A DNA stretch of 64,000 nucleotides, taken from the NCBI RefSeq assembly GCF_024256425.1, contig NC_071110.1, forward strand, positions 2,444,274 through 2,508,273. The letters run 5' to 3'. Below the pieces are notes generated by a model. It was not told the origin of the DNA, ran no database searches, and worked only from the letters and a program-made list of their open reading frames with translations. Below are positions 1 to 64,000 of the stretch, in pieces. This DNA comes from Clarias gariepinus. Its lineage: Eukaryota. The position numbers and the translations under genes were made by a program. Numbering within the stretch: the first letter of the stretch is position 1; the number at the start of each line of letters is the position of its first letter.

Positions 1-1002
1 TGTGTTAGTGATAATATATATATAAAAAAAGAAATTACACCAGAGGTGAGTGCATATGATGTGTTCAGCTGCCTCTGGGGCTCTTGGTTGGTCAGGTTGT
101 ATCCAGCAGCAGGTCATTTGAATGGGATCCATCAGGAATTAATTACTAGTGAAACTTGGTAATTGCTTGGCTTACATAGAGTAAATCAGTTGTCACCTTA
201 CTCACAAAGTACACTTTATTCACCAAGTACTGAATTAAATTATCTTCAAAGAGACTTATTCAGCAAACAAAAATCAAGTGCAATGCAAAAGATGTCTATG
301 TGACTTTCCCTGAATGAAGACTATTGGACAGTATCTGCAGACTGTTACAGTACAGAGGACACCAAGCACAGTATACTGGCTAGAATACTTAGGCAATTGA
401 GTTCTAAGCGCTGTACTTGGGGAAGGAGTGGATTTGTCAGAGTTGTCCTGCCTTCAGGAAACCTAAGTTCGCCCATGTACTGCATCACCTATTATGATTG
501 ACCTTTTTTATGGAACCGACTTCCTGTCGAGGTCCGCAACAGTCCAAGTCTCACAGTTTTTAAATCTCGTCTAAAAGCCTGTTTGTTTAGACAGGCTTTT
601 ATGTAATGCAGTTTTCTGTCTGTTTTGTTACTAAACCATTGTTCTTATATTTTGACTGTAAGGTGTCCTTGAGTGCCATGAAAGGTGCCATTAAATAAAA
701 AGTATTATTATTATTAATATTATTATTATTATTATCATCAAAGTAGCCAGGAGGAAAAATTTGCACAACTATGGGCAGTAGTAATGAAACCATGACCACA
801 GATATCTCCATGGAAAATATAACAATATCAGCACAAGGAGCAGCAAATAGCGCCATCTCACTGTTTATAGGAGAAGGAGCCGAGTCAAAGGACTTAGGAT
901 GACTATAGAAGAATATGAGGAGAAAGTTCAATAAGAAGAACTGAATCGAAAAGTAGAGGTGGAACTCCTAAGCAGGGTTTCAGACATATTATGGACAAAG
1001 CA

Positions 1003-1195
1003 TTACATTACATTAAATTTACAGTATTGGGGAGACATCCTTATCCAGAGCGACTTACATTTTATCTGATTATACATCTGAGCAGTTGAGGGTTAAGGGA
1101 CTTGCTCAAGGTCCCAACAGTGGCAACATGATGGTGGTGGTAGGGTTTGACACTGGGATCTCTAATCAGTAGTCCAGCTGATGTAGGCCTAGTAA
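1003..1195 (-). mobile_element. tRNA-derived SINE copy (older, diverged)
   Basis: Shares a conserved core (ttatccagagcgacttaca ... gggttaaggg.cttgctcaagg.cccaacagtggcaa) plus a tRNA-like head (gggtttga.c.tgggatct) with the copies at 19410-19602 and 24580-24767. The head reads on the minus strand. Confidence 0.6.
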
Positions 1196-1379
1196 GATTA
1201 ACAGGGGTTAGCATTTATACAAGTTAGGCCAACTACCCTATCAAAGACATTATCCCCTACCTCCTGCTAAGTTAAGAAGAAATAAAACCCATAAAAGAAG
1301 GATCAGTAGAACCAGGATCATTGATCCTTGTGAAAAGCCAGTGTACATCCTGATCTTTCCTGTCAGGTCACCCAATTCA

Positions 1380-2330
1380 AATGAGTGGAGACTTGTACAT
1401 GATGTAAGAACAGAAGACTAAGTGGTAGAGGTAGAGTTAACCATAGTACCAAATCCATACACCCTGCTGTCCAACATTCCAGAAGACACTAAGTGGTATA
1501 CAGTCATTGACCTTTGTTCAGCATTTTTCAGCATTCAGCATCATACATGCATACAGCATCACAACATCTGTTTGCCTTTGCTTGCACGGGGCAACAATAT
1601 ATCTATTTGAGACTTCCACAAGGATATTGTAAATGCCCTTTGGTGTTTAATTGCATCCTGGTACAAGGTTTGGTGGCAGTAGACAAAAATAGTATGCTCT
1701 AATGAGCCTGACGAGAAGGCAGTGCCTAAAAGGACTAGCTGAGAGAGCTAAAAACAATCATAAGATAAAAAAAGTAGAATATTTAGGCAGAGTGCTGGAA
1801 AAACTACTTGACACATCTCCTCAAATCACATAGAGGTAGTGCTAAAAGCTCCACAACCATAAATAGTAAAGAAATCCTGTCCATTTTAGGTATGATATTA
1901 TACAGTTTTAGACTAGTTATGTGATTTTGCACTAAAAAGCTTTTAAGAGCCATGATAAAAGATGCATTGGAAAACAAAAAGCAATGCACTGCTGACATGG
2001 ACCCCAGAAGCACTGGAAGCATTCGAGCTACTCAAACAGGATTTATGTATAGGTTTGATGTTAGTGAGTCCCCAGAACAGTAAATCATTCTATCTGTATG
2101 TTTCTAAAAAAAAATAATAATAAACAATATAATACGCAATGGCAGTAATAATGCTGCAGCAGTGACCCAGCAAACAACCAATTGCATATTATAGTACATC
2201 ACTTGAAGGTATTATCAGAGCTATGCCACCATGCTACCAGGGAATAGGCACAGCAGTGTTTGACTACCAAAAAGCTACAAGTAACTCAACCATGCTCAGC
2301 CCAATCGGCAAAAATAAAATTATTTACATT
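1380..2330 (+). pseudogene. Degenerate endogenous-retrovirus pol remnant (RT to RNase H region, frameshifted)
   Basis: Frameshifted translations show retroviral RT motifs: LTIVPNPYTLLSNIPEDTKWYTVIDLCSAFFSI; TGQQYIYLRLPQGYCKCPLVFN; LEAFELLKQDLCIGLMLVSPQNSKSFYLYVS. An RNase H-like stretch follows (PPCYQGIGTAV). There are several stops and frame changes. Confidence 0.5.
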
Positions 2331-3158
2331 GGCATATAAACTAATAAAGGATAAGTCTTGTACAGTATATAATAACTATAACTGTATAATAAGAAGTCTC
2401 CCATTTTTTTATTAGAGGATTGGTTTGACATCCCACAGATATCACAAAAGGTCAATCAGAACAAGAATGGCGTGAATCAATAATCTCTCCTAGAAATTTC
2501 AGGAGAGATTTCAAGGCTGGTAACACTGCAGCTGACCATAAGGTCCTCAAACTCAGAATCGGAGACCACAGCCGGTGTTTCAGAAAGAAAAAGGAAATTA
2601 GGAGAGAGACTAAGGAAGAGGGCTGAGAAATAGTACCAACTTCTGCAAAGAGTACAAAAGGACTACACAGTCAGGCAACTTCTCAGTTGGATTTTGACCT
2701 AAATCAATCTCTCAAACTCAGGTTTGGATAATTGTTGCAATAAATTCGGCTTTACTTTAAACAGATCAACTAATTTAAGACCCATTTCCATATGCTTTAC
2801 ATTAGTTTGTTTTCTATTATGATTAATGAATCAAGTGCAGTGGTATCTCACATATGAATTTATTCAGTTCTTAAGGAGTAATTTTGTATTGTGAAACGTA
2901 TTTCCCCATATGACATTATTTAAAAGGAGATCCATTCCAGCCACCCAAAAATATTACCAATGTTACCAATTTTCAACCCCATAATAATAACATTTTTGCA
3001 TATAAAAAATAGTAACATTTAGGAAAATATTAAATAAATAGACAGTAAACTTGACTTAACCTGAATTTATGATTCCTCTTGGCAACGGCTGCTTTAAAAA
3101 TTAAACTGAAAGTGGCTACTCTTTGTTCTTGCTATCGTTCTAAATAACATTCTTGGGA

Positions 3159-4797
3159 TCCATGGTGCTACAGTGGTGTGAAAAACTATTTGCCCCCTTC
3201 CTGATTTCTTATTCTTTTGCATGTTTGTCACACAAAATGTTTCTGCTCATCAAAAACCGTTAACTATTAGTCAAAGATAACATAATTGAACACAAAATGC
3301 AGTTTTTAAATGAAGATTTACGTTATTAAGGGAGAAAAAAAACTCCAAATCTACATGGCCCTGTGTGAAAAAGTGATTGCCCCCTTGTTAAAAAATACCT
3401 TAACTGTGGTTTATTACACCTGAGTTCAATTTCTGTAGTCACCCCCAGGCCTGATTACTGCCACACCTGTTTCAATCAAGAAATCACTTAAATAGGAGCT
3501 ACCTGACACAGAGAAGTAGACCAAAAGCACCTCAAAAGCTAAACATCATGCCAAGATCCAAAGAAATTCAGGAACAAATGAGAACAAAAGTAATTAAGAT
3601 CTATCAGTCTGGTAAAGGTTATAAAGCCATTTCTAAAGCTTTGGGACTCCAGCGAACCACAGTGAGAGCCATTATCCACAAATGGCAAAAACATGGAACA
3701 GTGGTGAACCTTCCCAGGAGTGACCGGCCGACCAAAATTACCCCAAGAGCGCAGAGACAACTCATCCGAGAGGCCACAAAAGACCCCAGGACAACATCTA
3801 AAGAACTGCAGGCCTCACTTGCCTCAATTAAGGTCAGTGTTCACGACTCCACCATAAGAAAGAGACTGGGCAAAAACGGCCTGCATGGGAGATTTCCAAG
3901 GCGCAAACCACTTTTAAGCAAAAAGAACATTAAGGCTCGTCTCAATTTTGCTAAAAAACATCTCAATGATTGCCAAGACTTTTGGGAAAATACCTTGTGG
4001 ACCGACGAGACAAAAGTTGAACTTTTTGGAGGGTGCGTGTCCCGTTACATCTGGCGTAAAAGGAACACAGCATTTCAGAAAAAGAATATCATACCAACAG
4101 TAAAATATGATGGTGGTAGTGTGATGGTCTGGGGTTGTTTTGCTGCTTCAGGACCTGAAAGGCTTGCTGTGATAGATGGAACCATGAATTCTACTGTCTA
4201 CCAAAAAATCCTGAAGGAGAATGTCCGGCCATCTGTTCGTCAACTCAAGCTGAAGCGATCTTGGGTGCTGCAGCAGGACAATGACCCAAAACACACCAGC
4301 AAATCCACCTCTGAATGGCTGAAGAAAAACAAAATGAAGACTTTGGAGTGGCCTAGTCAAAGTCCTGACCTGAATCCTATTGAGATGTTGTGGCATGACC
4401 CTAAAAAGGTGGTTCATGCTAGAAAACCTTTAAATGAAGCTGAATTACAACAATTCTGCAAAGATGAGTGGGCCAAAATTCCTCCAGAGTGCTGTAAAAG
4501 ACTCGTTGCAAGTTATTGCAAACGCTTGATTGCAGTTATTGCTGCTAAGGGTTGCTGCAACCAGTTATTAGGTTCAGGGGCAATTACTTTTTCACACAGG
4601 GCCATTTAGGTTTGGAGTTTTTTTTCTCCCTAAATAATAAAAACCATCATTTAAAAACTGCATTTTGTGTTTACTTGTGTTATCTTTGACTAATAGTTAA
4701 ATGTGTTTGATGATCAGAAACATTTTGTGTGACAAACATGCACAAGAATAAGAAATCAGGAAGGGGGCAAATAGTTTTTCACACCACTGTATGGCAC
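3159..4797 (+). mobile_element. Tc1-like DNA transposon, apparently complete, with IR/DR-type long terminal inverted repeats and TA flanks
   Basis: Left end ta|cagtggtgtgaaaaactatttgccccc (3159-). Right end gggggcaaatagtttttcacaccactg|ta (to 4797). Inverted repeats of about 230 bp each (3159-3388 and about 4565-4797) contain an internal direct repeat copy (ctgtgtgaaaaagtgattgccccc at about 3361). Confidence 0.85.
3548..4609 (+). CDS. Tc1/mariner DDE transposase, 353 aa, uninterrupted ORF
   Basis: N-terminal paired-like/HTH region (IYQSGKGYKAISKALGLQRTTVRAIIHKWQKHGT). Catalytic DD(34)E signature: WTDETKVELFG ... QQDNDPKHTS ... WPSQSPDLNPIEMLW. No internal stops. Confidence 0.9.
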   Translation: MPRSKEIQEQMRTKVIKIYQSGKGYKAISKALGLQRTTVRAIIHKWQKHGTVVNLPRSDRPTKITPRAQRQLIREATKDPRTTSKELQASLASIKVSVHDSTIRKRLGKNGLHGRFPRRKPLLSKKNIKARLNFAKKHLNDCQDFWENTLWTDETKVELFGGCVSRYIWRKRNTAFQKKNIIPTVKYDGGSVMVWGCFAASGPERLAVIDGTMNSTVYQKILKENVRPSVRQLKLKRSWVLQQDNDPKHTSKSTSEWLKKNKMKTLEWPSQSPDLNPIEMLWHDPKKVVHARKPLNEAELQQFCKDEWAKIPPECCKRLVASYCKRLIAVIAAKGCCNQLLGSGAITFSHRAI

Positions 4798-4984
4798 TAA
4801 ATCTTGCACAAAATGCAAAATGCAAAAAAAAAAAAACACTAAAAATGTAAACTTGCTTCGCTTGGCTTTCCACTGATGCAAACAAGTTGTATGTGCAACT
4901 TTGCTGGAGTTCAGTTCAGTTTGTTTTTATCCGCTTGTATGCCCAAAATGCTTTGTATGCTAGGGCAAATTTCTTGCAAAATTA

Positions 4985-5078
4985 GCAAAAAAGCAGAAAT
5001 TCTTAAGGCTGTTCATTTTCTTAAGGCTGTTCATTTTCTTAAGACTGTTCATTTTCGTAAGGCTGTTCATTTTCAGAG
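4985..5078. repeat. Minisatellite, about 4.5 copies of a 19-bp unit (aaggctgttcattttctta)
   Basis: Direct tandem copies seen in the sequence, each followed by a variant. Confidence 0.8.
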
Positions 5079-5421
5079 GTAATACTGTATTAGTTAATTA
5101 TTTCCCACAACGTGTTCTAGAAAACATTTGCCAGAATTAGTGTATCAAGCACAGACTTGATCCTATGCACCTGGCTAATGCGACATAGAGCAGGTGATTA
5201 TTCCCCTCAAGCCGCATCTAATTCCTCTGCTCCTCGGGCCTATATGGTTCTTTGCTCTCCACAAACAAGGGGGTGCTGAAGTGACGCCATCCATTCAGCA
5301 CTGCGGCAGATGATGAGTCAGGTTTTTTATTTATTATGTAGGCTGCTGTCCTGCCATCACAATGTTTCATGTTTAAAGAACTGAAAATAATAAATCTCTG
5401 TCTCTGTGTCATTTTCTATAG

Positions 5422-5521
5422 GACGGTCCACCTGACCGCCCACTCCAACAGGATAACAGGATTTGATGTCAGCTCAGACAGGAAGCACTTGTCTACTGTG
5501 TCCTTAGACTTCACTCTGAAG
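5422..5521 (+). CDS. WD40-repeat gene exon (coordinates approximate)
   Basis: Acceptor tctatag| and donor |gttaga. Encodes RTVHLTAHSNRITGFDVSSDRKHLSTVSLDFTLK. Confidence 0.6.
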
Positions 5522-5559
5522 GTTAGAATTGCTCAGATTTAAAGTTTCTTGTATAGCGT

Positions 5560-5568
5560 AAACATATG

Positions 5569-5632
<64 letters not shown>
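5560..5632. repeat. (TA)n microsatellite, about 36 units
   Basis: Perfect TA dinucleotide run. Confidence 0.95.
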
Positions 5633-5633
<1 letters not shown>

Positions 5634-5644
5634 CTTATGTGTAG

Positions 5645-5800
5645 GTGTGGTCCTCACGTACGGGGAAGCAGGAGGCATCTCTGGAGAACCCCTGCCCTCT
5701 AAACTGTGTGAACTTTGACCCTGAGGGAAGTCTGGTGGCGGTGGGTTGCTGGGACGGAGCAGTGCGAGTGTGGGACTGGATCAAACAGGAGAACTGCATG
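5645..5800 (+). CDS. WD40-repeat gene exon
   Basis: Acceptor tgtag| and donor catg|gtaaga. Encodes ...FDPEGSLVAVGCWDGAVRVWDW..., a classic WD motif. Confidence 0.7.
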
Positions 5801-6248
5801 GTAAGAAGGAAACAGGAAGTGAAGTAATGATTTTGGATATTGGAGTCCTGTTTATCAACGACATGTTACTCTCTCTCACTCTACTCTATCTTTCTATCTA
5901 TCTTCTCACTTATATTCTATCCCTTTATTCTGCATAAAAGTTCCTTCTGTTTGTTTTTATCTCTTTTTTTATTCTCCTTTTTCCCCTAATATCACTTTTT
6001 TCTTATGCCATATCACCCGTTTCTCTTCTTTTCCTTCTTTTAATCTTTTTGTACCCTTTAATTCTGTTTATCACTTTCATTCATTCTCTTTATATCTTTC
6101 TATCTCATAATCGGTTTCACTTTCTCGCTCTTTTGTCTGCATATTTTCTTTTCCATTTGCTGTTGTTCTTGATCTGTACTGTTTTCTTCTCTTTTTTACC
6201 ACCTCTATATCCTGTTCTCACCTTTTCACTTTTTTCCCTCCCCTACAG

Positions 6249-6478
6249 ACTCTGTCAGGCCACCAGTGCTCAGTACGCAGTGTGTCATTCTCTCCGTCCT
6301 CCTCTCTCTCTCTCCTCTGTTCGGGGGCATTGGATAGAGAGATGAGGTTGTGGTCGGTTCCCGGCGCATCCTGTGTGTGGCGCCTTCATGCTCACCACAG
6401 CTCCACAGAGGCGCTTCACTTCCTCGGTGATGGAGATTCACTGCTCAGCGCTGGACATGATGGCATGGCAAGGACACA
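6249..6478 (+). CDS. WD40-repeat gene exon (3' boundary uncertain)
   Basis: Acceptor ccctacag|. Encodes LSGHQCSVRSVSFSP...REMRLWSV...LLSAGHDGMA. No clean GT donor is seen; the exon runs into a (CA)n tract. Confidence 0.5.
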
Positions 6479-6625
6479 CACATACACACACACCTCACCT
6501 GCTGGCATACACACAAACATACACACACACACATATAGAAAGGTTTTATAATTTTTTAATAAAATATATATTTTATAATCATATATATTTTATCAATTAT
6601 ATATGTTTGTGTGTATGTGTGTTAG

Positions 6626-6682
6626 GTCCAGCTGTGGTCTGGAGGTCTTGGGCGCTCAGTTTCCATGTTGGGGGAAGAAAAG
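6626..6682 (+). CDS. WD40-repeat gene micro-exon
   Basis: Acceptor gttag| and donor aaag|gtattt. Encodes VQLWSGGLGRSVSMLGEEK. Confidence 0.5.
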
Positions 6683-7189
6683 GTATTTTAGGTCTTAATG
6701 AGTGAAAATACTCAGTGTCCAGGAGCAAGATGAGCTCAGAGTCTCCTGTCTGTCTCCCTGTCTGTCTCTCTTTCTGTCTCCCTGTCTGTCTCTCTGTCTG
6801 TCTCCCTGTCTGTCTGTTTTTGTCATTTATATGCTTGTTAGTTTGTTGATGGGCTGTATGGTGGTGTAGTCGGCATTGTCGCCAGGGTCCGTGTTCAATG
6901 CCTGGCTAATTCTGCCTCTGTGTGCATGGAGTTTGCAATTGAAATTGCCTGTAGTGTGTGAGTGTGTGTATGTGTGTGCCCTGCGATGAATTGGCACCCC
7001 TGTCCAGTGTGTACCACGTCTTGTGCCCTATGTCTCCTGGGATAGGCTCCAGGCCTCCCGCGACCCTGAATACAGGATTAAGCATAATAGACAGTGAGTG
7101 ATTGAGAGTGAGTGAGTCTGTTGATGTTTTTTAGGAGGTGGTCATAATGATAATGATCATAAGGATGATGAAGAACTTCTCCATTACAG

Positions 7190-7322
7190 AAGCTGTTGAA
7201 ATCCTCAGAGGCCAGACAGGAGGTGGTGTCTGAAGCTGCTGCTCTCTGTGTGGCTGTGAACGGTCACTATGTCGCTGTGGGTTATCATGGAAATGGGCTT
7301 AAAATCTACAACGGAGACTCGG
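7190..7322 (+). CDS. WD40-repeat gene exon
   Basis: Acceptor cattacag| and donor tcgg|gtacaa. Encodes ...CVAVNGHYVAVGYHGNGLKIYNGDS. Confidence 0.6.
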
Positions 7323-7510
7323 GTACAATTAAACGTCATCCGTAAACTATCCTAGTGTTTTATATAAGTGAATTATTTACACTTGAAACATTTTTGTCTG
7401 TCAAGCTGTAACCTATTCATATAAAGCTACAAGGCTTCGGTTTATTTTATAGATGAGTTTTAATTGATTGTAGTAGATTTGATGTATTTATTTAGGACGT
7501 GTGTGTTGTA

Positions 7511-7742
7511 GGGAGCTGTGTGTGGTCCACTGAGGACCTGCGTGTGTCTATGCTGTGTGTGCTCTGGCTGAAGACTGCAGCAGATGATCTCTTGCTTTCT
7601 GGAGGGTTAGATCAGCGCCTGCGTCTGTGGAGGAAGCGGAGAGGACACAAGGACACAATAACTCTTGCAGGAGTCTTTGGTGTCCAGAAGGGTGCTGTTC
7701 TCGCTCTGAACCAGAACATTACTTATGTAGCCTCCGCGTCGG
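7511..7742 (+). CDS. WD40-repeat gene exon
   Basis: Acceptor ttgtag| and donor cgg|gtcagt. Encodes ...LLLSGGLDQRLRLWRKRRGHKDTITLAGVFGVQKGAVLALNQNITYVASAS. Confidence 0.6.
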
Positions 7743-7923
7743 GTCAGTACGACAAACTGTCTCAAAGCTGTTATAGCTGCTATGACTAATGTGTCACAAT
7801 ATTAAATGTAACTGTAAATTGTAATTTTTTACACTTTGTGTTGTTGTTTTTACTTCAAGGTAATTTTATTACATCACTCTTGTTAAAGCTCACTGGTTTT
7901 AATCCTGTGTTTGACCACTCAGA

Positions 7924-8080
7924 TGACTTTACCATCGCATTGTGGTTGAAGAGGGATTTGACTTCTGACCCCTGGGCTGAACCAAGAGCAGTATGTGTCC
8001 TGAGGGGTCACAGTGGAGGGGTCACATGTTTGGCCTTCAGTCCAAAAGGAGATCAGCTGCTTTCAGGAGGAAAAGACACG
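7924..8080 (+). CDS. WD40-repeat gene exon
   Basis: Acceptor ccactcag| and donor acacg|gtacac. Encodes DDFTIALW...VLRGHSGGVTCLAFSPKGDQLLSGGKDT. Confidence 0.7.
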
Positions 8081-8743
8081 GTACACAAAACACCAACCAG
8101 AACACACTGATTTTCTGTAAGAACACACAAAAATTTTATTCATAAGGTGATTATCATGTAATGGGTGCGACCCTTTTTGCATGGGCGGCACCATAAAGCA
8201 CAGACACGAGGTGAGGTCTTATGGGGAAAAGGGTAATTTAAGGAAAATTGAAAAGGAAAGGGTTAAAGGAGGGACGATAGAAAGATAGGGAAGGAATGAT
8301 CTGTGGGCGGTGCTCCGCTGGCATGCAGGCACAGCTTGGTGAGCGGTGGCATCGGACAGAATGGCAGCATGGGCCCACATGAACAGCATTTCCTGCACAG
8401 TTCGCTTGTGCTGGCTCTGCTTTTAGGGGATGGGCCATCTACCTAGTAAGCTTTGGAGTGAGCAAGGAGCGATATTAGATTTGGGCGCTGCCCATCACAG
8501 GCGCACGCAGTGACAATTAGTAGGCTTTGTTGAAAATGTGTTTCCACCCAGGAGTTGATTAGTTTCCTATAACAGCACATGTCCAAGTGTTTTCCCACTT
8601 TTGCCAACAATTGTTATGTTTATTAAAGAATGTCATTATATATATTTTTTCGCTATATAAAGCTCTCTTTGCAAGACATGGTTCTTAGTGGGATGTCTCT
8701 AATAGCAAGCATGACATTCTGACCTATGCGGTACTTTAGAACT

Positions 8744-9644
8744 TTAAAGCAGAGGTGACCAGCGTGAGAGAGCATCTGGCTTGGTGTTTTTTAACCCTGG
8801 CTGATAGAAGAGGATGAAACTAAATCTTGAGAAAAATAATGACCATCTGGCTTGACAAGCATTTAGCCTCTTGCCAGTTGGTAAACACTTAAGGTTCCTG
8901 TGGCTGGTCCAAACCAGGAACGGGATCTCAGCCCCTTCCAGCCAGTCCCTCCAGTCCTCCAAGGCCAACTTAATAGCTAGAAGTTCTGGGTCACCAATAT
9001 TGTAATTTATTTCTGCTAGGGATAGGTTATGTGTAAAACACAAACAGGTATGCAGTTTGTTGTCCTGGGATGGGATGGGGATCGTGAGGATAGGAGCGGA
9101 TGTGAACCTTCTCTTGAGATATGTGAATGCCTTTTCTTTTTGTCTTTTCCAATGAAAGTGGGTTTTGATGGAGGTCAGAAATATTCCTGAGAGGTACTTC
9201 TTAATGAAGACAGTGATGAAAGATTGCAAAGACCAGGAAGTTCTGGAGATCTCATTTTAAGGCTGGGGTCAGCCATTTAGTGATGATTACGACTGGATGA
9301 GGAATGTCGTGGATGTCTTGTGAAAGTTGCACATCCAAGCCTTGGCATGCAAATTACTTTCAAGAAGTCTTCGGAGAACCTAACAAACATTAAGACAATA
9401 CTCCTCCAGGCTGTGAGAAGAGATAAGGATGTGGTCCAGATGGACCCCGGAGGAGCTGAAAAAGCTGTTGCCACGAGTGAAAAGTAGCTAGAGGTTCTTC
9501 AGTCATTTTATTCAGCCCTAAATAATTAATACAGAGAGAAAGGGATCCATCTGGTTGGCAGAAACCCTTAAAGCTAGTGAGGAGGTTTGATGTGTAATAG
9601 ATTGTAGTGAACTCCCATCGAGGGCTTGGGCTATCCTTCAGCAT
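8744..9644 (-). pseudogene. Degraded Ty3/gypsy pol remnant (RNase H/RT fragments)
   Basis: ORF 8744-9229(-) shows ...INYNIGDPELLAIKLALEDWRDWLEGAEIPFLVWTSHRNLKCL...ARWSLFFSRFSFILFYQPGLKNTKPDALSR. This is collinear with the RNase H region of the gypsy element at 50753-52222. Further fragments lie up to about 9644. Confidence 0.55.
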
Positions 9645-9844
9645 GTGTATGTTTTTTCCTGCAGTAAAAACATTCTTGTTGAATTCAACAGCATTACTTT
9701 TCCTCTGAAGAGATGCATGTTCTGTCCAGCTGCATGGGCTCTTCTTGATTGTTCTGATGTTGAGGAGGAGGCAAGTGTGTTCTCTTGGGGGATGTCTTTA
9801 TTGCCTGCCATTTTAAATGTAGGCACAAATCAACCGGACCAATT

Positions 9845-9935
9845 AAGTCTATGAGTCTGTAAAGGGTCTTTAAAAGGTCCATGAGTTCGTGAAGGGTCTT
9901 TAAAGGTCCATGTGTCTGTAAAGGTACTTAAAACT
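9845..9935. repeat. Short tandem repeat with a unit of about 30 bp (ggtctttaaaaggtccatgagt.cgt.aag), about 3 copies
   Basis: Direct repeats visible in the sequence. Confidence 0.6.
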
Positions 9936-10653
9936 GGTCTTGTAATGTCAGACAAGGGCGGTCATTCCAACCACTTAAATCTGCTAGGATCTGAAACTTG
10001 ATAACGTAATCGTAGGTTGAACGAGGTCCTTGGGTCTCGTCTTAGCACCTTGGTCTACACCTCCCTATCAAAACAGGATTAGTTGGAAACCCTCTTCCTT
10101 GAAGAATAGAGAATTCCTTGAAGCTGGTGCAGCAAGAGTCATGAGCATCCCAAGGTGAGGTGCTCCACTTCGTGGCCCTTCCCGTTAGGTGAAGTGAAGA
10201 CAGGGAATACTAGGAGAGAAGGAGCAACATGTGCCCAGCTCCCCCATGCATTGGTTTTGCCAGTAGGACTCCTGTTGGAGGTGTTTGCACCAGGTGCAAG
10301 TGCTTCTTGAAGTTGTTGCAATTGGGCTGTGATGTCAGCAAATGCCTGCTGTGTCATGTGGAGCTTTTGCTGATGTGCTCCAAGGAATAGCGCCTTGGTT
10401 TTTTAAGGCCGATCATCTGGTCAAACTCTGTCAGGGAGAGAGAGGAAATATAGGAGGCATGGGAGATCAGATCAAAAAAAGCATGACAATGTGGGAACAT
10501 TCAAGGAGTGCTTCAAGGAGGTGACTTGGCCAAAAATGGGGTCATGTGAGGCTAGAGTGGTGCACTGGTAGAATGAATAGAATGTTTTAAGTGCTAGCAT
10601 TCTTTTATGTTGCACATTTTATCATATATTTAACAGTGCTGTGTTTGTGTCAG

Positions 10654-10761
10654 GCTCTGAATGTGTGGAATATAAACTCCTCGCCTCCGTCTCTCTCCTG
10701 CGCTTTACCGCACTGTCATGGAGACTGGATCACCGGATGCGCTTGGACTCCTTCTGCCGTG
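10654..10761 (+). CDS. WD40-repeat gene exon
   Basis: Acceptor gtgtcag| and donor ccgtg|gtgagt. Encodes ALNVWNINSSPPSLSCALPHCHGDWITGCAWTPSAV. Confidence 0.6.
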
Positions 10762-11348
10762 GTGAGTGTGTGAGGAGTTACAGATATTTCTTGTGAAATT
10801 TAACAATTGTACAACACAAATGTACTGTACATTGAGCTCCAGACGTATTGGCACCTTTTACAAAATTACTCTATGTAAATCATAACATACAGAGTGCACT
10901 TTATTATTGATTATAATGCATTTAACCCATGGATAAGCAGCTACTAAACAGTGTATTTATAAAGTGGTGTGTGGTTAAGCTTTACAGTGCATTCAGAAAG
11001 TATTCACAGTGCATCACTTTTTCCACATTTTGTTATGTCACAGCCTTATTCTAAAATAGATTAAATTCATTTTTTTCTTAGAATTCTACACACAACACCC
11101 CATAATGACAATGTGAAAACAGTTTACTTAAGATTTTTGCAAATTGATTAGAAATTTAAAAATTGAGTATAGTATTCACAGCCTTTGCCATGACGCTCAA
11201 AATTGAGCTCAGGCGTGTCCTATTTCTCCGATTATCCTTGAGATGTTTCTGCAGCTTAATTGGAGTCCACTTGTGGTAAATTCAGTTGATTTGACATGAT
11301 TTGGAAAGACACACACCTGTCTATATAAGGACCCACAGTTGACAGTTC

Positions 11349-11783
11349 ATGTCAGAGCACAAACCAAGCATGAAGTCAAAGGAATTGTCTGTAGACCTCC
11401 GAGACAGGATTGTCTCCAGGCACAAATCTGGGGAAGGTTACAGAAAAATTTCTGCTGCTTTGAAGGTCCCAATGAGCACAGTGGCCTCCATCACCCGTAA
11501 GTGGAAGAAGTTCGAAACCACCAGGACTCTTCCTAGAGCCGGCCGGCCATCTAAACTGAGCGATCGGGGAAGAAGGGCCTTAGTCAGGGAGGTGACCAAG
11601 AACCTGATGGTCACTCTGTCAGAGCTCCAGAGGTGGACCTTCCAGAAGGACAACAATGTCTGCAGCAATCCACCAATCAGGCCTACTGTATATAGTAGAG
11701 TAGCCAGAAGGAAGCCACACCTTAGTAATAGGCACATGGCAGACCTCCTGGAGTTTGCCAAAAGGCACATGAAGGACTCTTAG
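11349..11783 (+). CDS. Truncated Tc1-like transposase N-terminus (DNA-binding domain only, 144 aa), interrupted by the DIRS insertion
   Basis: KELSVDLRDRIVSRHKSGEGYRKISAALKVPMSTVASITRKWKKFETTRTLPRAGRPSKLSDRGRRALVREVTKN... is the typical Tc1 paired-like domain. No DDE domain follows. Confidence 0.7.
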   Translation: MSEHKPSMKSKELSVDLRDRIVSRHKSGEGYRKISAALKVPMSTVASITRKWKKFETTRTLPRAGRPSKLSDRGRRALVREVTKNLMVTLSELQRWTFQKDNNVCSNPPIRPTVYSRVARRKPHLSNRHMADLLEFAKRHMKDS

Positions 11784-11802
11784 ACCACGAGAAACGAATG
11801 GT

Positions 11803-21646: not shown

Positions 21647-21746
21647 TTTTCATTTTGATGACCACGTGTTGTGTATTGAGGGAAACGGCGAAGACGGCAT
21701 GTGGCTGGTGGTGGAAAAGGATGACATTCCTGTACTGGCATACTTG
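21647..21746 (+). CDS. WD40-repeat gene exon
   Basis: Acceptor tctcag| and donor tacttg|gtgagt. Encodes ...HVLCIEGNGEDGMWLVVEKDDIPVLAYL. Confidence 0.55.
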
Positions 21747-21768
21747 GTGAGTTTAGACACACATGCGT

Positions 21769-21814
<46 letters not shown>

Positions 21815-21849
21815 ACAGAATATGACTTGTAATACTCATACAGTGACTT

Positions 21850-23326
21850 GCAAAAGTATTCATACCTTTTAAAAAATTTCCACATTTTCTCACATTACAA
21901 CTACAAATATAAATGTATTTTATTTGGATTTTAGGTGAAAGACAAACACAAAGTAGGACATAATTATGAAATGGAAGGAAAATAATATATGATTTTTTTA
22001 AATAAACATTTTTACTTTTTACAAATAAATATCTGAAAAGTGTGGTGTCCAGATTTTTGCCCATTCTTCTGTGCAGAATAACACAAGCTCAATTGGATTT
22101 AGGTCTGGATTTTGACTGGGCCATTCTAACACCTGAATATGCCTTGATCTACAAACCCGATTCCAAAAAGTTGGGACACTGTACAAATTGTGAATAAAAA
22201 CAGAATGCAATGATGTGAAAGTTTCAAATTTAAATATTTTATTTCGAATACAACATAGATGACATATCAAATGTTTAAACTAAGAAAATGTATAATTTTA
22301 AGGAAAAAATAAGTTGATTTTAAATTTCATGGCATCAACACATCTCAAAAAAGTTGGGACAAGGCCATGTTTACCACTGTCTGGAATCCAAACTTCTTTT
22401 TATAACAGGCTGCAAACATGATGTTGTAATTGATGCAGTACTGTATGTGGTCTGGCGTTTTCATGTTGGAAAATGCAAGGCCTTCCCTGGAAGAGACGAC
22501 GTCTGGATGAGAGCATATGTCGTTCTAGAACTTGGATATACCTTTCAGCATTGATGGTGCCTTTCCAGATGTGTAAGCTGCCCATGCCACACGCACTCAT
22601 GCAGCCCCGTACCATCAGAGATGCAGGCTTCTGAACTGAGCGCTGGTAACAACTTGGGTTTGCCTTGTCCTCTTTAGTCTGGATGACATGGCGTCCCAGT
22701 TTCTCAAAAAGAACTTTAAATTTTGATTCGTCTGACCACAGAAGAGTTTTCCACTTTTCCACAGTCCATTTTAAATAAGCCTTGGCCCAGAGAAAACACC
22801 TGCACTTCTGGATCATGTTTAAATGTGTTTTTTTTTTTATTAAAAAAAAATTTACCTATAGAGTTTTAGCCGGCAATGGCGAATGGCACGGTGGATTGTG
22901 TTCACCGACAATGTTTTCTGGAAGTATCCCTGAGCCCATGTTGTAATTTCCATTACAGTAGCATTCCCTTATGTGATGTAGTGCCGTCTAAGGGCCCGAA
23001 GATCACGGGCATAACTGTGCTTTGAAGTTCTCCACAACTTCCCTGACTTGTCTGGCCTGTGTTCCTTGGGCTTCATAATGCTGTTTGTTCACTAATCGTC
23101 TCTCAAAAACCTCTGAGAAAAAAACCTATCTACTAATTGGGTGACTTCTAAATTCTGCAAACCATTCATCATTTTACTTCCACTACATAATTCTGTGCCG
23201 CTTTGTGTTGGTCTTTCACATAAAATCCCAATAAAATACATTTACGTTTGTAGTTGTAACATGACAAAATGTTGAAACATTTAAGGGGTATAAAACATTT
23301 GCAAGGTACTACAGTATAAGCATATG
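21850..23326 (-). mobile_element. Degraded Tc1-like transposon (transposase pseudogene)
   Basis: Ends tacagtgacttgcaaaagtattcatacc (21850-) and the reverse complement of tactgtagtaccttgcaaatgttttatacc (to about 23326). Minus-strand ORF fragments carry Tc1 transposase motifs: WSDESKFKVLF..., HIQVLEWPSQNPDLNPIE. Frameshifted. Confidence 0.7.
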
Positions 23327-23382
23327 ACTCCTAATTCTGGTTCTCATTCAAGATTAAGACTTATTTATCATTGTATTTGCAG

Positions 23383-24066
23383 CATCCTCGTTACAAAGGA
23401 AAAAAAGGGGAACAAGGAAGAAAAAGAAAAAGAAAAGGAAAACAAAAAAGAAAAGAAGCTGAAGGGGGGCTGTTGTTGGAAGCAAATGTAAGCCTGAAAT
23501 CAGGTATCGATCAGACGCAGACGGAGGAGGGGAAGAAAGACCATCATCATCAGGAGGAGGAGGAAGAAATGCAGGAGGGAGAGGAGGAGCAAGATCATCA
23601 TCATAAGGATAAAGACACGGAGGATGAATCGGGGAAGGAGCAAAACCATGATCATCAGGAGGAGGAGGAAATGCAAGAGGAGGAGGAGGAGCAAGAACAT
23701 CATCAGAAGGAGGAGGAGGAAGAAATGCAGGAGGGAGAGGAGGAGCAAGATCATCATCATAAGGATAAAGACACGGAGGATGAATCGGGGAAGGAGCAAA
23801 ACCATGATCATCAGGAGGAGGAAGAAATGCATGAGGAGGAGGAGCAAAATCATCATCAGGAGGAGGGGGAAGAAAGGCAGGAGGTAGAGGAAGAGCAAGA
23901 CTCTCGTCAGGTGGAGGAAGACCATCATCCAGAAGAGGAAGACGATCATCAGGAGGGGGAAGAAATGCAAGAGGACGAGGAGGAGGACGAGCAAGATCCT
24001 CATAAGGAGGAGGAGAAACGTAAAAACAGGAAGTACAGGATCACGGCTGCTGCTTTACATGAAGGT
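23383..24066 (+). other. Purine-rich tandem repeat (about 3 units of about 180 bp) encoding an E/Q/H/D-rich low-complexity frame; candidate cassette exon of the WD40 gene or an intronic minisatellite
   Basis: The open frame of ORF 23371-24099 shows repeating ...HQEEEEEMQEGEEEQDHHHKDKDTEDESGKEQNHD... The segment is bounded by acceptor-like tttgcag| at 23382/3 and donor-like gaag|gtgtgt at 24066/7. Its length is 684 nt, a multiple of 3. Confidence 0.35.
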
Positions 24067-24148
24067 GTGTTAACTTCACACACTTTAGAGCAGCCATAAG
24101 GTTATTTTTGTTTAAAAGTTATTTTAATCATTTTTTATGTAATTTGTG

Positions 24149-24182
<34 letters not shown>

Positions 24183-24579
24183 TTGCTTAGGTGAATGCAT
24201 CAGTTTGTGATTTATTTTTATTAACATTTCCATGCTGTTAGTTCATTGATAAATAAATAAATGTAAGTAAATAAAGAAATAAAACAATACTTTATTAATC
24301 TAGTAAAATATACACCGCATTACAATGAAACCTTGGATTGCGAGTAACACTTTTTAAAAAGATTTTTAATACATTTTGACTAGGTAAACGAACATGTCTT
24401 GGTTCGCGAGTACCGAGTATCATGTATCACACTGGTATAATCAACATCCATGCGCGTGTACTGTTTACTATAACACTGTGACCACGTGTGCGTGCATAAA
24501 ACATATTTTAGTTTGTGTGTGAAGGTGCATGATTTTAAGTACTTAGGGTCAACGGTCCAGAGCAAAAAAAAACAAACAA

Positions 24580-24767
24580 CCATTTACATATTTGTCAGAG
24601 GCTCTTATCCAGAGCGACTTACATTTTTATCTCATTATACATGAGGGTTAAGGGCTGCGCTCAAGGGCCCAACAGTGGCAACTTGGTGGTTGTGGGGTTT
24701 AAACCTGGGATCTTCCGAACCGTAGTCCAATGCCTTAACCACTAAGCTACCTCTGGCCAATTAGAGA
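24580..24767 (-). mobile_element. tRNA-derived SINE (young copy)
   Basis: Near-identical to 19410-19602. Confidence 0.8.
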
Positions 24768-25922
24768 GAGAGAGCAAAAACTTTAAGAGTGGACAAATCA
24801 AAAGTCTGATATGTTCTTAGAAAGAATTAATGAACCGGTGAACTCAGCAACATCCATAGGTCAGGAAGAGCACAAAAGACAACTAAAAGTGATGATCACA
24901 GAATTATTTCTTTGGTATAAAAAAAAAACCTCATTCACAACATCTAGCCAAGTCAAGAACACTCTGCTGGTAATTGATGATGTGACTGCAGATAAAAGTA
25001 TCAGGGTGAATTCTGAAATGTATAAAGCTCTACCCTCTACTCAGATTCCCAACAAACATAGTGAAAGCACCCCAAGGGTCAAAAATGGAATGGAATGGTG
25101 TAAAAGAGCAGAGTCATTCACCTGACCTCAACCGACTTGAGCATACTTTTTAGATACTTTACTGAAGACAGAAATGAAGGAAGAAAGACTGACAAACAAA
25201 CAGTACCTGAATGGCCTGGCAAAGAATCTCAATGGAGCAAAATGCATATGGTAATGTCCATGGGTTCCAGACTTCAGGCGGTCATTGGCTACAAAGCTTT
25301 TGCTTTCAAGTATACATTTTAATTCAATTTTAGTGGTAGAGCACATTGAACAATTGACATGGTCACAACGCAGCTTTACCAGAATAAAAATCCTAGATAC
25401 AGTATAAATTATTATTATTTTTTTATCTCTATTGAGAAAGTCAGAGGTAAGGTAACTGATCAGAAACAAACAAGAACATCACTGCAGAGTGAAAGGAACT
25501 AAAGATCCTGTTGCCAAGGCAGGAAGGACCCTTTAAACATTTTAAATATTATAAACAAAATAAACAGGTGAAAGATGCAGCCGTTGGTGAGTCACATGCG
25601 GAGCTCAAACCATGGCAGAGTAAAGTTAACTTTATTATCATACTGCTTATTGAAATGATGAAGAGAACATTTTTACTGCAACATCAGACTTTGGTATGTG
25701 AAAAATATACCAATGTTCTACAATGTGCAAACACGTTGTAGAAACTTTATTAATAAACAAACATTTTAAGTGAAATGAATAATGTGCGTGTGTGTGTGTG
25801 TGTGTGTGTATTAAGGTCAGGGTTTGTCTTGCACCCTACCTTTATTCCACCATGAACACACACTCGTTGTGTCAGTACACACACAATGACACATTCTCTG
25901 TATTTTATTGTTTTATCCACAG

Positions 25923-26003
25923 ATCTGGTTGTATGTGGAAATTCAAAGGGTCACATGTGGTTTAATGAGACGCCGACCCTGAGCTCCTGGACTCCGAGGA
26001 GAC
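25923..26003 (+). CDS. WD40-repeat gene exon
   Basis: Acceptor tccacag| and donor gagac|gtgtgag. Encodes ...SGCM WKFKGSHVV..., which reads weakly. Low confidence on the frame. Confidence 0.4.
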
Positions 26004-26337
26004 GTGTGAGTCTGACGCTCATCTACGTTGAGAACCTTTTCATATTTTAGCCTTTCTTTAAAGTTTTATTTAACAAACAGCTTCATTTACTTTTAATCAT
26101 TTAACACACTCCCTGCTGCTGTTTTAGGAGTTAATATTTATGATATTTATAAAACACCTACGATGGAGACTCTTTTATTTAATAAAAAGTTGTGATTTAC
26201 ACTACTGTCAGAGCTGCAGGTTTAGATTTAAATCATCGTTGTCTGATGAATAAGTGGACTGTGGTGTAAATATAGAGAGTGGAGGAGTTTAAAGTTCCTA
26301 AATCTACACTGAAGTAAATGTGATGTGAATGCTGCAG

Positions 26338-26440
26338 GTGCACAGTGACAGGATCAGTGTGCTGCGTCTGACGGAGAGCATCATCATCTCAGCCTCGTAC
26401 GACAGGACCATCAAACTGTGGGACAGGAAGACTAAGAAAC

Positions 26441-26441
<1 letters not shown>
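26338..26441 (+). CDS. WD40-repeat gene exon
   Basis: Acceptor tgcag| and donor aaacag|gtgtgt. Encodes VHSDRISVLRLTESIIISASYDRTIKLWDRKTKKQ. Confidence 0.7.
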
Positions 26442-26482
<41 letters not shown>

Positions 26483-26546
26483 CTGTGGTATAGTAATGTG
26501 ATAGTAATTGTTTAGTGTGTGCTTAATCTCTCTCTCTCTCTCCCAG

Positions 26547-26666
26547 CTTGGCCTGTTTGTGTGTGACGCTCCAGTCGAGGTTCTGCAGGTGAACCCGAAT
26601 GACCCGAGTCAGATCGTGTGTGGAGACGCACTGGGGCAAATCTACTTCCTGTCCTGGAAGGGCTAA
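26547..26666 (+). CDS. WD40-repeat gene terminal coding exon (ends in TAA)
   Basis: A (CT)n run precedes the acceptor tcccag|. Encodes LGLFVCDAPVEVLQVNPNDPSQIVCGDALGQIYFLSWKG* (stop at 26664-26666). Confidence 0.7.
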   Translation, partial: LGLFVCDAPVEVLQVNPNDPSQIVCGDALGQIYFLSWKG

Positions 26667-29662
26667 TTAACATCCTCACACTGCACACACCATCAGTTTA
26701 ACACTCAACATGCTCTGATTTTGTCACTTTATCACTTTGTACAAGTGCAATTTGGTACAAAACAGAAATGTTTACACACTACACACTTGCACTTAACTTT
26801 ATGTTGTGCTTACTTTTATGCACTTACCTAGATGTAGTATATGTGAGGGGACAAATAAATTAAAGACCAGGGAAAGAAGCGTTTGTTTGTGAATGTTAGA
26901 GAATTTTAAAGGTGTTTTCTTTTAAGATTGTAACTGCAAAATAAAATTTACTTAAGGCCTTCACGTTTAAAAATAATAATAATAAATTGGGATTAAAGAT
27001 TTAAACTGATGTTGACTTGTGACAAAATTATTTAATCCAATTCAGTTTAAAAGTATTTGTGAAAGAATTAAAAAAGTTTAACCCTTTGTGCATGTATGGA
27101 TTTGTTAAGGCTGATTTTCTGTTTGATTTTCATGGTTTATCAGGGTTCATAGAGATCTGTTTGTTTAAATCTAGAGATCGGGCTGCTTTAAGTCTGGAGA
27201 TTTCTTTCACTTTGGTTAATAAAATTCTTCCTTGAAGGTATAGATCTCTCTGAAGCCAAAAATGGAATTGTTTTCTGTACTTTGCCTGTAATCGGGTTTG
27301 AAAAAATAAAAGAGCATCTGCTGTCATGATTGTTTGTTTATAAGTGTTTGAATCTTTATCCAGTGATATTAGAAATAAATGGAACATTACAGCTCTTTAG
27401 TGAAAGGAGCTCACATTTACTGAAAGCCCAGCGGCACTGGAGAATGTTTCGATTGTATTAACAGCATCTGAGACCCAAGAGGCATCCTTTAAGAATGAGG
27501 TGATATCATCAGCCAGCTCAAAAATAACGATTTCTTCTTCTGCTTTTGTGATAACTTACAAGGGGTTAAGTAAAGAAATCACACAGTAACTGAGCACAAA
27601 TCAGGAATAAGTACAGAGAGACAAGACAACCCTCTCTGACTGATCTAAATTAAATCTATGAAAGGTGCCAGAACACAATTGAATAGAACAAAAAAGGGAA
27701 ATTAAATCTAGACATCTCCGAATTGCAAAATCTCCTGTGTTGGACACTTTGTAGAAATAAAAAAAAAATAAAATAAAAAAAAACCTCAGCATAGTCAGTA
27801 GAAATGTCTACATGGGTAATGTTGCTTCAATCTGACTTAAATAATTTCATTTAATTGTTTACAAGGATACTGATCTAATAATGTGGTTACATACTCAAAG
27901 CATTTAATTAGAAAAACTTTCTTTGTCGTGTGATTCTGCCTGCTGTAAAGCATTTAATCTCCCGGGCATAGAAGAAGAGGAAAAGGAGGGCAAGAGTTGA
28001 TTTCAAGTCCACCATATAGGAATAAAACCAAAATTTCCCTCACGGAAACTTGCCACATCACCTGCCCCCAAGTGGGGCAGCTTTAGTGATGGGGAGTTTG
28101 GATCATTTAAGTGACTCGGTTCTTCGAATCTTGTTCATCGAAACGAATCATTTAGTTCGTTTCATTCTTTTGATCAGAAATAAAATAAAATGTCACATTT
28201 TCGAAAAACAGACCCCCAAGACGTATACAGTAGATACACAAACTTGGGCTATAGTTCCAGTAATTAAAATATTTTAGTGCAGCTAAAAACATATTATGAT
28301 AAAATGTAAGATTTACTTTGTGATAGAGTTTTATTTTAAAGGAAGAAATCTGATTTTCCACAATATACACTACAGTGGTCCATTACTGGAATGCAGACTG
28401 TTGATTCATGTTGTAATGCTACAGCCTTATTTCTGACTCTTATAAAACATCGACACTGTAAAGCTATATTAGAATTAAGATTATAAACACTTTATTTTGA
28501 TAGGCTATTTTTAAAGCAACATGGTAGGAAATTTAATGTTATTTAAAAATGTATTTGCTGCACTTCTAAACCTTACAGTCACAATGAAATTATACTTTTT
28601 TGCTTTAATTAATTATTGGCATGAATTAGTGACTAAGCACCTAAAAATAGAAATTGTGTAATGGCTGATTTAATTTAAAAGCTTAATTAAAGGTTGATGA
28701 AAAAAATCTTTATAGAATTATAAAGTGTCATGATGCATCAGGATGACTGACTTATCTTAATAAAATGTTTTATTGTGATTATTTTTTACAAAATACAATG
28801 GATTCAATTGCATGCAGCAGCACAGGAAGATTAAGTTCCATTGTATGCATTGCAGTTTTAATGTTTCTTTAAAAAACAAAGATAAATCAGAATATTTGAG
28901 ACATTGTACACTATTTTTTAATCAGTATAAAAATGAAATCTTACAACCGATTTAAAATTTTACTAAGCACTTTTACTGACATTTAATTAATAATAAGAAT
29001 TATATAATGATGATGATGATCTTTGCCTGTGTGTATATTTTGGTACACAAGTGTCATTGTAGCTTTTTCCATTGTAGAAAAAAAAACATTGACTGTACTG
29101 GTACTTCCAGTAAAATGTGCATTGTGAAGTTTAATAAACATAATATTTAATCATTAAAACATTTAGCAATATAGTAACAACTAGATAAAATACTGACAGA
29201 CTCTTAACAGAGTCAAAACACAAACTACAAAACAACTTTTACTACTGGTTTAAAAACCCATGTAAGACCCAGTACAGGTTATTTTACACAGTCATGAGTT
29301 CTCTGAAATCTTAAAAGTGAAATGAGCCCATCCACTGTGCGATACGAGTTTCTATTTGCAAGATACACGGCGTTGAATCCAATGAGAGGTGCCAATGTAG
29401 ATGAGACCAACTAGCTTTGACTGGTATCAATTTGAGCCTACAGTAGGTGGCTTGGGTATAACATTGCTATCTTTTGGGATAATAATGAAAAAATCTCAAA
29501 GTAAATACAGATGGAGCCACGCCAAATAGCCGCGACCGTGTGACTGGCGTATGGCTGCCCTATGCACGCCGTAATCCCCCCTCCTTTTCCTTCGAGAAAG
29601 GCGTGTCAAGATTTCACAGTAAACACGCCCATTCAAGCCCTATTTATGCATTTACCTGGTTC

Positions 29663-29676
29663 CACCACTAGATGGC
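29663..29676 (+). promoter_or_regulatory. CTCF-consensus-like motif (ccactagatggcgc) within a GC-richer island
   Basis: Matches CCASYAGRKGGCRS at all 14 positions. It sits in a CpG-containing segment (29520-29830) that ends in a strong splice-donor context (cgcag|gtaagt at about 29826). Confidence 0.3.
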
Positions 29677-30381
29677 GCTTCGTTCTCAAGGACACAACAC
29701 AAGCCAGCAATTTAGCTGCGCTGAGTTGCAATCACGTGATTTTAACAACCCGCCCCCACCCCCACCGAACTGACGCTGCCAAACTGCACTAGAGATGAAG
29801 ATGGCGGATTAATGGACTATTCGCAGTAAGTGGTGTTTTAATTTATAAAATTTGTTTGGGATTAGTTTACAGTTTATTTCCCAGTTTAGTTTTTTATCGG
29901 CCGTTTTGAAAATCACTGGCAGCACCAGCAGCGGTCAGATGTAACTTTAGATAACTTAATGATCTGTTTACCAAGTCTGGAGTTAACATTACAGCTTACT
30001 GTCAGTGTCACAAACTCACAATGTCACTCCTCTTTAACTAAAAAAGACACTAAAGCTTCGAAAATACTATTTTTGTCCCTATTACAAAAGCTGCACTACC
30101 GGATGAAGAGTGTTTGTGCTCTATAAAAATGCCTTTAGAGTCTGACCGCGTGTTGTCTGGATAAATTCAGCATTTATTTATTCTTTGGGTAAGAGTTAAT
30201 CTGCAGGTTATATCTGTGAATATAATGTGATGCAGTTCATGAAGGACACAAGCTGAGGATAGATGTACAGGAGCTCGCGAGCTAAACGCTTATAACCGGG
30301 TTTATATTTTTCTCAATTTGGCCGTGACCGCGCTTAGTTACCGAGCTGGATAAAAACTCTGAAGTGTTTATCAGTTAAGGG

Positions 30382-31750
30382 CAGTGTTGCCAACTCGTCA
30401 GTAAGGAAAGTAGCTATTGGCTGTCGTTGAAGTCGCTAGAAGTCGCTAGATGACGTCATCACGTAATTTGCATAATGCAATTCTGTCATATGGCTTTCAT
30501 AAAGTTACGTGACACTTATTTGAAGCTTGAAATATGGTAAGAATGTGTATTTGTATCTGACAAACCCATTTGTAACATTTCGACTTTTATCTCATAACAT
30601 TGAGTTTATTCTTGTAGATTTACATTTTTTTTTTAACGTGGCACTAAAGCTCCATCGTACCGTCGTAGTTTTTATACATAGATATATAAATATATTGTAG
30701 CGTTTTTACGCCAGAAAGGATGGTGGAGAGACGAGTGAGCTTATTTGCTACCCAATGCAATGGCTGGGAGTACTTTATTAAGCACACAGCATGTAAGGCA
30801 TGAGCAGCACCTTCACTCAGGAGCCTACATCCAATTCACCACTAGCTTGAACTGGAACACATTTCACACGTCACACACCCCTCACACAAACAGGGCCGAA
30901 GCCACCAACCCAAACACCTTTCCCCAACATGGTGAACACACACCGACATCCCCGCAAGGCATGCTGGTCGTCAGCCGCCGCCCCGCCCACGCCACAATAT
31001 ATTACTATATATATCACCATTTTTTTTTTATATTTAGCAGATGTTTTTATCCAAAGGGACTTATAAATGAGGAGATTTTAAAGGAATTAAAATCAACAAA
31101 AGAGCAAAGACATGCAAATGCTATGCCATGTCTCAGTTAGCTTATACACAGTGCATTTAGCAAATGCTGATGATAGAATAGAAAAAGAATAATACATGCT
31201 TATGGTATGGCCTCTGTTTTTTATTTTTTTTTAAATATATATAATAGCCTAAATAAAAAAACAGGAAAGCTAGTGTTATTAGTTTAGTTTTTTTAATGTC
31301 ACAATTCCTACCCTCCTCCTTTACCCGGGCTTGGGACCTGGCAAAAGTGACCCAAATGAGACACTTTGGCGGAGTATTTTTTTTGTTGTTGTTTGTTTGT
31401 TTTTCTGTTGTGTTTTTTTTTTGCTTGTTTTTTTATCTTTATAATCTTATAATCCACTTAGAACCTTGAAACATGAACAGTTTAACCATAACATTGTAAC
31501 ATTTTTTAAATACCATCTACATTATCAATTTAACAGAGTAGTCCAAATTTTTTTGTTTTTTCCAGACCCTCCTCAACACTAACGCTAGTTAACACTAGTT
31601 AACACTGGGGGGGGGGGGGGGGACTCCTGCGAGAGGACAGGCCTGTCTGTGAGTGCTTTGGGACGGGAGTCGCTTTTTTAAAAAATTGTCGCTAGAGGGA
31701 TTTGAAAAGTCGCTAAATATAGCGACAAAGTCGCTAAGTTGGCAACACTG
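30382..31750. mobile_element. Non-autonomous hAT-superfamily DNA transposon (1369 bp) with 14-bp terminal inverted repeats and perfect 8-bp target-site duplications
   Basis: Left terminus cagtgttgccaact... Right terminus ...agttggcaacactg. Flanked on both sides by gttaaggg (30374-30381 and 31751-31758). Subterminal gtcgcta-type repeats at both ends. The internal ORF is short and non-coding-like. Confidence 0.85.
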
Positions 31751-33721
31751 GTTAAGGGGGAGGTGTGTGTGGGGAGGGGAGGTGTGTGTGGGGGGAGGTG
31801 TGGGGGGCTTCAGTACTCGGGAAGTTATAGTTTGGCTTCAGAGATGAACTAATATATACGAGTGTTATATCGCTTAACTTATTTGTATGAAAAGCGCGTT
31901 AAGTAAATTCTCGGTTAATTTAATGCAGACGATAATACAGACAGACCGGGATTAACACTAACAAAGTTTAATGATTAAAGTTAGCCCAGTTTATTTACAT
32001 TCCAGAATTCCCCAAAACAATATTTTACACACTCTGTGGTGTAGGTTTACTAATATCTTTTATATTTATTACAACTAGATATTCTGTAAAGTTTATTTAT
32101 CTCTGTCTTCACTAAATTCTCCTGTTTTCTTTAATCAGAGCTCTGCTGTGGAGGATTGAGGGGTCAGACGGGTGACGGTTGGCCTTTTGGAGCTACTGGA
32201 GGAGCCTGAACAAGCTGTTGAGGGAGCTGTAGAAGGGATGACGTCACAGCTTTAGAATGATGTTTGGTCAGGTCTACTGTATATTCTGAACATAGAATTG
32301 CAAAACGTCTGATACTTTAGGGGGGAAACAAAGAATTAAACAGTTCCATCTTTAATATTTTTTAAAAATGATATTTTAATATAAAAGAACCAGATAGAGA
32401 CTGATAAGCAGCTGGTGTTATCCAGGTATTTTAATGACATTTAGGCAAAAATTAAACATGTTTTCACCTGTTTAATACAAATTATTGTTTTACCTTTTAC
32501 TAGTTTTGGAAGAATAAATTTTATTTTTATAGTCATGTGTGCGTGTTTTAATTGTTGGGGGATTGTTTGTGTATTTAAAAATACATTTACTTAAACCAAC
32601 AACTTCAATGTGCAAAAAATGGAACCCGACGTTGTTTTAAATAGTCAAAGAGTTGGGCTAATAATAATAATAATAATTATTATTATTATTATATAACACT
32701 TGATCATATGTATCTGTGCTAGTTTGTGTTTGTGATTATGTGACCCATAATCATTTTTTTCTCAGTATAAATTTTTTTGGGGGGTTTTAAGAACTCCATC
32801 AAAAGAGCAAAGACAAACTTAGAAGGAGTGGAAGGTAAGAAACCTCAGTGGAGAATACTGACTATGACATGGTGCTAATTGCTCTGTGTGTGTGTGTGTG
32901 TGTGTGTGTGTTTTTGGCGGGGGGAGGGGTACTTCAGACTTACTTGTCTGTGCCCAAATGTTTGTGTTAAAGCAACGGAGAAATGCAGGAGCGCGCGCAC
33001 ACACACACACACACACCTCTCATCCACAAACGCTTTAACTGTTGTCTTGTAAATCGTTGATTAAACATATGAACACAGCTGTTCAGCATCAGTCCTAAAC
33101 ACAAGCGCAGGGTCTGTTTTTGTCCTTAATTAAAATATACCAATATGTTAAAAATTTACACAATGATAACATGTTTATGTTTATTGTTTATTTTGCGGAA
33201 AAAGGTAATAAGCTATATTTAAAATAAAACAAACCAGGAAGTGAGTGTTTCATACATTAAAGTGCTGTGTATAACTAAGTGCCCCAACAGACATAGCAAC
33301 AGTGTAGAGAGTGTGTGCGCTGTGGGGGATTGGAAGGTGAACGAAGATAATCATTTACAAGACAAAAGACGTTCAGAGGTGTGTAGATCCCCCCCGCCCC
33401 CCCATTACGCAAAAGCCGCCGCCCCTTTTTCATTCTAACGCGTTAGCGAGTGTTTTTCTTTCCCTCCGCTCGGTTTTGTGAACACAGTCGCGTTCAGTGA
33501 CACAATGGAACCAATTACCTAAACAGCAGCAACAACAACCATTATGATCACACTTTGTTGAATTTATATTGCTTAAATATTTCACAGCTGTGTCCTCTTT
33601 GCATTGCTACGTGTTTATTTACTTCCTTTTCGCATCGCACGTATAATGCACTCTAAAATCGACACTATCAAACTTGGAAACGATATAACATCCAATCAAA
33701 CATCACGTTATTAAAATTAAC

Positions 33722-34046
33722 GAATTTGTCACTACTCTTCTCTCATGCAGCACGGCTAAAAAGATAATAAAAATTACACCAAAGTGCTGCAGGTTTGGTG
33801 TCCGTGAGCTTTTCCTAATCAGAGTTAGACGGGGGGCATTTTGTGCCTGATCCAGTTACACTCTACTTAGATATTACACAGAGGGGAGTTCACTTCTGTT
33901 CTCTTCATCCTAGCTTAATTTCATATCATAAAATAATAGTAAGTTTTGGAACCCGCCAGTGTTGTGTATGGACAGGGTAGCATAATTTTTGTCATTTTTA
34001 TTATCTTTTTAGCCGTGCTGCGTAAGAGAAGAGTAGTGACAAATTC
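33722..34046. repeat. Foldback inverted repeat, arms about 50-55 bp (33722-33776 and 33993-34046), loop about 215 bp
   Basis: gtcactactcttctctcatgcagcacggctaaaaagataataaaaat is the reverse complement of atttttattatctttttagccgtgctgcgtaagagaagagtagtgac. Confidence 0.7.
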
Positions 34047-34338
34047 ATTTCGTTACTAGACTATTTTGTCTGCAAGTGAAATACATCTATACGTTAATAA
34101 TTTACACCACGATAACATTACTGCAGAAGGATCTAGAGACGTGACTTTGAGACGTTCACAGTATATTCGGATCGTAGACGGGGTTTATTTTGCAGAACAT
34201 TACAAAACAGCCATGTCCAATAAAACAGTGCATCTTTAATAAGCCACATTGGTTTCGAGTTAGAAGTAAAATTAACGAAAGACTAAGAAGCCCTGTAAAC
34301 TTGACCCTGACAATAATAGTCGATTGTTTTTATATTTG

Positions 34339-34340
<2 letters not shown>

Positions 34341-34400
<60 letters not shown>
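34341..34400. repeat. (AT)n microsatellite followed by poly(T)
   Basis: atatat... run. Confidence 0.9.
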
Positions 34401-34414
<14 letters not shown>

Positions 34415-34595
34415 TTTTTATGTTCAAATTAACGTTTCAGAGTAGCCTATATAATTTGTCTTGTCATCTGTTTACAGCGTTGGCTGATTTTGTGATTGAG
34501 ACCCATGGGTTACATTGAAATATTTTTATTAGTAGTAGTAAGCCAGTCTTTAGTAACCCTGGATAAATCACAATATAAGCCCTCTCTCGCGCACG

Positions 34596-34653
<58 letters not shown>

Positions 34654-36632
34654 AGTAAAACATAAAATGGCGTAAAACCAAATGAAACTATGGCAAAAAT
34701 ATATAAGCAGTAAATTACAGTAGTATCCTGTAGGTGATTCCTGTCCTGATAACAGGCGCTGACCCTCTGGAACTGTTTAGTTCTGTTAGTATTGTGTTCA
34801 AGTGTGAATGTTTATGGGGATTTAATCTGTCTCTGCTGCCGCATCTATTCACCGTAGTGATAAGTGATTAATGTCCCATCAGATCTTTGATGGGGGACGT
34901 TATGCTGGTTAAATGACTAAAGACATACTGATCCGTATGGACAGATATTTGTTTCAGATATTATGCGTTATTAATCGATTTGTTATGCCAATTTTTGACT
35001 ACCAGCGGAAAAAAAAACCCATCAGCGAAAACATCAAAAATATAACGAAAACAAACTCAAGCAGAAGTTAAAATTTAAGCTTTACTTTGCAGCAAAATAT
35101 TATCTACCAGTGTATTAAACGGAAATAGATAAAATACACCGTAATGTAAAATACTGTACATAGCCCGCATTTGTATTCCATACCTACAATGCCTGGTATA
35201 GATAAATTACAGATATTACCGTGTCTTTAAGGATTATTAAGGATGTCGTGAAAAATATTGCAATAAGTAGTTTTATTAATTAATTAAATTAATAATTAAT
35301 AAAAAATAGCATAAGCATCATGGGTTGTGTATTGAGTGATTTAAATCTGTTTTATGAATCGTTTTTTATCCCTCTTTTTTACCACATCATCTATTTATGA
35401 AACTATGTTAACGTAAGTTATGTTATATATATATTAAATATAGTAACCGGCTGCTTGAACACTGCAGTTAACTGAAGCAGTCAATGCTCCATCTGGCGGA
35501 ATTATACAGCATCACGCGCTATCACGTGACTGATACAGGTATGAATTTTATCTACAGCACAGGTAAGGAATCTTACATGCAACCATTATAGCCCCAGCTA
35601 CAATGTACATACTATTAAATTTATAAAGTGATGTCATTGCTGCATACCTTTCATCTTTGGTAATTTTGTTCTTTTCTTTCCTCTATTTTTTTAACTACGC
35701 ACCTAATGGATTTTTTATTTTTTTTTTTTACTCAATGTCTTCAGGACATTACCCACCCCAATAAAGGAAGAAGACTAAACCCCTGCATTTTGGGCATGTT
35801 TAGACTAGTTATATATAATTTTTAAAGATTTCACACAAAACTGAAAAATGGAATATGCCAGTAAAACTTTACAGTACAGTATACTGTATTTACAGCAGTA
35901 TGAATAAACTGTGGCTTTATCTGTAGCAATTTGTAACATAAAAGTGTTTGATACATTATGCCATGTGGTTATCAATAATACGGCTCTTTTCTCATTAAGT
36001 AACTGCTATCTAGCAGGTTTTACATTTCTGTGCCCTCATTGGCCAGCTGCTACAGAGAGGGAGTTACAGGACTGCATTCTCACTGGCTAGCTGTTTTTAT
36101 CTCCACAACATTCTCAGTAGGGTAGTGGCGAATTCCATTTTTTGTTGTTGTTTTTCCTGATTGAATTGCAATTATAACATTTATATTTCTCTTTCTGATT
36201 GTTCTTATTTTCAACAGGTTATTATCCATGCTTAAAACAAAAAAAGTTTTATGACCAGTTACTTACTGTAGAATCTTGGTAGTTAGGCTATAATCACTGC
36301 TAGGTGCTTGAGAAAAAAAGGGTGTATCAGCGTAGAGATAATACTGTATATAGACCTGGGAAGAGGTTTTAGAAATAGTTAAGTGGGTAAAGATATAACT
36401 CTATCACATTCCTGAACCCCTCTCCCAGCCAGGGAAAACCCTCCCCAACTCATACAGCTGGCACTCTCATCGACCTTCAGAGCACATGCCTTTCTGCAGG
36501 AACAAAAGGACAAAAGGACCGTAGTTGCACAGACATTATTTAAGACAATCTTTAAAGTATGCCAGTAGGGCAAAAGTATATGATGTTTAATGTCTGTGTG
36601 TATGTTTGACTATTATTCATATTCATGCAAAT

Positions 36633-37010
36633 ATACACTACCGTTCAAAAGTTTTAGAACACTTTCTAACTTACTAATTTTTATTTATTTCTACATTGTA
36701 AAGGAATTCGGAAGGCGTCCAAAAAATGCATTAATCTATTTTGAACAGCTGATATTGAGATGTTTCTGCTACTTCTGCTCTGTAAAGACTTCATAACGCC
36801 TCTAATCTGAGGTGCTGTTAATTGGTCATTTTTCAGGCTGATAACTCTAAATGAACTTCTCGTCTGCGGCAAAGGTAGGTTATGGTCTCGCCCTCCTGGG
36901 ACGGCCTTCATGAGAGCCAGTTTCATTATGGTGCTTGATGGTTTTTGCAAATGCACTTGACAATACTGTTCTTGCAAGAACTGTTACAAAAAGGCTGACC
37001 TCTGTGTCTT
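36633..37010 (-). mobile_element. Tc1-like transposon fragment (terminal repeat plus 5' part of a transposase pseudogene)
   Basis: Terminus-like tacactaccgttcaaaagtttt. Minus-strand ORF 36681-36977 shows Tc1 transposase N-terminal-like motifs (...NISISAVQNRL...). Confidence 0.5.
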
Positions 37011-39147
37011 AAAATAACAACTTTATATTAAAATTAAAAACTCCAACTGGATGAGCCCCACATGACAGACGAAACATCGGGCTAATGTATGCACAAAAGA
37101 GAGAACCATGTGGGGTGTGGTCAAAAACCCAAGGTCCGAACAGGCTCTGCACATCGTCGTCAGTAGCAAGCAAGCTTGCCCACTTTATCACCTTGCGACC
37201 AGGCCATCCACTTTACAAGAACCTCAACAAGACTTCCAAGTTCGAGGAACTCCGAAGTCTTGCAAGGAAGAAACCCTCAGAAGAAGTTCTAGAGTGCTGC
37301 CATCGGTAACTAAGCAACCAACCCCGAAAAACAGCATCCCAACAACAGCGCACCAACCAATGAGCAACACCGTGATTCCCTTCGCTGGAGGCAAACCACT
37401 GGAGGAGACAGAAACATAATGCAAGCAAACAAACAAAGTGTCATACCCTGCTGAAAATTGGTACGCGATCCAAAATTAAACAGTACGATTAAACCCAATG
37501 CTCTGCGCTTGTGACTTTTCCAGATCTAGTAACCAGTACTAAAAAAAATTCATTAACTTTTACCCTCTGAACTGTTTGTGTGTATATGTGTGTGCTTAAG
37601 TAGTGTAGATTCATGTATCGTAGATTAGTTAAATAAATTCTTGTTTCTTGTATTTTAAAGCCTATCCATTTGCCTAGATCTTGCATTAACTTGCTCATAA
37701 TTGATAAACACCAGGTTTTTTATCATCCTTGTTGGCACCGGGTTAAACAGAATTGGCAAGATACACTCAATGGTGCTATACGGTATTTGGATAGAAGATA
37801 AAGTGTATGCTACAGATTGTAAAATGTATGTTTGCTGACAGAGAGGGTTCTCATCACCCGTCACTTTATGTTAGACTGCATAAGTAATGTGTGCATACTT
37901 CTTCCTTATCTTCTTCTTCTTATTATTATTCATATATGGTCGCACATGATCTTATAAATGTAGCTGGTAAGAAAAAAACGTTTCCAGCCCTGTTCCTATA
38001 GCCCTTACATACACCAAGCAACTAATTTCTCCTTTAAAAATTGTCATCTACTTTTTGACTGATTCTTTTTACTAAAAGATTGACATAATGCTGTGGACTT
38101 TAAGTAACTAAAGAGAAATATATTTTCTTTGCATAAGGGTGTCTACAAGAAAGTATAAAAGCAAGAAGCAAGAAATTAACTGAAGGTTTCAACCATAACA
38201 GCTTGAAAAAAATTTAAATCTTCTAAAACTCTAATTTTGTCACAGCAATCACAGATAATCTGAAATTGTGTGTAGCTTATGTGGATCATCAGCATCTCAC
38301 TTTCCATAAGTGTCTGAGTGTAAACAGAAAGGTTATACGTAAAATAATGAGTAAAGTACCTGTAACTCTAATAGCTATATAAGCACAACACTTCATCACA
38401 TTTTCCTCTTCTGTACAGGGAAGTGATCAGGGTCCTTAAAGTTAGCAGACACGAGGAGCATTCGAAGATAACTTTGTTTTAAGCTAACCTGTACAATAAT
38501 TTGCATATTCGTGGGTTAGAATTGCAAAGCTTTATCCTTTATCATCTTATACATGCATTTAAAATGTCACCATGAGATGCACATACAATTACAGGAGATG
38601 CTCTCAATCTTAATAACGTTAGTATTTAATATTATCTTACCAGTCGCTCGCAGGCTCTCTGCTGGACCAGACTCCACGTTGTCCAGTTCAGATGATAAAG
38701 GTAGATGGTGTCGTGGGACTGAGCAGTTCTGACTCGATCACACTGGATGCTATTTATTTTTTATTATTATTTATCTATTCGTATTCCTCACTTCAGTATC
38801 ACACCATGTGTTGTGTATAGCTTGAGCCGCACTTTGTTCAGCTCTTCAGCATTGCTTAATATTGCTGCATGGATACTTACGTAAATATCTACATTTTTAT
38901 GTATAGTGTCCGATTGTCTTTAGATGTTTTTCGTCTGCCTGAATTTTGAGCAAACACTGTACTTTAGCATAACTTCACAGAGATTCTTTAGCAGTCACAT
39001 TTGTTTGTCAAACAGTAATTATGTCATTTCCTGTTTTGAGCATAAGTGCGTACACATGTCCCACCTACATTGCTCGGGAATGCATTAATCATGCATTAAT
39101 CACTCAAGTGTGTTATAGTGTGGTAAGTTTTCCATCTTTCTCGTTCT

Positions 39148-39236
39148 CTCTCAGCTGGGCCTGTTTGTGCGTGAGTCAGATCGTGTGTGGAAATGCACTT
39201 GGGGAAATTTACACTCTGTCCTGGAAGGGCTGATTA
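39148..39236 (+). pseudogene. Degenerate duplicate of the WD40 gene terminal exon (pseudo-exon) followed by a duplicated 3'-UTR-like sequence
   Basis: cagctgggcctgtttgtgcgtgagtcagatcgtgtgtggaaatgcacttggggaaatttacactctgtcctggaagggctga corresponds to 26545-26666 (cagcttggcctgtttgtgtgtgac...cagatcgtgtgtggagacgcactggggcaaatctacttcctgtcctggaagggctaa) with an internal deletion of about 35 bp. The downstream blocks 39240-39340 and 39780-40170 resemble 26667-26770 and 28600-29020. Confidence 0.65.
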
Positions 39237-41630
39237 ACACACTGTCCCCCCCACACACTCTGCATACCATGAGTTTAACATTTAACACTCTGTGCCCTGA
39301 GTTTGTCATCTCATCACTTTGTAAAAGTGCAATTTGGTACAGATTTGCTCTGACCTACTGAACAGTTACAAGTACACACTACACAATTGCACCTTAAACA
39401 TGATCCTATATGAAACATGGACTAAAAACATCTCTATATGTTTACTTTTATTAGGAATGTCAGTAACTATAAAAATGTATGATTTGCTAATTAGACTCAA
39501 CCCTATTTCTTCCTGCTTTCCCAAACATCTGGCTATGTTTTACCTACGTTTTCTAAGTTATATTAGGATTTTGGTCATAAACACTTTAATTAACTATGCC
39601 CTGTTGTTGCACAACGTCAAAGCAATAAATGTAGGAACTTTAAAAACTTTACAATTTATTTACTGCACTTCTAGAATAAAGCTCCTTACCAAGCATGCCA
39701 CTATGAATTTATACATTTTAGGAAATTTTTAGGATTTTTTAATTTATTTTAATTGAATTTTATAATACCTTACACAATGAACACTTAAAAAGTATTGGTT
39801 GGGTATGTGTAATGGCTGATTTCTCTTTTAAAGCCTCATTAAAGGTTGATAAAAACACAATACATCATAATGCACCAGGATGACTGACTTCACTTGATAA
39901 TTTTTTTTGTATTAATTATACATGCAGTGACACTTATTTAATGAATTTTCTAGATGTACAGTAATATACAAAACAAAAAAGATTCAACCACCAACATTAG
40001 TACAGAAAGACACAACATTTATGATTTATTATTTCTAAAGAAGCCAAAAGAGAATTTTAGAGACATTGTGCACATTTTCAATCAGTATAAAAATTTTACA
40101 TTTTAATGTGCACTTTTATTTACATTTTATTTATAATAAGTATGATTGATGATGATGATGATGATAAAAGAAAAACAGTCACTGTACTGCTGCTTCCAGT
40201 GAAGTCTGCATGTTTTTATTATACTGTACATTATACATTACAGTACTGTATGTTTTATATACATTTTTATGCATCGAAACTTTCTGCAATACAGTGACCA
40301 CAGTGACGACTACACTGTGTGCACAATTGTTAGGCAAGTTGTATTTTTTATGATTGATCTAATTATTACAACTATAGTACAGTGCTCTCAATCAACCCAA
40401 AATATTAATAAACCTCAAACCTGAATATTTAAGGAAGTAAAAGTGAGTTTTTTCCTTTCTTAGGAGACTATTCATGTGTGCACAATTTTTGGCAACTATT
40501 AGAATTACTATGCAACTTAATGAATGAATAAAAAAATCCCCATATTATGTTTATTTTTATATATTAAAGTAAGAAAAATAAACAAATACCTCAAAATTTA
40601 CAAATAAACATTTTTGACACGGAAAAAAAAAATATTGACCAATATAGCCACCCTTCTTTTCAATAAGTCATAAGCCTTCCATTAATGTAAAGTTTTTTCT
40701 TTTTTTTTTTTTGTGCAGCAGCAACTACAGCCTCCCATTTTTCAGAGAGATGTACTGTTTATCCTCATCTTACTGTAAATCTCTCATTTTAAAAGGGCCC
40801 ACAACTTCTCACTAGGGTGTAGGTCAGGTGAGGAAGGGGGCCATGTCATTTTTATTTTTCATCTTTAAGGCCTTTACTGGCTAGGCATGCAGTGAATTAC
40901 TTTAATGCATGCGAGGGGGTATTTCTTGGCCCAGTCCTAATGTTACAACTTATGTGTCTTGTTCTGTGGTGGTCGGGTTTCAGCCTTCCTTACCTGGCCA
41001 TGTCTCTGAGCACTGAACACTTCTGGGTACAATAGGTACGTTGCAGTTCTGGAATATGACAGCACTGGAAGATAATGGGTTCCTGGTAGCTTCACTTTTA
41101 ATTCTTCTCAAATCTTTTGCAGTTAATTTGTGTCTTTTTTTTTCACAACATGTTACTTGCAACCCTGTTGACTATTTGCAACGTTTAATGATTCTGTGAT
41201 CACACCCCAATATCTTAGCAATTTAAAGAGTGCTGCATCCCTCTTAAGACTTTTTGCTCTCTTTTTTTTTTTTTTACTTTTTTAGAATTAATTAAATCTC
41301 TTCTTTTGGCCCATTTTGCCTGAGGAAGCCAACACCCTCCCTCGTTACAGACATACACATCATCATCATCATCATGTTTGAGCTTTGTTTTATGTTTTAA
41401 CAAACCTGACTCTCTTTTTATGTAAAAGAAAAAAATCTATTTTTTTCTATATGTTTAGAGGTGTGTATTCTAAGTGAGGCAGATATAAAATCCTATATTC
41501 TAGCCTCTGTTACTCTGTGTCACTAATTCATACAATTATTATTTTAAATGAGACCTTGATGATGAATATAATGCAAAGAATGTGGCAACTGTGCTCCTTT
41601 AGGTTAAATCTAAGTTTAAGTCATCTTCAT

Positions 41631-42196
41631 TTACATAATAGATAATTCATCACTATTGTCTACATTTAATTCTGGATCACATAAATTTATAGTTGGGTAA
41701 AAATAACATATCCTGAACCCAGCGTACAGCGGCTGAGTGAATGTGGTGTGGACACTGTGGAGGAGACTCATCGTGTCAGAGACGCTGTAAAAGGCCAGAG
41801 TTCCTGCACTATGATCCACATACACTCCTATTCTGGACGGTAATGGACATTGGAGTTTTATTTCAGTGTTGTTGTGCCAGAAAGATACAGACTTAAGGTA
41901 ACACTGCAGATTCCAGGAATGACTGTTGCGTCCAAACACACCCTCGTCACCCTCTCCTTTCCTGCTGATCTCTTTATATGAGACTGATACGTTCACACCC
42001 ATACCCTTACACTCTACCTCCCAGTAACAGCGTCCACACACACTCTCTCGACACAACACCTGAGGCGAGGAGTCAAATCTCTCTGGATGCTGACAGTATT
42101 GATGTGCTTCCCTACTGCGTGTCACTGCTCTGCTCCTCTCAGACAGAATGAGCTGATCGTGTGCTGTGTTGGGATCCAAAGTCAGATAACGAAAAT
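41631..42196 (-). CDS. B30.2 (PRY/SPRY) domain exon, finTRIM-like, full-length open
   Basis: Acceptor tgtttcag| on the minus strand. Encodes DFRYLTLDPNTAHDQLILSE...HPERFDSSPQVLCRESVCGRCYWEVEC...RIGVYVDHSAGTLAFYSVSDTMSLLHSVHTTFTQPLYAGF...NLCDPE, the canonical PRY/SPRY motifs. Confidence 0.75.
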
Positions 42197-44338
42197 CTGA
42201 AACAATAAAAATATCCACAGGCTAGATATTAATCACAAGTTTATAATAAAGTGCCTTACAATTTATTCAAGTTTCTTAAAAGTCACTACATTCATCTGAA
42301 TTACAAATTATACATGTAATGCTTTTATACTTTAATTTTTTACTTTTTCCATCAAAATCTATTATTTTTTGGCAAAACCTGAAAAAATGCTGTTTACATA
42401 ACTATTTAAGTTCTTCAGCTGGGTACTATATGGAGCTATTATTTGCAGCTTTAACAGCTTTAGATCTGCTGCGGTAAGATACCCCGAAGTCAAAATGATC
42501 AGATAGTCCCTGATGAGAAAGCTGAGGATGAGGGTGGCAAGGAAAAACTCCCTAAGATAGCAACAGTTTTGCGGTGGCCGCAAGTATGGTTCATCATGAT
42601 ACACCGCAAGTTTTGGCACTGTGATTAGGTTTCCATCTTTCCACGCGTCGGTCCTCGCATAGTCAAACTGAATAAGAAAAATAGAGGTATAACAGCAGGG
42701 GGCAAGTTATCGGAGGCGGGGCTTGTAGGACAACTTTTACACACACTAATGGATTGGGAATGACTGCTCTCTGACTCACAGATTACATAAATTGTCTGAT
42801 CAACGGATTACATTTTTGAAAAAATAACTAAAAAACTGAGTACTTAAATGGTGGACCTAAAGCGTTAGATTACTCGTTACAAATCAAAAAGTCCTTTGTA
42901 ACATGTTACACCCAACACTGGATAGGACCCACTCATGAAGCAGGTCACACCTTAAAGTTAGTATTATCCTTAAGATTAATTATAGGAAATATAACCATAA
43001 TTCCATAGTCTGAAGCTATCTCAGATCACTTTCTTGTCTCAATTAAAGTGTGTCACAGTAATAATGTACGCACAGCACTGCGCTACAACATTAAACGTAC
43101 AAGCAGGCACTCCGGCAGGACTAACTATGACAGCATAACTAAAAGGGAGGAGCCAGAAGGAAACACAGACATGAGGGCCCCCTGAGATGTAAAGCAACCA
43201 ATCACCTCACCGTCACCAAACCTGAGTGATCAATGAGCGTGAGGAGGACAGCATCCAAACATACAAGTTCACCATAATACTCTACGTCCATGAGTCCCCC
43301 AGATCTGCTCCTTTATCTAAGGCTAATCTATTTATAAAAATGCTTGGCTAAATAAATAGGTTTTTAGCCTGGACTTAAACACTGAGACTGTGTCTGAGGC
43401 CCGAACATCAATTGGAAGACTATTTCATAACTTTGGGGCTTTGTAAGAAAAAGCTCTGCCCCCAGCTGTATTTTTCATAATACGCGGTACTGACAAGCAG
43501 CCTGCATCCTTTGATCGAAGTAGGCGTGGCGAATCGTAAGACACTAGCAGTTCACTCAGATACTGCTGCATGAGATTTTTTAATACCTTATATGGGAAAA
43601 AGTAGTATTTTATAATCTATGCAAAATTACACTGGGCGCCAATGCAGTGTGGGTAAGATAGGGATGATGTGCTCGTATCTTTTGGTTCTAGAGTGGACTC
43701 TCGCTAATGCATTCTGAAGCTACTTTATGCACCTAGTTAAATCAGCTGTTAGGCATTACAATAGTCCAACCTAAAGGTGATAAAAGGATAAGAATTTTTT
43801 TTTCTACATCCTTTAGTGGCATTATATTCTTAATTTTTGCAATATTTCTGAGATCAAATAATGCTATCCTGGTAATATCATCTACATGACCTTCAAATTA
43901 CAGATTGGAATCTATAAACACACCGAAGTCTTATACTGTTGTATAAGAGTTACTGTGTAATCAAAAATTTACACAGAGTTACTGTGTAATTAAAAAACTT
44001 GTGTTATTTTTTGTTTGCTAGTTAGACCTAATCCTAATTTTAGATTGTGGAAAGTGCTCCCCTCTGATGTTACAGTAGATCTGCATCCTTAGTTCAGGTT
44101 TTTAAATCTCGTGTTAAAACACATTTGTACTCTCTCGCTTTTAATTCTTGACTTTGCCACTGCATGTTATGTATGTTATGTATTTTATTTATTTTATAAT
44201 TTCTTGGATGTTCAGTCCCTTGGTCTACGCACAAAGGGGTATATAAATAAATGAGACTTGAGACTAATCTGAAAAGTTTGTAATATAAATAAATCATTAT
44301 GATATGTTTTTTTCTTGGTGGTGGGGGTCATCTGGTAC

Positions 44339-44340
<2 letters not shown>

Positions 44341-44370
<30 letters not shown>
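44341..44370. repeat. (GT)n microsatellite
   Basis: gtgtgt... run. Confidence 0.9.
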
Positions 44371-44372
<2 letters not shown>

Positions 44373-44694
44373 TTACACCTACACTTCAGAAAATCTTCTC
44401 TGTATTTTGGTTCTAAGGGTAAACCCTTTTGAACTACTGCAGCTGTGGAGACACAAAGACAAAACTTAGACAAATTAAATATGTTTAGAGCCCCATCAAA
44501 AATACTGACAGAAACTGTCTTATCACTATGCAGTCTTTGATTATAAAAATCAGCTAATTCAAAAATGTTAAAACATGTTAATAACTTTAAACACATAACG
44601 ATATGTGTGTTTTTTCACTTTCTGCTAGAATAAAAGTATCAAAAAGCAGGATTATAGCTAAATATAGTTAAATCTAAGTTAAAGTCATCTTCAT

Positions 44695-45195
44695 CTATAT
44701 AGAAAATAAATCTTCACTATTGTGTACATTTAATTCTGGATCACATAAATTTATAGTTGAGTAATAATAACACATACTGAACCCAGCGTATAGAGGCTGA
44801 GTGAATGTGGTGTGGACACTGTGGAGGAGACTCATCGTGTCAGAAGGACAGAGTTCCTCCACATACACTCCTATTCTGGACGGTGATGGACCTTGGAGTT
44901 TTATTTCACTGTTGTCAGGCCATAAAGATACAGATGTAGGATAACATCCAAAAATGCATCCAAACACATACTCCTCACTCTCTCCTTTCCTGCTGATCTC
45001 TTTATATGAGACTGATACGTCCACACCCATACACTTACACTCTACCTCCCAGTAACAGCGTCCACACACACTCTCTCTCGACACAACACCTGAGGCGAGG
45101 AGTCAAATCTCTCTGGATGCTGACTGTATTGTTGTGCTTCCTTACCGCGTGTCACTGCTCCGCTCCTCTCAGACAGAATGAGCTGGTCATGAGCT
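44695..45195 (-). CDS. Tandem duplicate B30.2 exon with three in-frame deletions relative to 41631-42196; likely 3' exon of the TRIM gene at 45.6-48.4 kb, or a decaying copy
   Basis: Same acceptor context and about 90% identity to copy 1. It lacks RYLTLDP, has a shorter variable loop, and has VYVEELCPSDT in place of VYVDHSAGTLAFYSVSDT. The frame is open throughout. Confidence 0.6.
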
Positions 45196-45882
45196 GTGTT
45201 GAAATCTGAAACAGAACCTGTAATAATTTTAATATGATATATAGTATATCAATATGTAAAAAGCAGGATTGTAGCTGCTCTCAAGAGCAGAGAGAGTTCA
45301 TTTCATCACTCTTTACTTTTGGATTTCTTCTATTTAACTTGACATCTATTCTTAAGCATATTTACAACATTTAATTTGTGAGATTCATTAAAATCAGTTT
45401 CTGGATTTGATGGAACTTACAAGGTTAATATTCATCTATGATTGTTAAGGTAGTCTTGTTCTTATCTAAGCTTTAAACCTGCTTCTTAATTTCTTCTTTC
45501 ATTTGATTCAAAATAAAAGTTTTTAGCACATTACCGCATTCATAAATTTTTTTGAATACATCCTCAAAGATTTCCTCAACTTGTGTTCTAAGTTTTGAGA
45601 GAGATTGCTGCACTCCATCAAATGAGAAATTTCTATTGACGAAGAAGCGGTGTGAGTCCTCACGTTCAGGGGAAACACAGAGAGACAGGAAACCCTACAG
45701 AGAGGAAACACATCATAGAGAAGGAGAAAAGTGTAGGAGAGGAACGAATGAATCTCAGACTGAATCAGACCAAAGACACACTTGTGATCTCAGACAGGAA
45801 CATTTATTGTTGCTGTAATGAGCTTTTAGGAGGAAACTTTGTGAGGAACAGCGCCCTCTGTAGATCAGACAGTGAGTGTTAC

Positions 45883-46116
45883 CTGGAGGAAGTGGATGTG
45901 ATCGTGTGTGTGTGAAAGGGGCTTCATCTCAGTGACTCTCCTCTTAAGATCAGCAATCTCCTGCTCCAGTTGCTTCAGGAGTCGTTCAGCTCGACTCAGT
46001 TCAGCTTTCTCCTGAGCTCTGATTAGCTCCGTCACCTCCGAGCGCTTTTTCTCCATGGAGCTGATCAGCTCAGTGAAGATCCTCTCATTGTCGTCTACTG
46101 CTGCCTGTGAATGCAT
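45883..46116 (-). CDS. finTRIM-like gene, coiled-coil exon (234 nt)
   Basis: Encodes ...IFTELISSMEKKRSEVTELIRAQEKAELSRAERLLKQLEQEIADLKRRVTEMKPLSHTHDHIHFLQ|gtaaca. A heptad-like coiled coil. Confidence 0.7.
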
Positions 46117-46136
46117 CTGTATAAGGGCACACACAC

Positions 46137-46171
<35 letters not shown>

Positions 46172-46323
46172 GAAAAAAATTAGAGACTCAAAATAATAAG
46201 ATGGAAACAGAGAGAGTGTTTAGGTTTAATAGGTTTTCAGAAAAAAAAGCTTTGTTGGCATTATTTTAAAGTTACAGGAAAAGCAAGAAGAGGAGGGTGT
46301 TTTTATATAAGTTGATTCTCTTA

Positions 46324-46420
46324 CCTTTATGAAGTCCATGGATCGTTTCAGGTCCTGCACACTTTCTCTTTTCTTCTTTATTCTCCGCTCAAATTCCCTT
46401 TGGTTTTTCTCCAGCTCTTT
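46324..46420 (-). CDS. finTRIM-like gene, coiled-coil exon 2 (about 96 nt)
   Basis: Acceptor ttttag| and donor cataaag|gtaaga on the minus strand. Encodes ELEKNQREFERRIKKKRESVQDLKRSMDFIK. Confidence 0.6.
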
Positions 46421-47780
46421 CTAAAAGCAAATAAAATAATTTTAATTATTCCAGTATCAGAATATCAATATTATCAGCAAATAAAAAAAGGATCCACTCA
46501 TGTTCTAGGTAACTTTAAATGTCATTACCTGTTAAAGGTTTACCTAAAGCTCTCTACAGTATGTGTACTGTGCAAAAGTCTTGAGCCACCCATCTCACCC
46601 ACTGACTCATCATCTATATCGCTTTATCCTGTATTCAGGGTTGCGGGGGGCCTGGAGTCTATCCCAGGAGACTTGGGGGACAAGGCGGGGTACAACCTGG
46701 ACAGGGTGCCAATCCATCACAGGGCACACACACCTACACACACACTCATTTACACACTATGGCCAATTTTGAAATGGACAATTGGCCTAACAATTGGCCT
46801 CTTTGGACTTTGGGAGAAAACCTTTGGACCTGGAGGAAACCCACCAAGCAGGGGGAAAACATGCAATTGCACACAGAGACTGTAATCTAACCTACCCGGG
46901 AAAGCCACCCATCTATTTATATTAAATGTAATTAAATAAATGTAGACTAAATTAAAGAAATAGAAAAGAAAAAAATTCTACTGTAACAGACTGCAAAGTG
47001 CCCACAGTATACACAATATACAGTGGAACCATGGATTCATAAGTGTAAAACATGAATTTGAAACATAATTAGTTCCAGAAGCAGGCTCGTATGTCAAAAC
47101 ATTTGTAAACCAAAGCAAATTCCCCATACAAAATAATTGAAACCCAAATTATTAGTTATAAGTTATTATTATTAGTTCTTCCAAACCGTAGTCCAATGCC
47201 TTAACCACTGAGCTACCCCTGGCTCTCAGTTTTGGTTTTGTTTGTATGTGTTGTCTGGGAGAAATAACAATGTTACTACTTTTACAATACATTAAAATAG
47301 ACCAGAATTATTCACCAGGCGTAAAAATCTTATCTTTTACCTACATGAGTTACAAAACAAATGATATTTATAAGAAAGACCACACCCATAGCTGAGTTTT
47401 TATTTAAACTAACTTATCTAAAAATGAATCTCCATGTTTCTTTCACTACCACTCAGAACGTTTTGACATGACTCAGCTTTGCACCAACCACATCAATCGT
47501 GAACCGTTATGTTCATACTATACATTTTCCCAACTGTTTTTTAAGATTAATTAAAATGTATTGGAGCAATTCGGTTTCAAATGAGAAGGCAAATATTATA
47601 CCCAAGCAGCACAGCAACAAAAACTAATCAAAGTACACTGACTGCTCTGACCTATTTCATACTTTCTGACCAACAAACCTGTTCTAACAAAAATTCCCCT
47701 TACAGTGAGTGACTAAAAAAGAAACTACTATATCATTTGTATATACTTACTTTAAAAAAGTATAATGACCAAGTTCTCAC

Positions 47781-48380
47781 CTCTTTTTCAGTTCTTTCTA
47801 CTTCAGCTAAAACTGTATTGTGGCCTTTGTGTTCAAACATTGTACATAAATAGCAGATGAAGCTTTGGTCAGTACGACAGTAGATCTCAATCAGTTTGTC
47901 ATGCTGAGAACAGAACTTCTCTTGGAGATCTCCACAGGCTTCCACTAACTTGTGCTTCTTAAAGGCAGGAAACTCATAGTGACGTTTAAGATGATCTTCA
48001 CAATAGGAGGCCGGACACCCCAGACAGGACTTGACGGCTTTGCGTTTTCTCCCAGTGCAGGAATCACACTCCACATCTCCAGGTCCAGCGTAGCAGTGAG
48101 CAGGAGAAGCAGGCTGGAGTTCAGTCTTCATCAGTTTCTCCACCACTTCAGCCAGAATGTTGTTCCTATGTAGAACAGGCCTTGGAATAAAAGTCTCTCT
48201 ACACTGAGGACAGCTGTAGACACCCTTCACATCCTCCTGATCCCAGCAGCCATTAATACACACCTTACAGTAACTGTGACCACAGGAATTAGTCACTGGT
48301 TCTGTCAGGACACCCAGACACACTGGACAGCTGAAGTGATCCGCTGACAGCTTACCTACTAAAATATAGCCCTCTGCCAT
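47781..48380 (-). CDS. finTRIM-like gene exon 1: RING finger (C3HC4) plus B-box zinc-finger region, with start codon
   Basis: MAEGYILVGKLSADHFSCPVCLGVLTEPVTNSCGHSYCKVCINGCWDQEDVKGVYSCPQCRETF... is the typical fish finTRIM RING. ...[83 protein letters not shown] is the B-box. Donor gaaaaagag|gtgaga. Confidence 0.8.
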
Positions 48381-49777
48381 TTTTCTGCACTACCACACTG
48401 AGAGAAAGAGTGTCTGTTTGAAGGTGCACATAGAGATTGCTGAGTTTCAATTTCTTGTAAATGCACAGGAAGAAAATTTGTGGTTTAACTGACTTACTAA
48501 AAAGATGTTAAAAAAATATGTGGGGAATTACCCTGTACCCTGAGTAGCTTTTATTGATTTAAAAATGAATTAGTTTACAAATAATGCATATATAAATGTG
48601 TTTTTATATAATTGTTGCAATAATTGAGAGCACACAATGATTATGACAATGATGCAGTTAGCAACACAGATTGTAATTAAAGCTTTAAAAAAACTTTAAA
48701 GTTTAAGAAACTTTATAATGATGTAAGAGTTGTGAAGCAGCGCCATGAGGGGACAAATTAACAAAATGAAGTCTAGTTTCGAGGTGCATGTCAGTGCATC
48801 TGCCTGAGGTGCATTTTGGGAAACGAAATTCAAAACGTAAACTATGCCTGCATTCCATTCCGAAGTGTACTTCATAGTGTGCTCCCTACTCACTGCTTCG
48901 TTTGCAGGAAATGTCGGTGAAGGAAACTTCTCCCAACAAAACTCCACCATTCGAAACATGCTGCGAAGTCAGACGTCACTTCCTCCGTGCGTTACCATGG
49001 TAACATAAGCATCTCGGATAACTGTTGCTGCTGCTCTGGAAATTTCACACTACGGACATTAAATATTGTATATTTATTAAAAAAGAAAAACTGATACCTT
49101 TATTAAACATACTATTGTATTAAACATACTACTACGTGTATACCCTGGGAATGAATTATTGATTAATAATAAAAATTTATTAAAGATGTACAGAGATTTT
49201 TTTTTCTCATAGATTACTTGTCTATATAACATTAAGGATTTTTTTATTCAATTAAAATTTAAATAGTTTTGTCCTTTTAATATGATGTTGTTCTCTGTAA
49301 TAATTTATATATTTTTTGCAAGGCTGGTGTTCTGTCGATTTTTGCTGCCTTGTTGAAAAATGCTACCGTAGCACAAATCGATAGCAGAGTCTATAAATTT
49401 ACGCTACCGTAATTCGCACGGTAAACCTTTTCACCGGGGTAATGGCGCTTAAGTTAGTTAGGAGTTCATTCGCACTTGTTACTAAGGTTTTTGTAAATTA
49501 ATAAATGATGACCGAAATTATTGAAAAACTACACTACACTAGCTTTTCCACTCTACGTTTTTATTTTGCTCAATGTTAAGGCTCATTCATGACAATTTAC
49601 GCAGAAACTCAAATGTTTTGGTCAAAGTAAGCAAAGGAAAACGGTTTAAACCCACTTTTTTATTAACCGAAGTCTCAGCACGAAGGTAGCACGAAAAAGG
49701 AACACTACACACAATGCGGTATTAGATTTTCCTCAAGTCTCTGTCCCTCCGCTGTGTGTATTCATTCACAGGCTGCA

Positions 49778-49813
<36 letters not shown>

Positions 49814-50152
49814 GCACTCCTTCCCTGAGCCCTGGGTAAACATCTAATCACCGTCCATATGCAAATGAGTCAAGACGTAGCCTAACGTAGTGTCGTGTCG
49901 GAGTTCAGCGGAGTGGAAAGACTGAAGAAGCTGCAGTGTTTTTTTAGTTACAACGAACACAGTGATGAGTCCACGTGCGCTGAATTCGACAGACTGAAGA
50001 CAAATGACCGTTATCTGACAGACCCCTAGGTGAAGCCCCGCCTACACTGTAGCTCATGGATGAATTAGTGAAAGTTTTTCCGAAGAGAAATGGGAGACTG
50101 TTGTTGTAGAGTGGATTGGATAGAAGAGAGCTGTTCATTTTTTTTTTTTACT

Positions 50153-50154
<2 letters not shown>

Positions 50155-50220
<66 letters not shown>
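50155..50220. repeat. (TA)n microsatellite, about 33 units
   Basis: Perfect tatata run adjacent to the retrotransposon. Confidence 0.95.
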
Positions 50221-50223
<3 letters not shown>

Positions 50224-50483
50224 AGTCAAAAAATTACAGCAGGGAACTCTGAATAGTTACGGAAGGTTCAGCAGGAGACACAGGGCAGGGACTCAAAAAC
50301 CGAGTGAATAAAAGGGGAGAAAATGAACAGCTTAAATACACTGGGGGGGAAACGAGACACAGGTGATCTAAAAAACTAATGAGGAAACACAAGGAAGAAC
50401 TAAAGATAAGGGGAACACAAATGACCTCTAGAGGCCTGGGGAGAAACTACAGGAGGAACGAAAGGCTGACAGGACCCCCTCCT

Positions 50484-51194
50484 CTAGGAACGACTCCTGG
50501 CGTTCCTTTTCGCACCTCCCAATTGCCAAGTGCGGAACTCCCGGATTAAACTTGGATCCAGGATGTCCTTGGCTGGGACCCAAGAGTGCTCCTCCGGCCC
50601 GTAACCCTCCCAGTCCACCAGATACTGTAGTGAGTTCCGGATCCTCCGGGAGTCCAGTATCCGGCGGACTGTGTAGGCTGGCTGGCCATCGATGACTCTG
50701 GGAGGTGGAGGGGTTCTGCGTGGGGGGGCAAAGGGAGAAGACAAAATAGGTTTTACCAAAGAGACATGAAATGTTGGGTTAATTCTAAGGGAATAAGGAA
50801 GAAATAAACGATAAGAAACAGGGTTAACTTTCCTGGCAATGCGAAAGGGGCCAATGAACTTCTGAGACAACTTCCTCGATTCAACCCGGAGGGGCAGGTT
50901 CTTGGTGGATAACCAGACTCTTTGACCAGGTTGGAAGTTGGGCGCTGACCGGCGGTGGCGGTTTGCCTGACTTTGGTATCTTTTGGAGGATCGAAGAAGG
51001 ATTTGCCTAGCCTTCCTCCAGGTTTGTCGGCAGCGCTGAACAAAGCGTTGGGCAGATGGAACGCCCACCTGTGCTTCTTCCTCAGGAAACATGAGGGGGC
51101 ATACCCAAACTGACATTCGAAGGGGGACAGTCCAGTGGCCGAAGACTGGAGGGTGTTGTGTGCGTATTCCGCCCACAGGATGTAGGTTGCCCAA
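50484..51194 (-). CDS. Integrase C-terminus (GPY/F module) plus chromodomain
   Basis: [17 protein letters not shown]...[12 protein letters not shown] is the GPY/F module. [21 protein letters not shown] is a chromodomain. Confidence 0.7.
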
Positions 51195-52222
51195 GAAGTG
51201 GGGTTATGGGCTGCCATGCACCGCAGGGTGGTCTCCAGATCCTGATTAATCCGTTCTGTTTGGCCATTGGACTCAGGATGGAACCCAGATGAAAGGCTGG
51301 CTGTGGCCCCAATCAGCCTGCAGAAGGCACTCCAGAACCAGGATGAGAACTGAGGCCCCCGATCAGAGACCATATCTAATGGCATACCAAAAATCCAAAA
51401 GACATGATTCATAAGGAGTTCAGCTGTCTCCTTAGCAGATGGCAGCTTGGGCAGAGGAATAAATCGGGCGGCCTTAGAGAACCGGTCCACCACTACCAGG
51501 ATGACAGTGTTACCTTGGGATGGTGGGAGTCCTGTAACAAAGTCCAGAGACAGGTGTGACCATGGCCTGCCGGGAATGGGTAAGGGATGGAGTAGGCCCT
51601 GGAGTCGCTGCCGAGTGGACTTTCCCTGGTTGCACACAGTACAGGCCTCCACGTAGCCCTTTACATCCACCTTGATAGATGGCCACCAAAATCGCCGCTG
51701 CAGGAACTCGAGTGTACGAGCAGTTCCTGGGTGGCATGTCAAGGAGGACCCATGACCCCACTGCAAGACCCGGGCCCGAGCAGAATGAGGGACGTATAGG
51801 CGGCCCGCCAAACCGCCTCCTGGATCTGGCTCATGAGCTTGAGCCCCCCGCACCACCCGCTCTAGATCCCACTGAAGGGGTGCAATGATCTTTGACCTCG
51901 GGATAATCTGGGCCAGCGGTTTCTCCTTTGTCTCGGGAAAGTAAGCTCGGGACAGGGCATCCGGTTTGACATTCTTGGCGCCGGGTCTGTAAGACAGAAT
52001 AAATTGAAAACGATTAAAAAACAACGACCACCAAGCCTGCCGAGGATTGAGCCGCTTAGCTTGCTGGAGATATTCCAGGTTCTTGTGGTCCGTGAGAACT
52101 TGGAACAGATGCAGAGCCCCCTTAAGCCAATGGCGCCATTCCTCCAGAGCAAGTTTTACCGCTAGCAGTTCTCGATCCCCCACATGGTAGTTCCGCTCTG
52201 CATCTGAAAGACGATAAGACAT
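50753..52222 (-). CDS. pol fragment: RNase H plus integrase (HHCC zinc finger, DDE core); frame-shifted relative to the neighbouring pol ORFs
   Basis: RNase H: [28 protein letters not shown]...[11 protein letters not shown]. Integrase: [10 protein letters not shown]...C..C; [13 protein letters not shown]...[17 protein letters not shown]...[11 protein letters not shown]. Overlaps ORF 52162-53484 by 60 nt and ORF 50484-51194 by about 440 nt, in different frames. Confidence 0.8.
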
Positions 52223-53484
52223 GAAAGCACAGGGATTTGCAATTTACCGTCCTCACCTCTTTGTGACAGGATGGCCCCTACGCCTACCTCCGATGCATCT
52301 ACTTCCACCACAAAAGGTTTTTCTGGGTCAGGGATAGAAAGGATGGGAGCGGAAGTAAAACGGCGTTTGAGATCCTGAAAGGCCCCTGATGCTTCTGAGC
52401 CCCAGCAAATCTTGGTTCCTCCTCTCTTAGTCAGCGCTGTCAAGGGAGTCACCACAGAGCTAAAATTCCTAATAAACTTCCTATAAAAGTTTGAAAAGCC
52501 AATGAAGCGTTGGACCTCCTTGATGGAAGTGGGAGTGGGCCAATTCAGGACAGCCTCGACTTTCTTAGGGTCCATCTCCACATGGCCAGGTGTGACAATC
52601 AACCCAAGAAACTGAGCCTGAGTGACATGAAACTCACATTTCTCAGGCTTCACGTAAAGATGGTTATCAAGAAGTCTCTGGAGGACCCTGCTAACATGCT
52701 GCTTGTGCTCCTCTAGTGATCTTGAGAAAATGAGAATATCATCCAGATACACGAAGACGAATAAATTTAGCATATCCCGAAGAACGTCATTTATTAGAGC
52801 TTGGAATACAGCAGGGGCATTTGTGAGTCCAAAGGGCATTACCAGATACTCATAGTGGCCTGTGGGGGTGTTGAAGGCTGTCTTCCATTCGTCACCCTGC
52901 CGGATCCGAACAAGATGGTAGGCATTGCGAAGGTCTAGTTTTGTAAACATGGAAGCCTCTTGAAGTAACTCAAAAGCCGTGGCCATGAGCGGAAGGGGAT
53001 ATCGATTCCGAACAGTGATCTTGTTAAGGGCCCGATAATCGATACACGGCCTGAGATCCCCGTCTTTCTTTCCCACAAAGAAGAAGCCTGCACCGGCTGG
53101 AGAAGTAGAGGGACGGATGATGCCGGCTGCCAAGGACTCCTTGTAGTAAATGTCCATTGCTTTACGCTCAGGAGGAGACAAGGAGAAGATCCGACCTCTT
53201 GGAGGGGAGGAACCAGGGAGCAGATCAATGGCACAGTCATAGGAGCGGTGAGGTGGTAGGGAGGTGGCTCGGGATTTGCTAAACACCGTCTTGAACTGAT
53301 AATAGCACCTGGGAACTCGAGAGAGGTCAGTAGGCTCCTGAAGCTCTGGACTAGGTGAGGGTGGATTCAGAAGTACACAGGTAGCCTGGCAGGTGAGGCC
53401 CCAGCTAAGAATAGTGCTCGATGTGGGGATTGTGTGTGTGCAGCCAGGAGTAACCAAGGATGACAGGGGACTCAGGACAGTCAA
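52162..53484 (-). CDS. pol fragment: aspartic protease plus reverse transcriptase
   Basis: ...AIDLLPG... (protease-like), RT motifs [27 protein letters not shown] and [13 protein letters not shown]. Confidence 0.8.
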
Positions 53485-53773
53485 TAAGATAGAAGGTCTC
53501 CTTCTACTGGTGTTGAAGAATGGTGAGTTGCAGGGGCTGAGTGGCCTCTGTTACTCTGCCTGGTTCCAGCGGTCTGCCGTCCAATGCTGTCACGGCCTGG
53601 GGATGAGACAGGGGTTATGTTGGGATCTTGAGTTGTTTAGCCATTGACCGGTCCAGGAAATTGCCCGCAGCACCAGAATCGATCATGGCTTGGACCGGAA
53701 GCTGGTGACCCTCCCAGGACAGTGGCCGGAATGGCTAGGACGGCATTAGTAGGAGGATATCTAATCTTCCCCA

Positions 53774-54223
53774 TCACAGCCCTCCCACAGCTGGGCGGGG
53801 ACCCCCATTTCCCGAAAGCTCAGGGCAAGAGGAGCGAAAGTGGCCAGAAGATCCACAGTAAAGACAAAGCCGCTCCCTCATGCGGCGTTCCCTCTCCTTA
53901 GGAGTGAGCCTGGAGCGACCCAACTGCATGTTCTCCGGGAAATCACAATGCTGTTCAGGGACAAGGGGCGCTCTAGGGGGCACACCAACTGGCGAAACAG
54001 ATCTGCTCATAGGTACTTGAGGTGGAGGTGCCTTACGACGAGCCAACCTCCGCTCTCTTAGACGATTGTCCAGACGGATGGCAAGGGTAATGAGGGTTAC
54101 GGCAGGAGACACAGGGCAGGGACTCAAAAACCGAGTGAATAAGAGGGGAGAAAATGAACAGCTTAAATACACTAGGGGGAAAACGAGACACAGGTGATCT
54201 AAAAAACTAATGAGGAAACACAA
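53774..54223 (-). CDS. gag remnant with a CCHC zinc knuckle; the N-terminus of the ORF runs into the LTR, so the gag 5' region is deleted
   Basis: [14 protein letters not shown]. The ORF starts inside the LTR sequence. Confidence 0.6.
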
Positions 54224-54302
54224 GGAAGAACTAAAGATAAGGGGAACACAAATGACCTCTAGAGGCCTGGGGAGAAACTACAGGAGGAACGAAAGGCTGA
54301 CA

Positions 54303-54450
54303 CATACATATATTACCTCCCTTTTTTACTCTTACATGAGTAATATTATGGATGACTACTTTTTACTTCTACTTGAGTAATATTATTTTAAAGTGCAGCT
54401 ACTTTTACTTGAGTAATTTTTTTGGCTACTCTACCCACCTTAGCTTATGA
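54303..54450. repeat. Triplicated tacttgagtaat(a/t)tt motif next to the LTR element; resembles hAT/Tol2-type subterminal repeats
   Basis: ttacatgagtaatattat ... ctacttgagtaatattatt ... cttttacttgagtaattttttt. Confidence 0.3.
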
Positions 54451-56768
54451 GTCCAGATTTACCCTATTCCACAGTTATGGGCACATCAGGGTAAGAAGAG
54501 AGGCATATAAATTGATGAGCTAATCGTGCCTAGCTCCTATTGTTCAAGACCATGGGAGCAGTTTTATCCTTTGGGAGGATCCTCAAAGGAAAATTAAAAA
54601 AATCAAAATGTCTATAGTAAGGTAAGGTATAGGCTGTACATTTGGAGAACAAGGGTCTAAAGGAGTTTAAGCCAGGGACTAAATGCCATTGAGACACCTA
54701 CAGTACACTGTAAAACATAAGCGGCCTCTACGTAAAAAAAAAAAAAAAGGTTAGTAACAAGTTGTAAAATTACTTAACTTTTAGGGTAAATTTTCTCAAA
54801 CTAAATATTTCACATTGAGGTTTAGTAGACACAAACATGTACTCGGTTCAAAATCCAAAGCTGACTCAACTTGTAATTTAACTATTTACTTTAAATTAGC
54901 TTGGGTACTATTGGTTGTGGGCCCAATCAATTATATTTGTATAGGGTTTACTTTCCCAGATTTTCATCTACTCAAAAAGGTAAGTCTCCCATTCTTTTAT
55001 ATTACAATATCATTACCATTTAAAAAAGCAATAATTAACTTTTTTTTTTCAATGTGTCTGACACAAAAAAGAGTCTATGGCAACAAGAGTTTGTTTTTCA
55101 ACATGTAAATCTAAGAGGAGAAAAACTCCAATAGAAATTGTTTGTATGGCTCCAAAGGTGTACATCCAGTCCTTTTAGAATTTAGTGTACAGAGCTCAAA
55201 TGTGACCAAACATAATTCCTAAAGCTGCTGCATAGTCACTCAGGCCCTCAAGGACTACAGTCCCCTCCAACAGCTTGGTCATGCTCCTCTAATAGCTCCA
55301 AAAGGCCAGCCGTCACCCACCTCTCCCAGTTCAGTCCACAGCAGAGCTCTAATCAAAGAGTAAAGACAAAGATAAATATATATTACAGAATATATAGTTA
55401 TGATAACAAATAAATATATGAATAAGGCAATACACCACAGGTGTTTCTGGCATTCTTCTGGAATTCTAATGATGGGTTAAAGCTACATATTGCTTCATAT
55501 TTAATAGGGTTTTAAATTTTTTAAGGTTTTACTTTAAAAATAATTCTCAGGAGTAAATTAACCGGGTATTTACTTAATTTGGTTTTTATACAGATACATT
55601 TACAGATATAACATCTATAGAAGCACCACTACTCCTTAACTGTTAAAAACTTTGAGTATTTCTTGTCCTTTTGCACAGTCGTATGTGGGGTGGAGCAGGA
55701 TGCTGTTTGAACTGCCTTTTTTTTGTAAGTTTACATTTGTTGGTATGTTTTTTTGTTTCTGTTTTGTTGTTCATCTGTTTGTTCTGCTGTTCCCATATGA
55801 TGTTAAAGAACAATAACAGGACTTTTTCTTCTGATATCTTTCCTCTTTTGACTTTTCTTTTAGTTATCTTTTCTTTTTAATGATTTTTTTCTCTTTTTAA
55901 ATATGTATTTTTCTTTTACTTAAATGTATCTTCTTAAATGTCTCTTTTTCTTTTCAAATATTTATCTTGCCTATACTGGAGCAGCATGGAATCACTCTGA
56001 TACTTATTACAGAACTGAAGTCTGCATGAAGAGTGATGGAACCAGGAAGCTTATAAAGAGGCGCAAACAGATGTTATGTGTTTTGCTTGATCGCCTGCCC
56101 GTTGTTGTCTCCTGGCAACCAGATTTGTCGTTGACCTCATGCCTGAAAATCCGGGGTTAGTGTTAGGTGTGGGTGTCAAATCCTATCCAGAAAGGGCCAG
56201 TGTGGTGAAGGTTTAAATTCCAACCAAGCAGAAGCCACACCTGATCCCACCTATTTAATTAGTTGATCTTAACTGTTAATGCGTTTTTAGGTGTGTCTTT
56301 TGCTTTGTTGGAAAGAAAACCTCCACCCACAATGGACATTTATGGATTAGATTTGACACCCTTACTAACACTCCCAAAATAGTCTGAGTAAAATTATAAG
56401 AGCAAACATATTCTAATTTTATTATTCATATTAGTTATTAAATTTCTAAATAAACAATGATAAAAAAATATTATAAATGTCTTAAGCAGGGGTGTAATTC
56501 TGAAACACTAAAATGCATTAGGAATAATGTCAGTTGATATGTACGTCACGTGTTAAATAATATCAGTTAATAACTTTTAAATTGTTGAAAAACTACAACA
56601 AATTTTTATTTGAAAGTTTTTATATATATATATATATAATAGACAATACACATTAAGACCTCCTGAGACACCATAGAAAAGCTTCACTTAGGAAAAAAAC
56701 AATTTACAGTTGTGCAGAAAAAAGATCCTTAGTCAGAAAAGTCAATCTCAACTTATATTTACAAACAT

Positions 56769-57301
56769 TCATTGTGGATCACATAACCTCACAGTGGAAG
56801 CATTCTTCCATATATAAAACCCAGCATATAGAGGCTGAGTGAATGTGGTGTGGACACTGTGGAGGAGCTTCATGGTGTCAGAGACGCTGTAGAAGGACAG
56901 AGTTCCTGCACTGTGATCCACATACACTCCTATTCTGGAGAATGCTGGATCTTTGACCACAGTCTTAAGGTCATCGTGCCAGAAAGAGACAGAGGAAGAA
57001 GAACACTGCAGACTCCAGGACTGATTGTTGCGTCCAAATCCACATTTAGTATCCTGTCCTTTTCTGCTAATCTCTTTATACGAGACTGATATGTACACAA
57101 ATATCTCACTGCTCCACTCCACCTCCCAGTAATGACGCCCACACACACTCTCCTTACACAACACTTGTTCCCACTCATCAAATCTCTCTGGATGATCAGA
57201 GTAGTCTTGTTTTGTCTCACTGCATGTCACTGCTCTGTTCTCCTCAGACAGAATGAGTTGATGATGTGCTGTGTTGGGATCCAGAGTCAGATAACAGAAA
57301 T
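56769..57301 (-). CDS. B30.2 (PRY/SPRY) domain exon of a second, truncated finTRIM-like paralogue
   Basis: Acceptor ctgttttag|. Encodes YLTLDPNTAHHQLILSEENRAVTCSETKQDYSDHPERFDEWEQVLCKESVCGRHYWEVEW...RIGVYVDHSAGTLSFYSVSDTMKLLHSVHTTFTQPLYAGF...LCDPQ. The frame is open. Confidence 0.7.
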
Positions 57302-58037
57302 CTAAAACAGTAAAATATCAGGGTTAGATGTTAAAACAAGGATTTGTAATAAGTGTGTGATAATATTTTAAACATTACAAGACATCAGTCAACATCATAC
57401 AAAATATATGAACACGTTTACAGACACCCACACCGCAGAAACTCTTCTCTGCTGTCCAGTTCTGAGGGCAAAATCATCTGAACTTCTGCAGCTGTAGAGA
57501 CATACAATGAAATTGTTGTATACACCATTGTATACCGTTTTCTCCAAAACTGTAAAAACAGTTTTTGGATTAAATTCCTATTTGTATAGTAAATTTACAA
57601 TGTTTATGCTTCCATGTTCATGCAGTCTGGTTTCTGCTTCCTTCTGGCTCTCATCACTGTGATGCAGAACAAATGTTTGTTTGTTTTCATTGTGGATGAA
57701 TTTTGTTCAATTTCCTACTCACAGATTTTCTTAGCTTGTTTTTCCAGATCTAGTAAAAATCTCGCCACTCCATCAAATGTGAGATGTTGACTGACAGTGA
57801 AGCTGGGTGAGTCCTCACATCCAGGAGAAACACAGAGAGACGGGAAACTCTACAGAGAGGAAACACATCATAGAGAAGGAGAAAAGTGTAGGAGAGGAAC
57901 GAATGAATCTCAGACTGAATCAGACCAAAGACACACTTGTGATCTCACACAGGAACATTTATTGTTGCTGTAATGAGCTTTTAGGAGGAAACTTTGTGAG
58001 GAACAGCGCCCTCTGTAGATCAGACAGTGAGTGTTAC

Positions 58038-58271
58038 CTGGAGGAAGTGGACGTCATTGTGTGTGTGTGAAAGATGCTCCAGCTCAGAGACTCTCCTCTT
58101 AAGATCAGCAATCTCCTGCTCCAGTTGCTTCAGGAGTCGTTCAGCTCGACTCAGTTCAGCTTTCTCCTGATCTCTGATCAGCTCCGTCACCTCCGAGCGC
58201 TTTTTCTCCATAGAGCTGATCAGCTCAGTAAAGATCGTCTCACTCTCATCTACTGCTCTCTGTGAATGACT
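58038..58271 (-). CDS. Coiled-coil exon of the second TRIM paralogue (234 nt, collinear with 45883-46116)
   Basis: ...MEKKRSEVTELIRDQEKAELSRAERLLKQLEQEIADLKRRVSELEHLSHTHNDVHFLQ|gtaaca. Confidence 0.65.
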
Positions 58272-58502
58272 CTGTCAGGACGTGTACAGAAACAAACACA
58301 CACTTCTTATATCTCACACTGAAGTCACTCTTATCCAGGAGAGGATACATCGATTTTTTTCTTTTTAAAAGGCTGGTTACTTATTTTTGTTACAGTCACA
58401 GAGAAAGAAGCAGCAAAAGAAGATTAGAAAGAGAAGAACAATCCATTTATAGATCAACATTGTGTTTGTATGTTTAGGAGAATCTCTGTGCTCTCGCCTC
58501 AC

Positions 58503-58598
58503 CTTAATTGTGTCCACAATCTGTTTCAGCTCCTGTACCTTCTTCTGCTTCTCCTGGATCCTCAGCTGTGATTTTATCTGCTCCTCCTTTAGCTCATT
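58503..58598 (-). CDS. Coiled-coil exon 2 of the second TRIM paralogue (96 nt)
   Basis: Acceptor cttag|. Encodes NELKEEQIKSQLRIQEKQKKVQELKQIVDTIK|gtgagg. Confidence 0.55.
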
Positions 58599-59781
58599 CT
58601 AAGACCAAATTAAAATACACGTCTTTATTTCTCCATCCAGGTCTCAGTGTGTTTGCTCAGGTTCTATAGAATTATATTTTTTAAATAGTAACACAACAGT
58701 GAAAAATACAAATAGGTGACAAGTAGAAACATTGCCTTTACAAGGTAAAAGTTAGAAACTAATAAAATTGCCAGCATTCATTTATTTGTCTTCATACTTC
58801 GCACTTTTGTATGTTGAAAACCGGTTTTCCGGTCTAGAATGGCAGCTGGCAGAAATAAAGTTATTAGTTCTATGTTAAAAAAGTTACTTCACATTAATCA
58901 GGAATAATTAAAAATTAAAAGACACCATAAATGTACCCACATCCATTTGTTTTGGTAGATGTTTTGATGTTAGACAGGCCATAAATTTCAGCGCTACTCT
59001 TCTTCCTAGGTACTTGTTATTTTGTCTAAACCCTGTTTCATCCTAAAGAAAAAGTTTCCACATGACCAGATTTTGAGCAAACATTTCCAGCTAAATATTT
59101 TGCACCTGCAAATCCTCTTAATCAGATGAAGCATTATGCAGCCATCTGCACAATCCTGTTTGTGTGTTTGATTTCCTCACACATCACTGAGTAAACAGGT
59201 ATACCTGTCTCTGATGTTCTGCACCACTGGTCAGGTAGTGACACGATTGAAATGTGCCAGTTTTTCTAATTACACAATTGGCGGTTACATTTAGAAGAAA
59301 CCCTTTCAACAGATGAGTTATTGTTTTTACATATAATCTCTATGTCAATCTCTATATCAAAAAGTGAACTCTTGGCTTCTATCAGTGCATACCAATGAGA
59401 TAACATCATGCACAACACGCCCCCGCTAGACAATGTCTTTCAAAACTCTTAGCCCTTCCCACATGGGCCATTCTCACACTTCAGCACTATTTATGTCCTC
59501 CAGACCTCCATGCAAATTGAAAAACATTCACCTGTCTAATAGAATGTCCCTTTATTCATTCATAAAGAGCACCATAATGCCACACTTAAAAACATTTCCA
59601 TGTATTCACTTTAGCTGTAAAATTCTTTAAGAAATGTGTGTTTGTTGACCATTTAATGCAGCACTGACTGGTCTGACCTGTTAAACACTTCTTTACCATC
59701 AACGCATAGAATTAAAAATAGAATAGAAACAAAGATTAGTCTCAACTGACATGTTAAAGAATAATGGCATCCAGTTCTCAC

Positions 59782-59958
59782 CTGTTCATCTATAATTTCT
59801 GCTGTAGAAACCATATTGTGGTCTTTGTGTTCATCCACCATGCACAAGTGACGGATGAAGCTGTGGTCAGATCTTAATCTCGAAAGAGGTTTGTCTGGTG
59901 AGAGCAGACCTTCTCGTGGAGCTCTGCACAGGCTGATAGTCTTAGGATGAACAGACAA
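59782..59958 (-). pseudogene. B-box remnant of the second TRIM paralogue. No RING coding sequence lies upstream. It is frameshifted and has lost zinc ligands relative to locus A.
   Basis: One frame reads ACAELHEKVCSHQTNLFRD*, with a stop after an indel of about 4 nt. Another reads ...RSDHSFIRHLCMVDEHKDHNMVSTAEIIDEQ|gtgaga. Compare locus A: [53 protein letters not shown]. Confidence 0.55.
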
Positions 59959-62900
59959 GAATGAACAGCTTCGGCTTACTTCCAGTGAAGCAATCTCAGA
60001 AGTTTACTGGCTGTTGCTGTGTTTTTTATAGTTCCATAGAGAGTGGGTGTGGCTTTAAAAAGAGGATTAGTGCAGGCGTATGACTAACCCAAACCTATAC
60101 ATACTGTACAAGGTTTAAGTGTAAATGAACTTCCTTGTCATTTAAAGAATCAAAACAATCAAATCCTGCTTTTTTCATGGTCTACAGTATTGTGATTGTC
60201 TTTGCATCATCATAGAGGAGTATATAATGGTATAAATAAAATGTAATGACAGCACATTGTTGGAATAATCTCAATTAACAAAAAAAGGCTAATTCATGTT
60301 ACAAAAGCTTTTAAAATATATTCAACTCAAATGTATTATCAAAAACATCTTCAAACAAAAAACGACACCATTGTCAAATGGCAAGTAAATGGTTCCTTTT
60401 TTAAAGACCCAGAACAACAATCACTGAAACACTGAGCCTGGGTTAAGGTAAAAGAAAGGGGAGGTGGGGTTCAGGGATAGGTCAGGCAAATGGTTTTACC
60501 ATCACCAACATGGAGAGCAAGAATCAAACAAAGAAACAAGAAGAAAACCTGAAAAAGGCTTTGAATCGTCTAACCAGAAAAATGCTAGAAGCAAATCGGA
60601 TTGAATCGTCCAACCAGAAAAATGCTAGAAGCAAATCGGATTGAAATTTCACATTGTTTGTAATGTGTTGTAATTGTAAAAAGGTGTGTGCAGTTAGAAA
60701 TCCAGTGAACTTTGGGTGAAGATTTGATTAATTCATGCGACATGGCCTGACAAGTCAAATCAAAGATCATGCACTGTGGCATGCAGTCCAATGAATGTTG
60801 GGTCGATGATCTCGAGGGGACAGACAGTAGACATACCTTGGCAGCGTCATCAGACAGGATGGAGAACTCACAGGATTGGAGGAAGGACAGTAAGGAAACC
60901 ACTTATTAAGACTTAGCAGAAAAAAAAAGGCTTCAGTTTGCTAGGAAGCATAAAGATTGGACTTTGGTCTACAAAGTATGTTAAAGGAGCGTCATTATGT
61001 GTACTTTCTGTAGCTAGGAGGAAATAAATGTACTACTGGAAGTACTCAATAAACAAATGTTAAAGATGCATAAAAGTAAATATCACGAGGTACTAATGAA
61101 ACTGAGGCCAAGAATAGTTATATTGTCGTAAACAAGAAGTCTGAGATGATGAATGCTCTTTTCATGGCTTTCTGATTAAACCGAACCAGATTTTTTTATC
61201 TTGGCCTTATTTATTATTATTTTTTTTTTCAGGTTAGCAGCAGAAACAGTCTTTTTTTAGTGTGATCTCAAAGTCCTCCATGGTTACAGTCATCTGCAGG
61301 TCGCCTTTAGACAGCACTAGAATCTCTCCTGGGCTCAAACCTTGAATCGTCTGATGCATTGCCATCATGGATGCATCTTTGTGTACATAAACACATAATG
61401 GTAAGGAAATTAAACTTGTTAAATGCACCTAAATTACCTCTACATTCACTGTCATTTCTTATATTCTCCTATTTTGGAGGAACAGTACAATCAGATTGTA
61501 CAGTACAATCTATAGCAAAACTTCTATACTGCTACACACACAGCCTGTTCCAAGTGCAGTCTCCCTCTGCCAGGCAAAATTGTTGGGTGAGGAGGGCTGG
61601 CGTGCAGAAGACATTTCAGTTCATTCTAAAGGTTTCCGTTGGCGTTGAGGTCAGTGCAGAAATTGAGTTCTTCCATTCCAACTCTAACATTGTCTACATG
61701 CAGCTGACTGTGTATACAGGGGCACAGTCATGAAATATCTTGAAACAGGAAAGGGCTTCTTATTCCAGTAAAGGGAAATTGTAATGATACAGCAATTTCC
61801 CTTTGGGATTAATAAAGTTATTTGAATCTTGAATCTTCAATCATACGGAGAGAGTCTATATAATTAAGTGCTTTCATCTTTATGGCAACAGTTTAGAGAA
61901 GAATTAAATTAACTTCACATACTTTTGACCATATGGTGTACTGTAGGTGTACAATTACTCAATAGTTGATCAACATATCATTGACACAGTTGTAGGTACC
62001 ATTCATCAAATAGATGATGGCCATTTATTAATGTGCATTAACAGGAACAGGAAGACCACAACACCCGATGTACATGACCTGCCAAACGATCAAAAATCAT
62101 TCATCAGGCTTTTTTATGTAATATCATGAAATACCCAGATAGATCTAGAACTTCTATTTCGTAACTCCACACCAGATTTTTTTCTGGTAAACTCCACCAT
62201 AAACTCTGTCATTGTCAGAGTACTTGTGTCGCTTGTGTGCCTCACGTTCCATGTTTAATCCCAGTGATCTTTTGTTCATAACATAACTGCCTGTTATTCT
62301 AGGTTTTCTTTTCCCATTGCTTATTCTGCCCTGACCATGTATGACCCTGTCTGCTATGTGGATCGTGAGTTTTGAATTGTGTTAATTTGTGTTTCTCTGA
62401 GATCTGCCTATTAATTATTTCATTAATTACAATGCTGCATTGTTGTCTTTTCACACTTTAGGTCACCATGCTGCAAAGTGGATGTTTTTGGTGCTTGCGG
62501 TCCATTGCAGCATTGGATTTGCAAGATGTTGAACCAATGGGAATAAAGCATACATTCATTCCGACATGTGATTGACTACTGCTTGGACATATAACACTAC
62601 AGTACAGTACATCCTCTTTCTTTTGAAGATAATACAATATAAAAGGATATACTGAATACATTTTGACTAAAGAAAAAGCATTAAGGGAAGAATCACATAC
62701 TGTATACAGTAGTGTTTAAAATAATAGCAGTCCAACATCAGTAAACAGATCAATAATTGTTTTTGGGAAAAATTATATTTCTTCATGGTAAATATTTTAC
62801 TTGTAGGTGTAGTGGAGTAATAGAAAACCAACAGACCCAACAGTCATGACTTGCATGCACCTGCTTCTGTGTCATTAAATCATTAATTGAAAAAATAAAA

Positions 62901-62989
62901 TGGGTTGTTTCAGACATTGTTCAGAAGAACAGCGTACTTTGATTTAAAAGTTGATTAGAGATGAAAAAAACATACAAAGAAGTGCCGAA

Positions 62990-63700
62990 AATGATGCTTT
63001 GCTAAAATGATATCAAATGCTTATATATAACAAAACCATAAAGCTATTAGAAAGAAGCCCCCGCAAGTTCGCCAAGGAACACATTGACTGGCCTAAAAAG
63101 AAATGGTGCAATATTTTGTGGACTAATGAAAGCAAGATTGTTCTTTTTGGGTCATATGGGTCAAACTGTCTGAGGCCACAGACAGTTTGTCAGGCCCCCA
63201 AACATTTAATTCAAGCCACAGTACACTGTGAAGACAGTAAGGCATGGAGGCACAAGCATCATGATATGGGGATGCTTCTCGTACTATGGTGTTGGGCCTA
63301 TTTATTACATTTCAGGGATCATTTTTTTCAATTTAAGTACAGTACATCAGAATACTTTAAGAGGTCACGTTGCCCTATCCCGAAGAGGAAATGCCCTTAA
63401 AATGGGTGTTTTAACAAGACAACGACCCCAAACACACCAGTAAGCGAGCAGCATCTTGGTTCCAGACCAACAAGATTATGGTTATGGAGTGGCAGCCCGA
63501 TCCCCAGACCCTAATCCAATAGAAAACTTGTGGCCTGACAAAAGAAATGCTGTTTCTTGGGCTGAAATACCTGTTTAAAGGTGCCAGAAGTTGGTTGACT
63601 CCATGCAGCACAGATGTGAAGCAGTTCTCAGAAAGCATGTTTATACAACTCAATATTAGTTCAGAGATGCACAGGAAAGATTAAACTTCAAGCATTTTTG
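62990..63700 (+). mobile_element. Degraded Tc1-like transposase pseudogene
   Basis: Frameshifted + strand fragments: WTNESKIVLFGS..., ...VRHGGTSIMIWGCFSYYGVGPIYYI..., QDNDPKHTSK... Confidence 0.6.
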
Positions 63701-64000
63701 TTTAAACTGTAAATTCATCACTTTGTAAAGATGAATGATGACACTGCAATTTTTTTAACGGACTAATATTTTATTTTCCTCACTTTCTGTAAACTAATAA
63801 TACATTTAGCACATTTTTCTTCATGTTGTGATTCAGAATAGAACGTGCAGGGGGTCCAATGCATTTGTGTGATTTAAATGAAAAGTTATTATATGGATAT
63901 GGAGCTTTACTCACTTTTTTCAACACACTCATATTTTGAACACAACTGTACAAACCGGAACGCTAGTAAACTGCTGGACCAATATACTGACTGTATGCTC

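What the first reader, a model, noticed from the sequence alone, without database searches (positions are those of the whole stretch)
56769..59958. Second TRIM paralogue: 5'-truncated and frameshifted, yet nearly identical to locus A across an exon-intron block (gene conversion or very recent duplication)
About 12 kb downstream lies a second copy on the same strand, with a B-box remnant, coiled-coil exons and a B30.2 exon. It lacks RING-coding sequence upstream. Its B-box carries an indel of about 4 nt that creates a stop, and zinc-ligand Cys residues are replaced. Nevertheless the block 57800-58270 is almost base-for-base identical to 45650-46116, including about 240 bp of intron. Mirrored six-frame ORFs at 45652-45915 and 57807-58070 on the + strand are an artefact of this identity. 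The two B30.2 exons, by contrast, are clearly diverged. This mosaic (homogenised middle, diverged ends) is the pattern expected from gene conversion within a multigene family. It could supply sequence variation to the functional gene.
Basis: seen in the sequence. Interest (0 to 1): 0.5.

Follow-up and report, generated by a model that had tools for sequence, protein, structure and literature searches.

The report
Decayed finTRIM copy; family-wide conserved intron
The second TRIM copy is a real but ordinary decayed paralogue in a catfish antiviral gene cluster. Its near-identity to the neighbouring gene comes from a 188-base intron that is almost unchanged in this gene subfamily across several catfish families, not from a recent copy-and-paste between the two loci.

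Summary
Both TRIM loci lie on the minus strand and belong to the teleost finTRIM (TRIM25-like) family; the closest relatives are siluriform (catfish).

**Locus B** (59943-56769) is a non-processed, decayed copy.
- No RING or B-box 1 is found up to the window end.
- B-box 2 is frameshifted by a 4-nt deletion.
- Exon 4 carries a stop, a 1-nt insertion and a lost donor.
- Exons 2, 3, 5 and 6 are still open.

**The "nearly identical" block** is 92.7% identical over 510 ungapped bases. Only intron 3 (188 nt, not about 240) is near-identical, at 187/188. Exon 3 differs at 20/234 sites and exon 4 at about 27%.

**The same intron elsewhere.** It is 94-99% identical in finTRIM genes of Bagridae, Ictaluridae, Siluridae and Pangasiidae (one Tachysurus copy 93%). 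That exceeds any exon, while introns 2 and 4 barely align. A and B share no exclusive variants in exon 3 or intron 3, and a run test is not significant. Conversion between A and B, or a recent duplication, is therefore not supported.

**Likely cause.** The intron starts with VTLTV-stop, the C-terminus of many annotated short catfish TRIMs. This suggests a constrained retained intron.

**Locus A.** Its true B30.2 exon is at 42196-41631.

The parts
59782..59943 (-). Locus B: remnant of the B-box 2 part of exon 1. It has a 4-nt and a 3-nt deletion, a stop in the original frame and lost Cys ligands. The GT donor at 59781-59780 is kept.
   Evidence: tblastn and alignment; no Pfam hit for ORF 59653-59958; no RING or B-box 1 upstream to 64000.
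58503..58598 (-). Locus B exon 2 (96 nt, coiled coil). Open frame with AG/GT sites; 88-92% identical to other catfish copies.
58038..58271 (-). Locus B exon 3 (234 nt, TRIM coiled coil). Open frame, with 10 private substitutions.
   Evidence: Pfam TRIM_CC
57850..58037 (-). Locus B intron 3 (188 nt, GT..AG). It matches locus A at 187/188 and has no private substitutions. It begins GTA ACA CTC ACT GTC TGA, which reads VTLTV-stop.
57690..57849 (-). Locus B exon 4. The first ~85 nt are family-typical and the rest is strongly diverged. In-frame TAG at 57717-57715, a 1-nt insertion, and the donor site is lost.
57432..57491 (-). Locus B exon 5 (60 nt), with open frame and AG/GT sites.
56769..57301 (-). 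Locus B exon 6. PRY/SPRY (B30.2) frame is open through the stop at 56771-56769.
   Evidence: Pfam PRY and SPRY
47781..48380 (-). Locus A exon 1: RING, B-box 1 and B-box 2, intact (200 codons).
   Evidence: Pfam; 78% amino-acid identity to Hemibagrus/Tachysurus TRIM25-like proteins.
46325..46420 (-). Locus A exon 2 (96 nt). Open frame but only 59-63% identical to every other copy; synonymous sites are saturated.
45883..46116 (-). Locus A exon 3 (234 nt), family-typical (94% to Hemibagrus). A (GT)n microsatellite abuts its acceptor at about 46125-46170.
45695..45882 (-). Locus A intron 3 (188 nt). It equals the subfamily consensus (0 private substitutions). In-frame stop after 5 codons; AATAAA at +75.
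45535..45694 (-). Locus A exon 4 (160 nt). Open frame but 23 private substitutions in 150 nt, with pN about equal to pS (about 0.2).
44707..45206 (-). Decayed duplicate of a B30.2 exon (pseudo-exon A') inside intron 4 of locus A. It has a 2-nt insertion and several deletions.
44383..44442 (-). Locus A exon 5 (60 nt), with AG/GT sites.
41631..42196 (-). Locus A exon 6: intact PRY/SPRY exon. It completes a 571-aa RING/B-box/coiled-coil/B30.2 ORF.
50262..54302 (-). Ty3/Gypsy-type LTR retrotransposon between loci A and B. LTRs at 50262-50471 and 54092-54302 are 97% identical.
   Evidence: LTR pair; RVT_1, RNase H, integrase.

Best explanation
Locus B is an old, non-processed (intron-containing) decayed copy of a catfish finTRIM gene, lying in a tandem cluster next to a structurally complete gene, locus A.

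Its striking similarity to A is confined to exon 3 and above all intron 3. It does not record an exchange between A and B. In the 'RSQAAVDD' finTRIM subfamily this 188-nt intron is the most conserved segment of the whole gene, in at least four catfish families. Both window copies simply carry the family consensus.

Shown: the cross-family conservation, the lack of an A-B-specific signal, and the lesions in B.

Inferred: the intron is held by purifying selection because it is a regulated retained intron. Read-through past its weak GTAACA donor adds VTLTV and a stop, giving the short RING/B-box/coiled-coil isoform without B30.2 that is annotated in many catfish. The intron would then serve as that isoform's stop and 3' end.

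In decayed copies such as B, the element may persist for one of two reasons. Exons 2-3 may still be used from an exon 1 outside the window, or the intron may be refreshed by conversion from other family members.

The confidence of 0.6 applies to the core claim: a decayed paralogue plus family-wide constraint, not A-B conversion. The retained-intron mechanism on its own I put at about 0.35.
For: **Lesions in B:**

**A versus B by segment**:

| Segment | Identity |
|---|---|
| exon 2 | 59-68% |
| intron 2 | no blastn hit |
| exon 3 | 91.5% |
| intron 3 | 99.5% |
| exon 4 | 71-73% |
| exon 5 | 73% |
| B30.2 | 78-81% |

**Intron 3 identity to A in other species** (families checked):

| Species | Identity |
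|---|---|
| Hemibagrus | 98.4 / 98.9% |
| Silurus | 98.4 / 98.4 / 97.9% |
| Ameiurus | 98.2% (plus a 19-nt deletion) |
| Pangasianodon gigas | 97.3% (two copies) |
| Ictalurus furcatus | 94.1% |
| Tachysurus | 93.1% |

**Rates compared**
- In cross-family pairs intron 3 (91-97%) is more conserved than exons 2, 3 and 5 in nearly all pairs and at least as conserved as exon 4 except in pairs with the Tachysurus copy. Introns 2 and 4 are 50-87% identical with many gaps.
- Exon 1 synonymous p-distance between the same copies is 0.11-0.28. Intron 3 distance is 0.01-0.04.
- Private substitutions: winA 0/188 in the intron versus 23/150 in exon 4; winB 0/188 versus 20/150. Fisher p = 3e-9 and 4e-8.
- The effect holds at non-CpG sites.

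**No A-B signal:** no exclusive shared variants in exon 3 or intron 3, and the run test is not significant after correction.

**Short isoform**
- The in-frame stop after 5 codons is invariant in 12/12 copies.
- The first 25 nt of the intron are conserved even in a characiform.
- Annotated proteins end ...HFLQVTLTV or VTHTV in five of the catfish species sampled (both Pangasianodon species, Neoarius, Ictalurus furcatus, Silurus), and ...VTVTV or VINTV in a characiform and a gymnotiform.
- Polyadenylated finTRIM isoforms lacking B30.2 are documented in trout and zebrafish (PMC2657112).
Against: - The AATAAA at +75 is changed to AAGAAA in the three bagrid copies and deleted in Ictalurus furcatus. 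Cleavage at that site is therefore not the constrained feature.
- Deletions of 19, 7 and 2 nt are tolerated.
- One full-length Tachysurus copy has 11 private changes in the intron.
- B has no exon 1 in the window, so selection acting through B's own mRNA is hard to justify.
- Locus A is itself a patchwork. Exons 2 and 4 are far more diverged than exon 3 plus intron 3, as expected if a patch had been converted from some family member.
- No transcript data were available here.
- Only 12 long-intron copies from 7 species were sampled. The rest of the family in the window's own genome is unseen.
Confidence: 0.6

Rival explanations
1. Patchy gene conversion from other, unsampled finTRIM paralogues repeatedly overwrites exon 3 and intron 3 in A and B, without direct A-B exchange. 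This keeps the intron at the family consensus even in decayed copies. Selection acts only on the functional donors.
For: - Both copies are mosaics with sharp switches. In A the change falls at the intron 3/exon 4 junction on one side and at a (GT)n tract at the exon 3 acceptor on the other. In B it falls in the middle of exon 4 (about 3/85 versus 22/75 differences by eye).
- A's exon 2 has saturated synonymous sites while the adjacent exon 3 is 94% identical to Hemibagrus.
- B lacks exon 1 yet keeps a perfect intron.
- Domain-specific conversion is documented in another large fish immune gene family, NLR-B30.2 (PMC4852459).
Against: - Exon 3 of A and B carries 6 and 10 private substitutions right next to an intron with none. 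A recent tract would have to be limited to the intron.
- Conversion alone cannot explain the 94-99% identity between catfish families.
- No donors are visible in the window.
Confidence: 0.3
2. One reading: direct gene conversion between locus A and locus B, or a very recent duplication, homogenised the middle block.
For: - A and B are the closest pair for intron 3, with 1 difference.
- They join weakly in a neighbour-joining tree of exon 3.
- They share 3 exclusive states in exon 4.
Against: - B differs from the Silurus introns at 2 sites and A from Hemibagrus_b at 2, so 1 difference is not distinctive.
- At the one A/B difference, B carries the Silurus state.
- There are 20 differences in exon 3, more than A versus Hemibagrus.
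- There are no exclusive shared states in exon 3 or intron 3.
- The run test gives p = 0.0235 before correction for 36 pairs.
- The flanks are 59-81% identical or unalignable.
Confidence: 0.07
3. Intron 3 carries an element that works independently of the host gene's coding capacity, such as an enhancer or other DNA-level signal, or an unclassified small RNA. It would therefore be conserved in intact and decayed copies alike.
For: - Conservation is equal in intact genes, RING-less copies (Hemibagrus_b), exon-4-deleted copies (Silurus_b and c) and B.
- The intron holds four GTCTGA motifs and several TTCCTC motifs (read directly from the sequence).
Against: - No Rfam match at E up to 10 inside the intron.
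- Fold energy is no better than shuffles on either strand (z = 0.28 and -0.91).
- One of the GTCTGA motifs is the most variable site, with C, G or T at position 90.
- No transcription-factor or expression data could be consulted.
Confidence: 0.15
4. Assembly artefact: the block is a collapsed or duplicated assembly segment.
For: None beyond the high local identity.
Against: - There are 37 mismatches in 510 bp, and the flanks differ.
- Each copy sits in its own full set of exons, with different introns and a 4-kb LTR element between the loci.
- The same architecture is seen in eight independent assemblies.
Confidence: 0.01

Closest known systems
finTRIM (ftr) multigene family of teleosts (van der Aa et al. 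2009, PMC2657112)
   Same: - RING, two B-boxes, coiled coil and B30.2.
- Six-exon plan with 96-nt and 234-nt coiled-coil exons, then about 154-160 nt and 60 nt exons, then a B30.2 exon of about 545-566 nt.
- Tandem clusters with pseudogenes.
- Highly similar N-terminal parts with variable B30.2.
- Polyadenylated short isoforms lacking B30.2.
   Different: - This is a catfish cluster. Best protein identity is only 78%, so these copies are not in the databases searched.
- Locus B lacks the RING and is decayed.
- That paper has only three mentions of introns, and none of the passages read describes conserved intron sequence between paralogues or species.
Domain-specific gene conversion in large fish immune gene families (NLR-B30.2 of zebrafish, Howe et al. 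2016, PMC4852459)
   Same: A mosaic similarity profile along paralogues, with some segments homogenised and others diverged or positively selected.
   Different: The homogeneous segment here is equally conserved between catfish families. Tests for an A-B tract fail. Conversion may contribute but is not shown.
Introns more similar than flanking exons in MHC genes (intron homogenisation by recombination while exons are kept diverse); recalled from memory, not checked here
   Same: An intron that is more similar between paralogues than the neighbouring coding exons. Exon 3 here has dN about equal to dS.
   Different: The MHC pattern is within species or between close species. Here identity of 94-99% spans four families, and lineage-specific changes are absent from the intron, which points to constraint rather than drift.
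Conserved retained or 'detained' introns and TRIM isoforms lacking the C-terminal domain. The background of PMC2657112 notes that most TRIM genes make partial transcripts without the C-terminal part; the general properties of retained introns are from memory.
   Same: A short intron with a weak donor (GTAACA), a strong polypyrimidine tract, an immediate in-frame stop, and high conservation. Annotated proteins end in the read-through peptide.
   Different: No transcript evidence was examined here. The candidate poly(A) hexamer is not conserved in 4 of 12 copies.

Membership tests
finTRIM / class IV TRIM gene (locus B as a gene) | N-terminal RING finger | tested here: not met
   No RING or B-box 1 similarity between 59,945 and 64,000. 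An exon 1 beyond the window end cannot be excluded.
finTRIM / class IV TRIM gene (locus B as a gene) | Intact B-box 2 zinc finger | tested here: not met
   A 4-nt deletion gives a stop, and Cys ligands are lost. No Pfam hit.
finTRIM / class IV TRIM gene (locus B as a gene) | TRIM coiled coil and PRY/SPRY (B30.2) domains | tested here: met
   TRIM_CC E = 4.8e-21; PRY E = 1.2e-9; SPRY E = 2.9e-13. However, exon 4 between them has a stop, a frameshift and a lost donor.
finTRIM family (descent of both loci) | Six-exon plan with exons of 96, 234, about 154 and 60 nt (PMC2657112), and best hits to fish finTRIM/TRIM25-like proteins | tested here: met
   Exons of 96, 234, 160 and 60 nt in both loci. 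Hits are named finTRIM or 'fish virus induced TRIM'. Locus A has a 571-aa ORF with RING, B-box, TRIM_CC, PRY and SPRY.
Non-processed (duplicated) pseudogene | Retains introns and the exon order of the parent family, and carries disabling lesions | tested here: met
   Introns 1-5 are present. Lesions are in exon 1 and exon 4.
Gene-conversion tract between A and B | The two paralogues are closer to each other in the tract than either is to other family members or orthologues | tested here: not met
   Exon 3: A-B 20 differences versus A-Hemibagrus 15. Intron 3: A-B 1 versus B-Silurus 2 and A-Hemibagrus_b 2.
Gene-conversion tract between A and B | Significant run of concordant polymorphic sites (Sawyer/GENECONV-type test), and shared derived variants | tested here: not met
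   p = 0.0235 uncorrected among 36 pairs, and cross-species pairs score as well. There are 0 exclusive shared states in exon 3 and intron 3. Only 12 copies were sampled, and none of the other copies comes from the same genome.
Retained intron ending a short isoform | In-frame stop shortly after the donor, conserved across copies | tested here: met
   Stop at codon 6 in 12/12 copies. Annotated proteins end ...HFLQVTLTV.
Retained intron ending a short isoform | Conserved poly(A) signal inside the intron | tested here: inconclusive
   AATAAA at +75 in 8/12 copies, AAGAAA in 3, deleted in 1.
Retained intron ending a short isoform | Transcripts that retain the intron or end within it | not testable with these tools
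   No RNA-seq or EST data for this species. The only evidence is indirect, from annotated protein ends.
Intronic structured RNA (snoRNA, miRNA) | Match to a known RNA family, or a thermodynamically unusual fold | tested here: not met
   No Rfam match in the intron. Fold z-scores are 0.28 and -0.91.

The most novel reading that the evidence does not exclude
The 188-nt intron 3 of one finTRIM subfamily is an ultraconserved non-coding element inside an otherwise fast-evolving, duplication-prone antiviral gene family. It is kept nearly invariant (0.01-0.04 substitutions per site, against 0.11-0.28 at synonymous sites) across at least four catfish families, in intact and decayed copies alike. It would act as a switch that sets the ratio of short (RING/B-box/coiled-coil only) to full-length (B30.2-bearing) protein, or carry another function independent of the host copy.
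Probability: 0.4. Interest if true: 0.55.

Novelty: new member of a known kind. Interest (0 to 1): 0.3.

Why it matters
As submitted, the finding is ordinary. Decayed, RING-less finTRIM copies are common in catfish clusters, and several are even annotated as short 'TRIM16/29-like' genes.

The check matters for two reasons.
- It shows that a mosaic of one near-identical block between diverged flanks, read from a single genome, can mimic gene conversion when the block is simply the slowest-evolving part of the whole family. A comparison across species is needed before conversion is invoked.
- It exposes an intron that is more conserved than any exon of the gene across catfish families. If this reflects a regulated choice between B30.2-less and B30.2-bearing isoforms, it offers a concrete handle on how these antiviral TRIMs are deployed.

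It also corrects the gene model of locus A: the real B30.2 exon is 2.5 kb further on, and a decayed duplicate exon lies in intron 4.

Tried and rejected
- **Rfam.** Scans of the whole window (gathering thresholds) and of 45500-46200 (E up to 10) found nothing in the intron. The only hits were to the (GT)n tract.
- **RNA folding.** Intron 3 folded on both strands is no better than shuffles.
- **Coding reading of the intron.** The 87-aa antisense ORFs are rejected as coding, because indels of 19, 7 and 2 nt occur in other copies.
- **Intronic polyadenylation at AATAAA (+75).** This was my first mechanistic idea. It is weakened because the hexamer is altered in 4/12 copies.
- **Protein search with locus A exon 2 plus exon 4.** No candidates found. 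The search with exons 2-5 found no relative above 69% identity at full coverage. The origin of A's odd exons 2 and 4 therefore stays open.
- **Look-up of an Ictalurus punctatus protein.** Not on record.
- **Literature.** Searches for a conserved finTRIM intron returned no title or abstract on it, and neither of the two papers I opened describes one.
- **CpG hypermutability.** Considered as the reason exons vary more than the intron. The contrast persists at non-CpG sites.
- **A caution on method.** Global alignment of introns 1 and 2 gives 60-70% 'identity', which is close to what unrelated sequence gives under that scoring. blastn finds no match there.
- **Species of origin.** It could not be identified beyond Siluriformes.
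Full report
**What is in the window**

The window is vertebrate DNA (40% G+C) rich in transposons. The TRIM sequences lie on the minus strand.

Exon 1 of locus A (48380-47781) encodes a RING and two B-boxes. Its best database relatives are catfish 'TRIM25-like' and finTRIM proteins at up to 78% identity: Hemibagrus, Tachysurus, Pangasianodon, Ameiurus, Neoarius. The source is therefore a siluriform whose copies are not in the protein collection.

The exon plan matches that published for zebrafish finTRIM genes: exon 1 of 555-594 bp, then 96, 234, 154 and 60 bp, then a B30.2 exon of about 545 bp (PMC2657112).

**Locus B**

Read on the minus strand, B consists of:
- A remnant of the B-box 2 part of exon 1 (59943-59782). 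It has a 4-nt and a 3-nt deletion, a stop in the original frame and lost Cys ligands, but an intact GT donor.
- Exon 2 (58598-58503) and exon 3 (58271-58038), both open.
- Intron 3 (58037-57850).
- Exon 4 (57849-57690), with an in-frame TAG, a 1-nt insertion and no donor.
- Exon 5 (57491-57432), open.
- An open PRY/SPRY exon (57301-56769).

No RING or B-box 1 sequence is detectable between 59,945 and the window end. B keeps its introns, so it is a duplicated, non-processed copy with disabling lesions.

One caveat applies. Introns 1 of 4.5-5.7 kb occur in other catfish copies, and only 4 kb lie upstream of B. An intact exon 1 outside the window cannot be excluded.

**Locus A is mis-delimited in the finding**

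The B30.2-like sequence at 45206-44707 has a 2-nt insertion and several deletions and gives no Pfam hit. It lies between exon 4 (45694-45535) and a good exon 5 (44442-44383).

An intact PRY/SPRY exon follows at 42196-41631. Joining exons 1-5 to it gives GT-AG at every intron and a 571-aa ORF with RING, B-box, TRIM coiled coil, PRY and SPRY.

The decayed copy is about 86% (blastn, gaps counted) to 92% (aligned columns only) identical to the real exon 6. It is best read as a duplicated pseudo-exon inside intron 4. Alternatively, exons 5-6 could belong to a third, 5'-truncated copy.

**The 'identical block'**

blastn gives 45611-46120 versus 57766-58275 at 92.7% over 510 ungapped bases, with 37 mismatches. 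By segment:

| Segment | A versus B |
|---|---|
| exon 2 | 59-68% |
| introns 1 and 2 | no blastn match |
| exon 3 | 91.5% (20/234 differences) |
| intron 3 | 99.5% (187/188) |
| exon 4 | 71-73% |
| exon 5 | 73% |
| B30.2 | 78-81% |

The mosaic is real. But the near-identity is the intron alone, and the intron is 188 nt.

**Is it an A-B event?**

I fetched finTRIM loci from eight catfish assemblies and two outgroups. The copies fall into two subfamilies by the start of exon 3 (RSQAAVDD versus LSAQTAVED). A and B belong to the first.

All twelve sampled copies of that subfamily carry the same intron 3. Identity to A:

| Species | Family | Identity to A |
|---|---|---|
| Hemibagrus | Bagridae | 98.4 / 98.9% |
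| Silurus (three copies) | Siluridae | 98.4 / 98.4 / 97.9% |
| Ameiurus | Ictaluridae | 98.2% plus a 19-nt deletion |
| Pangasianodon gigas (two copies) | Pangasiidae | 97.3% |
| Ictalurus furcatus | Ictaluridae | 94.1% |
| Tachysurus | Bagridae | 93.1% |

(taxonomy.)

Four results argue against an A-B-specific event.
- B differs from two of the three Silurus introns at 2 sites (3 in the third) and from A at 1. At that one site B has the Silurus state.
- In exon 3, A is nearer to Hemibagrus (15 differences) than to B (20).
- A and B share no state that is absent from the other ten copies in exon 3 or intron 3.
- A Sawyer-type run test gives p = 0.0235 for A-B before correcting for 36 pairs. 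Its longest run is in exon 3, and cross-species pairs (A-Ameiurus, B-Hemibagrus) score better. Those cannot be conversion, so the runs reflect uneven constraint.

Recent duplication is excluded by the flanks. An assembly artefact is excluded by the 37 mismatches and the distinct contexts.

**An intron more conserved than the exons**

In cross-family pairs the identities are as follows:

| Segment | Cross-family identity |
|---|---|
| intron 3 | 91-97%, gaps only in pairs with the Ameiurus copy (19-nt deletion) |
| exon 2 | 88-94% |
| exon 3 | 86-93% |
| exon 4 | 91-94% |
| exon 5 | 85-92% |
| introns 2 and 4 | 50-87%, many gaps |

Exon 1 synonymous p-distances between the same copies are 0.11-0.28. 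Exon 3 dS is 0.06-0.23 with dN about equal to dS. Intron 3 distances are 0.01-0.04, apart from the Tachysurus copy.

Lineage-private substitutions are the sharpest measure:

| Copy | Exon 3 | Intron 3 | Exon 4 |
|---|---|---|---|
| winA | 6/234 | 0/188 | 23/150 |
| winB | 10/234 | 0/188 | 20/150 |

Fisher p for intron versus exon 4 is 3e-9 (A) and 4e-8 (B). The contrast survives removal of CpG-context columns. The Tachysurus copy, with 11 private changes in the intron, shows what a less constrained copy looks like.

Conversion within a genome cannot by itself keep a sequence the same in four families. Purifying selection on functional copies is therefore required.

**What the intron may do**

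This part is inferred.
- The intron starts CAG|GTAACA, a weak donor. It reads GTA ACA CTC ACT GTC TGA, i.e. VTLTV then stop, in all twelve copies.
- Its first 25 nt are conserved even in the characiform Prochilodus.
- Many annotated proteins end exactly ...HFLQVTLTV or VTHTV (Pangasianodon, Neoarius, Ictalurus furcatus, Silurus). A characiform and a gymnotiform end ...VTVTV and VINTV.
- Short polyadenylated finTRIM isoforms without B30.2 are documented in trout and zebrafish.

My best reading is a regulated retained intron that terminates a RING/B-box/coiled-coil-only isoform.

Several points weigh against a simple version of this idea. The AATAAA at +75 is AAGAAA in the three bagrid copies and deleted in Ictalurus furcatus. 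Deletions of 19, 7 and 2 nt are tolerated. There is no Rfam match and no unusual fold.

**What remains open**

B appears to have no exon 1, yet its intron is perfect while its exon 3, the second half of exon 4 and its B-box remnant have drifted. Three explanations are possible: B's exons 2-3 are still used from an unseen exon 1; the intron is refreshed by conversion from other family members; or the element works independently of the host copy.

Locus A is also a patchwork. Its exon 2 is only 59-63% identical to every other copy, with saturated synonymous sites but a preserved coiled-coil frame. Its exon 4 has pN about equal to pS at about 0.2. Exon 1 is family-typical (88% to Hemibagrus). Exon 3 plus intron 3 are also family-typical, and a (GT)n tract sits at the upstream edge of that block.

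This pattern is what patchy conversion or recombination among paralogues would produce. Such a process is documented in another fish immune family (PMC4852459). However, no donor is visible in 64 kb, and no database protein shares A's exon 2 or 4.

**Verdict**

The pseudogene reading is right. The reading of conversion or recent duplication between A and B is not supported.

The thing itself is an ordinary decayed member of a known family. The noteworthy by-product is the family-wide, cross-family conservation of intron 3, which I did not find described in the two finTRIM-related papers I read or in the search listings.

Noticed in passing
window 44707-45206 (-), with 44383-44442 and 41631-42196: A decayed duplicate of a B30.2 exon lies inside intron 4 of locus A. 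The real exon 5 and an intact B30.2 exon follow downstream and complete a 571-aa ORF.
   Followed up: yes
window 46325-46420 (-): Exon 2 of locus A is only 59-63% identical to exon 2 of every other catfish copy. It is more diverged than a gymnotiform copy is from the catfish copies. Synonymous sites are saturated, yet the 96-nt coiled-coil frame is intact. No database protein matches it.
   Followed up: partly
window 46125-46170: A (GT)n microsatellite directly abuts the acceptor of locus A exon 3. This is exactly where similarity to the rest of the family begins. Weak Rfam miRNA-like hits here are due to the repeat.
   Followed up: partly
window 50262-54302 (-): A Ty3/Gypsy-type LTR retrotransposon lies between loci A and B. 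Its 210-bp LTRs are 97% identical. The reverse transcriptase, RNase H and integrase ORFs are split over frames. It accounts for the G+C-rich stretch at 50-54 kb.
   Followed up: partly
window 10972-17368: A G+C-rich element is bounded by inverted repeats (10972-11318 versus 17368-16998 at 82%; 11841-12011 versus 16900-16734 at 95%). It has long minus-strand ORFs (12202-16514) that get no Pfam hit at E up to 1e-5. The C-terminal motif of the 917-aa ORF looks to me, from memory, like a tyrosine-recombinase retroelement (DIRS/Ngaro type).
   Followed up: partly
window 3169-4791: A Tc1/Sleeping-Beauty-like DNA transposon has 215-bp terminal inverted repeats (92% identical) and an apparently intact 353-aa transposase ORF (3548-4609).
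   Followed up: partly
L001 19106-22320; L006 15739-17938 and 19592-21779; L001 12209-12367: Other catfish clusters also hold RING-less or exon-4-damaged copies that keep a near-perfect intron 3. Hemibagrus copy b lacks the first 49 codons of exon 1. Silurus copies b and c have a 43-nt deletion in exon 4 and a truncated B30.2. Hemibagrus copy a has a stop in exon 4.
   Followed up: partly
window 23371-24099 and 60561-60640: There is a Glu/His-rich repetitive ORF over tandem repeats (23519-23982). A separate two-copy 40-nt tandem repeat lies at 60561-60640, upstream of locus B.
   Followed up: no
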